Positions 1 through 64,000 are shown, counted from the first letter of the stretch. The stretch is 64,000 nt of DNA from Methylophilaceae bacterium (GCA_016778465.1 JADHPM010000006.1:4209-68208), one strand, 5' to 3'. A program made the numbers and translations. The notes: generated by a model not told the origin, from the sequence alone.

Positions 1-503
1 CCACTAATTAAGGAAAAGCCTACAAATACACTGAAGGGTGAGAGCCAGTCCCACCAACCACCAGCATATGCTCTTCCTTCGACATCAATACCTTGAATAA
101 ATGCACCGAGAGCAATACCTTGCATCAGCGTTGCTATAATCGAGCCTAGTATAAAAGCCTGGTCCCAAATATTTTTTTTTGATTTTGATTTCCATCTAAA
201 CTCGAATGCAACCCCTCGGAGAATTAAACCAATAAGCATAGCGGTTAAGGGGGCATAAAGGGCAGGCAAAATAATACTATATGCCAAAGGAAATGCAGCA
301 AATAATCCTCCACCACCGAGGATCAGCCATGTCTCATTTCCATCCCATATTGGCGCAACTGAATTCATTGCCATATCACGATCTACTTTTTTTGTGAGGA
401 AAGGGTAAATAATTCCAATACCCAAGTCGAAACCATCGAGCACGATATATGCAAAAATAGCAAATGCCAAGATCACTGCCCAAATCAATTCAATGCTAAT
501 CAA
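1..503 (-). CDS. cydB: Cytochrome bd ubiquinol oxidase subunit II, N-terminal part (3' end runs off the window)
   Basis: My translation of the minus strand from 503 is open to position 1: (M)ISIELIWAVILAFAIFAYIVLDGFDLGIGIIYP...NETWLILGGGGLFAAFPLAY...LRGVAFEFR, typical of a CydB N-terminus. TTG start overlaps the cydA stop (TTGA). Lies directly downstream of cydA. Confidence 0.85.
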   Translation of the reverse strand, partial: MISIELIWAVILAFAIFAYIVLDGFDLGIGIIYPFLTKKVDRDMAMNSVAPIWDGNETWLILGGGGLFAAFPLAYSIILPALYAPLTAMLIGLILRGVAFEFRWKSKSKKNIWDQAFILGSIIATLMQGIALGAFIQGIDVEGRAYAGGWWDWLSPFSVFVGFSLIS

Positions 504-1897
504 AAGGTTTTTTTAACCCTTCCTAGAGCATTAACTATATAACTTATGCCCCCCCGCTCGGCCAAAACGTTATTAAACTTTTCATTTTGATCAGGATCAA
601 TTTGGAATTGCTTGAAAATGTAGAAAACTCCAGATCCAAATATTATAAAGTAAGTAATAATAAACGTGATGAGAGACAACCCAACTGCGAGGGCATCTAT
701 AGGTGCTACAGAATCAACTGTTTTCAGAAGACCGTATACAGTGTATGGTTGTCGTCCGACTTCTGTTGTGACCCATCCGGCAATTACAGCAACAAAACCA
801 ATAGGGCCAGAAAACATTAAAACCCTGCAGTACCATCGGCAACTATATAAAATTCCTTTAACTCTCATCCAGAGGCTTGCAAAGCCAATGGCAATCATGA
901 GCAAACCTATTCCAACCATAAGACGAAATGACCAGAAAATTATCTCTGCTGGGGGTCTTTCGTCTCGAGGCCATTCGTTAAGTCCCCTGATTTCCCCGTC
1001 GAGTGAATGGGTTAATATTAAACTTCCAAGCTTGGGAATTGATACCTCGTAATCAATACGTCCTTCTTCATCATTTGGTATGCCAAACAAGATTAATGGA
1101 GCACCTTTTTTAGACTCATAGTGACCCTCCATTGCTGCTACTTTTGCTGGTTGATACTCAAGAGTATTTAAGCCATGAAAATCACCTGCAATTAATTGTA
1201 GTGGAGCTATACAAGCAATCATCCATAAACCCATTGAAATCATTGTTTTTGAATTTGTATTACTCGTATTAGTCTTTAGTAAATGAAAAGCGCCAACCGA
1301 AACTACAACAAATGCAGTTGTTAAATATGCCGCCATCAACATATGGATCAATCGATAAGGAAAAGACGGGTTAAAAATAATCTCAAACCAATCTAAAGGG
1401 ATAAATTGACCAGTTGCGTTAATATCAAAGCCTGTTGGGGTATGCATCCAGCTATTGACTGACAATATCCAAAAAGCTGAAAAAAAAGTTCCAAAGGCTA
1501 CCATTAAGGTAGCAAAAAAATGAAGTTTTTTTCCAACTTTATTTAACCCAAAAAGCATGATACCTAAAAAACCAGCTTCAAGAAAAAAGGCAGATAAGAT
1601 CTCATAACCCATCAACGGCCCAAGAACAGGTCCAGTTTTGTCTGAAAATACCGACCAATTTGTGCCAAACTGGTAACTCATAACAATTCCAGAAACAACT
1701 CCCATAGCAAATGCAACAGCAAATATTTTCAGCCAATACTTAAATAAATCCAAGTATCGTTGCTCTTTTTTCCATAGCCACAAACCTTCTAGAACGGCTA
1801 AGTAAAATGCCAGCCCAATAGTAAATGCAGGAAAAATTATATGAAAACTTACAACAAAAGCAAATTGAAAACGCGCTAAATCAATTGCATCAATCAT
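500..1897 (-). CDS. cydA: Cytochrome bd ubiquinol oxidase subunit I (short, 465 aa, CIO-like length)
   Basis: 465-aa polytopic membrane ORF with CydA-like motifs (FQFGTNW, GWVTTEVGRQPY), followed by cydB. Confidence 0.92.
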   Translation of the reverse strand: MIDAIDLARFQFAFVVSFHIIFPAFTIGLAFYLAVLEGLWLWKKEQRYLDLFKYWLKIFAVAFAMGVVSGIVMSYQFGTNWSVFSDKTGPVLGPLMGYEILSAFFLEAGFLGIMLFGLNKVGKKLHFFATLMVAFGTFFSAFWILSVNSWMHTPTGFDINATGQFIPLDWFEIIFNPSFPYRLIHMLMAAYLTTAFVVVSVGAFHLLKTNTSNTNSKTMISMGLWMIACIAPLQLIAGDFHGLNTLEYQPAKVAAMEGHYESKKGAPLILFGIPNDEEGRIDYEVSIPKLGSLILTHSLDGEIRGLNEWPRDERPPAEIIFWSFRLMVGIGLLMIAIGFASLWMRVKGILYSCRWYCRVLMFSGPIGFVAVIAGWVTTEVGRQPYTVYGLLKTVDSVAPIDALAVGLSLITFIITYFIIFGSGVFYIFKQFQIDPDQNEKFNNVLAERGGISYIVNALGRVKKTF

Positions 1898-1924
1898 TTA
1901 TAAATACTTTCAGTGTTCATAGAT

Positions 1925-2203
1925 TTATTTTTCAGTGTTGATAATTTCAAAAAAAATTTCGCCTTCTTTAATCATCTCAAGCTCATCTCGAGCCCTTTCC
2001 TCAATTGCATCTGTCCCTTTTTTGAGGTCATTAACTTCAGCCCTGAGAGCATCATTCTGCTTTTCTAACTCTTGGTTAATTTCTTTTTGATTTTGATACT
2101 TGTTATTTAAATCAAAAACATTTAGCCAGCCACCTCTTGAAAACCAAAGTGGGTATTGAATTAGAATTATCAATATAACAAAAAGAACAGTTAAAAATTT
2201 CAT
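1925..2203 (-). CDS. ftsB: Cell division protein FtsB (septum formation initiator)
   Basis: 92 aa with an N-terminal TM segment and a coiled coil. Conserved position downstream of eno; 1-nt TAATG junction with eno. Confidence 0.85.
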   Translation of the reverse strand: MKFLTVLFVILIILIQYPLWFSRGGWLNVFDLNNKYQNQKEINQELEKQNDALRAEVNDLKKGTDAIEERARDELEMIKEGEIFFEIINTEK

Positions 2204-3492
2204 TAATTCAAATGCAATTGATAAAATGCAGATAGGCCGGCATATTTTGCTTGATCCCCCAGTGATTCCTCTATCCTTAAAAGTTGATTGTATTTTGCAA
2301 CCCTGTCTGATCGAGACATTGATCCAGTTTTAATTTGCATTGCATTTAAACCAACAGCAATATCAGAAATGGTGGTATCTTCCGTCTCACCTGAGCGATG
2401 CGAAATGACCGCGGTGTAGTTTGCTTGCTTAGCTAGATTAATTGTCTCAAAGGTTTCGGTCAGGGTGCCAATTTGATTAGCTTTAATGAGCACTGAGTTA
2501 GCAATATTTTTTTTAATACCCTCTTTTAGAATAACTGGATTTGTCACAAATAAATCATCACCGACCAACTGAATATTTTGACCTAACTTTCTTGTTAACA
2601 GACTCCAGCCATCCCAATCAAATTCACTCATACCATCCTCAATACTGATAATTGGGTACTTGTCACACCAGGATGACAAGTAATCGGTCATTTGATCTGA
2701 ATCAAGAATAGTATTTTCTGATTTTAGATGGTAGGCATTATCTTTATAAAATTCGGTACTAGCACAATCCAGTGCCAGAAAAACATCCTTACCTGCCTCG
2801 TAGCCAGCCAATTCAATAGACTCCATAATCAGTTTTATAGCCGACTCATTAGATCCGAGATTCGGCGCAAAACCACCTTCATCGCCTACTGTTGTGGCTA
2901 ATTTTTTTTGCGTTAAATTTTTGTGAAGTGCATGAAAAATTTCTGCTCCACATCTGATAGCTTGGGAAAATGTTGGGAGCCCTGCAGGAACAATCATAAA
3001 TTCTTGAATATCAATATTATTATCCGCGTGAGCTCCTCCATTAATGATGTTCATCATAGGCGTAGGTAAACTAAAAGGGCAGTCTGTGTTGAAATATTTG
3101 TATAAAGGAACACCTTGATTTTTTGCTGCCGCATGTGCGGCTGCCATTGATACGGCGAGAATAGCATTCGCACCTAGATTGCTTTTATTTTCAGTGCCAT
3201 CCAATTCCAGCATGATTTGATCAATATCTTTTTGGTTCTCCGCGCTCTTGTTTAGCAATGCCTGTTTAATTTTAGTATTGATATTTTCAATTGCCTTGCT
3301 AACACCCTTACCAAGATAAAAACTTTTATCTTGATCTCTAAGCTCTATTGCTTCTTTGCTTCCTGTCGATGCACCAGACGGTACGGCAGCTCTGCCATAT
3401 ATTGCGTTAGATAATATAACATCAGCCTCAACGGTAGGGTTTCCGCGTGAATCTATAATCATACGGCCCTTTATATCCTTAATAACACTCAT
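2203..3492 (-). CDS. eno: Enolase (phosphopyruvate hydratase)
   Basis: 429 aa, full-length enolase pattern ([11 protein letters not shown]..., [17 protein letters not shown]-like). Confidence 0.97.
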
Positions 3493-3505
3493 TATTGAAT
3501 CCTAA

Positions 3506-4336
3506 TTAAAATAAATTTTTTCTTGATTTAACCAAATAATCTAGATCTTTTAAAACAGATAAAAGGTCTTTCATATTTTTTAGTGGAACAGCATTAGGAC
3601 CATCCGATAATGCCTCTTGTGGATTAGGGTGAGTCTCCATAAAAATTCCTGAAATTCCAACAGAAACTGCTGCCCTCGCCAATAATGGAACATATTCGCT
3701 CTGTCCACCACTTCTATCTCCCTGACCTCCAGGTTGCTGAACAGAGTGCGTAGCATCGAATACGACAGGACAATTAGTTTCTCTCATTATTGATAAGCTT
3801 CTCATATCTGAAACTAAGGTGTTGTAGCCAAATGAAGCACCTCTCTCACAAACCATAATATTATCAATACCTCCATTAGCGTCTTTTGCTTTCTGGGCAA
3901 CTTGCTTCATATCATGTGGTGCCAAAAACTGTCCTTTTTTAATATTTACTGGCTTACCTGATCTAGCGACGGCATTTATGAAATCTGTCTGCCGACATAA
4001 AAAAGCAGGGGTTTGAAGAACATCAACAACTTCAGCAACGTTCTTTACCTGGTCTTCAGTGTGTATGTCTGTAAGAACAGGTACATTAATTTGATTTTTC
4101 ACCTCAGATAAGATTCTCAGCCCCTCATCAAGACCAAAGCCACGAAAAGTTTTATTAGAGCTCCTGTTTGCTTTGTCGAATGAAGATTTAAAGATAAATG
4201 GAATTTCTAGGTCATCTGTTATCTCTTTTAACTGTCCAGCAACATCTATGGTCATTGATTCAGACTCGATCACACACGGACCAGCTATTAAAAAAAGTGG
4301 TTGGTCTAAGCCAACATTAAAATGACATAGTTTCAT
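3506..4336 (-). CDS. kdsA: 3-deoxy-8-phosphooctulonate (KDO8P) synthase
   Basis: 276 aa, KdsA-like throughout (AGPCVIES..., FDKANRSS). Sits in the pyrG-kdsA-eno arrangement. Confidence 0.95.
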
Positions 4337-4338
4337 AG

Positions 4339-6015
<1,677 letters not shown>

Positions 6016-6044
6016 TCAAAGGTACGCGACTAACAATCAATACT

Positions 6045-6698
6045 TTAATCTTTTCCCCAACGACTATAGGTTTGAAATCGATCCAAAACATCAACCATAT
6101 CGTCATCCGATAAAATTTTAGGCTCAGAAATCTTCTGGGCATTAATATATACCATAGATAAATGTTCGATTTCTTCAGTAATATCATAGGCGGTTTCGAG
6201 ATCCTCGGCCGCAGTCACAAGACCATGGTTAGCTATCAAACAGGCTTTGCGATCTCGCATTGCCTCTAAAATATTATCAGATAATTCTTGAGTACCAAAT
6301 AAAGCATACTTGGCACATCGAATATCTTTACCTCCAGCAACAGCAATCATGTAATGGAAAGAGTTTAAAGCTTTATCTATTGTGCTTAGAGCAGTTGCGT
6401 ATGGGCAATGTGTGTGAATTACAGCATTAATATTTTTATTCATTCTGTAAAGATCTTTATGAAAAAGCCATTCGCTGGAAGCATTTAGTGGACTAGTATT
6501 AATTTTTTTTCCGTGCATATCAAGCTCAACCATAATTTCGGGTATTAGATTTCTATTTGCAATACCAGATGGAGTAATTAAAAAACCTTCTTTTGTTCTA
6601 AGGCTACAATTACCTGTTGCCCCATGATTGAAGCCATTATTATTTAACCTTATTGCAACATCACAAAGGCGCTCTTTTTCTTTTAAATAATTAGCCAT
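6045..6698 (-). CDS. Class II aldolase/adducin-family protein (MtnB-type dehydratase or DHAP-shunt aldolase)
   Basis: 217 aa with the class II aldolase metal-site context (AVIHTHCPYATAL). Overlaps mtnA by 8 nt, suggesting translational coupling. Confidence 0.75.
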   Translation of the reverse strand: MANYLKEKERLCDVAIRLNNNGFNHGATGNCSLRTKEGFLITPSGIANRNLIPEIMVELDMHGKKINTSPLNASSEWLFHKDLYRMNKNINAVIHTHCPYATALSTIDKALNSFHYMIAVAGGKDIRCAKYALFGTQELSDNILEAMRDRKACLIANHGLVTAAEDLETAYDITEEIEHLSMVYINAQKISEPKILSDDDMVDVLDRFQTYSRWGKD

Positions 6699-7761
6699 TT
6701 ATATGCCTCCCAATATTTTCAGGATCAATAATACCCTCTTCACTTATAACACTTGTAACGTATTTTGATGGAGTTATATCAAATGCAGGATTAAGGGCAG
6801 CCGAACGACCAATTTTTAATGTATCAATATCACCTTTTTTATTAATTCCAGAAATTGTAAGGAGCTCCTCAGGATCTCGATGCTCTATTTCAAAAGATTT
6901 TTTTTGATTACCCATAAAATTGACATCAACTGTGCTAAGCGGAGCGGCAACATAAAAAGGTATTTGATGTTCGTGTGCAGCAACAGCTTTTAAATATGTG
7001 CCTATCTTGTTCACCACTTGCCCATCTATTCCAATTCTGTCTGCCCCAACTAAGATACAGTCCACTTGACCTTGCTGCATCAAGAAACCTGCAGCATTGT
7101 CTGCAATTATTGTATGCGGTATTTTTGCCTGCTCGAGCTCCCATGCAGTAAGATTGGTCCCTTGGTTACGCGGTCGCGTCTCACTGACCCAAACATGGAT
7201 ATTCATTCCAGCCTCGCTAGCAAAAAAGATAGGGCTTAGTGCTGTGCCATAATCAACAGTTGCAAGCCAACCTGCGTTGCAGTGAGTCATTATATTAACC
7301 TTATTCAAATTAAGTTTTTTAATTAATTGAAGCCCATGGATACCAATACTTTTGTTTGTATTTACATCATCGTCTGCAATTTGTTGTGCAAATGCCCATG
7401 CCGCCTCAAGCCGATCATTCGGGTTAATATTATGTAAGAGGTTAGAAACTCTATTGACTGCCCATGCCAAGTTGACTGCCGTTGGCCTTGAATTGATTAA
7501 TTTCTTTGATACCTCAGCAATAAACGCATCAGAAGAATCAGCTTTTTCTCTTATCGCTAAGGCTACACCAAATGCGGCTGTAACCCCAATGAGAGGAGCC
7601 CCCCTCACTTGCATGGTTGTAATTGCTGAAATTACCTCGTCAAGTTTGGATATTTTTTTAAAAACGAGTTGATGCGGCAGGAGTGTTTGGTCAATAATCT
7701 CAACAAAAGTCTTGCTATCAGAAGCCCGTATGGTGCGTATATCTTTTTTATTAATTTTCAT
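6691..7761 (-). CDS. mtnA: S-methyl-5-thioribose-1-phosphate isomerase
   Basis: 356 aa, eIF-2B alpha/beta/delta-like MtnA pattern (MQVRGAPLIG, TRPRNQG, GADRI). Confidence 0.9.
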   Translation of the reverse strand: MKINKKDIRTIRASDSKTFVEIIDQTLLPHQLVFKKISKLDEVISAITTMQVRGAPLIGVTAAFGVALAIREKADSSDAFIAEVSKKLINSRPTAVNLAWAVNRVSNLLHNINPNDRLEAAWAFAQQIADDDVNTNKSIGIHGLQLIKKLNLNKVNIMTHCNAGWLATVDYGTALSPIFFASEAGMNIHVWVSETRPRNQGTNLTAWELEQAKIPHTIIADNAAGFLMQQGQVDCILVGADRIGIDGQVVNKIGTYLKAVAAHEHQIPFYVAAPLSTVDVNFMGNQKKSFEIEHRDPEELLTISGINKKGDIDTLKIGRSAALNPAFDITPSKYVTSVISEEGIIDPENIGRHING

Positions 7762-7978
7762 TATATTTATTTAACAAATTTTTATATAAAAACAGTCCAC
7801 AAATTCTGTGGATAACTTTGTGTATAAATCCTGTATAAAATCGCAACTTATGATTTTTAAAGGCTTTTTTTTTATCGATTAAAATTTAAGCTAAAAAAAA
7901 ATCTTTTAAAAACAATTACTTACTGTATCTCATTGTCAACATTACATTTTTTCATAAAAGTTAAAGTAGAACTTGAAG

Positions 7979-8758
7979 TCATGTGTATAACTTAACTAAA
8001 TTAGGGAAAGCTTGGTACGTATTATCCTTAACAATAGCAGCCAATTCAGACACTTTTAACCCCTTAATTTTTGCTAAAAATTGACCAATTTTGGGTAATT
8101 GCTCTGGAGAGTTTTTTTCTCCTTTTTCAAGCCATTCTGGTGCAATATCTGGGGCATCTGTTTCGAGAAGAATCGACTCTAATGGAAGTGTCTTCGCAAG
8201 AAACTGTAAGTGTGTAGCTCTAGCGTATGTCATTGCTCCTCCAAAGCCCAGTTTAAAACCCATATCAATAAACTGAGAAGCTTGCTGCGTGCTACCATTA
8301 AAGGCGTGCGCAACTCCCCCTTTCACATTATATCGGCGAAGATTTTTTAACACTTGGTCAATTGCCCCTCGCACATGCATTATTACAGGCAAATCATGTT
8401 TTTTTGCAAGCTTTAATTGAGCAACAAAAATAGTTTCTTGTAAGTTAAAATTTTGGTCATTGCTAAACATATCTAGACCTATTTCGCCTATGGCAAGTGG
8501 CTTATTTTGACCAATACAATTATCAAGTATTTCTAAATCAGCATCACCTACATTCTCTAAAAATAAGGGGTGAAAGCCAAGAGCATAGTCGCACCAGTTA
8601 TGATTGCTAGCAAGATTTATCACCCTGTCTAAATTTTTCGGGCTAACTGAGGGGACTATAATCTTCTCAATTAATTGTACTTTTAATCGACCACTCAGGA
8701 CTGCTAGGTCCTCTTTGGAATAAATAAAATCCAAATGACAGTGGCTATCAATCCACAT
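7979..8758 (-). CDS. TatD-family metal-dependent hydrolase/DNase
   Basis: MWIDSHCHLDF N-terminus. I place the start at the internal ATG at 8758, because the track ORF extends 14 codons into ribD. Confidence 0.88.
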   Translation of the reverse strand: MWIDSHCHLDFIYSKEDLAVLSGRLKVQLIEKIIVPSVSPKNLDRVINLASNHNWCDYALGFHPLFLENVGDADLEILDNCIGQNKPLAIGEIGLDMFSNDQNFNLQETIFVAQLKLAKKHDLPVIMHVRGAIDQVLKNLRRYNVKGGVAHAFNGSTQQASQFIDMGFKLGFGGAMTYARATHLQFLAKTLPLESILLETDAPDIAPEWLEKGEKNSPEQLPKIGQFLAKIKGLKVSELAAIVKDNTYQAFPNLVKLYT

Positions 8759-9845
8759 GACTGTAATGTACTTTCGATAAGTATCGAATGTCGCCAGCAA
8801 AATTTCGGATGTCGCTATGTTCCAAATAAATCCTATCCTTCATAGATTGCAAAACTGGTTGATTAAATAAAGAGTTAGCATCACCAGCTAATAGTATTGG
8901 AGCTTGATAAATAATTAATTCATCAATCAATTGTGCTTTTAATAGTTCGCCATTCAGTGTTGGGCCAGATTCAACCAAGATGTCATTAATCTCCATATCA
9001 CCTAACTGTTTTAGGAGAACTGTAAGGTCTATTAAGCCATTCTTGGTTTTTGTTCTGATAAGTTTAATTTTTTTATCTTCAAGTAGGTTTTGTATTCCAC
9101 GGGGGTCGTCATGATGAAAAATTATAATGTTTGATTGATTTAAAATTTTTGCATTTATATTTACTGACAAATGAGTATCTAAAATTATCCTTATTGGCTG
9201 AGTGTCAATCCCACTTTGCCTGACATTCAATTGCGGGTCATCCGCATTAATGGTTGAAACGCCTGTCAAAACTGCTGCGCTAATTTGTCGCCATTTTTGA
9301 ACATCTTTGCGAGATGCCTCCGAACTAATCCATTTGCTTTCACAATTATTAAGACTTGTTTTTCCGTCAAACGAGCAAGCAATTTTAGACCTGACGTAGG
9401 GTCGTCTTTCGAGCATACGCTTATAGAATCCAGGATTTAATTTTTCACATTGCTCCTGCATAAAATTGACCTCTACATTAATTCCTGCGGCCCTTAATTG
9501 TTTTATTCCCTCACCATTTACCATAGGGTTAGGATCTTTCGAGCCAATAACAACTCGCGCGACGCCAGCTTTGATTATTGAATCAACGCAAGGTGGAGTC
9601 CTTCCCTCATGTGAACATGGCTCCAAAGTGATATATAAAGTAGAATTTTTAGATTTTGAACCGGCCTCTTTTAATGCAAAAATTTCTGCATGGTCACAAC
9701 CTGCTTTAATATGAAATCCTTGGCCTATAATTTTTTCATTAGCAACTAAAACTGATCCTACGCACGGATTTGGGTGCGTCTTCCCCAATCCCTTTTTTGC
9801 CAAATTTATGGCTTTATTCATAAAAAAATTATCCACGGTAGTCAA
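8748..9845 (-). CDS. ribD: Bifunctional riboflavin biosynthesis deaminase/reductase RibD
   Basis: 365 aa; CMP/dCMP deaminase zinc site (HAE...PCxxxxxxxPC) followed by a reductase domain. Typical nrdR-ribD pairing. Confidence 0.93.
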   Translation of the reverse strand: MTTVDNFFMNKAINLAKKGLGKTHPNPCVGSVLVANEKIIGQGFHIKAGCDHAEIFALKEAGSKSKNSTLYITLEPCSHEGRTPPCVDSIIKAGVARVVIGSKDPNPMVNGEGIKQLRAAGINVEVNFMQEQCEKLNPGFYKRMLERRPYVRSKIACSFDGKTSLNNCESKWISSEASRKDVQKWRQISAAVLTGVSTINADDPQLNVRQSGIDTQPIRIILDTHLSVNINAKILNQSNIIIFHHDDPRGIQNLLEDKKIKLIRTKTKNGLIDLTVLLKQLGDMEINDILVESGPTLNGELLKAQLIDELIIYQAPILLAGDANSLFNQPVLQSMKDRIYLEHSDIRNFAGDIRYLSKVHYSHVD

Positions 9846-9848
9846 GAG

Positions 9849-10295
9849 CTAATCTAGGTCTTTAATTGCGTTATTAAAATCTTCAACATCAGAAAAGCTA
9901 CGGTAGACTGATGCGAAGCGAATATATGCGACCTTATCAAGCTTTTTCAATTCATGCATCACAAACTCCCCTAGATCCCTAGAATTAATTTCTCTTTCAC
10001 CCAAGGCAAGAATTTTGGTAATGATGGTCTCCAACGCCTGATCGATATACTCTGCAGGTACTGGTCTTTTATGTAGAGCTCTAGACATAGAGTGGAGTAG
10101 CTTCTCTCGATTAAATTCTTCTCGCTTGGCATCCTGCTTGATAATTTGTGGTAACGACAGCTCAATGTGCTCATAGGTTGTAAAACGTTTTTCACATCTA
10201 CCACATTTTCTGCGCCTACGAATAGAATTAGCTTGATCATTGACACGGGAGTCAATAACCTGTGTATCTTCAGCTCTGCAAAAAGGACATTTCAT
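9849..10295 (-). CDS. nrdR: Transcriptional repressor NrdR
   Basis: 148 aa, starts [17 protein letters not shown] (zinc ribbon), then an ATP-cone. Confidence 0.95.
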
Positions 10296-10300
10296 AAACT

Positions 10301-11548
10301 TTATTTGCCATAAACAGGAAATTGTTTCGTCAGTTCGTTTACTTTAATTTTGACTGAAGTAATATTTGTTTCATCATCCGGTTGATCTAGGACATCTGCA
10401 ATCAAATTCGCAACCTGCTTAGTCTCGGCCTCCAGAAATCCTCGCGTTGTAATGGCTGGAGTGCCTAATCGAATTCCTGAGGTCACAAAAGGGCTTTCAG
10501 GATCATTAGGGACTGAGTTTTTATTCACGGTAATATGGGCCTGGCCTAACAACTGATCCGCTTTTTTACCTGTTAAATTTTTTGGACGAAGATCAACTAA
10601 AAAAACATGCGATTCGGTTCTGCCAGAGATGATGCGATACCCCCGTTCTTGTAATGCGCTAGCCAAGGTTTGAGCGTTCTTAACAACCTGTGCCTGATAA
10701 CTTTTGAACTCAGGTTTCAACGCCTCTAAGAAAGCAGTAGCTTTTGCTGCAATTACATGCATTAGAGGTCCGCCTTGAATTGCAGGGAATACAAAGGAGT
10801 TAATAATTTTTTCAAACTCTGGCTTGGCAATAATAAACCCTCCACGCGGCCCTCTGAGAGACTTGTGGGTGGTTGACGTTACAAAATCTGCGTAAGGTGT
10901 TGGGTTAGGATACGCTCCTCCAGCAATCAAGCCAGAGTAATGTGCCATATCAACCATGAAATATGCGCCAACTTTTTTTGCGATCTCTGACATACGCTTC
11001 CAATCAAATCTCAAGGAGTAAGCAGAGGCGCCACCAATGATGAGTTTTGGTTTTGTTTCAGTAGCAGTTTTCTCCATCTCATCATAATCAATTTCTTCTT
11101 TATCGTTTAACCCGTAAGGAACTACATTGAATAATTTGCCTGAAAGATTTGCAGGTGAGCCATGTGTCAAGTGTCCTCCATGCCCAAGATTCATTCCCAT
11201 TATGGTATCCCCAGGTTTAAGGATCGCAAAATAAACAGCCTGATTTGCTTGGCTACCAGAATGCGGCTGCACGTTAACATATTCAGCCCCATAAAGCTCT
11301 TTTAAACGATCTATTGCGAGCTTTTCAACTTGATCAACAAATTCGCAACCACCGTAAAAACGCTTGCCAATATAGCCTTCTGCGTATTTATTGGTTAATT
11401 GAGATCCCTGTGCCTGCATAACTGCAGGGCTGGTATAGTTTTCAGAGGCTATCAATTCAATATGCTGTTCTTGTCGCTCTGTTTCATTTAATATCTGGCT
11501 CCATAATTCTGGATCAGTTTTTTTAAGTAATAGGTCTTTATTAAACAT
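10301..11548 (-). CDS. glyA: Serine hydroxymethyltransferase
   Basis: 415 aa; [14 protein letters not shown] and [12 protein letters not shown] (PLP lysine motif). Confidence 0.97.
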
Positions 11549-11651
11549 AAATTATTGGATTAATTATCTATTGTTATTCAACAAGATATCTTATCATGTT
11601 AAAAGTTTAAGTTATTTAACAAAACGAACCCTAGGGAGTTAAATTTAAGTT

Positions 11652-11846
11652 ATGCAATGGACTGATACGCAAGAAATCGCTGAAAGGCTTTACGACCTTA
11701 AACCAGATGTTGATCCGAAAACCATTAGGTTTACCGATCTTATGAAGTGGGTTATCGAGTTAGAGGGCTTTAGTGATGACCCAAATAAATGTGGGGAACG
11801 TATTCTAGAAGCAATTCAACTTGCTTGGATAGATGAGTATGAGTAA
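11652..11846 (+). CDS. iscX: Fe-S cluster assembly protein IscX
   Basis: 64 aa, collinear with E. coli IscX/YfhJ (WTD..EIAE.LYD..PDVDPKT.RFTDL..W). Stands alone, with no isc operon in the window. Confidence 0.85.
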   Translation: MQWTDTQEIAERLYDLKPDVDPKTIRFTDLMKWVIELEGFSDDPNKCGERILEAIQLAWIDEYE

Positions 11847-13218
11847 TGCGATTGATAAAAATATTTTTCGCGCTTATGACATACGTGGAATTGTAGATAG
11901 ATCACTCGATAAAGAGACTGTCAACTTAATAGGTAAAGCAATTGGCACCCTGGCACTTGAAGAAAATCAAGGGACTATATGTGTCGGTCGTGATGGCAGA
12001 CTTTCTAGCCCAAAGTTATCAGAGGCGCTAATTACAGGGCTCCTTTCTACAGGTATTGACGTAATTGACATCGGTCTTGTTGCAACACCTATGCTGTATT
12101 TTAGTAATTTTCACCTTAATACCAAAACAGGTGTAATGATAACGGGTAGTCATAACCCACCAAATTACAATGGTTTTAAAACCGTTATCAACGAAGGAAC
12201 ATTAACCTCTAAAGATATACAAGACCTTTATCAGCGTATTTGCAAAAAAGATTTTCGTTGTGGTGCGGGAAAACTCGAAAAAGCAGATATAAAAACGGCC
12301 TATCTCAAAGCAATTACCAGTAATATTAAAATTAAACGCCCTATAAAAATTTCAATAGATTGTGGGAATGGTGCAGCTGGTGTCTGCGCAGTAGAGCTTT
12401 TCCAACAACTCGGAGTGCAAACTGAAAATTTATTTTGTGTGGTTGATGGCAGATTTCCCAATCACCATCCTGACCCATCAAATCCCAAAAATCTTACCAG
12501 TTTAATTGAAAATGTGAAGAAGACAGACAGTGAGTTTGGATTGGCCTTCGATGGCGATGCTGATCGTTTAGGCGTAGTGACCAAATCAGGTGAAATTATC
12601 TACCCAGATAGGCAGCTTTTATTATTTGCTGAAGCTGTTCTTGATGAAAATCCCGGGGCTACTATTATTTTTGATGTCAAATCAACTCGATACCTATTTG
12701 ACTGGATTAGCTCTAGAGGTGGAAAGCCATTCATCTGGAAAACAGGTCATTCTCATATTAAAATGAAAATGAAAGAAATAAATGCTGCTCTTGCCGGAGA
12801 GATGAGTGGCCACACTTTTTTTAATGATAGATGGTATGGTTTTGATGATGCACTTTACGCTGCTGCAAGACTGATCGAAATTTTGAGTGCTCATAAAGAT
12901 CCTTCATTGATACTAGAATCTTTACCTAAGGGGTTTAGTACGCCTGAATTAAATATCGCCCTTGATGAAGGGCAGCAGCACTCATTAATCAAGACCCTAC
13001 AAGATCAGGCCATCTTCCCCCGAGCTCAAAGTATAAATAAAATTGATGGACTGAGAGTTGAGTATGAGTATGGCTTTGGCCTTATGAGGGCATCTAACAC
13101 TACTCCCGTCATTGTTCTGAGGTTTGAGGCGGACACAGACGAGAATTTAAAAAAAATACAAGACGAATTTAAAGATTGTTTGTCGACTTATATTGAGAAA
13201 GAGAATTTACCCTTCTAA
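11833..13218 (+). CDS. Phosphomannomutase/phosphoglucomutase
   Basis: 461 aa; active-site loop TGSHNPPNYNGFK and FDGDADR metal loop. Confidence 0.92.
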   Translation: MSMSNAIDKNIFRAYDIRGIVDRSLDKETVNLIGKAIGTLALEENQGTICVGRDGRLSSPKLSEALITGLLSTGIDVIDIGLVATPMLYFSNFHLNTKTGVMITGSHNPPNYNGFKTVINEGTLTSKDIQDLYQRICKKDFRCGAGKLEKADIKTAYLKAITSNIKIKRPIKISIDCGNGAAGVCAVELFQQLGVQTENLFCVVDGRFPNHHPDPSNPKNLTSLIENVKKTDSEFGLAFDGDADRLGVVTKSGEIIYPDRQLLLFAEAVLDENPGATIIFDVKSTRYLFDWISSRGGKPFIWKTGHSHIKMKMKEINAALAGEMSGHTFFNDRWYGFDDALYAAARLIEILSAHKDPSLILESLPKGFSTPELNIALDEGQQHSLIKTLQDQAIFPRAQSINKIDGLRVEYEYGFGLMRASNTTPVIVLRFEADTDENLKKIQDEFKDCLSTYIEKENLPF

Positions 13219-13646
13219 TGAAAAAACTAATTTTAATATTGCTCTTAAGCTTTAATGCTCTATTTATTTCTTTAGCATACGCCATGGAAAAAACACCAGC
13301 ACCAAAAAATGCTGCGCTATATATCATTGCACCCCAAAATAATGCAACTATAAGCAATCCAATAAAAATTATTTTTGGTCTAAAAAACATGGGTGTTGCA
13401 CCTGCTGGCATAAAATATGCGCAAACGGGACATCATCATTTGTTGATTAACTTAGATAACCTTCCTTCACTTGATCGTCCGATTCCCAGTGATAAAAATC
13501 ATATCCATTTTGGCAAAGGTCAAACGGAAACAACAATCCAATTACCTCCGGGGAAGCATACACTGCAGCTAATATTGGGGGATCATCATCATATTCCTCA
13601 TGATCCAGCAGTTATATCAGAGAAAATTACAATTTTTGTTAACTAG
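13218..13646 (+). CDS. Exported DUF4399-like His-rich protein
   Basis: 142 aa with signal peptide (MKKLILILLLSFNALFISLAYA). Has GHHHLLINLD and GDHHHIPHD motifs, as I recall for DUF4399. TAATG junction with the upstream gene. Confidence 0.6.
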   Translation: MKKLILILLLSFNALFISLAYAMEKTPAPKNAALYIIAPQNNATISNPIKIIFGLKNMGVAPAGIKYAQTGHHHLLINLDNLPSLDRPIPSDKNHIHFGKGQTETTIQLPPGKHTLQLILGDHHHIPHDPAVISEKITIFVN

Positions 13647-14043
13647 CTTTTGCTTCCTCGCATGCAATATTCATATAAGCTGAGTTAATGGTATTTGAGT
13701 TAACGCTCAGCCACTCTGATGGCACCCCTTTATTATAAATAGATACCCCTTGTGCTTTTTTATTCTTATAAAGTGAATAGGCCATATAACGCAATTTTTT
13801 TGCCCCACAATCAAGCTGAATTAGACTTTTTAAAGAGCTATATTCTAATTTTTTAACTTTTTGAGGCGTAGCAAAACTCTCCATCACCCACATACGAACC
13901 TTATTTTCAAAAAGTTTAAAGTTATCTAGTTTCACATAAAATGTAGTTTTAGTGGCTTTATCCTCATGAATTAATGTCCAATTTTCATTGGCAATAGCAT
14001 TGGTGCAAAGAGGTATTAAAAGAACAAAAAGGAGAATTTTCAT
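13639..14043 (-). CDS. Hypothetical secreted protein
   Basis: I chose the internal ATG at 14043 (MKILLFVLLIPLCTNAIA signal peptide). The longer track ORF would run through the pqqA terminator hairpin at 14062-14088. Confidence 0.55.
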   Translation of the reverse strand: MKILLFVLLIPLCTNAIANENWTLIHEDKATKTTFYVKLDNFKLFENKVRMWVMESFATPQKVKKLEYSSLKSLIQLDCGAKKLRYMAYSLYKNKKAQGVSIYNKGVPSEWLSVNSNTINSAYMNIACEEAKAS

Positions 14044-14061
14044 TATAGTGATTATATATAT

Positions 14062-14088
14062 AAAAAAAGCCCGAACAAGTCGGGCTTT
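14062..14088 (-). terminator. Rho-independent terminator downstream of pqqA copy 1
   Basis: Stem GCCCGA/TCGGGC (14069-14074 with 14080-14085). It is followed on the minus strand by a run of 7 T. Confidence 0.75.
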
Positions 14089-14105
14089 CTCATAGAACAA
14101 ATGAA

Positions 14106-14177
14106 TTACTTGTTCATTACGTACATGGTTACTTCAAAACCAAAACGCATTTCTGTAGCTGCAGGTTTAGTCCACAT
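14106..14177 (-). CDS. pqqA: Coenzyme PQQ precursor peptide PqqA (copy 1)
   Basis: Hand-translated 23 codons: [23 protein letters not shown]. Has the conserved E-x3-Y core (EVTMY). AGGAGA lies 6 nt upstream of the ATG. Too short for the ORF track. Confidence 0.88.
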
Positions 14178-14303
14178 AATGTTTCTCCTAAAAAAAAATT
14201 AATTAATAGACTTGGCTGAACACATCGGGCAAGTACATCGCCATCCGTGGAAAAGCCAATCAGTAATTTCTGTATTTTTACAAGCTTTTAATTTCATTAA
14301 AAA

Positions 14304-14375
14304 TTAACGATTGCAAACGTACATAGTTACTTCAAAACCAAAACGCATTTCAGTTGCTGTAGGTTGTGTCCACAT
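14304..14375 (-). CDS. pqqA: Coenzyme PQQ precursor peptide PqqA (copy 2)
   Basis: Hand-translated 23 codons: [23 protein letters not shown]. Same E-x3-Y core, with an AGGAGA RBS upstream. Confidence 0.88.
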   Translation of the reverse strand: MWTQPTATEMRFGFEVTMYVCNR

Positions 14376-14434
14376 AGTATTTCTCCTTGTTTATGTTAAA
14401 TAAAGTTCATTAAACATAAACCAGATCATTGAAG

Positions 14435-14464
14435 ATGTTACTACAAGTAGCAACAAAGGTTCAA
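14435..14464 (-). promoter_or_regulatory. Candidate sigma-70 promoter for the pqqA pair
   Basis: Minus strand reads TTGAAC-N18-TAACAT, about 55-60 nt upstream of the pqqA copy 2 ATG. Pattern match only. Confidence 0.3.
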
Positions 14465-14557
14465 CTTGAGATTTACATTAAATATACTAGGCTCATCCTA
14501 AAAAATAGCCATGAAGATGAGCATGAAGATGGGCTAAAGAAAATCATTAAGGAATTT

Positions 14558-14585
14558 AAAAAAAACCGAGCTCACATGAGCTCGG
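14558..14585 (-). terminator. Rho-independent terminator after the repeat-protein genes
   Basis: Perfect 8-bp stem CCGAGCTC/GAGCTCGG with a 4-nt loop, followed on the minus strand by T8. Lies 23 nt downstream of the stop at 14608. Confidence 0.85.
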
Positions 14586-14607
14586 TCAGATGGATACTAT
14601 AAGAATT

Positions 14608-14886
14608 TTAATAGCCGCCCAAATCAGCACCACCATCGTCTGCTGCAGGATTAAAGCCACCGTTACCACCAATCAATAGAGCATCTGTTGGATGAAAAGC
14701 TGTTGCGGGAGCAGCTTCACTTGCATAATCACCCAAATCAGCACCACCATCGTCTGCTGCAGGATTAAAGCCACCGTTACCACCAATCAATAGAGCGTCT
14801 GTTGGATGAAAAGCATCATCAGCGAATAAGGCTGATGATGCAAATAATCCAGATACGAAACTAACAAAAACTAATTTTTTCATCAT
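14608..14886 (-). CDS. Secreted acidic tandem-repeat protein A (2 x 28-aa FHPTDALLIGGNGGFNP..GGADLG.Y module), unknown family
   Basis: 92 aa with a Sec signal peptide (MMKKLVFVSFVSGLFASSALFA). The mature part has no Lys/Arg, and roughly 60% of it is Asp/Glu, Gly or Ala. GGGAGA RBS upstream. Confidence 0.7.
   Translation of the reverse strand: MMKKLVFVSFVSGLFASSALFADDAFHPTDALLIGGNGGFNPAADDGGADLGDYASEAAPATAFHPTDALLIGGNGGFNPAADDGGADLGGY
14618..14814. repeat. Intragenic direct repeat, 2 x 83 nt, period 114 nt (1 mismatch)
   Basis: 14618-14700 and 14732-14814 are identical except for one A/G difference. Confidence 0.95.
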
Positions 14887-14952
14887 TTTCTCCCGTTCGT
14901 TTATAAATAATAATTGAAGTAATTTTTAATCATAAAAGGAGAAAATTGAAAA

Positions 14953-15237
14953 TTAGTAATCTCCTAAATCTGCTCCACCCTCTTCCGCTGATGGGTTAAA
15001 GCCACCGTTACCACCAATTAATAATGCGTCGGTTGGGTGGAATTCTTTTTCCGGTGCAGCTGGCGCGTCTAAATCACCAAGGTCAGCCCCGCCCTCTTCC
15101 GCTGATGGGTTAAAGCCACCGTTACCACCAATTAATAATGCGTCAGTTGGGTGGAATTCCTCTGCGGGCTCTGGCTCAGGTGTTGCGCAACCAAATAAAA
15201 ACGCCCCCATAAATGTTGCAAGTAAAGTCTTCTTCAT
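14953..15237 (-). CDS. Lipoprotein-type acidic tandem-repeat protein B (paralog of protein A), unknown family
   Basis: 94 aa with signal peptide and lipobox (LFGC). Same 28-aa module twice, with the same 38-aa period. GGGGAG RBS upstream. Confidence 0.7.
   Translation of the reverse strand: MKKTLLATFMGAFLFGCATPEPEPAEEFHPTDALLIGGNGGFNPSAEEGGADLGDLDAPAAPEKEFHPTDALLIGGNGGFNPSAEEGGADLGDY
14978..15159. repeat. Intragenic direct repeat, 2 x ~68 nt, period 114 nt (1 mismatch)
   Basis: 14978-15045 and 15092-15159: 53 nt identical, one G/A difference, then 14 nt identical. Confidence 0.95.
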
Positions 15238-15321
15238 TTACATACTCCCCTGTTAGTAAAAAAAAATGCAAATATATTGCAAAACAACAATTCATTAAGG
15301 TTTATTTAACTTAATAGTTCA

Positions 15322-15350
15322 AATATGACAATTTTATTACGGTATGTCAA
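15322..15350 (-). promoter_or_regulatory. Candidate sigma-70 promoter for the repeat-protein genes
   Basis: Minus strand reads TTGACA-N17-CATATT, about 85 nt upstream of the ATG at 15237. Pattern match only. Confidence 0.35.
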
Positions 15351-15371
15351 TCTTGTAAGAAAATTTAAGAG

Positions 15372-15977
15372 CTAAAAAATTAAAACCTTATTTTTCAGTA
15401 GAGCGCTAGCAAAGGGTGAACCTAGTTTGGAGGATTTTTGAATTAACTTGTAAGCTCTGGGAGTTTCTTTTGGCACTATATAACCATAGTAATAGAGCAA
15501 GCCTAAGTTAAATAAAGCCTCAGGGTGATCGTTTCCAGCAGCCTGTTTAAGCCAAGTGTAGGCTTCAGCTTTGCCTACACCCATGTCGTTAACGTACAAA
15601 AACCAAAAAAGGTATTGTGTTTCTATATCGCCAGAATTGCCAACTCTCCTGAGTTCTTTTAAGCCCTCTGCTGAGTATATCTTCTCTAAAACAGGTTCAT
15701 ATTTTTTTACGTTATCGATAAATAAATGAATACGAAAGTCATCCTTCTTGAGGTAACTTAGTAAATATTTTTGACTCTTAATATGATTTTGATAAGACGC
15801 AACTTCTAATAAATCTTTTGCCGTGTTTAGATCGTCTTCGATGAGTAATTGCGCAAATCGAAATTGCTGATCAGGCTCTCCCTCCAAAGCATTTTTGGAC
15901 AATTCATCCGCTACAGCTCCGAGACAGAGAAAAATCTTAAAAAGTAGTAAGAATTTAAATAGCTGAAAAGTGGACAT
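15372..15977 (-). CDS. Exported Sel1-like (TPR-family) repeat protein
   Basis: 201 aa with a signal peptide. C-terminal Sel1-type repeats (AYTWLKQAAGNDHPEALFNLGLLYYYGY...AYKLIQKSSKLG). Confidence 0.65.
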   Translation of the reverse strand: MSTFQLFKFLLLFKIFLCLGAVADELSKNALEGEPDQQFRFAQLLIEDDLNTAKDLLEVASYQNHIKSQKYLLSYLKKDDFRIHLFIDNVKKYEPVLEKIYSAEGLKELRRVGNSGDIETQYLFWFLYVNDMGVGKAEAYTWLKQAAGNDHPEALFNLGLLYYYGYIVPKETPRAYKLIQKSSKLGSPFASALLKNKVLIF

Positions 15978-16024
15978 TATTGTTAAATTGTAATAAATTA
16001 GACATAAAAAAGAGGTATATTCCT

Positions 16025-16780
16025 GTGAATTTTTTTAAAAAAGTAAGTTTCCTTTTTTTGCTAACATTTTCGCTGAATTTGCTTGCTGAGGCAAATCCAG
16101 AGCTTTGGCCCTTCGTCAAAGAAAAAATGTTTCAAGATAGGATTATTGTAGATGCAGATTTTGTAAAACTTTCAGGTCCAAAACGTGCTTCAAGTGGCGC
16201 ACAAGTTCCTGTTAAAGTTGAAATTAATTCGCCTAGTGATATCACCATCAAACATGTATTTTTAATTATTGATGCAAACCCTGCTCAACATGCCGCAACT
16301 TATTTTCTAACTGAAAAAACACAAAATTTAAATATTTCCACACGCATTAGAATGGAAACTGACTCCTTTGTTCGAGCTGTTGCTGAAGATACCCAAGGGA
16401 ATCTTTACATGAGTTACCAACAGATACGCGCCTCAGGTGGATGCAGTGGTTACATGGATGTGCACGACCCAGAATTGACTGCTGATCTTGGCAAAATTTT
16501 AATGAAATCTAAAGAAGACTTTTTGGTAACACGAATTAAACATCCAAACTTTACTGGACTGCAACGCGACCTAGCATCTGGTGGTTACATTCCTGAATGG
16601 ATTGTTAGAGACATGATATTCCTTCATGATAACGAGGTAATTTTGGCAGTTCAAAACAAAATCTCAATCAGCCAAGACCCTTACCTGAAAATTCAGCTAC
16701 CTAAGAAAATTAATGGGAATGTTGTTTTAAACGCAGCTGATACCAAAGGTAATAAATTTTCAAAAGATATTAATATCTAG
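16025..16780 (+). CDS. Quinoprotein-dehydrogenase-associated SoxYZ-like carrier (SoxY-SoxZ fusion)
   Basis: SoxY-like N-terminal half (GAQVPVKVEI...IIDANP...) ends in a GGCSG cysteine loop (Cys codon 16442-16444). A SoxZ-like half follows (RIKHPNFTGLQ). I prefer the GTG at 16025 (AGAGG 8 nt upstream, then a signal peptide) over the TTG at 15980. Confidence 0.7.
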   Translation: MNFFKKVSFLFLLTFSLNLLAEANPELWPFVKEKMFQDRIIVDADFVKLSGPKRASSGAQVPVKVEINSPSDITIKHVFLIIDANPAQHAATYFLTEKTQNLNISTRIRMETDSFVRAVAEDTQGNLYMSYQQIRASGGCSGYMDVHDPELTADLGKILMKSKEDFLVTRIKHPNFTGLQRDLASGGYIPEWIVRDMIFLHDNEVILAVQNKISISQDPYLKIQLPKKINGNVVLNAADTKGNKFSKDINI

Positions 16781-17123
16781 ATTTAGTAACTTGTTGCTTT
16801 ATCCAAACATAAATAAAGGGGCTAATCCCAACAAGAATAAACAGCCCAAATATACGTAATATATTCCAATAAAAAAATACGTGATGATCTATTAAATCAC
16901 CGAGCTCAAGAATTTTCTTTTGGTTTGCGTCTAAATCCATAGTTCTTAATTTAAGCACCTCAATATCGCAAAGCTTGTTCTCATTTACGCATTTTCTTAC
17001 CTCAGCATCATAACGTTGAACAAATATCTGGTTTGAAAAATACTCATTAAAAACAAGGAAAATAGATAAGAAGAACCCTATACAAAAAAACAGCCAAAAA
17101 AAATGTTTGTATTTACTGTACAT
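16770..17123 (-). CDS. Hypothetical membrane protein (2 TM)
   Basis: 117 aa with hydrophobic segments at both ends. Lies 3 nt downstream of the TauE-family gene. I recognise no family. Confidence 0.5.
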   Translation of the reverse strand: MYSKYKHFFWLFFCIGFFLSIFLVFNEYFSNQIFVQRYDAEVRKCVNENKLCDIEVLKLRTMDLDANQKKILELGDLIDHHVFFYWNILRIFGLFILVGISPFIYVWIKQQVTKSRY

Positions 17124-17126
17124 AAT

Positions 17127-17882
17127 TTAAGTTAAGATAAATTTCCAAGCTGCAATAATTAGCACAATGCCCAAAACTTTTCTTAGGCCGACAGGGTTAA
17201 GATGCTTGATCCCTAACTGAGTTCCAATCATTACGCCAATAAAAACTGAAATGGAAAATAAAAAAACGACGGGGGGTAAAGAATTTACGGAGGACAGATT
17301 ACCTAACAAGCCAGCAATAGAGTTTAGAAGAATAAATCCTGCTGCCGTACCTGAGGCGGCTTTAACGGTTGTCCAACGCATTAAAACAATTATTGGTGAT
17401 AAAAAAATACCTCCTCCCGTTCCAGTTAGCCCTGAAATAAAGCCAATTATAATTCCAGTAAAAAAGGCAAGCATAGGGTTTACTCTTTTTTGGCCTTTTG
17501 CGCTCGTCTTAAAAAAATTAAATATAAGTTGCAAACCAGCAATTAATAAAACAAAGCCAAGTAGAGGTCGATAAAGATTTTCCGGCAAATTTATGTAGCC
17601 CCCTATGAAAGCAGCAGGTACAGACCCAAATATAATGGGCAAGAAAACCTGAAAATTAAAAAATTTGTTTTGGATAAAACGAAAAGAGGCGATTGATGAG
17701 ACAATAACATTAAGCGTTAACCCTATAGGTTTAATTAAGCTAACAGGCGTTCCAAGTAGGGTCATAATAGCTATATATGAGGAGGCACCCCCATGACCAA
17801 CTGAAGAATAAATAATTGCACCAAAAAAAATTAAGGTTGCAGTGAGAAGTTCTTTAGCAGAGAAAGATAATAAAAATTCCAT
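17127..17882 (-). CDS. TauE/SafE (TSUP) family anion permease
   Basis: 251 aa, polytopic and Gly-rich (GHGGASSY, GLTGTGGGIF), typical of the TSUP/sulfite-exporter family. Confidence 0.8.
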   Translation of the reverse strand: MEFLLSFSAKELLTATLIFFGAIIYSSVGHGGASSYIAIMTLLGTPVSLIKPIGLTLNVIVSSIASFRFIQNKFFNFQVFLPIIFGSVPAAFIGGYINLPENLYRPLLGFVLLIAGLQLIFNFFKTSAKGQKRVNPMLAFFTGIIIGFISGLTGTGGGIFLSPIIVLMRWTTVKAASGTAAGFILLNSIAGLLGNLSSVNSLPPVVFLFSISVFIGVMIGTQLGIKHLNPVGLRKVLGIVLIIAAWKFILT

Positions 17883-18397
17883 TAATCAAAACATTTTCGA
17901 ACAATCTCTTGATTGATGACTTGAAAATTACCTGAGCTTTTTGTGTTATCCATGAGGTAATGAAAATATAGGGTAAATTCGCCATCGCCCAATATATCTT
18001 CAAAGAGTTTTTCTGGAATTATTTCATTACGACGTTTGGTTAATTGTGAAGTATTAGAGATAAAGTTAACATTCTTGGTTTTAATCGCTAAGGCATGAAA
18101 CCAGTTCCTAACGGTAAAAGAGTAAAAGGGTCGCTTGAGATTTTGGTGGCCAAGCTCATAGGCTCGAAAATGCTTGTTTAAATCAAACACGTGATTTTGG
18201 TTGCTGTAGAACAAAATTTCAAAATATTTTTTTCTATTTTTATCATCATAGTTTTGCCTGCAAACAGCTTTGAGCTTTAAATAATCTTCATCGATTGGAG
18301 CAAAGAAATTCGCCTCAGTAAAGTCTTTGAAGGAGTGATCTTTGGCAAAGAGATTAAAATTATAAAACAAGCAAAAAATTATGAAATAAGGCATCAA
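17882..18397 (-). CDS. Hypothetical exported protein
   Basis: 171 aa with an N-terminal hydrophobic signal-like segment. 1-nt junction with the TauE-family gene. I recognise no family. Confidence 0.5.
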   Translation of the reverse strand: MMPYFIIFCLFYNFNLFAKDHSFKDFTEANFFAPIDEDYLKLKAVCRQNYDDKNRKKYFEILFYSNQNHVFDLNKHFRAYELGHQNLKRPFYSFTVRNWFHALAIKTKNVNFISNTSQLTKRRNEIIPEKLFEDILGDGEFTLYFHYLMDNTKSSGNFQVINQEIVRKCFD

Positions 18398-18424
18398 ACA
18401 CTAGTTTAGCTTATTTTTATAATG

Positions 18425-19147
18425 TTAAAAATTTTCATTTTGTCCCAATAAACGCCATTTACCCAAGGGTAGATTAGATAACTTCACATTGCCGATTCGT
18501 ACACGCTTCAAATTTATAACTTTTAGACCAACTTGCTCACACATTCTTCTTATTTGTCGATTTCTGCCTTCAATCAAAGTAAAGCTTAATTGTTCATCAT
18601 TTTGCCAAAAGACCTTCGCTTGTTTTAGCTTATATCCATCAAGAATTAGTCCATGATTTAGTAATTCCATACCACTTTCAGATAAATTACCCTCAACCCG
18701 AACTAAATACTCTTTCTCGATAACGATATTCTCGCCAATTATATTTCTGGCAATTATTCCATCTTGAGTTAGAACCAAGAGCCCGGTTGAATCAATATCA
18801 AGACGACCAGCTGGGGCCAAAGTATCAATATTAAATTTTTTAGGGTAATCATTTCCATGGAAATTTTCATACGTGACTAAACTTGATGCAGGCTTGAATT
18901 TTTTTTCGTCATCTAGATGGGAGATATAGCCAACGGGTTTATTCAAAATTATGGTAATTTTAGATGATTGTATTTTTTTAGCCTGTTGATTTAATTCAAC
19001 TTTTTGATCTCTTCTAGCGCGAGTGCCCAGTTCTTTAACCACTTTACCATCAACAGTAACCCATCCTGCCTCGATATATCGGTCTGCTTCTCTTCTGGAG
19101 CATAAGCCCTTCTCTGATAATAACTTTGAAATCCTAATTAATTCCAT
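18425..19147 (-). CDS. RsuA/RluB/E/F-family rRNA pseudouridine synthase
   Basis: S4 domain (RISKLLSEKGLCSRREA) and catalytic motif GRLDIDSTGLLVLT. Start moved to the ATG at 19147, giving a TAATG junction with the upstream gene. Confidence 0.88.
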   Translation of the reverse strand: MELIRISKLLSEKGLCSRREADRYIEAGWVTVDGKVVKELGTRARRDQKVELNQQAKKIQSSKITIILNKPVGYISHLDDEKKFKPASSLVTYENFHGNDYPKKFNIDTLAPAGRLDIDSTGLLVLTQDGIIARNIIGENIVIEKEYLVRVEGNLSESGMELLNHGLILDGYKLKQAKVFWQNDEQLSFTLIEGRNRQIRRMCEQVGLKVINLKRVRIGNVKLSNLPLGKWRLLGQNENF

Positions 19148-19800
19148 TATTGCGTAAGGGCTTTTACCAAATATGGGTCCAGGTCGGTTTGACTGACAAG
19201 CCATCTTTTATAATCTTGAGGAATTTCACTTATCGCAAGCCCTTTATGCTTTCCAAAGGGCATAATGACTGGTATTCGTGCTTTTTCACTCACCTGCCAT
19301 AAACTCTCAAGCGAATCTATATTTTGCTTTTCACAAATAGCTTTAAGAATAGCTGAGCAAATCTCAACATCCGTTGAAGCCGAATGAGCATTTTTCAAAA
19401 CATCACGAGCTTTATCACGCTCTAAAAAATAAAAAAGTGCACTTTGAGAATAAGCATCCAAGTCAGTCCAAGTTCTCCTAGCAAGAGCCAAAGTACAGAT
19501 ACGCTTAATATTGGGGTTACCAGCCACATTCCAATCATAATCAATATTATGTCCAATAATATATTCCACGCTTGATGGAATTGAAAACTCGCTATGTAAA
19601 GGGCAATCTTTAAGCTCTTCATCATAAATATGATGTGTGGCTAAAGCACCTAACTCAATAGGTTTTTCAGGGTTATATCTTTGGCAAAAACTCTCTCCCG
19701 TCTGGTATGGCAATATGCTCTTAAGTTCTAACCAGGCACCCTCAATAATGACTGGATTTTTGCGCCCTGTCGTTTCAGTATCAAAAATAATGGCTTTCAC
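19147..19800 (-). CDS. DEDDh 3'-5' exonuclease (ExoX-like) with DUF3820-like C-terminal tail
   Basis: 217 aa; FDTETTG (Exo I), HNIDYDW (Exo II), H..STDV (Exo III). C-terminal MPFGKHKG...IP..Y..WL tail. Confidence 0.75.
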   Translation of the reverse strand: MKAIIFDTETTGRKNPVIIEGAWLELKSILPYQTGESFCQRYNPEKPIELGALATHHIYDEELKDCPLHSEFSIPSSVEYIIGHNIDYDWNVAGNPNIKRICTLALARRTWTDLDAYSQSALFYFLERDKARDVLKNAHSASTDVEICSAILKAICEKQNIDSLESLWQVSEKARIPVIMPFGKHKGLAISEIPQDYKRWLVSQTDLDPYLVKALTQ

Positions 19801-19852
19801 TTAACCTCCTCTCATTTAAGAGCATAGCAGAATGAAAGAATTTTTATAGAAA

Positions 19853-22435
19853 TTAAATTTTTTCAAAAGTGAATTTGTTTTTATCGAAGTTCACCTGAAT
19901 ATTGTCCTTTCCAGAAAACTCTCCATTGAGAATTTTCTTTGCAAGTGGATTTTCAATCTCCGATTGTATTGCGCGTTTCAGAGGACGAGCTCCGTATACC
20001 ATATCAAAACCGGCTTGTGCAACTTGCTTGATAGCCTCTTCTGTAAATTCAATTTTCATTTCCATTGATAAAAGTCGATTGCGAAGGCGATCGAGCTGGA
20101 TATTTGCAATTGACTGGATATTTTTCTCAGCTAGCGCATGAAATACCACCACCTCATCAATACGATTAATAAACTCTGGCTTAAAGTAATTTTTAACCTC
20201 ACCCATCACTGCAAGTTTCAAAATTTGATAATCCTCATTTGCTTTATCTTGAATCATTTGAGAGGCTAAGTTTGAGGTCATAATAATCACTGTATTTTTA
20301 AAATCAACCGTTCTACCTTGGCCGTCTGTCAATCTTCCATCATCTAAAACTTGCAGTAAAATATTAAAGACATCTGGGTGTGCTTTTTCAACTTCGTCCA
20401 ATAAAATAACACTGTAAGGTTTTCTCCTAACTGCCTCAGTTAAATAGCCACCCTCATCATAGCCAATATATCCAGGAGGAGCTCCAATTAGACGAGATAC
20501 TGTGTGTTTTTCCATAAACTCACTCATATCAATTCGAATCAAATGATCCTCAGAGTCAAATAAAAACTCTGCCAATGCTTTACTTAATTCAGTTTTTCCA
20601 ACGCCTGTTGGCCCCAAGAACAGAAAGGAGCCGTAAGGCTTGTTAGGCTCGCTTAAACCTGAACGTGAGCGCCGAATAGCATCAGAAATGGTAGTTACAG
20701 CCTCATCTTGACCGACAACTCGATGATGAAGTTTACTCTCAATATTCATTAACTTATCTCTCTCACCCTGCATCATTTTAGCTACGGGTATTCCTGTGGA
20801 TCTACTAACCACCTCGGCAATTTCGTTTGTACCTACCTCCGTTATGAGCATACGGGGCTTTTCTTTTTTTCTTTTCTCATTTTTCGATGCCTCCTTAAGC
20901 TGGTCCTCTAATTTTGGTAACTCTCCATACTGTATTTCTGAAACCTTCTGCCAATCGCCCAAACGCTTGGCTTCTTCTATTTTAAATTTTAATTGCTCGA
21001 TTTTTTCTTTCAAATCTCGTGCACCGCTGAGGATTATTTTTTCTGATTTCCAAATCGACTCTAAGTCACTGAATTCTCTTTCATTAATTAATATCTCTTG
21101 TTCAATTGCGGCCATCCTTTTTTGTGATGCCTCATCTTTCTCTTTCCGCACTGCCTCTCTCTCAATTTTAAGTTGTATGAGTCTTCTCTCTAATTTATCC
21201 AATACTTCGGGCTTAGAATCGATCTCCATTTTCACTTTTGATGCTGCCTCATCGATTAAGTCAATAGCTTTATCAGGCAAGAATCTATCTGTGATGTAAC
21301 GGTGAGATAGTTCAGCTGCAGCCACAATTGCCGGATCAGTAATTTCAACATTATGGTGAATTTCGTATTTTTCTTGTAAACCTCTTAAAATGGCTATGGT
21401 GGCCTCAACTGAGGGCTCATCAACCAACACCTTTTGAAAACGACGCTCTAGTGCGGCATCTTTTTCAACATGCTGTCTATACTCATTTAAAGTTGTAGCG
21501 CCAACACAATGCAGCTCTCCTCTTGCGAGTGCGGGTTTTAACATGTTGCCAGCATCAATCGATCCCTCTGCTTTTCCAGCTCCAACCATAGTGTGGATTT
21601 CATCAATAAAAAGAATAATTTGACCATCATGTGCTGAAATTTCTTTTAACACCGCCTTTAATCTCTCCTCAAATTCACCCCTATATTTCGCTCCTGCTAG
21701 AAGAGCAGCCATATCTAATGAAAGCACTTTTTTATTTTTTAATGTTTCAGGAACTTCACCGTTGATGATACGTTGAGCTAAGCCCTCAACAATTGCAGTC
21801 TTTCCTACTCCAGGCTCACCAATTAAAACCGGGTTATTCTTGCTCCTTCTTTGTAAAACCTGAATTGTTCTTCTTATCTCATCATCACGACCAATCACGG
21901 GGTCAAGTTTTCCATGGCTCGCTCTTTCTGTTAAATCTATTGTGTATTTGTCTAGAGCTTGCCGTTGGCCATCGGCGTCTTGTGAGTCAACAGTTTGATG
22001 TTTTCTGACAGATAAAACAGCCCGCTCAATGAGGGATTTATCACAACCTGACTCACGAAGTAATTTGCCTCCAATATTCTTGTCGTCAATTAATGCTAAT
22101 AAAAACATCTCTGGAGCAATAAAACTATCATTGTGCTTAAGTGCATTCTTCTCGGTAATATTTAAGAGATTATTCAAGTCTCTTGAGATACTTATCTCAC
22201 CATTCTCATTTCTACCTTTTGGTAAATTTTCTATCTCAGCAGTAATTGTTTGTTTTAGTTTGTGTACGTTGGAGCCAGCGGCAGTCAAAATGGAAATTGT
22301 ATCGTCTTGCGCATCATTGATAAGCGCAAGTAGCAAATGAAATGACTCAATAGACGTATTATTGTTCACGTTAGCGAGTGTTTGCGCTTCCGCAAAAGCC
22401 TGTTGAAATTTTGTTGTTAATTTATCAAATCTCAT
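19853..22435 (-). CDS. clpB: ATP-dependent chaperone (disaggregase) ClpB
   Basis: 860 aa; two AAA+ modules (GEPGVGKT and GPTGVGKT) separated by a long coiled-coil middle domain. Confidence 0.97.
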
Positions 22436-22462
22436 TATTTACTCCTTCAAAAGTTAGTAAAT

Positions 22463-22490
22463 AAATGGGGATAATTTAAAATAAATCAAG
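22463..22490 (-). promoter_or_regulatory. Sigma-32 (heat-shock) promoter of clpB
   Basis: Minus strand reads CTTGATT-N13-CCCCATTT, against the consensus CTTGAAA-N13/14-CCCCATNT. The CCCCATTT element ends 27 nt upstream of the clpB ATG. Confidence 0.7.
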
Positions 22491-22550
22491 CTTATCTTGT
22501 TTAAAGCATTATTTTTGAGAGATATTGAATAACCTATAAGGAAAAATAAT

Positions 22551-22627
22551 TGGTCGGAGCGGTGAGATTCGAACTCACGACCCCTTGCACCCCATGCAAG
22601 TACGCTACCAGGCTGCGCTACGCCCCG
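22551..22627 (-). tRNA. tRNA-Pro (anticodon GGG)
   Basis: Hand-folded cloverleaf: acceptor CGGGGCG/CGCTCCG, anticodon stem CTTGC/GCAAG with loop ATGGGGT, T-arm GTGAG-TTCGAAT-CTCAC, encoded CCA. Confidence 0.9.
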
Positions 22628-22631
22628 AGTA

Positions 22632-23045
22632 TTATTTGAGAATTTTTAAAACATCATGCAACTGGCTTTTAAAATTTGATAAATTTTCAGTAGCCACAGA
22701 GAGTTGATTATCTGACTCCAAGGGGAGTTCAGCCTGGGCTTTTTGAATCGCCTCCTCTGAGGTTGCATCTTTAACAAATTTCCTATCAGTCAGCTTAGCT
22801 TTTGCTCCTTGTATTGTGAATCCTTCAAAATATAAGAGCTCCCTTATTTTTCGAATCAACAAAACTTCGGCTTGTTGATAATAGCGACGGTTACCTTTGC
22901 GTTTTGAGGGCTGTAACTGTGGAAACTCTTGCTCCCAATATCTGAGCACATGTGGCTTTAAATCACATAAAACGCTAACCTCACCAATTGCAAAATAGCG
23001 TTTAGTGGGGACAAGCGGTAAAACTTTTTTATGCTTGTTTTCCAG
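22632..23045 (-). CDS. MerR-family transcriptional regulator (start codon uncertain)
   Basis: The HTH ([27 protein letters not shown]) begins upstream of the track's GTG at 22949. The frame is open back to the TAG at 23058-23060. The only start-like codon ahead of the HTH is CTG at 23045. Confidence 0.6.
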
Positions 23046-23331
23046 TTGTCTTCTCTTCTACACCAGTTTTTAATTTTTGACTTGAGTGAAAAGTGACAAC
23101 ACGACGCGCTTTGATTGGTATTTCTTCGCCAGTTTTCGGATTTCTTCCAGGACGTTCAGATTTAGTTCTCAATTCAAAATTACCAAATCCCGAGAGTTTT
23201 ACACTTTCGCCATTCTCCAACGCCAATCGAATCTCTTCAAAAAAGGCCTCAACCATTTCCTTGGCTTCGCTCTTATTAAGACCTACTTCATCAAATAAGA
23301 CCTCAGCAAGTTCTGCTTTTGTTAACGTCAT
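23029..23331 (-). CDS. ihfA: Integration host factor subunit alpha
   Basis: 100 aa; [10 protein letters not shown]..., GFGNFELR...[12 protein letters not shown]. Confidence 0.95.
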
Positions 23332-23347
23332 AAGTATCTATCCAAAA

Positions 23348-25711
23348 TCAACGCAGTGTTGCACTAAATTTACTTTGAAGAATATTTAACACTTGATCAA
23401 CGATTTTATTCACATCGTTATCTTCAAGTGTTTTGTAAGTATCTTGCATAAGTATAAGAAATGCAATACTTTTTTTATTATTTTCTATACCTTTTCCCTC
23501 ATAGATATCAAAGGGGTAGAAGTCAACTAACCACTTAATAGCTTGCGATTTAACTTCGTCTGTAACACTGGCAACCGGGATATTTTTATCAATTAAAACA
23601 GAAATATCTCTTCTTATTGGCATAAGTTTGCTTGGTAATTCAATCGCATTGAATTCACTTTTATTTATAGAATTAATTTTTAATTCAAAGAGATATGCTT
23701 TATCATCTAGGCTATATTTTTGCTGCCAAGCTGGATGTAATTGACCTAGCCACCCAACATGGTTTCCCTCTCTAAAAATTTCGCCAGTTTGTCCAGGGTG
23801 AAGTGCGGTTGGTATACTAGATTTTGGTGAAAGAATATCTAATAAATTACATGAGATTAATTCTATATCTCCTTTAATATTATAGAAATTTATTGATTTT
23901 TTTTCTTCTGACCATTGCTCTGGATATTTACTACCGTAAGCTAATCCGGAAACCATTTGCTCCTCAACAATCTCATTATTATGCTTATGGTAAGTAGAGG
24001 CTATCTCAAAAATTCGTACCTGTGATTGATTACGATTAACATTATAAGTGAGGGTTTCTAAGTGACTTGCCCACAACTTTGATCGCATGGAATTCATTTG
24101 TGATGCAATAGGATTATTCAGCTCAATGATAGTTTTATTTTCATGTAATTTCTCTTCGCTTTCATTATCAATAAAACTATAAGTTACAACTTCGTTGTAA
24201 CCAAGGTTTGAGAAATGTAACTTTATTTCATCAAGGTTTTTATTAATAGCTGAGGTTTTGGTTATGGATGATGTTGACTGCGGAGTAATTGCAGGAATAT
24301 TGTTGTAGCCGAACAAGCGAATAACTTCCTCAATTAAGTCAGCCTCTATATTCAAATCAAATCGATATGACGGTGCGGTTACTTCAAAATGATCTTCCTT
24401 TTTTGAGAAACTTAGGTTAAGTCGCTTAAGAATATCCTCAACCTCCAACTCTTTTATATCAATACCTAAGATTTTATTAATCTTTGTTAATCTTAATTTA
24501 ATTAAATGACGTGTCGGCAATTTATCAACAAGGTCTATGGCATCAGAATGCTCGCCACCACAAAACTCTTCAATTAGATTAACTGCTCGGTATATCGCTC
24601 TAAGGGTATTGTTGTAATCAACGCCGCGCTCAAAACGGTGAGATGAATCAGTATTCAAAGCAAAGGAACGTGCTCGTCCAGCTATTTCTTCTGGTTGGAA
24701 GAATGCGCTTTCTAAAAAAACTTCACTAGTTTCTGGGGTAATTGATGATTCAATTCCGCCAATAATACCCGCCAAAGCAAGTGGGCTATCATTATCAGCT
24801 ATTAACAATTCTGGGCCCATGAAATCAATTTTTTGCTCATTTAAAAGCATTAAAGACTCACCTTTTTTTGCTCGACGGACATAAATATCTCCATTGATTT
24901 TTTTTTGGTCAAAAGCATGCAAAGGCTGGCCTTGCTCAAGCATAACAAAATTTGTAATATCAACCACAGGATTGATTGAACCAATCCCTCCTCTTTCAAG
25001 GTATGAAATCATCCATTGAGGAAGCTTTCCAGTGTTGTTAATATTTTTAATCTGAATTCCACAGTACCTCGGGCAAGCATTTTTTTCCTCTATCAGTACT
25101 TTTTGTGAGTTATTAAATTTATGAGATGTTTCAGGAACAGTCATATTGTTTACATTTAATTTTGTTTGGGCTGAAATTTCTCTAGCAATACCCAACATGC
25201 TTAGACAATCACCTCGATTTGGTGTTATTGAGAGCGTATAAACTTTATCTGTAAGAGATAAGGCCTCTTTAATCGTCAAACCAACCTCAAGATTTTGACT
25301 TAACTCATAGAGACCGTCATTCTCGTCAGACTGCAACCCTATTTCTCTTGCTGAGCAAAGCATGCCAAAAGAATCAACCCCTCTTAATTTAGCTTTTTTT
25401 ATCTCAAATTCTGGAAGTTTTGCACCTACTAAAGCGCATGGTATCTTGATCCCTTTTCTGGCATTTGGGGCCCCACAGACTATTTGCAAAGAATTCTTCT
25501 GGCCAATATTTACTTCGCATATATTTAACTTGTCTGCATTCGGGTGTTTTTCAATGCCGACAATTTCTCCAACTATAATTTGATCAGAAAGTGTGTCTAG
25601 GTTTAAAACCTCATCTACCTCTAACCCAGCCATCGTTAATAAGTAACTTAAATCATAATCATCTAACGATTTAGCAAAGAAAGTTTGTAGCCATGTTTTT
25701 GAAAATTGCAT
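23348..25711 (-). CDS. pheT: Phenylalanine--tRNA ligase beta subunit
   Basis: 787 aa, follows pheS. tRNA-binding, B3/4 and B5 domain order is recognisable. Confidence 0.95.
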   Translation of the reverse strand: MQFSKTWLQTFFAKSLDDYDLSYLLTMAGLEVDEVLNLDTLSDQIIVGEIVGIEKHPNADKLNICEVNIGQKNSLQIVCGAPNARKGIKIPCALVGAKLPEFEIKKAKLRGVDSFGMLCSAREIGLQSDENDGLYELSQNLEVGLTIKEALSLTDKVYTLSITPNRGDCLSMLGIAREISAQTKLNVNNMTVPETSHKFNNSQKVLIEEKNACPRYCGIQIKNINNTGKLPQWMISYLERGGIGSINPVVDITNFVMLEQGQPLHAFDQKKINGDIYVRRAKKGESLMLLNEQKIDFMGPELLIADNDSPLALAGIIGGIESSITPETSEVFLESAFFQPEEIAGRARSFALNTDSSHRFERGVDYNNTLRAIYRAVNLIEEFCGGEHSDAIDLVDKLPTRHLIKLRLTKINKILGIDIKELEVEDILKRLNLSFSKKEDHFEVTAPSYRFDLNIEADLIEEVIRLFGYNNIPAITPQSTSSITKTSAINKNLDEIKLHFSNLGYNEVVTYSFIDNESEEKLHENKTIIELNNPIASQMNSMRSKLWASHLETLTYNVNRNQSQVRIFEIASTYHKHNNEIVEEQMVSGLAYGSKYPEQWSEEKKSINFYNIKGDIELISCNLLDILSPKSSIPTALHPGQTGEIFREGNHVGWLGQLHPAWQQKYSLDDKAYLFELKINSINKSEFNAIELPSKLMPIRRDISVLIDKNIPVASVTDEVKSQAIKWLVDFYPFDIYEGKGIENNKKSIAFLILMQDTYKTLEDNDVNKIVDQVLNILQSKFSATLR

Positions 25712-25714
25712 TCT

Positions 25715-26698
25715 CTACCTTATAAATTGCTTTAGAAAACGTAAATCATTATTAAAAAATGGACGTAAGTCGTTAATACCAAAGCGTAGCATGGCCAATC
25801 TTTCAACCCCTAAGCCAAATGCAAATCCTTGAAATTTATCATAATTGATGTCTACCTGCTTTAGAACTTCAGGGTGCACCATACCGCATCCACCTATTTC
25901 TAACCAACCACCATTCCAACTCATATCAATCTCAGCAGATGGTTCGGTAAAAGGAAAAAATGATGGGCGAAATCGAATTGTTAAATTATCATCCTCAAAA
26001 AAAGATTGAAGAAAATCCTGTAATAGCCCCTTAAGATTGGCGAAACTTGCTTTTTCGTCAATCCACAAACCCTCTACCTGATGAAACATTGGGGAATGAG
26101 TTGCATCGGAATCAACACGATAAACGCGTCCAGGTGAGATTATTTTCAATGGCGGTTGATTTGTTTTCATATATCTAACTTGCACTGGTGAGGTATGCGT
26201 TCTAAGAACATGATGGCCGATATAAAAAGTATCGTGCATTGCTCTTGCCGGGTGGGACTCTGGAATATTTAAAGCAGTAAAATTATGATAATCGTCCTCA
26301 ATTTCTGGACCAGTCGCAATATCAAACCCAATTGATCGAAATAATGTTTCGACTCTTTGTAAAGTTATTGAAATTGGATGCAGGGAACCAGTTGATTGTT
26401 TTGTTCCAGGCAATGTAACGTCAATAAGTTCACTTTTAAGCTGAGACTCCATTGCTTCTGATTGAATCTCATCTTTTCTGACTGCTAACAAGGCCTCGAT
26501 TGCTTGCTTGATGCTGTTAATTTCAGCGCCTACTTTTGGTTTTTCTTCTTTTGGAATTGAGGAGAGTTGACGCATTGCATCAGTTATGGCTCCTGATTTA
26601 CCAATAAATTTTGCTTTGGCATGATCAAGATCGGAGAGGGATTTGCATAAAGAAAAATCACTCTGCGCCTGATTAATAAGGTCCTTTAGATGATCCAT
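25715..26698 (-). CDS. pheS: Phenylalanine--tRNA ligase alpha subunit
   Basis: 327 aa; class II aaRS motifs ([25 protein letters not shown]). Confidence 0.96.
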
Positions 26699-26735
26699 AT
26701 TTTTAAATAAGTGGCCTAAGCCACTTATCTATTAT

Positions 26736-27098
26736 CTAAGCCGTTGCCAAATTTGATTTAGCAATTTCAACAAACTTTTCAAAAGCGGGTTTATCGAAAA
26801 CAGCCAAATCAGCTAGTACTTTTCTGTCAACTTCTACAGAGGCTCTTTTTAAGCCATTCATAAATCTACTGTAAGTTAAGCCACACTCTCTTGCGCCAGC
26901 ATTAATACGTGCTATCCATAGCACTCTGAATTGGCGCTTTCTTTGCCTGCGATCACGGTAAGCATAAACAGCAGCTTTCATAACAGCTTGTTTTGCTACA
27001 CGATAAACATTTTTTCTGCGGCCTCTGAATCCTTTAGCAGCGGTTAGAACTTTTTTATGTTTGGCTCTTGCGGTGACTCCGCGTTTAACTCTTGACAT
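26736..27098 (-). CDS. rplT: 50S ribosomal protein L20
   Basis: 120 aa, starts [16 protein letters not shown]. Confidence 0.97.
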
Positions 27099-27110
27099 CT
27101 TCTATCTCCC

Positions 27111-27308
27111 CTATTGTGTTGGCATCATCTGACGAACGCGCTTGATGTCAGTTGATGAAATAATTTCTGTACCTCGAAGATTACGCTTTTGTTTCGTTGT
27201 CTTTTTGGTAAGGATATGACGAAGATGCGAATGCGTTCTTTTGACCGCTCCGCTACCTAAGAATTTGAAGCGTTTTTTTGCTCCACTTTTGGTTTTCATT
27301 TTGGGCAT
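27111..27308 (-). CDS. rpmI: 50S ribosomal protein L35
   Basis: 65 aa, starts [15 protein letters not shown]. Confidence 0.96.
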
Positions 27309-27373
27309 TTTTTTCTCCTTATTATTAAAAGCGCATCGGCATGCCTTAAGCCTTATCGCTAATTTAAAACCTC

Positions 27374-27958
27374 TTAAGTCTCAGTATTTTCTGCGTTATC
27401 AATCAACACCTCTTCCACAGCTTTAACTTTAGCCTTTTTGGGATTTTTGTTAGGTGATAAAACCATTACCATTTGCCTACCTTCCATTTTTGGAAATTGT
27501 TCTACCACACCATACTCTTCTAAATCTGCCTCAACTCTTTTCAAAAGGGCCATACCCAATTGTTGATGAGCAATCTCTCTGCCCCTAAACCTTAGGGTTA
27601 CTTTTGTCTTGTCACCGTCAGTTAAAAAACTGACTAAATTTCTTAATTTAACCTTGTAATCACCATCATCCGTACCCGGTCGAAACTTTACTTCTTTCAC
27701 TTTGACATTTTTTTGCTTCATCCGCGCTTCATGCATCTTCTTGCTTTGCGCATATTTAAACTTGCCATAATCCATTAAACGACAAACCGGAGGGACTGCT
27801 TTTGGTGCAATTTCTACTAAATCAGTTTCTAGCTCTTCAGCTTTAGCAAATGCTTCGGTTAGAGATACTATTCCTAGCGCCTCGCCATCTATGCCAACCA
27901 ATCGGATCTCAGGAGTGGTTATGTCATTGTTGATCCTAACGTCTTTATCTAGAGCTAT
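27374..27958 (-). CDS. infC: Translation initiation factor IF-3 (non-AUG ATA start)
   Basis: The IF-3 N-terminus ([26 protein letters not shown]) lies upstream of the first ATG. The frame is closed by TAA at 27983-27985. ATA at 27958 follows AGGA by 8 nt. Confidence 0.85.
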
Positions 27959-28003
27959 AGTATTTATCCTCTTTAAAAATAATTAAACCGTGCAACTTTA
28001 TGG

Positions 28004-29911
28004 TTATGACTTGTTTTCAATCTCTTTTGATAACTTTGTCAAAAAACTATCAAGAGACATTGCTCCAAGGTCTTCGCCTTTTTGAGTTCGCACGGCAACT
28101 TGTCTTGCAGACATTTCACGATCCCCCAAAACAACAATGTAGGGAGTACGCTGAATGCTATGTTCGCGTATTTTATAGGTAATCTTCTCATTTCTCAAGT
28201 CTGAGTCGCATCTAATCCCTTTTTTTCTAAATAAATCAACTAGTTCAAGTGTGTATTCCTTGTGTGAATCTGAAATATTAATGAAAACAACCTGAACGGG
28301 AGCTAACCATAACGGCATGGATCCGCCGTAATGCTCAATTAAGATGCCAATAAATCTTTCCATTGAACCAACAATTGCTCGATGAAGCATGACTGGAACC
28401 TTGCGTGAGTTATCTTCGGCCACATATTCAGCAGCAAGCCGTGTTGGTAAATTAAAATCCAGCTGTATAGTGCCGCATTGCCAAATTCGCCCAAGACTAT
28501 CTTTAAGTATGTATTCAATTTTAGGGCCATAAAAAGCTCCCTCACCCTCTTGAAGGGTGTAGTCAAGGCCTGTTTCCTTCAAAGCTAGCTCAAGTGAATT
28601 TTCAGCTTTATCCCAAACCTCGTCTGAACCAACTCTTTTTTCTGGTCTTGTAGACAACATAATACTGACATCAGAGAAACCAAATGCTTTATACACCCTA
28701 AAAAGCATTTCATTAAATACTTTAACTTCCTCTTTAATTTGATCTTCTGTACAAAAAATGTGTGCATCATCCTGTGTAAAGCCTCTCACCCTCATTAACC
28801 CATGCAAGGCACCAGAAGGCTCGTTACGATGGCATGAGCCAAACTCTGCCAATCTTAGTGGTAATTCTCGATAGCTGTGCAAAGTATTGTTGAAAATTTG
28901 AACATGTCCAGGGCAGTTCATTGGCTTTACTGCATAATCTCTATTTTCCGATGAAGTTGTAAACATATTTTCATGGTAATTTTCCCAATGGCCCGAGCTT
29001 TCCCATAAGCTTTTATCGAGCACAGCTGGGGTTTTTATTTCTTGGTAGTCGTATGCCTGGAACATTTTTCTTAAAAAATTTTCAATTTCCAACCAAATAG
29101 ACCACCCTTTGGGATGCCAAAATACCATCCCTGGCGATGTATCTTGCATATGGAATAAATTAAGTTGTTTTCCAAGTTTGCGATGATCTCTTTTTTCAGC
29201 CTCTTCAATTTGCTGTAAATATTCGTTTAATTCATCTTTTGAGGACCATGCTGTTCCATAAACACGTTGCAGCATTTCATTTTTTGAGTCTCCACGCCAA
29301 TAAGCCCCTGCAACTTTCATTAACCTAAAGACCTTTAATTTTCCTGTGGACGGTACGTGTGGGCCACGACACAAATCAGAAAAGTTTCCTTGTGAATATA
29401 TGGTCAAGTCCTCATTATCAGGAATTGATGTAATTATCTCGGCTTTATAATTCTCATCCATTTTCTTAAAAAAGGTTATGGCTTTAGATCTTGTCATGAC
29501 CTGCCTTGAAACTGTGAGGTTTTCTCTGGCAATTTCTGTCATTTTCTTTTCAATCGCAGCTAAATCCTCTGGTGTGAATGCGCGCTTATAGGAGAAATCA
29601 TAATAAAAACCATTATCAATAACTGGTCCAATAGTTACTTGAGCATCTGGGAACAACTCCTTGACAGCGTGTGCTAATAAATGTGCCGTTGAATGCCTTA
29701 TGATCTGAAGGCCTTCTGGAGTTTTTGGAGTAATGATGGATAAATTTACATCTTGATCAATAACATAACTTAAATCAACCAGATTATCTTCAACTTTTCC
29801 AGCAACTGCTGCACGCGCTAGACCTTCACCAATATCTTGCGCAATATCAGCAACAGATATAGCTTCTTTGTATGATCTCTCTGATCCATCAGGTAATGTA
29901 ATTTTTGGCAT
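28004..29911 (-). CDS. thrS: Threonine--tRNA ligase
   Basis: 635 aa from [10 protein letters not shown] (TGS domain). The track's 21-codon N-terminal extension runs into tRNA-Val, so I discarded it. Confidence 0.96.
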
Positions 29912-29929
29912 ATTTTTTGTTTTTTTAAT

Positions 29930-30005
29930 TGGTAGGCGCGATTGGACTCGAACCAACGACCCCCACCATGTCAAGGTGGTGCTCTAACCAGCTGAGCTAC
30001 GCGCC
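29930..30005 (-). tRNA. tRNA-Val (anticodon GAC)
   Basis: GGCGCGTAGCTCAGCTGGTTAGAGCACCACCTTGACATGGTGGGGGTCGTTGGTTCGAGTCCAATCGCGCCTACCA. Anticodon arm CCACC-TTGACAT-GGTGG. Confidence 0.93.
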
Positions 30006-30057
30006 TAAATCTCTACCAACGCGGCATTTTATAACAGCCATGCCCATCAATCAAACT

Positions 30058-30912
30058 TTATGTTTTTTTTGATTTTAGATGTTCTAATATCATGCCATAA
30101 CCAGAAATATAATTAGGATATTTTAACTGGAAAGATAATTTATCTATTAAACCTGATTTCAATCTTTTGCCCTCAATTACATCATTATTTTTAACCACAA
30201 TTTTGCTCAATCCAGATTTTTCTCTAATCCAGTTGAGCACCTCATAAAGAGGGGCAGGCTCTTCATCCGTGAGTAAATAAAGCGGCGCAATAATATGTTT
30301 TTCTTTAACCAAGTTTAATAAGAATAGAAAAAATCGTGTCACGTCATTCTCATGTATTCGATTGGTCCAGCGATTGGTAGCTGGCCATGATTTGCTATCC
30401 AATGCCATCCTAATTAAATAATTACGATTACAACCATAGATGCCCGATAAACGAATAATAGTAGTTGTTAGTGATGATTTATATGTTAGTTCTTCACCCC
30501 TCAGCAATGAGTGGCCCCCAAAGTCAATTGGAGTTGGTGGGTCTATTTCGGAAAAAATACGATCTTTAACTGTTTGGCCATAAACACGCGTACTTGATAA
30601 AAAAAATAGGTGCTTTACAGATTGGCATTTTTCTGCGGCCTGAATAACCTTTTTTAAACCATTAACATATGCATTCTCATAAGACTCCGGAGATTGCTCA
30701 TCTGCTGCGACAGAATACAATACAAAATCTGGATTGATTTTTGTAAAAATTTCATCAAGCTTATCTTTAAAAATATCGGACTTAATTAATTCAACATTTT
30801 CTTCTTGGGAATAAATACTTCTCCTTAGGCCAAAAACTTTAAAATCATTGGATATGAGAGATGCAATAGAGTGAGCAACTTTTCCATACCCCACAATTAA
30901 TAATTTAGCCAT
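30058..30912 (-). CDS. NAD(P)-dependent epimerase/dehydratase-family (SDR) protein
   Basis: Rossmann N-terminus (KLLIVGYGKVA). Start placed at 30912, giving a TAATG junction with the DUF2818 gene. Confidence 0.7.
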   Translation of the reverse strand: MAKLLIVGYGKVAHSIASLISNDFKVFGLRRSIYSQEENVELIKSDIFKDKLDEIFTKINPDFVLYSVAADEQSPESYENAYVNGLKKVIQAAEKCQSVKHLFFLSSTRVYGQTVKDRIFSEIDPPTPIDFGGHSLLRGEELTYKSSLTTTIIRLSGIYGCNRNYLIRMALDSKSWPATNRWTNRIHENDVTRFFLFLLNLVKEKHIIAPLYLLTDEEPAPLYEVLNWIREKSGLSKIVVKNNDVIEGKRLKSGLIDKLSFQLKYPNYISGYGMILEHLKSKKT

Positions 30913-31193
30913 TATTTCCAAATGACTTTATAAACAAATCCAGGAAAAGAGAAAACAATAAAAAGAAAGAATGTAATTGTATAAAACTCCCAATCTTGAG
31001 AGTGAACATTTCCAACCACTTGCTTCTCGACCGAGATTAAAAAAATGCTCCAAATTAAATATAAAATTAAAACTTCTAATAGCATCAGCGGAAGAGTTTT
31101 ATTTTTTTTTGGAAAAAATATTAAAAAATTAGATGTATACCAAGGTAAATTAGCAAAAATAAATGAAAAAATAATTAATATAAGCTGTGTCAT
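30912..31193 (-). CDS. DUF2818-like small membrane protein
   Basis: 93 aa, 3 TM, immediately downstream of nuoN. I recall this position as typical for DUF2818 in Betaproteobacteria. Confidence 0.6.
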   Translation of the reverse strand: MTQLILIIFSFIFANLPWYTSNFLIFFPKKNKTLPLMLLEVLILYLIWSIFLISVEKQVVGNVHSQDWEFYTITFFLFIVFSFPGFVYKVIWK

Positions 31194-31195
31194 GA

Positions 31196-32641
31196 TTAAA
31201 TACTCATGCTTGCAGCCAAAGCAGCAATGCTCATTAAATATTTTGGAGACAATCCAAGGATCAACAAACTGCCGCTATTAATGAATAATAATGCTACTGA
31301 TTCCCTAGAAACCACTATTTTTTTCATGGATAAGGGTTTATCAAAATACATAATCTTAATAATCCTCAAGTAATAGTACATACCAATCAAAGCAAATATA
31401 ACAGCTATGATAGTCGGCCAAATGATATTTGCATCTATAGCTGCTTGAAGAACAGAAAATTTTGCATAAAACCCAACGGTGGGAGGGATTCCAGCCAAAC
31501 TCAACATGGTCAACATGATTAAAAAGGCAATTGTTGGATTTCTATGACTCAATCCTTTAAAGTCATCTATTAATTCAAAGTCTTTGTCTTTGTTGGATAA
31601 AATAATTATTGACCCAAAAGCTGCCAGTGACATCAACGCATAACATGTAACATAAAATAAAGAGGCAGATACACCGTTAACCGTTCCACTCATAAACCCA
31701 AAGAAGATAAATCCTACATGTGAAATTGTTGAATATGCTAGCATCCGTTTAATATTTGTTTGAGCTATTGCAGCAATATTACCAATCAACATCGATAAAA
31801 GCGCCATAATTAAAAGCATCTGCTGCCAATCTTCAACTGAGCTCTCTAACCCCTGAAAAAGTATGCGAATTAACAACGCAACTGATGCAAATTTTGGAAC
31901 AGAACTAATCATCATTGTCATAGGCAATGTGGCACCTTGATAGATATCTGGGACCCACATTTGAAATGGAACTGCACCAAATTTAAAGGCTATTCCAACA
32001 ACAATGAAAACTAAGCCAAAGGCAAGAATTGAGGGCGAAATATTACTTTGATTAATTTCACTTGCAATGTAATTCAAATCCAAAGAACCGGTAATTCCAT
32101 AAATCATTGACATTCCATAAAGTAATAAACCTGATGCAAGTGCACCGAGGACGAAATATTTCATCGCAGCCTCAGTTGCCAATAAATTGTCTCGATTAAT
32201 TGCAACCAAGGCGTAAAGGCAAAGTGATAATAATTCCAAACCCATATAAATGATCAAGAGATTATTTCCAGAGATCATCAGCATTATTCCAAGGAGAGAA
32301 AAGAGGGATAGCGAGAAATATTCACCAGACAATAGAGATCTTTTCTGAAGAAAGGGTTTTGCATAAATAAATACTATGGAGGAGGATATAAGACTCAATA
32401 ATTTTAGATAACTTGCCAGGTTATCGCTTATATACATTCCATTAAAAACAATTTGCGTTGATTCCAAGCTTTGCTTGGCTATTATAATTGCAGTCACCAG
32501 TAAACTTAGCTGGGAAAGAGCATATATGATTTTTTTTTCTGGATCTTTAATATACAAGTCTACAAGCAAGATGAACATTGCTGAGAGCGCAATTATGATT
32601 TCAGGCAGAATTACACTTAGTTGAAATGGAATATTAATCAT
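31196..32641 (-). CDS. nuoN: NADH-quinone oxidoreductase subunit N
   Basis: 481-aa antiporter-like polytopic protein, last gene of the nuo operon. Confidence 0.93.
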   Translation of the reverse strand: MINIPFQLSVILPEIIIALSAMFILLVDLYIKDPEKKIIYALSQLSLLVTAIIIAKQSLESTQIVFNGMYISDNLASYLKLLSLISSSIVFIYAKPFLQKRSLLSGEYFSLSLFSLLGIMLMISGNNLLIIYMGLELLSLCLYALVAINRDNLLATEAAMKYFVLGALASGLLLYGMSMIYGITGSLDLNYIASEINQSNISPSILAFGLVFIVVGIAFKFGAVPFQMWVPDIYQGATLPMTMMISSVPKFASVALLIRILFQGLESSVEDWQQMLLIMALLSMLIGNIAAIAQTNIKRMLAYSTISHVGFIFFGFMSGTVNGVSASLFYVTCYALMSLAAFGSIIILSNKDKDFELIDDFKGLSHRNPTIAFLIMLTMLSLAGIPPTVGFYAKFSVLQAAIDANIIWPTIIAVIFALIGMYYYLRIIKIMYFDKPLSMKKIVVSRESVALLFINSGSLLILGLSPKYLMSIAALAASMSI

Positions 32642-34119
32642 AAAATTGGAAACTTTGATCGGTTCATAAATTGAATAAAATTCTCAGCAGTAGTATTAGT
32701 AATATCTGTAATTAAAAATGGAAATAGGCCTAGAATTAAAATAAGCAAAGCCAGTGAAACTAATACAAATGTTTGTTTAAAGTTAATTTCCTTTAACTTT
32801 AAGACCACTTTGCTTTTTGCTTCTCCATAAAAAACTCGTTTCACCATCCAAAGTGAATATGCTGCGCCAAGTAAAAGGGTCATCGCAGCTGTTAATGCTA
32901 TCCAAAAATTTTCTTGGGCTGCTGCCATAATCACCATAAATTCTCCGACAAAGCCGGATGTTCCGGGTAAGCCTGAGTTGGCCATGGCAAAAAAAACTAC
33001 CAAAGCAGAAAAAAGTGGCATTTTGTTAATTACCCCTCCATAGTTTTGAATTTCTCTTGTATGTGTTTGATCATAAAGAATGCCAATGCTAATAAACAAT
33101 GCGGCAGAAATAAAACCATGAGAAATCATTTGTACGTATGCTCCTTCAACACTCATTGGCGTTAATAAAAAGATACCCAATGTAACAAAACCCATGTGTG
33201 AAATTGAGGAATATGCAATTAATTTTTTCATATCTTTTTGAGCCATGGCAATAATAGCAATATAAACGATGGCAATTAGGGATATTACTATTAACGCTGG
33301 TTGAAGGAAGCTCACTGCATCCGGCGTAATAGGTAGCGCAAACCTTAAAAAACTATATCCGCCAAGTTTAAGCATTATTGCCGCTAAAATCACTGAACCT
33401 CCAGTAGGAGCTTCAACATGCGCATCTGGAAGCCACGTATGGACAGGCCACATAGGAATTTTTACCGCAAAGGCCATGAAAAAGGCAACAAAAAGAAATA
33501 TTTGTATTGGCAAGGATAATGGAAGGTGATAATAATCAATGAGAGAAAAGCTACCAGCCTCGAAAAAAAGATAGATAAATGCGACAAGCATTAAAAGAGA
33601 ACCTAATACCGTGTAAAGAAAAAACTTTATAGTGGCATAAATTCTATTCGGGCCACCCCAAACTCCAATAATTAAAAACATTGGAATTAGCATTGCCTCC
33701 CAAAAAATATAATAGAGAATCACATCCAGAGACGAGAATACTCCTATCATCAATCCCGACATCATCAAGAAAGCGCCATGATAATAATTTAAATTTTTTA
33801 TATTCGTATCTTGGGTTAAAAATATGACAATCATTGTCATAAAGCTAGTAAGCAATATTAAGGGTACAGAAAATCCATCGACCCCAAGATGATAATTTAT
33901 TCGGTATGGCAGGATCCAGTGGTGAAATTCTTGGAACTGAAATAATGGGCTTATATAGTTAAATTCGATAAGGACAGGGATAGTAATAATGAAAGATACA
34001 AAACCTCCAAGTAGCGCCAAATTTGGGCCCAATTTTTTTGGTAAAAGTCCTCCCAGACCAATTAATATAATACTAAAAAGTATTGGGGTCCATATGGCTA
34101 AAGATAGAGGTGCAATCAT
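32638..34119 (-). CDS. nuoM: NADH-quinone oxidoreductase subunit M
   Basis: 493-aa antiporter-like subunit (WLPDAHVEAPTGGSV) between nuoL and nuoN. Confidence 0.94.
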   Translation of the reverse strand: MIAPLSLAIWTPILFSIILIGLGGLLPKKLGPNLALLGGFVSFIITIPVLIEFNYISPLFQFQEFHHWILPYRINYHLGVDGFSVPLILLTSFMTMIVIFLTQDTNIKNLNYYHGAFLMMSGLMIGVFSSLDVILYYIFWEAMLIPMFLIIGVWGGPNRIYATIKFFLYTVLGSLLMLVAFIYLFFEAGSFSLIDYYHLPLSLPIQIFLFVAFFMAFAVKIPMWPVHTWLPDAHVEAPTGGSVILAAIMLKLGGYSFLRFALPITPDAVSFLQPALIVISLIAIVYIAIIAMAQKDMKKLIAYSSISHMGFVTLGIFLLTPMSVEGAYVQMISHGFISAALFISIGILYDQTHTREIQNYGGVINKMPLFSALVVFFAMANSGLPGTSGFVGEFMVIMAAAQENFWIALTAAMTLLLGAAYSLWMVKRVFYGEAKSKVVLKLKEINFKQTFVLVSLALLILILGLFPFLITDITNTTAENFIQFMNRSKFPIL

Positions 34120-34120
34120 C

Positions 34121-36103
34121 TTATAATTTAATAAAAAAAGTCATTAACAAAAATAAGCCAATAATCATAATAAAGGCATAGTGATATATATAACCTGATT
34201 GCAAGCTTTTTAATTTAAAAGCCAGGCGATTAATAAGATATGCTGGGCCATTAACCAAGTATCGATCTATTAGATTTAAATCGATCCTTAGCCATAAAAA
34301 ATTGCCAGCGACCCTTAACCATCGGGCAAAATATTTTTCATTTAACGTATCAAATCCATACCCTTTTTCTAGTATCTTTGAAATAAAGCTAACAAATTTT
34401 GGAGTGATATTTGATTTAAACATCTGAGAATTTACAAACCATGCGACAATAATACCCAGCATCATAAAGAAAAATGGAAGCGTTAAAAATCCATGTAAGC
34501 CCGTTTTTATTGGGCTAGAAAAGTGATTATTAATCTGTGAAAAATTCTTATGAATTTCATCATTGATAAAAATAGATGTTGTGAAAAAATCACTAAAAAG
34601 TATGGTGTCAATAGATAAGTATCCAATTATTACCGAGGGTATAGTAAGAAGAATTAGTGGCAGCGTAATAACCCATGGACTCTCGTGAGGTGACTGTTGG
34701 GAATTTAAGCCATGATGCGTATTTCTTAATTTTAACGTACGCCATTTTTCTGTTCCATGGAAAACCATTAAATAAAGTCTTGTGGAGTAAAGAGCGGTAA
34801 AAAATACGCCAAAAATTAACATCCAATAGGCAAAACCTGAACCAAAAATTTGGCTATATTTTGTTGCCTCAATAATCATCTCTTTAGAGTAAAAGCCCGA
34901 GAAAAAAGGAGTACCAATAAGCGCAAGTGAGCCCAACAGGAATGTTATCCATGTGATAGGCATATATTTTTTGATATTACCCATATGCCGTATGTCTTGA
35001 TCATGATGCATTCCAATAATCACTGAACCAGCAGCTAAAAAAAGTAGTGCCTTAAAAAAGGCATGTGTCATTAAATGAAAAATCGCAACAGAATATGCGG
35101 AAACTCCAAGAGCAACTGTCATGAACCCTAATTGAGAAAGAGTTGAATATGCGATTACTCTCTTAATGTCATTTTGAACAACCCCCATTATGCCCATCAA
35201 TATTGCAGTGGATGCGCCAATTATTGTAATAAAAGAGAGGGCTGTATCTGACAATTCAAATAATGGGGAAAGACGGGACACCATAAAAATCCCTGCGGTC
35301 ACCATAGTCGCAGCATGAATTAAAGCTGATATGGGGGTTGGTCCCTCCATCGAGTCAGGTAGCCAAACATGAAGAGGAATCTGAGCCGACTTACCCATCG
35401 CGCCAATGAATAATAAAATGCATATCACAGAAAGCAACGAAACTGCCGAGTCTCCGAAAAGAAAAATTGATTGATTTCCCAATGAGACGGATCTATCAAA
35501 AACTGTTTGGTAATCCAAAGATCCAAACCAAAAAAGAATCAATCCAACCCCCATTAAAAGACCAATATCTCCAACCCTATTAACTAAAAAAGCCTTCAGA
35601 TTTGCATGAATAGCGGTTGGTTTTTTATACCAAAAACCAATTAAAAGGTATGAGACCAGTCCTACTCCCTCCCAGCCAAAAAAAAGTTGTAAAAAATTAT
35701 TACTCATCACCAGCATAAGCATCGCAAAAGTAAACAGGGAAATATAACTAAAAAATCGACTGAAACCAGAGTCTTGTTTCATGTAACCAATGCTATAGAT
35801 ATGCACCATAAGAGACACGAACGTTACAATAACCATCATTAAAGCTGTCAAATTATCAATCATAAAGCCTATTTCAAAGTTATAACTTCCTGTCGCAAGC
35901 CATTGATAGAGAGTAAATTCTCCATGAAACCCATGGCTAGTTATGTAAAGTGTATAAATTGAAATAAGAAAGGCTATGCCCACACCTAAGGTCGTCAAGG
36001 CGTAGCTAAATACTTTAGGACATTTTTTTCCGAAAAGACCTACTATGATCGATGCAAAGAGCGTTGCAAATGGGGCAATTGAAAATACATGAATTAATTG
36101 CAT
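34121..36103 (-). CDS. nuoL: NADH-quinone oxidoreductase subunit L
   Basis: 660 aa, antiporter-like with a C-terminal extension (WLPDSMEGPTPISALIHAATMV). Confidence 0.95.
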   Translation of the reverse strand: MQLIHVFSIAPFATLFASIIVGLFGKKCPKVFSYALTTLGVGIAFLISIYTLYITSHGFHGEFTLYQWLATGSYNFEIGFMIDNLTALMMVIVTFVSLMVHIYSIGYMKQDSGFSRFFSYISLFTFAMLMLVMSNNFLQLFFGWEGVGLVSYLLIGFWYKKPTAIHANLKAFLVNRVGDIGLLMGVGLILFWFGSLDYQTVFDRSVSLGNQSIFLFGDSAVSLLSVICILLFIGAMGKSAQIPLHVWLPDSMEGPTPISALIHAATMVTAGIFMVSRLSPLFELSDTALSFITIIGASTAILMGIMGVVQNDIKRVIAYSTLSQLGFMTVALGVSAYSVAIFHLMTHAFFKALLFLAAGSVIIGMHHDQDIRHMGNIKKYMPITWITFLLGSLALIGTPFFSGFYSKEMIIEATKYSQIFGSGFAYWMLIFGVFFTALYSTRLYLMVFHGTEKWRTLKLRNTHHGLNSQQSPHESPWVITLPLILLTIPSVIIGYLSIDTILFSDFFTTSIFINDEIHKNFSQINNHFSSPIKTGLHGFLTLPFFFMMLGIIVAWFVNSQMFKSNITPKFVSFISKILEKGYGFDTLNEKYFARWLRVAGNFLWLRIDLNLIDRYLVNGPAYLINRLAFKLKSLQSGYIYHYAFIMIIGLFLLMTFFIKL

Positions 36104-36104
36104 C

Positions 36105-36410
36105 TTACCCTTTCAGCCTGTTTAATTCATCAACGTTAATTGATTGATTATTTCTAAAAACAACAATAATAATTGCTAGACCAATCGCTGATTCTGCCGC
36201 TGCAACAGTTAAAATAAAGAAAACAAAAACTTGTCCAGCTAAATCTCCAAGATAATGACTAAAAGCAATAAAATTAATATTTACTGCAAGCAACATAAGC
36301 TCTATCGCCATAAGTAAGGTAATGATATTTTTCCTATTTAAAAAAATACCAATAACCCCAATTAAAAATAAAAGGGCACCTAAAGTTAAATAATGACTAA
36401 GAGTAATCAT
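36105..36410 (-). CDS. nuoK: NADH-quinone oxidoreductase subunit K
   Basis: 101 aa, 3 TM, at the operon position expected for nuoK. Confidence 0.93.
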
Positions 36411-37006
36411 CTTTTTTTCTGTTTACCCAATTCCACAGATTTCATTTTGATCATTTTGATACGTTGATTCCTTTGCACCTTAATTTGATCCGCAGGATTA
36501 ATGCTCTTGTGAGTTTTCATACCTCGTAATGTTAGTAAAATTGCAGCAACAATGGCTACAAGCAATATAATCGATGCTATCTCAAAAGGGAAAACGTAGT
36601 CTGTATATAAGACTTGGCCAAGAGCCTCCGTGTTACTTGTTGAAAGAGCGTTATTAACCTTCATATCTTTAAAATAGCTATGGTTAAGGACAAGAATCAT
36701 TTCAAGCAGCATAATTAGTGCAACAATGGATGCAACTGGCATGTAATCCCAAAAGCCTTCTTTAAGTCGATCAAGATTAATATCTAGCATCATGACAACA
36801 AATAAAAATAGAACCATGACAGCCCCAACGTAAACTAAAACTAATGCAATTGCTAGAAATTCCGCTTCTAAAAGAAGCCAAATCCCCCCGGCACTAAAAA
36901 AAGAAAGAACCAAAAATAAGGCTGATAAAACTGGGTTACGAGACGTAATAACTTTCAATGCAGAAAAAATTAAAACGGCGGAAAAAAAATAAAAAAGAAA
37001 TTCCAT
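36407..37006 (-). CDS. nuoJ: NADH-quinone oxidoreductase subunit J
   Basis: 199 aa membrane protein at the operon position expected for nuoJ. Confidence 0.9.
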
Positions 37007-37503
37007 TATCGATACTTAGCCTCTTTTTCTCTATCTGCTTGAATTATTTTTTCATACTGATCACCAACCTCAAGGAGCATTTCTTTGTTGTACAAAAGAT
37101 CACCTCGTTCTTCACCGTGATAATCAAGAATCCTTGTTTCAACAATTGAATCAACAGGGCATGATTCCTCACAAAAGCCACAAAAAATGCATTTCGTAAG
37201 ATCAATGTCATATCTTGTTGTTCGTCGAGTATTATCCTCACGCATTTCAGATTCAATGGTAATTGCCATTGCTGGGCAAACAGCTTCACATAGCTTGCAT
37301 GCGATGCAACGCTCCTCACCATTGGGGTATCTTCTAAGTGCATGCAAGCCTCTAAAGCGCGGTGATTGAGGTGTTTTCTCCTCAGGATACTGAATTGTTA
37401 CTTTTTTTGAAAAGAAATACCTTCCAGTTAAGCCAAGCCCAAGAAGTAATTCGTATAATGAAAGCCCCTTAATTAAACCAATAATTTGTTTTTTAATATT
37501 CAT
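37006..37503 (-). CDS. nuoI: NADH-quinone oxidoreductase subunit I
   Basis: 165 aa with two 4Fe-4S ferredoxin motifs ([24 protein letters not shown]). Confidence 0.96.
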
Positions 37504-38514
37504 TTAGTGAAACATTCCTTTATATGGTGTTTGCATCATAAAACCTACGAAAATAATCCATACTAAAGTTATAGGAATAAAAACTTTCCAACCAAGCCTC
37601 ATGATTTGGTCGTAACGGTACCTTGGAAAAGTTGCTCTAAACCATAAAAAGAAAAAAAGACAAATACCAACTTTAAAGAATAACCATAGTATGCCATCCG
37701 GTAAAAAACTAACGGGTGAAAGCCAGCCCCCCAAAAACATTAATGCAGCGAGCATTGAAACTAAAATCATATTTGCATACTCTGCAAGAAAAAAGACAGC
37801 AAAGGCCATACCAGAATACTCAACGTGGAAACCAGCAACAATTTCAGACTCACCCTCGGCAACATCAAAGGGTGCTCTATTTGTTTCAGCAACTGCGCTT
37901 ATAAAATAGATAATGAGCAAGGGAAATAATGGCCAAATATACCATTGCAGCAGACCACCCTTCTGCCCCTCTACGATATCGCCCAAATTAAGGCTATTGG
38001 CGCACATTAAAACACCCACTAATGTAAATCCCATTGCAATCTCATAGGAAACTATTTGTGCGGCAGAACGTAAACTTCCTAAAAATGCATATTTTGAATT
38101 TGAAGCCCAGCCTGCGATGATTACTCCATAGACAGCAATTGATGTCATTGCAAGGACGTAGAGTAAACCAGCATTGATATCTGCTAGTACCAATTCGGCA
38201 TTAAAGGGAATCACAGCCCATGCTGCAAATGCTGGCGCAATCGTTAAAATGGGTGCTAAGAAAAATAAGGTTTTATTTGATTTGTTTGGGGTAATGATCT
38301 CTTTAAACATTAACTTTATCGCGTCAGCGATGGGTTGCAGAAGTCCGTAAAAACCCACTCGATTTGGACCGATTCTGCCTTGCATGTAACCTATAACTTT
38401 TCTCTCGAAGAAAGTTAAATACGCAACAGAAATCATTAAGGGGATAACAATCAACAGGATTTTAAAAAGTATCCAAAAAGACTCGAGCACAATATCTAAC
38501 CATTCGATATTCAC
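37504..38514 (-). CDS. nuoH: NADH-quinone oxidoreductase subunit H
   Basis: Start moved to the GTG at 38514, 4 nt after the nuoG stop and about 12 nt downstream of GGGAG. The track ORF overlaps nuoG by 74 nt. Has the [16 protein letters not shown] motif. Confidence 0.9.
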
Positions 38515-38518
38515 GATA

Positions 38519-40663
38519 CTACAAAACTCCCTTTTTATTGTTCGCCAACTGTTTTCTTTTCTTTTCTTGCAAAGAAGCGGCTCTTCTGACAATCATATCT
38601 GATTGCTCCAATGAAAAAATCTCTGAGGTCTCATTGGCATCATCAATCGAAAGCGTCCAGTTTGGATCCAAGCTTTTTGTAGAGATCGATGGAAAAGTTA
38701 AGCGTTTTTTTGGATGAACAACTTTGCATAAGACTTCATCTGATGAATCATATTCAAAGTCATCTAGACCCAGATAATTACCTAAAACACGTAAAATTTT
38801 CCATGCCGGCCTAGCTTGCCCTTTAGGCGAGGTAACTGCCTTGATGGTTTGTAACTTTCTTGCAATGTTGATATACGAGCCTGATGACTCGGTGAAGATA
38901 GCCATAGGCAAGACACAATCAAAGCTATCGAATTCCTCTCCAAAATAAGGAGTAATTGCTGTTTTGAATTTTGCTTTATTGATCGTTTTTAAAATATTTA
39001 TCTTTGAGCGGATATCATTTTTAGGGTCTATATTTAAAGCAATAAATGCAGATATATTTTTTTCTGAAATTTCTTTTAAATTATGCAATTCTTGTTTATG
39101 CGAAATTAAATCCAATCCCACACCGTTAGGGTAATTGGAGAGCGAACCAAAAATTCCTGAAATGCTCTCAGTAAGGGCATTGGCAAGTAAAACTAAATCA
39201 CCTGCATCCTTTGTTTCTAATGCACTTTGTCCAAGAAAAATAGCCTTTTTGTTTCTTCCCCTTATGAATCGCTTAAGCCATTCGAGTGTATCCAGATTGA
39301 TTTTTTCTTTTTTGATCAAATTCAACACATCTTCATTTTTAATTTTTTTTGGGTCAATCTCATATAAAGCCCGCAACATCTTTATTAGTTGTAATTTATA
39401 TTCTCCTGATTTGCAGATAATTTTTTTCTCAAGAGGGATAAGTGGATCATGATCCGAAGAATTAATTAAAGTTAACTTTCCACCATTGTTGACCATTTTC
39501 CTAAAACGGTTTGCAAGCAGAGGTTGGTCTAATCTTAAGTTGGAGCCAATAATAATAACATTATCAAACGTTTCAATTTCCCGAATTTCACATCCTAACC
39601 AGGCCCCAGAAAAATCAAAATTATTTTGAGTTATTCTGTAATCAATATTTGATGACCCGATTTGGTTAGCCATCTTATGTATTAAGTATGATTCCTCAAG
39701 CGAACTTTGGGGAGAATGGAGGAATGCAAGAGAATCCTCGCCGTCTCTTTTGATTATTTTTTTTATATTCTGAGTAAAAAAATCTAAAGCCTCTTCCCAG
39801 TCAACTTTTTGCCATTTTTTGTTTTTCTTAATCATCGGTTCAAGCAATCTGTCACTGTGATAAAAACCTTCATACGAAAAACGATCTCGGTCAGATATCC
39901 AACACTCATTAATTTCATCATTTTCTTTTGGAAGCGTCCTCATAACATGATCATCTTTAATATGCATCTCAAGATTAGAGCCAAGGCTGTCATGAATAGA
40001 AATTGTTGGTCGTCTTATGAGCTCCCATGTTCTTGCCTTATAGCGAAAAGGTTTGGATGTTAGAGCGCCAACGGGACATAAGTCAATGATGTTGCCTGAC
40101 AATTCTGACTCAACAGATTTGTCAACATATGCAGATATTTCAGCATGCTCACCTCTGCCAACGAGACCTAATTCCTGAACACCTCCAATTTCTTTTAAAA
40201 ATCTTACACAACGCGTACATTGAATGCATCGTGTTAAGTCAGTGGATATCAATGGGCCAATATTTTTATTAATGACAACTCGTTTCTCTTCAGCGTATCG
40301 GGTTTGACTGGTGCCGTATGCAACTGCTGTATCCTGTAGGTCACACTCACCGCCTTGATCGCATATTGGGCAATCTAAAGGGTGATTTATTAGTAAAAAT
40401 TCCATGACACTTTGTTGAGCTTCTTTTGTAAATTTTGTTTTTGTAGAAACCTCCATTCCGTCCATAACCTGTGTTGCGCAGGCCGGTAAAGGTTTGCCAA
40501 TATTTTTAACCTGAACGAGACACATTCTGCAGTTAGCCGCAACAGATAATTTTTTGTGGTAACAGAATCTGGGGATATCTATACCTATTTCGTCAGCAAC
40601 CTGAATAATGGTTTTTTTGGACTCTACCTCAATAGACTTACCATCAATTTTTAATTTAATCAT
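38519..40663 (-). CDS. nuoG: NADH-quinone oxidoreductase subunit G
   Basis: 714 aa; N-terminal 2Fe-2S and 4Fe-4S cysteine clusters, then a molybdopterin-like domain. Confidence 0.95.
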
Positions 40664-41972
40664 TTGATGTCTCTATCATCGATTTACCATTTCGAATAAA
40701 ATATTCGAATTCCACCTCAAAGTGTTTAATAAAACTGAGGACAGGAACTGCAGCAGCATCCCCTAAAGCGCATATAGTTCTTCCCGATATTTTATTACTT
40801 ACATCTTTTAGTAAACTCAAGTCATCTAATCTACCGTTTCCTTCAATTATTCTTTTAATAATCCTATATACCCATCCAGTTCCCTCACGACATGGTGTAC
40901 ATTGGCCACAAGATTCTTCATAAAAAAAGTAGGAAAGTCTTTTTAAGACGCTTACCATACAGGTTGTGTCATCCATAATAATTAACGAACCTGCACCTAA
41001 ACTACTGCCTATTTTACTCAACCCATCATAGTCCATGGTTGCTTGCATTATTTCATGCGCTGGCACCAAAGCTGTAGAAGGCCCCCCCGGTATAACTGCT
41101 TTTAATTTTCGCCCTTTCCAAATACCACCAGCCATATTTAGCAGTTCTGCAAAAGGTATACCGAGCTGAACCTCGTGATTTCCTGGGTTATTAACGTGGC
41201 CCGATACCGAAAAAATTTTAGTCCCTCCGGCGTTGGCGACACCTAACTCATTAAAAGCTTGCCCCCCATATTTGATAATCCAGGGGATAGATGCAAATGT
41301 CTCGGTATTATTGACACAAGTTGGCTTGCCGTAAATCCCATGCGTTGCTGGAAAAGGCGGTTTAAATCTTGGTTGCCCTTTTTTACCTTCAATGGACTCA
41401 ATCAACGCCGTTTCTTCGCCACATATGTAGGCCCCATAACCATGAACTGCATGAAGATCAAAAGAAAAACTTGAATTAAGAATCTTTTTTCCTAAGAATC
41501 CTGCTTTTCTCGCTTGTTTTATAGCTTCTCCAAAGGAGAGGTATTCACTCCAAATTTCCCCATGAATATAGTTAAATCCAACCGTTGCATCCATAATATA
41601 AGCGCCAATAATCATTCCCTCAATTATTTGATGCGGGTTATATCGGATAATATCTCTGTCCTTAAAAGTGCCTGGCTCACCCTCATCACTGTTGCAAACT
41701 AGATACTTGTCACCTTTAATTCCTTTAGGCATAAAGGACCACTTTAGTCCGGTAGGGAAACCTGCGCCACCTCTTCCCCTTAAACCTGACACTTTGATTT
41801 GTTCAAGTAAATCTGCCGGAGCAATTTTTTCATTTAATATTTTTTTTATAGTCTCGTAGCCACCAATACTTAGATAAGTATTTATGTCGGCAGGGTTCTC
41901 CAAATGTTTTGTTGCCAAACATAAGGGGAAAGATTTTTTTTGCGCCGGCGGTATTATTCTTTCATCAGGCAT
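40656..41972 (-). CDS. nuoF: NADH-quinone oxidoreductase subunit F
   Basis: 438 aa; [13 protein letters not shown] (FMN/NADH site) and the [12 protein letters not shown] 4Fe-4S motif. Confidence 0.97.
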
Positions 41973-42451
41973 TATTTGAGTTCCTTGATGATTGAATCAA
42001 ATTTTTCCGGTGTTAATTTCTCATGCATTTTTTCATTATTGATTACCATCATTGGAGCAGCATCACAGTTACCCATGCACTCGCTCTCCTTGAGGCAAAA
42101 TTTTCCATCGTGTGTAATCTGATTAAAATCTATATTTAAAGTATTTTTTACATGGCTAACTAATGAATCAACCCCTCGCAACATGCATGAAACGTTTGTG
42201 CAAATCGATAATTTATATTTACCTATCGGCTTTAGATCATACATATTGTAAAAGGTGGCAACCTCCATCACGGCAATTTCTGGGATATCAAGATATTTAG
42301 CAACTTCCCCTATATTATCATTTGACAGCCAACCTTCTTCTGCCTGAACAAATTGTAAGGCAGCCATCACAGCGGATTTTTTTTGGTCTTTTGGATACTT
42401 AAGTAACTCATTATCAATTTTTTTTGTAATTATTTTTGAAAGGGTAGTCAT
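41972..42451 (-). CDS. nuoE: NADH-quinone oxidoreductase subunit E
   Basis: 159 aa, thioredoxin-like 2Fe-2S subunit (C..C...C..C pattern) at the expected operon position. Confidence 0.94.
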
Positions 42452-43701
42452 CGATCTATCTCGCCAAAAACAATATCTTGTGTACCAATAATTGCAACCA
42501 AGTCTGACAACATATGACCTTGTGTCATTTCATTTAAGGCCGCTAAATGAGGAAAACCCGGTGCTCTTATTTTTAAGCGATATGGTTTATTAGCCCCATC
42601 TGAAATGATATAAGTGCCAAATTCGCCTTTAGGATGTTCAACAGCGGCGTATGCCTCACCTTTTGGTAAGTGGAACCCCTCGGTGAAAAGTTTAAAATGG
42701 TGGATCATTGCTTCCATATCTTCCTTCATATCCTCACGTTTTGGTGGAGCAACTTTATTGTCTTTTGTAATAACCTCCCCTGGGTTTTTTCTTAACCAAT
42801 CTATACACTGGGAAATAATTTTATTTGACTCTCTCATTTCTTCAATACGCACTAAATAACGATCATAACAATCACCCTCTTTACCAACTGGAATATCGAA
42901 ATCCAGTTTATGGTAAATCTCATAGGGTTGTTTTTTCCTTAAATCCCACTCAACTCCAGAGCCTCTTAACATTGGTCCAGTCATACCTAATGCAATTGCG
43001 CGGTCAGGGTCGACAACGCCAATACCAACAGTTCTTTGTTTCCAAATACGATTATCTGTGAGGAGGGTCTCATACTCGTCGACATATTTTGGGAAGCGTT
43101 TAGTAAAATCTTCAATAAAATCTAATAAGGAGCCCTGTCGATTAGCATTTAATTTCTCAACTTCTTTTGGGTTTCGGTTTTTAGTTATCTCATATTTCGG
43201 CATGGTGGCTGGAAGATCACGATAAACCCCACCAGGTCTGTAGTATGCGGCGTGCATCCTTGCCCCAGAAACGGCCTCATAACAATCAAATAGATCCTCG
43301 CGTTCCCTAAATGCATAAAGGAAAACTGTCATAGCACCAACGTCTAACGCATGCGCTCCAAGCCAGAGCAAATGATTTAATATCCTCGTGATTTCATCAA
43401 ACATAACTCGAATATATTGCGCACGAGGGGGAACCTTGAGGTTGAGAAATTTCTCGATTGTCATGATGTACGCATGTTCATTCATCATCATCGAAACGTA
43501 GTCTAACCTATCCATGTATGGGACTGATTGAAGATAGGTTCTGTTTTCTGCTAGCTTCTCTGTTGCGCGATGAAGTAAACCAATATGAGGGTCAGCTCTT
43601 CGAATTACCTCTCCATCCATTTCAAGTACCAGTCTAAGGACTCCATGTGCGGCGGGGTGTTGCGGCCCAAAATTCATTGTGTAATTTTTTATCTCAGCCA
43701 T
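42448..43701 (-). CDS. nuoD: NADH-quinone oxidoreductase subunit D
   Basis: 417 aa from [24 protein letters not shown]. The track's 12-codon extension was discarded. Confidence 0.96.
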
Positions 43702-44290
43702 TGTGAAAGCCTTCATCACGAATGATTCTGGGGACATTATTTCTTTGCTCTATCGATACAGGCTCATAGATAACCCTCTTTTGACTAGGGTCATAACGCA
43801 TCTCAACTTTTCCAATCATTGGAAAATCTTTTCTAAACGGATGCCCTATGAAACCATAGTCTGTCAAAATTCTTCTCAGGTCCGGATGATTTAAAAACAT
43901 AATACCCAAGAGGTCAAAAGCTTCTCTTTCATACCAATCTGCAACAGGCCACAAAGAGATAACCGTCGGGAGTGTAGGAAATTCATTATCTTCAAGAAAA
44001 ACTTTGATGCGTAATCTGTTATTTTTTTTAAGAGATAAAAGATGATAAACCACTGCAAATCTTTTATTGTTTAGTTGTTCTTCGGGATATTCTAAAAAAT
44101 CCACCCCGCATAAATCAATGAGCTGCTTAAACTGAAAATCACGATTGTCTTTTAGGGTTTTTAAAATATCTATTAATTCCGTCGCCCCTACCGCTATGGT
44201 AACCTCATCAAAACCCAAAGAACTACGTAGTATTTTTTTTCCAAAACTTTTTTTTAGACGCTCTAACAATAATTTGGCATGTGTTTTCAT
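43694..44290 (-). CDS. nuoC: NADH-quinone oxidoreductase subunit C
   Basis: 198 aa from [12 protein letters not shown] overlap with the nuoB stop. The track's 27-codon extension lies inside nuoB. Confidence 0.93.
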
Positions 44291-44763
44291 CGTGCGATGG
44301 TATGAGTTTTTTTGATTTTTTTCTGTAACTGAATTAATCCGTACATCAGGGCCTCTGCAGTGGGAGGGCAACCTGGAACATAAATATCAACTGGAATAAT
44401 TCTGTCGCATCCACGAACTACGGAATATGAATAGTGGTAATAGCCGCCACCATTTGCGCACGATCCCATTGAGATAACCCATTTTGGATCAGGCATTTGA
44501 TCATAAACTTTTCTTAAAGCTGGAGCCATCTTATTAACAAGAGTTCCGGCAACAATCATAACATCAGATTGCCTTGGGCTTGGTCGAAAAACAACGCCAA
44601 AGCGATCTAAATCATATCGAGATGCGCCTGCATGCATCATTTCAACTGCGCAACAAGCCAAGCCAAATGTCATTGGCCAAAGGGATCCTGTTCTCGTATA
44701 GTTAATTAATGTGTCAAGGTTCGTAGTCACATAACCTTTTTCTAAAATGCCCTCAATGCCCAT
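44287..44763 (-). CDS. nuoB: NADH-quinone oxidoreductase subunit B
   Basis: 158 aa; GLACCAVEM...GSCANGGG...PGCPP (N2 cluster ligands). Confidence 0.97.
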
Positions 44764-44766
44764 GAA

Positions 44767-45123
44767 TTACTCCCAATCCAATGCCCCTTTTTTCCATTCG
44801 TAGATGAAGCCCACTACTAAGATGGCTAAAAATATCAACATCGCAACAAAACCAAATAGCCCAATCTCATCAATGACAACTGCCCATGGAAAAAGAAAGG
44901 TGATTTCAAGGTCAAATAGAATAAATAGGATTGCCACCAGGTAGTAACGCACATCAAATTTCATACGTGCGTCTTCAAAAGCTTCAAAACCGCATTCGTA
45001 GGGTGAGTTTTTTGCATCACTGGGCTTATTGGGGCTTACAAGAGAACCAATAATGATTGGACCTAAACCAATAGCAAGACCAACAAATATGAAAAGCAAA
45101 ATTGGAAAGTAATTTTCCAGCAC
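44767..45123 (-). CDS. nuoA: NADH-quinone oxidoreductase subunit A
   Basis: 118 aa, 3 TM, YECGF motif, first gene of the operon. Confidence 0.95.
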
Positions 45124-45151
45124 AACCGTCCTTCAGTTAAAAATAAATTTT

Positions 45152-45236
45152 TGGTGCCGTCGGCGAGACTCGAACTCGCACGACTTTCGTCACTACCCCC
45201 TCAAGATAGCGTGTCTACCAATTCCACCACGACGGC
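45152..45236 (-). tRNA. tRNA-Leu (anticodon GAG)
   Basis: GCCGTCGTGGTGGAATTGGTAGACACGCTATCTTGAGGGGGTAG... with a long variable arm. Anticodon arm CTATC-TTGAGGG-GGTAG. 85 nt with CCA. Confidence 0.92.
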
Positions 45237-45256
45237 TAATTAACAAAAAGCCTTAT

Positions 45257-45598
45257 TTAGTCTGGGATATCGTCAACACTTGTGATCTCATCTGACTCAG
45301 AGTTGCCAACAATAGTTTCCACAGATTCTGTTTCTTGAGGTAAATTTGAAACAGTTGATGAACCATGTTTTTTACTGGCAACAATAGCCAAAGCGATACT
45401 TGTACAGAAAAATACCGTCACACAGATTGAAGTTAAACGACTAAGAAAATTTGAGGATCCTTGAACCCCAAAAACGCTTCCTGAATTTCCACCTCCAAAT
45501 GCAGCGCCAGCATCAGCACCTTTGCCGTGCTGAACTAGGACTAATCCTATAACGCCCAAACATGCTAAGACATGAATTATTACTATTAAACCTTCCAT
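45257..45598 (-). CDS. secG: Preprotein translocase subunit SecG
   Basis: 113 aa with 2 TM and a Gly-rich loop (GKGADAGAAFGGG). Sits in the tpiA-secG-tRNA-Leu arrangement. Confidence 0.9.
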   Translation of the reverse strand: MEGLIVIIHVLACLGVIGLVLVQHGKGADAGAAFGGGNSGSVFGVQGSSNFLSRLTSICVTVFFCTSIALAIVASKKHGSSTVSNLPQETESVETIVGNSESDEITSVDDIPD

Positions 45599-45615
45599 AA
45601 TCCCTCTTCAAACAA

Positions 45616-46383
45616 CTAAATTGAATTAACGATCTGACAAATTTTTATAAACTCCTCAGCATTCAAAGAGCCTCGTCCAATTAATGCCCCATCAACGCTT
45701 TCTAACCCGCATAATTGTAACGCATTTTTACTATTTACGCTCCCGCCATAGATAATTTTTAAGCCCTCAACATTGTTATTTTCTGTGTCGTTAATTAACC
45801 CTCTTATAAAACTACACATGTGGTCTGCCTGATCAGGTGAAGCGGCTAAATCAGTGCCAATAGCCCATATTGGTTCATAAGAAATAATAGAATCAGCAAA
45901 AATATTTTTACCATAATTTTTTCGAATAGTATTTATTTGACTTGCTACCACACGCTCCATTATCCCAGCTTCTCTTTCAATTAAAGTTTCACCAACACAT
46001 AACACTGGAGTCATCAATTTATTTTTTAACGCACTAAATTTTAATGCAATATTCTCATCTGACTCGCAATATGCAGTACTTCTCTCAGAATGGCCAACAA
46101 TCGCACATTTGGCATTAAAATCTGAAAGCATAGAAACGCTAACCTCCCCTGTAAAAGGACCATCACTATCTTTTGCAACGTTTTGGCTGCCCCAGAAAAT
46201 ATTACTTTTTTGAAAAATTCTTTGGGCTTGAAATAAGTATGGATAGGGGACACAAACACCAATATCAACATCACTAAAATCATTAACTCCAGATTTAATG
46301 TCACTAAAATGCTTCTCATTAAAATGCAATGAGCCATTCATTTTCAAGTTACCTATCACTACTTTTTTAGTTAATTTAGTCAT
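45616..46383 (-). CDS. tpiA: Triose-phosphate isomerase
   Basis: 255 aa; GNLKMNG, VGHSERS, YEPIWAIGT. Confidence 0.95.
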   Translation of the reverse strand: MTKLTKKVVIGNLKMNGSLHFNEKHFSDIKSGVNDFSDVDIGVCVPYPYLFQAQRIFQKSNIFWGSQNVAKDSDGPFTGEVSVSMLSDFNAKCAIVGHSERSTAYCESDENIALKFSALKNKLMTPVLCVGETLIEREAGIMERVVASQINTIRKNYGKNIFADSIISYEPIWAIGTDLAASPDQADHMCSFIRGLINDTENNNVEGLKIIYGGSVNSKNALQLCGLESVDGALIGRGSLNAEEFIKICQIVNSI

Positions 46384-48073
46384 TAATTATCTGTCGCAAA
46401 ATTAATTGGATTTCCTCTCTACCAGAAAACCGGTTGATATCAATTTCATAGATTGCTTCTATTTTATCAGCTAGTCGATGCTCGTAATTAAAATACATTG
46501 CAGTATATTTTTTTTTCTTGTATTTCAAAGTGCATTTTATATGTTTATCACCAATACTTGTTTGCTCAAGAACCTCAAAAGTGTCGCAAAAAATAGGTGT
46601 TGGAAAACCTTGTCCCCAAATTTCAGAGTTGATTAAATTGATGTCATCCAAGTTAATTTCATCGAGAATTGAGTGATCAACTTCAAACGCAAGACTCAAA
46701 TCATTATCATTGAGCAAGTCACTGGCAACACTTTCAAATTCTTTATTAAATAAATTGAAATTATTATCCTTAATAGTTAAGCCAGCTGCCATTGCATGAC
46801 CACCAAAACTAAGAATTAAATCAGGATGTTTTTTTGAGACGAGATCAATTGCATCGCGTAAATGAAAATTTCTTATTGATCTCCCGGAGCCTTTTAAACA
46901 TCCGCCATCATCTTTAGCAAAAATAATTGTAGGGCGATAAAATTTCTCTTTAATTCTTGAGGCTAAAATACCTATTACACCCTGATGCCAACTTTCATCA
47001 TACAAAGCTATTGCTTTTTTATTACCAAGTTCTCCTAAAATGCTTTGTGATAATGCACTTTCTTTCATCTCATTTTCAATTTGACGTCTCTCGGAATTTA
47101 AACTTACTAGCTCTCTGGCGAAAAACAGAGCCTCATCAAGATCTTTTGCAAGCAAACATTTGATTCCTAAAGTCATATCATCAAGCCTGCCTGCAGCATT
47201 TAATTTGGGTGCAATAACAAAAGACAAATCTGAAGTTTTTAGATTTTTTAATTGGCGCTTACTCAGTTGTGTAATTGCTTTAATTCCAAAATTTCCCTCT
47301 CCAGAGCGAATAATTTGCATGCCAAATTTAACTAATAAACGGTTATTAAAGTCAAGTTTAACTAAGTCAGCAATGGTTCCTAGGCAAACGATATCAAGTA
47401 AATCAGATAATCGCGGAGCATCGTTTTGATTAAAAATATTTCTTCTTATTGCCTCAGATTTCATGGCAATAAGAAGGTAAAAAATAACGCCTACCCCACA
47501 AAGATTTTTGCTAGGGAAGTGACAATCACGTTGGTTTGGATTAATAATAAAGTTTGCATTTGGTAAAGTGTCGCCTGGTAAATGATGATCTGTAATTATG
47601 ACATCGACATTATGAGCTCGAGCATATTCAACTCCCTCTAGGCTAGCTATGCCATTATCTACTGTGATAATTAAATCTGGTTTCTGACTTAACGCCTTCT
47701 TCGCAATTGACACCGACAAACCATAACCATCCTCAAAGCGGTTAGGAACAAGAAAATCAACATTGGCGCCAAATTTTTTAAGACCGAGAATTGCGCAAGC
47801 TGAAGCAGTGGCCCCATCAGCATCATAATCACCTATGATAAGTATTTTTTTATTGGCTAAAATAGCGTCTAAAATATAATTTGCGGATGATTCCGCAAAG
47901 CTTAGCTGGCCATGTGGTATCAATTTTTCAAGCTTGTAATCAATATCACTCACTGAATAAATCGCTCTTGTACTCAGAATTGATGCAAGGGTTTTGTGAA
48001 TTTCAAATTCGATTAACTCTTTTTCAAGAATCGTATTTTTTTTTCGTAACTTAGTTTTCGTTGATGAATTCAT
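46376..48073 (-). CDS. recJ: Single-stranded-DNA-specific exonuclease RecJ
   Basis: DHH motifs (GDYDADG, ITDHH) and DHHA1 (GGHAMAAG). The start at ATG 48073 is tentative. Confidence 0.93.
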   Translation of the reverse strand: MNSSTKTKLRKKNTILEKELIEFEIHKTLASILSTRAIYSVSDIDYKLEKLIPHGQLSFAESSANYILDAILANKKILIIGDYDADGATASACAILGLKKFGANVDFLVPNRFEDGYGLSVSIAKKALSQKPDLIITVDNGIASLEGVEYARAHNVDVIITDHHLPGDTLPNANFIINPNQRDCHFPSKNLCGVGVIFYLLIAMKSEAIRRNIFNQNDAPRLSDLLDIVCLGTIADLVKLDFNNRLLVKFGMQIIRSGEGNFGIKAITQLSKRQLKNLKTSDLSFVIAPKLNAAGRLDDMTLGIKCLLAKDLDEALFFARELVSLNSERRQIENEMKESALSQSILGELGNKKAIALYDESWHQGVIGILASRIKEKFYRPTIIFAKDDGGCLKGSGRSIRNFHLRDAIDLVSKKHPDLILSFGGHAMAAGLTIKDNNFNLFNKEFESVASDLLNDNDLSLAFEVDHSILDEINLDDINLINSEIWGQGFPTPIFCDTFEVLEQTSIGDKHIKCTLKYKKKKYTAMYFNYEHRLADKIEAIYEIDINRFSGREEIQLILRQIIND

Positions 48074-48986
48074 GAAATATTTTCTGTTTGCTAAAATTGA
48101 TAAATGAAAACCAATTGGTTCTAGCAACTAGACAACTGTTTTCTCTAATTATTTTTAATTGCAATTGTTTGAGTTTATTTCTCGAGAAGCAATGCTCAAT
48201 GTAATTTAAAATTAACTCTCGTTGCTCCGACATGACTCTTAAATCAAAATAGAAATTAGCATGGCTTATAGGATTCGTGGGGGCAACCGCTTCAAAAGGA
48301 AGAATCATAAGTGACGAATCCACTAGGCTCATTTGTTTTACCAAAAAAGAATTGGTTACAATTTTTTTTCTGTGAACGATTGAAAGATTTGATGGAAGTT
48401 TACCGCCACCTGAAAACCAGATTGTATTTATAGGAGGCAAACCCTCCCGAATTCTTTTCTTATTAAAGTCTGTATCGAATAAACACATTTGAATTTCATT
48501 GATTAACTGGTGCCAAAACATTGCATCTGCGCCTTGAGGCAGGAAATTTTTATTAGCAAAGGCGTTTAATTGCTCAGGAAAAAAACATTTAACATCAGTA
48601 TTTAAATTTGTTTTTAATAAAAGAAATTTATCATTTACAATAAATTTGAATGCATTTTTCGAAAAATTATTATTTAATAAATCACAAATATAGGTAAGTG
48701 TTTTTTCATCTAATTGATTGTCAAAGTTTTTTTCAAACCGATAAAAATCTCTTTGCAGAGAGAAAAAACAGGGCGATGCTTTAAAAAAATATTCTGTTTC
48801 TTCGTTTATTTTTTTTAGGCCAAGTATTGAGCCAATAGGTAACTGATCCGACTTCAGATTTAAAATATCTCTACTTACTAATTCCTCAAATGTAACATTT
48901 TCATTATGAAGTCTTGATTTTTTGACAAATTTGTTAAGAACTCCTGAGTTAATTGGCTCATCAATAAGAAGGTTAAATGTGTTCAA
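48051..48986 (-). CDS. Conserved hypothetical protein (possibly COG4255-like)
   Basis: 311 aa. The motif W..L.NE.QM.L......N..R...GLPPINT.WFSGGG resembles an uncharacterised proteobacterial family I recall only loosely. Confidence 0.45.
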   Translation of the reverse strand: MNTFNLLIDEPINSGVLNKFVKKSRLHNENVTFEELVSRDILNLKSDQLPIGSILGLKKINEETEYFFKASPCFFSLQRDFYRFEKNFDNQLDEKTLTYICDLLNNNFSKNAFKFIVNDKFLLLKTNLNTDVKCFFPEQLNAFANKNFLPQGADAMFWHQLINEIQMCLFDTDFNKKRIREGLPPINTIWFSGGGKLPSNLSIVHRKKIVTNSFLVKQMSLVDSSLMILPFEAVAPTNPISHANFYFDLRVMSEQRELILNYIEHCFSRNKLKQLQLKIIRENSCLVARTNWFSFINFSKQKIFHEFINEN

Positions 48987-48988
48987 AT

Positions 48989-49186
48989 TTATTTGATAAA
49001 TATAATTAACAAACCAAAGTAGAGAAGTGCAAATATTGCAATCAAAATAAACACTAGTTTTAATGTTTTGTGTATTTCGCTAAGTAAATTTTTAATTTCT
49101 TTTAGATCATCATCTTGCATGAGTAAATTATACGCAAAACTCTTTAATTTGTTGGGGAGAATACTGATCTTATTAATATAGATCAA
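48989..49186 (-). CDS. Hypothetical small membrane protein
   Basis: 65 aa with a C-terminal TM segment. Lies 2 nt upstream of the next ORF. Coding status uncertain. Confidence 0.35.
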   Translation of the reverse strand: MIYINKISILPNKLKSFAYNLLMQDDDLKEIKNLLSEIHKTLKLVFILIAIFALLYFGLLIIFIK

Positions 49187-49193
49187 TATTATT

Positions 49194-49490
49194 TTACATC
49201 TGACTAGTCACATAACACTTAAAGCTACCCTGCAAGATTTTTCTTTTTTGCTCATCTTCCAGGATATGGTCAAATTCTGTACTCAAAATTTCAAAGCGTG
49301 TGCCGCAAATGTCTTTTACTTTATTTTTAAAAGTAGTTTTAAATTCTTTGTCATCAATTAACTGTTCCCCTGTGATGATTAAAATATAGGTATCGGAACC
49401 TTGAGGAAAAAAATCTAAGTTAAATTTTTTGAGGTCATTTGCCCAAACACATGAGATTGATAAAACAAAAAGAAAAAGGAATTTTTGCAT
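49194..49490 (-). CDS. Hypothetical exported protein
   Basis: 98 aa with signal peptide (MQKFLFLFVLSISCVWA) and two additional Cys residues. Confidence 0.45.
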   Translation of the reverse strand: MQKFLFLFVLSISCVWANDLKKFNLDFFPQGSDTYILIITGEQLIDDKEFKTTFKNKVKDICGTRFEILSTEFDHILEDEQKRKILQGSFKCYVTSQM

Positions 49491-49611
49491 TTTTTTATTG
49501 TTGAAATATTTAATAACTTGGAGCCCCGGGACTCAATTCATTTATGATTTAATAACCTTTTATAAACAATATCAGCTATTAATATAATAAAAAAGAAAAT
49601 TGGTTTTGTAA

Positions 49612-49700
49612 TGGTGCCCGGGGCCGGAATCGAACCGGCACGACCGTTAAAAGTCGAGAGATTTTAAGTCTCTTGTGTCTACCAATTTCACCACCCGGGC
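49612..49700 (-). tRNA. tRNA-Leu (anticodon TAA)
   Basis: GCCCGGGTGGTGAAATTGGTAGACACAAGAGACTTAAAATCTCT... with a long variable arm. Anticodon loop CTTAAAA. 89 nt with CCA. Confidence 0.9.
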
Positions 49701-49740
49701 ATATCGCTATTTTATCATTTCTCCATTGAAATGATAAAAA

Positions 49741-49814
49741 TGGAGGCGCGTGCCGGAATCGAACCGGCGTCTACGGCTTTGCAGGCCGCTGCATAACCAC
49801 TTTGCTAACGCGCC
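49741..49814 (-). tRNA. tRNA-Cys (anticodon GCA)
   Basis: GGCGCGTTAGCAAAGTGGTTATGCAGCGGCCTGCAAAGCCGT...TCCA. Anticodon loop CTGCAAA. 74 nt. Confidence 0.92.
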
Positions 49815-49864
49815 AACGTCTAAAACTAAAAAGGGGGATTAATTAACCCCCCTTGTTTTTAATT

Positions 49865-49940
49865 TGGAGCGGGAAACGAGGTTCGAACTCGCGACCTATA
49901 CCTTGGCAAGGTATCGCTCTACCAGCTGAGCTATTCCCGC
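49865..49940 (-). tRNA. tRNA-Gly (anticodon GCC)
   Basis: GCGGGAATAGCTCAGCTGGTAGAGCGATACCTTGCCAAGGTAT...TCCA. 76 nt. Sits in the uvrC-pgsA-Gly-Cys-Leu arrangement, as in E. coli. Confidence 0.93.
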
Positions 49941-49993
49941 ATTGCGAAGGCAGTATTTTAGCGTTTTTTAGCTATGTGTCAATCATACAATTT

Positions 49994-50569
49994 TCATTGT
50001 TTTTTATCAGTAAGCGATTGAATAGCCTTATTTAAATAAAATATCATGGAGACAATTGTAAGTATGGCAGCGATATTAATTAACCACGAGCCAATGGTGT
50101 ATATTGGGATAAGCATAATATTATGTGCAAACAACAGACAGGGTATCGCAATCATTTGAAAGATTGTTTTTAACTTTCCAATAAAAGCAACAGCCACCCC
50201 ACTTGACCGTCCAACAGTTGCCATCCATTCCCGGAGTGCGCTGACTACAAATTCCCGCCCGATGATTATGATTCCAATAAGTGCGCTAATTCGATCTAAT
50301 TCGATGAGTAATATTAGGGCAGTTATAACGATAAACTTATCTGCCACCGGATCAATAAATGCTCCAAATTTTGAGGTCTGATTCAAACGACGGGCTAAAT
50401 AGCCATCCAACCAGTCTGTTAGCGCTGCAAGAATAAAAATAGCTGTCGCTATAATGTCTTTTTCATATAATGATAAATAAGAATTGGGCAAGTAATAGGT
50501 CGCGACTAGGCATGGAACAAGAAGTATTCTAAAAAAAGTTATTAGGTTCGGGATGTTGTAAATTGTCAT
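49994..50569 (-). CDS. pgsA: CDP-diacylglycerol--glycerol-3-phosphate 3-phosphatidyltransferase
   Basis: 191 aa; CDP-alcohol phosphotransferase motif D.LDG..AR....S.FGAF.DP.ADK. Confidence 0.94.
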   Translation of the reverse strand: MTIYNIPNLITFFRILLVPCLVATYYLPNSYLSLYEKDIIATAIFILAALTDWLDGYLARRLNQTSKFGAFIDPVADKFIVITALILLIELDRISALIGIIIIGREFVVSALREWMATVGRSSGVAVAFIGKLKTIFQMIAIPCLLFAHNIMLIPIYTIGSWLINIAAILTIVSMIFYLNKAIQSLTDKKQ

Positions 50570-50580
50570 AGATCTTTATT

Positions 50581-52380
50581 TTAATGGAAAAAGTCGTATA
50601 TTTTTTCTGCAAGCTGTTTATTTATTCCCTCGACCAAAATTAATTCTTCTATAGGTGCACTTTTTACGCCATCTAGCCCCCCAAAATACACCAATAAATT
50701 CTTTCTTTTTTTGGAACCAATCCCCTCAATATCCTCCAGGCTCGAGGCAAGGACAGCCTTCGCTCGCCTAGCACGGTGCCCCGTAATTGCAAACCTGTGT
50801 GCCTCATCCCTAATTTTCTGGAGCAGATGAAAACCAATATGACTCGAATCAGTCTCTTGAATAATTTTCCCATCAGATAAAATTAATTTTTCATTTCCAA
50901 CTTTTCGCGCAGGGCCTTTTGAGACACCAACAAGAAAAATATCATGGACACCTAACTCATCGATTATTTTCTTTGCAATGTTTACCTGACCTAATCCTCC
51001 ATCAATTAAAATTAAGTCAGGCCTCTTGCCCTCTTCAAGGATTAACCTTTTGAGTCTGCGATCAATAACTTCTCTCATTGCGCCATAATCGTCGCCCGGG
51101 TTGTCGTGCTTAATATTAAATTTTCTATACTCCTTAGGTTGCATATTAAAGTGATCATAAACAACACAAGATGCAACTGTTTGTGCTCCCATTGTGTGAC
51201 TAATATCAAAACACTCTACTCGATTAACATAGTCTGGAAGCTTCAAAAGTTCTCTTAATTTTATGAGCTTCTCCTCCTGAGCTGACTGCTTATCATTTTC
51301 TTGTAATAACGCTACCTTTGCATTTTTTTCTGCCATCAAATGCCAGTTCTTTTTATCTCCAACTAAGCGAGAGATAATTTTTATTTTTTGATAATTTTTA
51401 ATTTTAAAAAAATCTTGGAGCAGCGATTTATTAATATTCTTATTAATCACTATTGAAGGCGGGGGTTTAACTTCGTCATAAAACTGAGTAATAAAAATTT
51501 CAATTACATTGATATCATCTTGATCTTGTTGAAATCTTGGAAAATAACTTTTGTCGCCCAAATGTCTCCCGCCCCGAATCATGACGACATTCACGCAGAC
51601 TTTGCCAAATGCATGAAAAGAGGCAATGATATCAGCGTCTTTTTCACTAAAATCACTAACCGATTGTTGTAACCTGACTTGTCGTAAACTTTGAATTCTG
51701 TCTCGGTAAACGGCTGCCCTCTCATAATTAAATGCATCCGCGTGTTCATTCATTTTTTGGGTTAAATTTTTAATTACCTCACTACCTTTGCCATTCAAAA
51801 AAAGCGCTGCTTGTTTTGTATCATGCATATATTCAGACTGACTAATTAAATTGACGCAAGGTGCCGTGCAACGTTTAATTTGATACTCAAGGCATGGTCT
51901 TGAACGATTTTTAAATACAGTATTTTCACAGGTTCTCAACATGAACACTTTTTGTAATAATTTTATGCTTTCCCTGACAGCTGTTGCATTTGGAAAAGGT
52001 CCAAAATATTGAGTATGCTTCTTTTGTGCACCTCGATGAAAGCGCATTCGAGGAAAATTATCATCAGTTATTGCGAGGTATGGGTATGATTTATCATCTC
52101 TAAAAATCACGTTATAGCGAGGCATGAATTTTTTGATAAGATTATTTTCTAAAATTAACGCTTCTGCTTCAGTGTTTGTTACCGTAAATTCTATCTTATC
52201 AATATTGCCCACCATTAACTTTGTTCGTGGGCTACTTTGATTTTTACCAAAATAGGACCTTACCCTATTTTTTAAACTTTTTGCCTTTCCAACATAGATG
52301 ATATCTCCTTTGGAGTTTATCATGCGATAAACTCCAGGGAGATCAGGAAATGTTTTTGCTAAATCTTTTAAATACTGCAC
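50581..52380 (-). CDS. uvrC: Excinuclease ABC subunit C
   Basis: GIY-YIG N-terminus (PGVYRM...IYVGKAK.L..R), UvrBC-interaction region and C-terminal HhH. I prefer the GTG at 52380, 1 nt after the tautomerase stop, to the track's TTG at 52404. Confidence 0.94.
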   Translation of the reverse strand: MQYLKDLAKTFPDLPGVYRMINSKGDIIYVGKAKSLKNRVRSYFGKNQSSPRTKLMVGNIDKIEFTVTNTEAEALILENNLIKKFMPRYNVIFRDDKSYPYLAITDDNFPRMRFHRGAQKKHTQYFGPFPNATAVRESIKLLQKVFMLRTCENTVFKNRSRPCLEYQIKRCTAPCVNLISQSEYMHDTKQAALFLNGKGSEVIKNLTQKMNEHADAFNYERAAVYRDRIQSLRQVRLQQSVSDFSEKDADIIASFHAFGKVCVNVVMIRGGRHLGDKSYFPRFQQDQDDINVIEIFITQFYDEVKPPPSIVINKNINKSLLQDFFKIKNYQKIKIISRLVGDKKNWHLMAEKNAKVALLQENDKQSAQEEKLIKLRELLKLPDYVNRVECFDISHTMGAQTVASCVVYDHFNMQPKEYRKFNIKHDNPGDDYGAMREVIDRRLKRLILEEGKRPDLILIDGGLGQVNIAKKIIDELGVHDIFLVGVSKGPARKVGNEKLILSDGKIIQETDSSHIGFHLLQKIRDEAHRFAITGHRARRAKAVLASSLEDIEGIGSKKRKNLLVYFGGLDGVKSAPIEELILVEGINKQLAEKIYDFFH

Positions 52381-52381
52381 A

Positions 52382-52561
52382 TTACCCCAACAAACTTCCT
52401 CCAATACCCCAGTCCTCGCCTTTTACTTCGTCAAAAACAATATAGGTATATGAAGGAGGTTTTCCTGCAACTCTTTGCATAACGTCGGTAATCTCTTTAG
52501 CAATTTCCTCTTTTTGATTACGATTTAAGGTCCCAGCTAGTTTTACATTGATATATGGCAT
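52382..52561 (-). CDS. 4-oxalocrotonate tautomerase-family protein (59 aa)
   Basis: Hand-translated: MPYINVKLAGTLNRNQKEEIAKEITDVMQRVAGKPPSYTYIVFDEVKGEDWGIGGSLLG*. Has the catalytic Pro-1 context and the beta-alpha-beta length typical of 4-OT. One codon below the track's cutoff. Confidence 0.75.
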   Translation of the reverse strand: MPYINVKLAGTLNRNQKEEIAKEITDVMQRVAGKPPSYTYIVFDEVKGEDWGIGGSLLG

Positions 52562-53190
52562 TTATTCTCTCCTCTTTCTTGGACAATTAATTTAAAAATA
52601 TTTTGAAACATATCTTTAGTTAATCTTTTAGTCTGCGTGTTATAACGACTGCAGTGATAACTATCATATAAAATTAATCCATTTATCAACTTATGTCGAC
52701 TCCCATGTGCAAACTTGTAATTTGATTTTTTAAGTTCAAGAGCCTCAAGGACTGCATTGTGCGCAATGGTTCCAAGAGCCAAGATGAGTGAATTTTTAGG
52801 AAGTGTATTAATTTCACAAGCAAGAAACTTATTACAGTTTTTTACTTCCTCTGGTAAGGGTTTGTTTGCAGGTGGAAGACACTTTACCGCATTTGTAATT
52901 TTGCAATCGCGCAACTCTAATTGATCATTGTTAATAGACTGAGGAGCAGATGAGAAACCAAATTCATAAAGCGTCTCATATAATAAAATCCCTGCATAAT
53001 CTCCTGTAAATGGACGTCCTGTTTTATTGGCACCATGCAATCCTGGAGCTAGCCCAACAATTAGTAAATGTCCGTTTGAATCGCCAAATGGAGCAACAGG
53101 CTTGCAATAATAGTCAGGAAAATCTTCTTTGGTTTTAATTAAAAATTGGTTAAGGCGACGACACTTTGTACAATTTTCATCAAATTTCAT
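52543..53190 (-). CDS. Uracil-DNA glycosylase superfamily protein (family 4/5-like)
   Basis: 215 aa; N-terminal C..C pair, GLAPG.HGANKTGRPFTGD motif, and a His-containing C-terminal motif (DSYHCSRYN). Confidence 0.8.
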   Translation of the reverse strand: MKFDENCTKCRRLNQFLIKTKEDFPDYYCKPVAPFGDSNGHLLIVGLAPGLHGANKTGRPFTGDYAGILLYETLYEFGFSSAPQSINNDQLELRDCKITNAVKCLPPANKPLPEEVKNCNKFLACEINTLPKNSLILALGTIAHNAVLEALELKKSNYKFAHGSRHKLINGLILYDSYHCSRYNTQTKRLTKDMFQNIFKLIVQERGENKCHISM

Positions 53191-53195
53191 TGAGA

Positions 53196-55751
53196 CTAGC
53201 TGATAGGATTAATTTCGATAATTTTCTTATCTGTGTAATCTTCCATCAAGTTAAAATTTAAGTATTGATAAATCTCGCTAGAATTAAGATTTATTTTTTT
53301 TGCCATAAGTTCTAAATATTCGTCTTTCGAAGGAATGTAGCCAAGCATTGCTGCAAATGCAGCTAGTTCGGCAGAGCCTAAATAAACCTGTGCACCTTTT
53401 CCTAATCGATTATCAAAATTTCTTGTGCTGGTTGAAAATACTACCGCACTATCCTCGACTCGCGCCTGATTACCCATACATAAACTGCATCCAGGTATCT
53501 CTGTTCTAGCACCAATCTTTTCAAATATTTTATACATACCCTCTTTCTTGAGCTGGTCCTGATCCATTCGAGTGGGAGGCGCAATCCATAAACGAGTATT
53601 TATTTTGTCAAAACCCTCCAGAACTTTTGCTGCAGCACGATAATGGCCGATATTAGTCATGCAACTTCCAATAAAAACTTCATCAATTTTATCTTCTGCA
53701 ATTTCAGATAATGTTTTTATGTTGTCAGGATCATTGGGACATGCAATCAAAGGCTCGGTAATTTCATCCATATTTATTTCTAATGTATAGGCGTATTCCG
53801 CATCTGAATCAGCTTCCAATAATGTTGGGCGATTAAGCCAAGTCTTCATTTCATCAATACGTCTCTGAAGTGTTCTTGCATCTTGATAGCCATGATCGAT
53901 CATATTTTGCATTAATGTGATGTTTGAGGTGAGATACTCTATTACAGGCTCTTTATTTAATTTTATTGTGCATCCATTTGCAGAGCGTTCGGCTGAAGCA
54001 TCAGATAACTCAAAAGCTTGCTCTACTTTTAAATCTGGTAAACCTTCAATCTCTAGAATTCTTCCATTGAAAACATTTTTTTTACCTTTTTTTCCTAATG
54101 TTAGAACCTGATTTTTAAGAGCGTAATAAGGTATCGCGTTAACCAGGTCTCTTAAGGTGATACCGGGCTGCATCTTGCCTGTAAATTTAACAAGCACAGA
54201 TTCTGGCATATCAAGCGGCATGACGCCAAGCGCAGCAGCAAAAGCAACTAAACCTGAACCTGCTGGAAAAGAGATGCCTAATGGAAACCTTGTGTGAGAA
54301 TCCCCTCCAGTTCCAACTGTATCTGGAAGAATCATTCTGTTGAGCCAAGAGTGAATGACGCCGTCACCCGCCTTCAAACTCACTCCACCTCGGCTACTGA
54401 TAAAATCAGGCAGCGTGTGTTGTAAATCTAAATCTGTAGGTTTAGGGTAGGCTGCCGTATGGCAAAAGCTTTGCATTACTAAATCTGCGCTGAATCCCAA
54501 ACATGCTAATTCCTTCAACTCATCTCTTGTCATGGCCCCAGTCGTATCTTGTGAGCCAACTGTGGTTATTTTTGGCTCACAATAAACACCGGGCCGAACA
54601 CCGTCAACGCCGCATGCCTGTCCAACTATTTTTTGTGCCAATGTGTAACCTTTGGCGTTTTCTTTTTTTTCATTATTAATAAATATAAATTGTTTTGAGG
54701 GCTCTAAATCAAGAGCCTTCCTAGCTTTGGCGGTTAAATCTTTTCCAATTATTAAGGAAATTCTTCCACCCGACCTCAATTCATCAAATAAGGTTGGTGG
54801 CCTTAATTCAAAGGGTACTGAATCCGAGCCGTTGATTTCAATATTTAAACTTTGAGTATTAATTTTTAAAATATAGCCTGACTTCATATTTGAAACATCA
54901 CACTCAATAGGTAATGCACCAGAATCCTCAGAGGTATTAAAGAAAATAGGAGCAATTTTGCCTCCCAAAATAATCCCCCCCGTATTTTTATTAGGGATGT
55001 ATGGAATAGGATTTCCCATATGCCACTGCAGAGAATTTAGTGCTGATTTTCTTGAAGAGCCGGTTCCAACAACATCCCCAACATAAATTAGGGGTAAGTT
55101 ATTTTCCTTTAACTCTTTAATAGTTTCCAAAGCATTAGGCATTTTTGCCTTAAGCATTGATTGTGCATGCAACGGAATATCTGCTCGACAAAAAGCCTCT
55201 TGTGCAGGTGACAAATCGTCAGTATTTGTCTCGCCATCCACTTTAAAAACGACTCCCTCAATTATTTGAGGGATAGTATCTTTTAAATTAAACCAGTCAG
55301 CGTCAGCCCATGATTGTATTAACTTTGTTGCAAAATTATTTCCAGCTTTATGCAGCGTCTCTACATCATAGAAGCTATCAAAAATAAGTGTAGTTTTAGA
55401 AAGGGCTTGGAAAGCGTTCTCTGCAAATTTTGTTTCTAAAAGCTTTACTAAGGATTGAACATTATATCCACCGAGCATGGTACCAAGAATCTCTATAGAC
55501 TTTATAGGAGATAAATCTTTAATAGCAATTTTCTCATTTGCAATGTCAGTTAAAAATGCAGCCTTTACAAAAGCAGCTTGATCCACACCCGCAGGAACTC
55601 GGTGGATTAATAAATTAATTAAAAAATCATGTTCGTCCGTATGGTTTTTAAGTAAATCTATTAACTCAGCAGTTTGTTCTGGATTTAGTGCAAGGGGAGG
55701 AAGATTTTGCTGTTCTCGCTCAGATTTGTGTAATAAATATTCTTTTAACAT
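53196..55751 (-). CDS. acnB: Aconitate hydratase B (bifunctional aconitase 2 / 2-methylisocitrate dehydratase)
   Basis: 851 aa with an AcnB-specific HEAT-like N-terminal domain, then swivel and catalytic domains ([17 protein letters not shown]). Confidence 0.95.
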
Positions 55752-55903
55752 CTAATGGGATTTCATTGAAAATTATAAATAGGGACATATTTTAAATTAA
55801 AAAAAACAATTTCCCAAAAGAAAGATTTAATCCCCTTTGGCTGAACATCGTCATCGCTCCTATTTTTAATGTAAAATATACTTGTTTTTAAAGAAAGAAA
55901 CTT

Positions 55904-58185
<2,282 letters not shown>

Positions 58186-58189
<4 letters not shown>

Positions 58190-58926
58190 AAATTTTAGTT
58201 TCGAATGATGATGGCTATGACGCACCGGGACTAATTTGCCTTGTTGAATATTTAAAAAAAATATCAGAGGTTATCATTGTAGCCCCTGACAGAAATAGAA
58301 GTGGTTCAAGTAGTTCATTAACGCTGGACAAACCTTTAATGGTAAATAAAATTAATTCCTACACATATGCTTTAGATGGAACCCCCACTGATTGTGTTCA
58401 TATTGCGCTCACCGGATTGGTCACAATGAAACCGGATATGGTGATTTCTGGTATTAATGATGGACCAAATATGGGTGATGACACAATATATTCCGGTACT
58501 GTGGCAGCGGCTATGGAAGGCTACCTTTATGATATTCCCTCACTCGCAATATCAATGGGGAAAAGGGAACCCAAGTATTTTGAAACTGCAGCTAAAGTCA
58601 CACTGGATTTGATTGAAAGATACAAAATAAATTCCTTTGAAAAGCCAACTCTACTTAATGTAAATGTGCCTGATCTGCCGTATGAAAAAATCATGGGAAC
58701 AAGCGTAACAAGACTCGGAAAAAGGCATCAAGCGGAACCTGTTATTCAGTCGATCAGTCCAAATGGGGAAAAGCTTTATTGGGTAGGAGCCGCTGGGGAG
58801 CCTAATGATGGTGGGCCAGGTACTGATTTTTTTGCTATCAAGGAAAATCATGTTTCAATATCCCCAATACAAGCTGATTTAACTCAGCATAAAGATATTT
58901 CAATGTTAACGGACTGGATAAGATGA
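58186..58926 (+). CDS. surE: 5'/3'-nucleotidase SurE
   Basis: 246 aa, starts MKILVSNDDGYDAPG; has GINDGPNMGDD..YSGTVAAAMEG. Confidence 0.96.
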
Positions 58927-59822
58927 GCTTTAAATCTTTAAAATTACTAACAATTTTATTTTCAATTTTTATGCTGATTGGGTGTGCATCAAAAGCCCCA
59001 GCTCCGGTAGAGGGTGGAATTGATTTTGAAAAAAATGAGCCCAAAGAACCTGCTATAAAGTCAAGCGCTCAGTGTCCAGATGTCTACATTGTAAAAGAGG
59101 GAGAAACTCTATTTAGCATCAGCTTAAAATGTGGGTTTAACTATAAAGAGGTTGCCAATGCAAATGGGTTAAAAACCCCATATAAAGTTAAAAAAGGTGA
59201 CGAAATAAGATTGGATTTATTAAGAAAACAGGATCCCGCAAAAATTGAGCCTGCCCCTTCCCAAGAGGACGCGGTGGAAACTATTCCACTCAACGATGGA
59301 AGCACTTTGGATACAATCGAAACAGTTGAAGAATTTCAAGGTTATGGTTCACCAACCGAAATAAGTGAGCCAAAAGTAATCCGTGAAGTTTATAACAATA
59401 AAAATTTGAAAGAAACAGAAAAATTTATTGCTCAGAAAGAAAAGTTATCCAAAACTTGGGCCTGGCCTACAGAAGGCAAAATTATTTCCGAATTTAATCC
59501 AGATAATGGAAAAAAAGGACTAGAAATTCTTGGTGAGATGGGGCAAGAAATCAGAACGGTGTCGAGGGGGAAAGTTATATATGCTGGCGAGGATTTGAAG
59601 GGATACGGCAAGCTCATCATTATTAAACATGATGACGACCTGATTACCGTCTATGGCAATGCTCAGGAAATACTTGTATCTGAAGGCCAAACTGTTGAGG
59701 CGGCCGAAGCTATTGCAACTATGGGAAGTTCAGCCTCTGCAAATGAAGCAAAATTAATCTTTGAGGTACGCAAAGGGGGGCAATCAATAGACCCCATGAA
59801 ATTTCTAAAAAGAAATTCTTAA
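58923..59822 (+). CDS. nlpD: LysM + M23 peptidase-domain lipoprotein (NlpD-like)
   Basis: Lipobox LIGCAS. LysM domain (YIVKEGETLFSISLKCG...). C-terminal M23/LytM-like domain (GYGKLIIIKHDDDLITVYGN). Confidence 0.88.
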   Translation: MSFKSLKLLTILFSIFMLIGCASKAPAPVEGGIDFEKNEPKEPAIKSSAQCPDVYIVKEGETLFSISLKCGFNYKEVANANGLKTPYKVKKGDEIRLDLLRKQDPAKIEPAPSQEDAVETIPLNDGSTLDTIETVEEFQGYGSPTEISEPKVIREVYNNKNLKETEKFIAQKEKLSKTWAWPTEGKIISEFNPDNGKKGLEILGEMGQEIRTVSRGKVIYAGEDLKGYGKLIIIKHDDDLITVYGNAQEILVSEGQTVEAAEAIATMGSSASANEAKLIFEVRKGGQSIDPMKFLKRNS

Positions 59823-60196
59823 TTTAACTGATTATTTTCTTCTCGATTGTAATAATCATGGACAGTGCTCATGTCATAATCGCGTGCCCACTTAATAATT
59901 TCATCCAATGCGGGAGCACCGATTTCACCGATTTGTGCATGGATTCCTGCTTTTTCTCTGACAACAAGTAGCCCAGGAATTTTTTCAATTTGAAAGTATT
60001 CACCAATTTCTGGATCTTTCTCGATATCTACCATACCAAAAATAATATCTTTATTTTTTTTTGCAGCTTCTTTGAAAACCGGAGTGAAGTTAACACAAGG
60101 TTCACACCATGGAGCCCAGAAATCTACGATTACAAAATTATTTTCTTCAATCGTTTGCTTAAAATTATCTTTTGTTAATGTTACCAAGTTTGCCAT
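59819..60196 (-). CDS. Thioredoxin-family protein with atypical WCEPC active site
   Basis: 125 aa; VDFWAPWCEPC in the standard thioredoxin-fold context, plus a roughly 20-aa C-terminal extension. Confidence 0.8.
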   Translation of the reverse strand: MANLVTLTKDNFKQTIEENNFVIVDFWAPWCEPCVNFTPVFKEAAKKNKDIIFGMVDIEKDPEIGEYFQIEKIPGLLVVREKAGIHAQIGEIGAPALDEIIKWARDYDMSTVHDYYNREENNQLN

Positions 60197-60208
60197 TTTA
60201 GTCCTCTA

Positions 60209-60793
60209 TTATTTCCATTCATTAATCGAATATATTTCATTGATAGGCTTTCTTTTCCTTTGAACAGACTCTTTTTCTTTTTGTTCAACGCTTAAATCTT
60301 CCTCATTCAATGCCCGTCCCACAGCAATACAGGCCATAATATCAAAGTCTTTAGGTACTTTGGCCAATTCTCTTGTTTTTTCTGAGTTAAACCCACCCAT
60401 TTGATGGGCACTTAAACCCATACTTGTTGCTTGTAAGCATAAATTTTCAGCAGCTGCCCCTGTATCATACTGACCAAAACGATTGGGTTCTCCATTATGA
60501 TTAAATTTCGTGTTGGCACACACCACGATTAATAATGACGCATCCATAGCCCAGTTCTGATTTCCGACCGATAGGCAATTTAATATTCGTGCCCAGGCAG
60601 TAGCGTCCTGTTTATTGTAAGCAATGAATTTCCAAGGCTGATCGCCATAGCATGATGGAGCCCAGCGAGCGGCTTCAAAGAGCGAGCACATAGCCTTCTC
60701 ATCAAGGAAAAAACTCGGATCAAAAGCACGAGAACTCCAACGCTGGGAGATTAAATCGTCAACAGGAAAATCTAAGGGAGTTTCTTTCTTCAT
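60209..60793 (-). CDS. Nitroreductase-family protein
   Basis: 194 aa; RWSSRAF...AARWAPS pattern typical of FMN nitroreductase-like proteins. Confidence 0.8.
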   Translation of the reverse strand: MKKETPLDFPVDDLISQRWSSRAFDPSFFLDEKAMCSLFEAARWAPSCYGDQPWKFIAYNKQDATAWARILNCLSVGNQNWAMDASLLIVVCANTKFNHNGEPNRFGQYDTGAAAENLCLQATSMGLSAHQMGGFNSEKTRELAKVPKDFDIMACIAVGRALNEEDLSVEQKEKESVQRKRKPINEIYSINEWK

Positions 60794-60962
60794 TTATTTA
60801 TCTATACACTGGGTAAGCACCATGCAACATAGCCACTATTTAAAATTTAATTTTGCTTTAATCACAAAAAATTTATATGAACTCACTGCATCATTATAAT
60901 TCATTTTATTTAAATAACTATGAGGCTTAAAAAATTTGCATGTGTAATATAATTCAAATTAT

Positions 60963-61439
60963 ATGAATTTAAATACTAATCACGAGTACTTCATGTCGCT
61001 AGCTATTGATATGGCAAAAAAATCCCTTGAGTTTGATGAGGTACCGGTTGGCGCCATTGTGGTGAAAAATAACGAAGTAATTGGTCGCGGTTACAATTCT
61101 AATTTAAATTCAAATGATCCAACCGCCCATGCTGAAATCAATGCGATAAAGGAAGCAAGCAAATTCCTCAATAACTATCGACTACCGAATTGTTCTCTGT
61201 ATGTAACATTAGAACCATGCATCATGTGTTTAGGGGCAATATTCCATGCCAGAATAAGCCATGTCTTTTTTTCAGCTAACGATCTTAAGACAGGGGCATG
61301 TGGAGGGTTTATTAATCTAATAAATAACAGAGGCTTAAATCACCATTGTGAGTTCTCCAGTGGATTATTATCAAATCAAACAAGCACTCTTCTGACGAAC
61401 TTTTTTAAAAGCAAAAGGCAAAAAAAACCGCAAAACTAG
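60963..61439 (+). CDS. tadA: tRNA adenosine(34) deaminase
   Basis: 158 aa; HAEINAI...TLEPCIMCLGA zinc site. Confidence 0.93.
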   Translation: MNLNTNHEYFMSLAIDMAKKSLEFDEVPVGAIVVKNNEVIGRGYNSNLNSNDPTAHAEINAIKEASKFLNNYRLPNCSLYVTLEPCIMCLGAIFHARISHVFFSANDLKTGACGGFINLINNRGLNHHCEFSSGLLSNQTSTLLTNFFKSKRQKKPQN

Positions 61440-61454
61440 TTTTGCGGTTTTTTT
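61421..61454. terminator. Bidirectional rho-independent terminator (tadA / BI-1 family gene)
   Basis: A7, then stem CCGCAAAA/TTTTGCGG (61428-61435 with 61440-61447), loop CTAG, then T7. The tadA stop codon sits in the loop. Confidence 0.85.
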
Positions 61455-61469
61455 ATTTAAGACTAGTTG

Positions 61470-62156
61470 CTAATCCCGGTTTCCCATAAGCGCAATTAAG
61501 AGATGAAGCAAGTTAACGAACAGATTATAAATGTTCATATAAAGCGCAAGTGTAGCCATAATATAGTTGGTTTCACCACCTCTAACGATGCGATTAACGT
61601 CATACAAAATAAAACCTGAGAAAATCAATACTGCAATTGCAGAAATCGCTAATGATGCCGCGGGTACTTGGAAGAAGATATTAACAATTGAAGCTAATAT
61701 CAATAATATCAAGCCAATCATCAAAAATTTACCCATGAAAGAAAAATCTCTTTTTGAAGTCTGCGCGATTCCCGCCAAGGTTAAGAAAATGGCACCGGTG
61801 CCTCCCGCAGCTAAACTGACAATCTGACCGCCATTACTTAAACCCATGGCAAATTGGAGTATAGGGCCTAAGAGCACTCCAAGTAAAAATGTAAGAGTCA
61901 AGAGAAAAACAACACCGAGGCTACTGTTGCGGTTTCTTTGAATTAGAAAAAACATGCCAAAAATACCAGCAAGAGTAAGTAACATAAACATCATTGGGCT
62001 CGTTTGCGCCATTGCAAAGCTCATATTCATGCCGACAAAAGCGCCAATGACAGTCGGAAATAAAGAAACCCCCAGCAAAGCGTAGGTATTTCTTAAAACT
62101 TTATTAGTAGAGACTGCTGAAGCAGTCTGTGCTGCAACATTGAAGTTATTTTCCAT
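61470..62156 (-). CDS. Bax inhibitor-1/YccA-family membrane protein
   Basis: 228 aa, 7 TM, conserved C-terminus (LYLNIYNLF..LL). Confidence 0.88.
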   Translation of the reverse strand: MENNFNVAAQTASAVSTNKVLRNTYALLGVSLFPTVIGAFVGMNMSFAMAQTSPMMFMLLTLAGIFGMFFLIQRNRNSSLGVVFLLTLTFLLGVLLGPILQFAMGLSNGGQIVSLAAGGTGAIFLTLAGIAQTSKRDFSFMGKFLMIGLILLILASIVNIFFQVPAASLAISAIAVLIFSGFILYDVNRIVRGGETNYIMATLALYMNIYNLFVNLLHLLIALMGNRD

Positions 62157-62232
62157 TAAAATTTATATCCTTAAAGTTAAAATACAGTTATTAGAATAAG
62201 GTCATGTTAACAAAGTTTCAAGTATTTTTTGC

Positions 62233-63258
62233 TTAATTGTAATGATTTGTAAAAAAACTGACTTCATCTTGAATCATTTTTAAGCTTTGCCCCTCGAAGG
62301 TGCTAATTTTGTTCTTTTTTTTATCCAGCCGCATTTTCTTTAATTTTTTAATGAGTATTTCATAATTTTCCGATTTTATTTCTTCGAGCACTCTGTCCAC
62401 ATCCTGAGGGGAATTGCAAATCAAAGCAATATCAATACCTGCCGAGAAGGCCTCATTAACTCTTTTTGAAATTGAGGGGGAATAATTGACTGCGGCTTTC
62501 ATACTTAAATCATCGCTGAAAACCAGCCCATCAAAGTTTAATGTGTTTTTTAAGACATCATTAATCCAAAAGTTAGAAAACGTAGACGGTCGTTTATCAC
62601 ATTTTTCGTAGACAACATGTGCCGACATAATTCCATAAAGATTTTTTTTAATTGTTTCTTTGAATACACCTACATCCTGCTGGATAATTTGATCTAATTC
62701 TCGCCTATCAACAGCCGTCTCCAGATGAGTGTCTTCTTTGATAAAACCATGCCCTGGAAAATGTTTTCCCACACCCTGCATTCCACCAAGTGAAAGCCCC
62801 TCTATTAAGGCATTGGCCAATTCACTTATAATAGCCTCATTATGATGGAATGCACGATCACCGATTATTGAGCTTGAAGCATAATCAATATCCAGCACAG
62901 GAGTAAAGCTAAAATCAATATCCACACTCCCTAGTTCTTTAGAAATTAGCCATCCAATTTTTTTGCTCATAACCAGAGCTTGTTGGGAATCCTTTTCGTA
63001 TGCATAGCCTAGATCTCTCATCGCGGGAAGAATTGTAAACTGTTGGCGAAATCTTTGAACCCTACCCCCCTCATAATCCACAGCAATTAGAAGATTTTCT
63101 TTTTTGGACCTGACTTCATCAATAAGTGCTTTAAGTTGATTTTTGTTTTCAAAGTTTCTAGAAAAAATAATAATTCCAGCAACTGCGGGATGTTTGATTC
63201 TGTCAATGTCTGCATCCGTTAATTTTGTTGCCTCAAGGTCAATCATTAGAACACTCAT
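62233..63258 (-). CDS. nagZ: Beta-N-acetylhexosaminidase (peptidoglycan recycling)
   Basis: 341 aa, GH3; VDYEGGRVQRF, KHFPGHG, VFSDDLSM. Confidence 0.93.
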   Translation of the reverse strand: MSVLMIDLEATKLTDADIDRIKHPAVAGIIIFSRNFENKNQLKALIDEVRSKKENLLIAVDYEGGRVQRFRQQFTILPAMRDLGYAYEKDSQQALVMSKKIGWLISKELGSVDIDFSFTPVLDIDYASSSIIGDRAFHHNEAIISELANALIEGLSLGGMQGVGKHFPGHGFIKEDTHLETAVDRRELDQIIQQDVGVFKETIKKNLYGIMSAHVVYEKCDKRPSTFSNFWINDVLKNTLNFDGLVFSDDLSMKAAVNYSPSISKRVNEAFSAGIDIALICNSPQDVDRVLEEIKSENYEILIKKLKKMRLDKKKNKISTFEGQSLKMIQDEVSFFTNHYN

Positions 63259-63267
63259 ATTAACCTC

Positions 63268-63966
63268 TTAACTAATTCGAAATGGATTGAAGTTGGTTTG
63301 ATGATCATAGTGATCTATTTTCTCTTTTGACTTAAGAAAAGCCACAATCTTGTAAGTAATAGGGGTAAATAAAAATTCTATGCTTGTTTTGGCAATAAAC
63401 TGCGCAAAGATCACTAGCGGTAGTTTTTCATTTGGAATTATTCCTGAGTTATAGAAAGCTAGGGGATAAAACAACAGCGAATCTACCCCTTCACCTGCAA
63501 CAGTTGAGCTCATAGTTCTTGCCCACAAAAATCTACCTTGGGTCCAAATTTTCATTTTAGACATGACAAAGGAATTAGTGAATTCGCCTATCCAAAAAGC
63601 AATTAAACCCGCTAAGGCGACTCGCCATGCTGAACCAAAAGCTATCTCATACACCTCTTGATTTTCCCAAAAGGGTGCTGGTGGTAATGCAACAATTACC
63701 CATGCCATCATTGAGGCAAAAGCCAATCCAGCAAAGCCAGCCCAAATTACCCTTCGTGATGCAGCATAACCATAAACCTCGGTTAAAATATCGCCAAAAA
63801 TATAGGAAATTGGAAAAAATAAGACCCCTGCACCAAACGTTAATGTGCCAATTAAAGGCAAATCAATTTGAGAGATTTTAGCAGGGCCAATTATGTTGGC
63901 TGTAATTAGAACAGTGACGAATGCAGCCATTACCAAATCATAATATTTGTAATTTTTACCTGTCAT
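63268..63966 (-). CDS. Queuosine precursor transporter (YhhQ/DUF165, VUT family)
   Basis: 232 aa polytopic protein; FPISYIFGDILTEVYGY and a GE..DS motif. Confidence 0.82.
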   Translation of the reverse strand: MTGKNYKYYDLVMAAFVTVLITANIIGPAKISQIDLPLIGTLTFGAGVLFFPISYIFGDILTEVYGYAASRRVIWAGFAGLAFASMMAWVIVALPPAPFWENQEVYEIAFGSAWRVALAGLIAFWIGEFTNSFVMSKMKIWTQGRFLWARTMSSTVAGEGVDSLLFYPLAFYNSGIIPNEKLPLVIFAQFIAKTSIEFLFTPITYKIVAFLKSKEKIDHYDHQTNFNPFRIS

Positions 63967-64000
63967 GAATTATCTCTACATTCCAATATTTGTGAAGAAA

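Follow-up and report, generated by a model that had tools for sequence, protein, structure and literature searches.

The window analysed here is a stretch of 64,000 nucleotides from a Methylophilaceae bacterium (GCA_016778465.1, JADHPM010000006.1:4209-68208), in which two small paralogous genes, B and A, follow one another on the minus strand. Gene B (14953..15237) encodes a 94-aa lipoprotein precursor with two modules, and gene A (14608..14886), separated from it by 66 nt, encodes a 92-aa soluble exported paralog, also with two modules; the ORFs and their translations agree with the first-pass annotation of this locus, which had described two co-oriented genes of these lengths and this spacing. 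Both genes have strong Shine-Dalgarno sequences (GGGGAG, 7-8 nt upstream of B, and GGGAGA upstream of A). The N-terminus of B, MKKTLLATFMGAFLFGC, is a putative signal peptide (15187..15237, minus strand) with a lipobox, LFGC, at residues 14-17, and is followed by a Pro/Glu spacer (TPEPEPAEE); with this lipobox, and with Cys17 as the predicted first mature residue, B would be a bacterial lipoprotein. The Phe at position -2 of the lipobox is atypical, and canonical lipoboxes (L[LV]GC, VAGC, IGGC, LSGC) are found in orthologs. Protein A starts with a predicted Sec signal peptide (aa 1-22; 14821..14886, minus strand) whose cleavage would fall between ...SSALFA and DD, an architecture that recurs in the relatives P0043, P0045 and L002, and the translations thus bear out the Sec signal and lipobox that had been assigned to A and B, respectively. 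A protein identical to B occurs in Methylophilaceae MAGs, where it is annotated as hypothetical.

The two genes had also been proposed to share one promoter and one terminator with none between them, and a scan for candidate sites gives the same picture. A promoter-like block lies upstream of B (15322..15350, minus strand) and can be parsed as TTGACA-N17-CATATT with a TG, or as TTGACA-N14-TGTCAT; the form TTGACA-N14-TGTCA[A/T] (TTGACA...TTGTCA[A/T]) is kept upstream of most marine orthologs. This block can be read as a putative -35 element plus an extended -10 element of the sigma-70-like kind. In some lineages (for example L018, TTGTCATAAAATTGTCAA) it also resembles what we take to be the Pho box consensus, and the two readings fit the block equally; the other high-scoring sites in 744 kb showed, at the level of the sites themselves, no evident link to phosphate genes. 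A predicted intrinsic terminator with a 10-bp stem containing six GC pairs, followed by a T run (14564..14587, minus strand), ends the B-A unit before pqqA, and L002 has a counterpart of this hairpin after its A-type gene. The terminator scan found none between B and A, and none after the pair other than the one at 14587..14564. One further terminator-like hairpin sits within the coding sequence of gene A. Downstream of the pair are two PqqA ORFs (14304..14375 and 14106..14177, minus strand), and on its other side lie a Sel1-repeat gene (15372-15977) and a SoxYZ-like gene (15980..16780, plus strand); matches to TIGR02107 and TIGR04557, respectively, uphold the earlier identification of the two pqqA genes and of the SoxYZ-like gene nearby. 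A and B themselves do not match TIGR02107.

In each mature protein FHPTDALLIGGNGGFNP, followed by an acidic tail, occurs twice, and an Ala/Pro linker of 9-10 residues connects the two copies. At the DNA level this corresponds to four 90-nt copies in register, with the same spacing of 114 nt (38 aa) in A and in B; identity is 96% between the copies of A and 72-76% when copies of A are compared with those of B. The 16-residue cores of these copies lie at 15109..15156 (B core 1, aa 28-43) and 14995..15042 (B core 2, aa 66-81), both FHPTDALLIGGNGGFN, and at 14764..14811 (A core 1, aa 26-41) and 14650..14697 (A core 2, aa 64-79), all on the minus strand, as placed by translation and repeat comparison. 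As previously reported from the sequence, A and B have in common a C-terminal GGADLG[DG]Y, and mature A is devoid of Lys and Arg; its net charge is about -12, with a computed pI near 4.0-4.1. For mature B the net charge is about -16, and the composition of the proteins is rich in Gly, Asp, Ala and Pro.

The module had been said to belong to no family that could be recognised, and sequence and profile searches of Pfam, NCBIfam and the PDB likewise gave nothing significant for A or B. Among 5.8 billion clustered proteins, 238 candidates shared words with the query and 200 of them were relatives, and a profile search run without filters on 1.84 billion representatives gave 25 matches, of which 24 were family members; the single exception was a WD40 protein (E=1.3e-4), which scored through its many repeats. 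In 185,579 species genomes and the JGI metagenomes the gene was found only in streamlined pelagic Methylophilaceae, these being marine OM43 carriers (including HTCC2181, KB13, the LSUCC and MBRS strains, and BACL14) and the freshwater 'Ca. Methylopumilus'. Essentially all sampled OM43 and Methylopumilus genomes have the family, which is often duplicated. A phage origin was considered and rejected, with zero relatives among 2.9 million viral contigs. Names in the databases are uninformative ('hypothetical', 'exported protein of unknown function', 'secreted protein'), and a literature search yielded neither a mention of the motif nor a description of the family. Taken together, these searches indicate that A and B belong to an undescribed, lineage-restricted family that is outside known families, and that the recurrence of the repeat in about 200 proteins under selection is far beyond chance.

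What is conserved in this family is a 16-residue core, FHPTDALLIGGNG[G/P/Q]FN (FHPTDALLIGGNGxFN), rather than the acidic part of the module. The core was surveyed in modules with at least 10 of 16 matches at 126 loci plus the window, giving 254 copies in 139 distinct DNA versions from 127 sources, and 130 of these 139 versions encode exactly FHPTDALLIGGNG[G/P/Q]FN. Across the 139 versions all synonymous codons of each core residue occur: both Leu positions use all six Leu codons, and Gly, Pro, Thr and Ala each use all four of theirs. The core is conserved more strongly than the neighbouring SHMT, which across the same loci is 79-90% identical to the window copy (60-80% for PGM). This pattern points to strong purifying selection on the core peptide and, by the same evidence, to A and B being really translated, as the first-pass annotation had taken them to be. 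Short repetitive ORFs with uninformative names and no domain matches might otherwise be taken for spurious or decaying reading frames, or for a repeat that acts at the nucleic-acid level and has no protein function. The combination of saturated synonymous sites with a frozen peptide rules out a spurious ORF as well as a DNA- or RNA-level element; in addition, signal peptides and ribosome-binding sites are conserved, no RNA-element match was found in Rfam, and the family is near-universal in sampled OM43 and Methylopumilus, so that this explanation may be set aside with near certainty.

Outside the core much is free to vary. The exact 38-aa period and the 28-aa module that had been described hold for the window but do not extend to the family, where periods of 30 to 43 aa occur and invariance is limited to the first 16 residues of the module. 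The tails are acidic by composition, with Asp or Glu at position +4 in 77% of modules and little else fixed, and no fixed ligand spacing is seen in them; acidity is retained in all subfamilies, with freshwater forms having a charge of about -7 and including Lys. Different C-termini (GDY, GLD, GWSWW, NFDQNE, SEYSENK) occur, and the number of modules per protein is one, two or three. Single-module alleles of gene A are found on contigs of up to 100 kb, possibly as a result of assembly collapse of the 114-nt repeat. Both lipoprotein and soluble forms exist, as do soluble-only lineages; the lipoprotein/soluble tandem seen in the window is present in at least two marine lineages, one 146-aa form represents the tandem pair fused through its modules, and most genomes have a single family gene. 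In many lipoproteins the first position is occupied by a second module type, [FY]HPTDDVNAQSQGGKGF...DGSEVDF, which has only FHPTD and GG[NK]G in common with the main module. L028 and L036 have no module other than this second type, and therefore the ALLIGG part is not indispensable. Comparison across the family thus indicates that the module is autonomous, since its copy number, spacing and anchoring vary freely.

An arrangement of this kind invites comparison with the multi-copy precursors of yeast alpha-factor and fungal dikaritin/ustiloxin and with the cyanobactin precursor PatE, which the family resembles in its signal peptide, repeated invariant cores, variable acidic spacers and variable copy number. 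By analogy, A and B could be Sec-exported precursors from which periplasmic proteolysis frees the core as a bioactive peptide of 16-28 residues, serving as a signal, an antagonist or a cofactor-like molecule, with the acidic spacers as pro-regions. Consistent with this, the tails are homogenised within single genes, Lys is found at position -2 in 63% of modules, and with tandem pqqA next door the locus already yields a peptide-derived product. However, the core flanks have no conserved cleavage site, the window proteins lack Lys at position -2 and have no Lys or Arg there, and no gene for a protease, modifying enzyme, exporter or receptor is constantly adjacent; unlike the known multi-copy precursors, the family has no neighbouring maturation enzymes in any context. 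The lipoprotein forms are ill-suited to a diffusible product, and in genomes of 1.3 Mb that have few regulators peptide signalling would, we infer, be out of the ordinary. To our knowledge, bacterial RiPP precursors normally have neither Sec nor lipoprotein signals, and we know of no description, for Gram-negative bacteria, of a precursor logic in which a Sec-exported multi-copy peptide is released in the periplasm. A precursor function is thus considered improbable.

The genomic context of the family differs between marine and freshwater carriers. Marine OM43 genomes have a conserved order of TauE, a small membrane protein, the SoxYZ-like gene (on the opposite strand), the Sel1-repeat gene, the family gene or genes, pqqA, pqqA, an Adhesin_E-like gene, PGM and SHMT, and the whole 15-kb marine region is collinear and of housekeeping character (SHMT, NrdR, RibD, PGM, TauE, PheST). 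The adjacency to pqqA and SoxYZ is conserved within marine OM43 only, and freshwater homologs lie 3-9 kb from pqqA or are unlinked to it on the contig. In 'Ca. Methylopumilus' the neighbours are shuffled and include an XRE regulator, two small membrane proteins, a photolyase-related gene, a chromate transporter, ferritin, TerC and a small heat-shock protein, and the freshwater copy is near tRNA-Lys(ctt) or its 20-nt repeats; this stretch corresponds to fGI-2, which has been described as an additive flexible island (Layoun et al., 2024; PMC10872708). The earlier expectation of homologs with conserved synteny therefore stands for the approximately 200 homologs and for the marine gene order, but not for the freshwater copies, which are in a variable island among unrelated genes.

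In one marine MAG an extra paralog follows, after 78 nt, a ZnuD-like TonB-dependent receptor and a His-rich small protein, and another paralog of the same MAG is oriented divergently from a small heat-shock gene, with an exported 82-aa protein and a BON-domain lipoprotein encoded after it. HtpX is also among the neighbours of some paralogs. A further family member sits after a SOUL heme-binding gene. Such neighbours hint weakly at metal uptake at some loci and at envelope stress at others; because none of them is constant, gene context assigns no function. The Sel1 neighbour, as a candidate partner the most attractive, was considered as an obligate peptide-binding partner and rejected, as it has been lost in L014, L025, L028, L031 and L036 with the family gene kept; the Sel1 gene is also absent from the examined flanks of freshwater copies. 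Equally, a functional PQQ/SoxYZ operon was rejected in view of the separate transcription units, the collinear housekeeping surroundings and the location of freshwater copies elsewhere. Neither pqqBCDE nor xoxF is present among the annotated ORFs of the window, a set that does not include several larger ORFs. The adjacency to pqqA is explained by region-wide collinearity, with a terminator interrupting it, and the link to PQQ is accordingly weak.

The acidity of these proteins raises the question of metals more generally. In such a scheme the family would bind or buffer a cation in the periplasm (Ca2+, Ln3+ or a transition metal) and hand it over, for example to XoxF, folding around the metal through tail carboxylates together with core residues His2, Asp5, Asn12 and Asn16. 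This would account for the net charges of -12 and -16 and for acidity being retained in every subfamily, and the modelled disorder of the apo form has parallels in lanmodulin and SilE, both of which are disordered without their ligand. It is also in keeping with the paralogs beside the ZnuD-like receptor and His-rich protein and after the SOUL gene, with ferritin, TerC and the chromate transporter in the freshwater island, and with the pair adjoining pqqA in marine genomes, although this last adjacency reflects collinearity of the whole region and is broken by a terminator. Against it, the part that is rich in carboxylates varies in sequence, length and charge and has no fixed ligand spacing, whereas the invariance of the non-acidic part is left unexplained: the invariant core contains one Asp and one His and is otherwise mostly hydrophobic or Gly/Asn.

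Comparison with known metal-binding proteins leads in the same direction. The family is like lanmodulin and other EF-hand proteins, and like RTX proteins, in that its members are small, acidic and, by prediction, periplasmic and disordered without ligand, and come from methylotrophs with a lanthanide-dependent enzyme. However, it lacks the 12-residue DxDxDG...E loop, and sequence and profile searches of the PDB gave no match to LanM or calmodulin; LanM is moreover a four-EF-hand protein, whereas the family has one to three free modules of which the conserved part is non-acidic. Where RTX repeats need Asp, the family sequence GGNGGFNP has Phe, and PF00353 is unmatched at E<=1, as dockerin PF00404 is in Pfam. 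The loose likeness to RTX, dockerin and EF loops had been noted at the outset together with the caveat that none is matched, and that caveat holds, since none of these profiles, nor any other for metal binding, was matched even at E<=1. SilE/PcoE present a different parallel through their Sec export, their intrinsic disorder and their repeated short motifs, in which function resides rather than in a fold; the SilE motifs, however, are His/Met pairs (HxxM/MxxH), whereas the family module contains a single His, lacks Met and is hydrophobic and Gly-rich, and there is no sequence similarity between the two. Cation binding is on balance unlikely, and since the module varies precisely in the Gly/Asp-rich tail that had suggested it, a specific function in the handling of PQQ or lanthanides, as first put forward, is not supported.

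Structure prediction was applied both to a natural protein and to an artificial one. For protein B, AlphaFold2 with an 18-sequence family alignment gave a mean pLDDT of 60 and a pTM of 0.17, with no tertiary fold; the only secondary structure was the signal-peptide helix and two marginal helical turns over DALLI, with no beta structure, and the natural protein thus appears to be disordered in this model. A synthetic concatemer of six A-type modules, modelled with AlphaFold2 without an alignment, was in the best model a regular all-beta repeat, or beta-solenoid (mean pLDDT 61.6, pTM 0.57), and the other four models had pLDDT values of 33-58. In Foldseek the neighbours of the concatemer were FapC and CsgA fibrils and beta-helix enzymes, all non-significant (E at least 0.16, TM at most 0.23). 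Because AlphaFold readily stacks perfect repeats, this model is treated as a lead only.

The same lead would make the family a self-assembling subunit of beta-solenoid or functional-amyloid-like type, in which each module is a rung with Asn and Phe ladders and chains stack upon one another, B being the anchored nucleator and A the soluble subunit in the manner of CsgB/CsgA, with acidic loops that would line the outside of the fibre as decoration and bind cations. Besides the concatemer model and its nearest, non-significant, Foldseek neighbours, the B-then-A order mimics csgBA, and rungs in register would explain both the residue-by-residue invariance and the free copy number; further likenesses to CsgB/CsgA and FapB/FapC are the Sec signal, the imperfect Gly/Asn repeats, the variable linkers and the tandem paralogs. 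The family differs from curli and Fap, however, in having no Curlin_rpt or Fap match, no csgEFG or fapF neighbours and only one to three repeats, and in being highly negative, with a natural protein that is modelled as disordered once an alignment is supplied. Assembly would have to overcome a charge of -12 to -16 per 70-78 residues, a CsgG/FapF-type secretion gene is absent, most genomes have a single gene, and type-2 modules would be unable to stack in register, all of which makes stacking very improbable.

A further parallel comes from the WD40 proteins, the only non-family sequences that score at all (PDB profile E at least 0.23, non-significant). The coatomer alpha motif 'aFHPTxPLLxSGs' has the same F-H-P-T ... 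L-L-x-[ST]-G-[GS] strand-turn-strand pattern with a period of about 40 aa, but neither the C and D strands nor the WD dipeptide is present in the family modules, and there is no Pfam WD40 match. A beta-propeller of one to three blades, prompted by this motif, was supported by neither AlphaFold run, and the WD40 likeness is a short-motif resemblance, not homology.

The explanation that we tentatively favour, at somewhat less than an even chance, is that these proteins are disordered periplasmic polyanions displaying a peptide that docks onto, or is recognised by, a conserved partner in the envelope. B and A would then form a stand-alone two-gene unit, both products being exported through Sec, with B becoming an outer-membrane lipoprotein that projects the 16-mer on a short (Glu-Pro)n spacer and A remaining soluble in the periplasm. 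The functional unit would be the invariant 16-mer in one to three copies, which would fold only when it meets a conserved component of the envelope, with strand addition via TDALLIGG as the probable mode, and the acidic tails would keep this hydrophobic, Gly-rich peptide soluble and extended. Multiple copies, and the pairing of a tethered with a free form, may allow multivalent capture or tethering of the partner in the periplasm.

It is from the conservation pattern alone that docking is proposed. Three features usual for disordered proteins with linear motifs are seen, in that no stable fold is predicted, conservation is restricted to short islands, and the motifs vary freely in number and spacing, and a binding partner would be the fourth; the invariant core, the autonomy of the module, the predicted disorder, the placement outside known families and the want of any constant partner gene are likewise consistent with docking. 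On the other side, 16 invariant residues are long for a typical linear motif, type-2 modules do without ALLIGG, the solenoid model of the concatemer favours self-stacking over hetero-docking, and uniform acidity is equally expected of a cation-binding protein. LpoA/LpoB, LptM and RcsF-type lipoproteins offer the nearest analogy for a lipobox followed by a proline-rich spacer and a short conserved element, which in their case binds an envelope protein; these are, however, single-copy and unrepeated and require anchoring, whereas the family includes soluble-only lineages and has no sequence similarity to them. A further proposal, in which the 16-mer is a new periplasmic effector peculiar to the most abundant methylotrophs of the plankton, either a Ln3+/Ca2+-dependent folding unit for XoxF/PQQ maturation or lanthanide capture, or a released multi-copy peptide, is regarded as quite unlikely.

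OM43 and 'Ca. Methylopumilus' are dominant consumers of methanol and other C1 compounds in coastal seas and lakes, with genomes of about 1.3 Mb. As genomes of this size keep little without reason, the near-universal presence of the family suggests that it is likely to be important in the cell envelope of these organisms. The conservation of the peptide is extraordinary and its hosts are ecologically important. The family merits its own database model. It also provides a clean natural case of a bacterial exported protein in which a short repeated peptide is nearly the sole target of selection, and the identity of the partner or ligand of that peptide could reveal a new envelope step, or a route of cofactor or metal supply to periplasmic methanol oxidation.

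Immediately downstream of the two family genes in the window lie two tandem, stand-alone pqqA genes (14106-14177 and 14304-14375, both on the minus strand; TIGR02107), whose 23-aa products differ from each other at 4 residues, and no pqqBCDE genes were seen among the annotated window ORFs. This tandem pair is conserved among marine OM43 loci; the freshwater loci have one pqqA match only, at a variable distance. Another neighbour is the plus-strand gene for an exported DUF4399 protein (13218-13646), which carries two histidine clusters (GHHHL and GDHHHIPHD) and may be a periplasmic metal-binding protein; some OM43 loci have such a gene and others lack it. On the other side of the family genes, the minus-strand Sel1-repeat gene and the longest ORF of the plus-strand SoxYZ-like gene are divergent, with start codons 2 nt apart (15977/15980). 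This longest ORF begins with TTG, and because its TIGR04557 match starts at residue 43, the true start of the SoxYZ-like gene is probably further downstream.

Upstream of the lipoprotein gene B, a conserved block of the form TTGACA-N14-TGTCA[A/T] (15317-15350, minus strand) forms an inverted repeat and is found at equivalent positions in loci L001, L002 and L014-L039. In some lineages the block also forms a direct repeat, TTGTCATAAAATTGTCA, similar to a Pho box. The block may be only a -35 element plus an extended -10. Within gene A, which encodes the soluble paralog, a terminator scan returned an 11-bp perfect hairpin, GCATCATCAGC...GCTGATGATGC, followed by TTTTCA (14813-14841, minus strand), in the part coding for the signal peptide. 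It is retained, with one G.U pair, in the ortholog at L002 (about 10396-10424), and may act as an attenuator or translation-rate element, or may have arisen by chance.

Module number varies within the family. Single-module forms of 53-55 aa include P0248-P0250, which are alleles of window gene A, as well as the family proteins P0062 and P0266. The single-module alleles differ from the two-module proteins in that one repeat is cleanly missing, and they are found on contigs of up to 100 kb; the explanation is either copy-number polymorphism within the population or a 114-nt repeat that the assembler has collapsed. In the other direction, P0007 (L042 5001-5441) is a 146-aa lipoprotein with three modules and a C-terminal GWSWW, apparently created when recombination fused the tandem lipoprotein and soluble genes known from a sister lineage (L044 4507-4824 and 5001-5288). 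The metagenomic protein P0129 combines the N-terminal half of a family lipoprotein with the C-terminal Sel1 repeat encoded by the adjacent gene; it is probably the product of a deletion or a chimera made during assembly.

Additional single-module lipoprotein paralogs occur elsewhere, at L019 (7511-10195 and 14332-16074), L123, L124 and L126. One of them immediately follows genes for an exported, His-rich protein of 93 aa and a ZnuD-like TonB-dependent receptor. Another is oriented divergently from a small heat-shock gene, and after it come genes for an exported protein of 82 aa and a lipoprotein with a BON domain; HtpX and a TIGR00645 membrane protein are encoded nearby.

In freshwater loci, the distance between the family gene and tRNA-Lys(ctt), or a copy of the 20-nt repeat of this tRNA gene, is 0.9-5 kb (L009 15202-15277; L012 11126-11145 and 19516-19535; L037 9126-9145). 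Since this repeat is a marker of fGI-2, an additive flexible island in 'Ca. Methylopumilus' (PMC10872708), the family gene of these species lies inside a flexible island or on its border, and its sequence is highly conserved despite this position.
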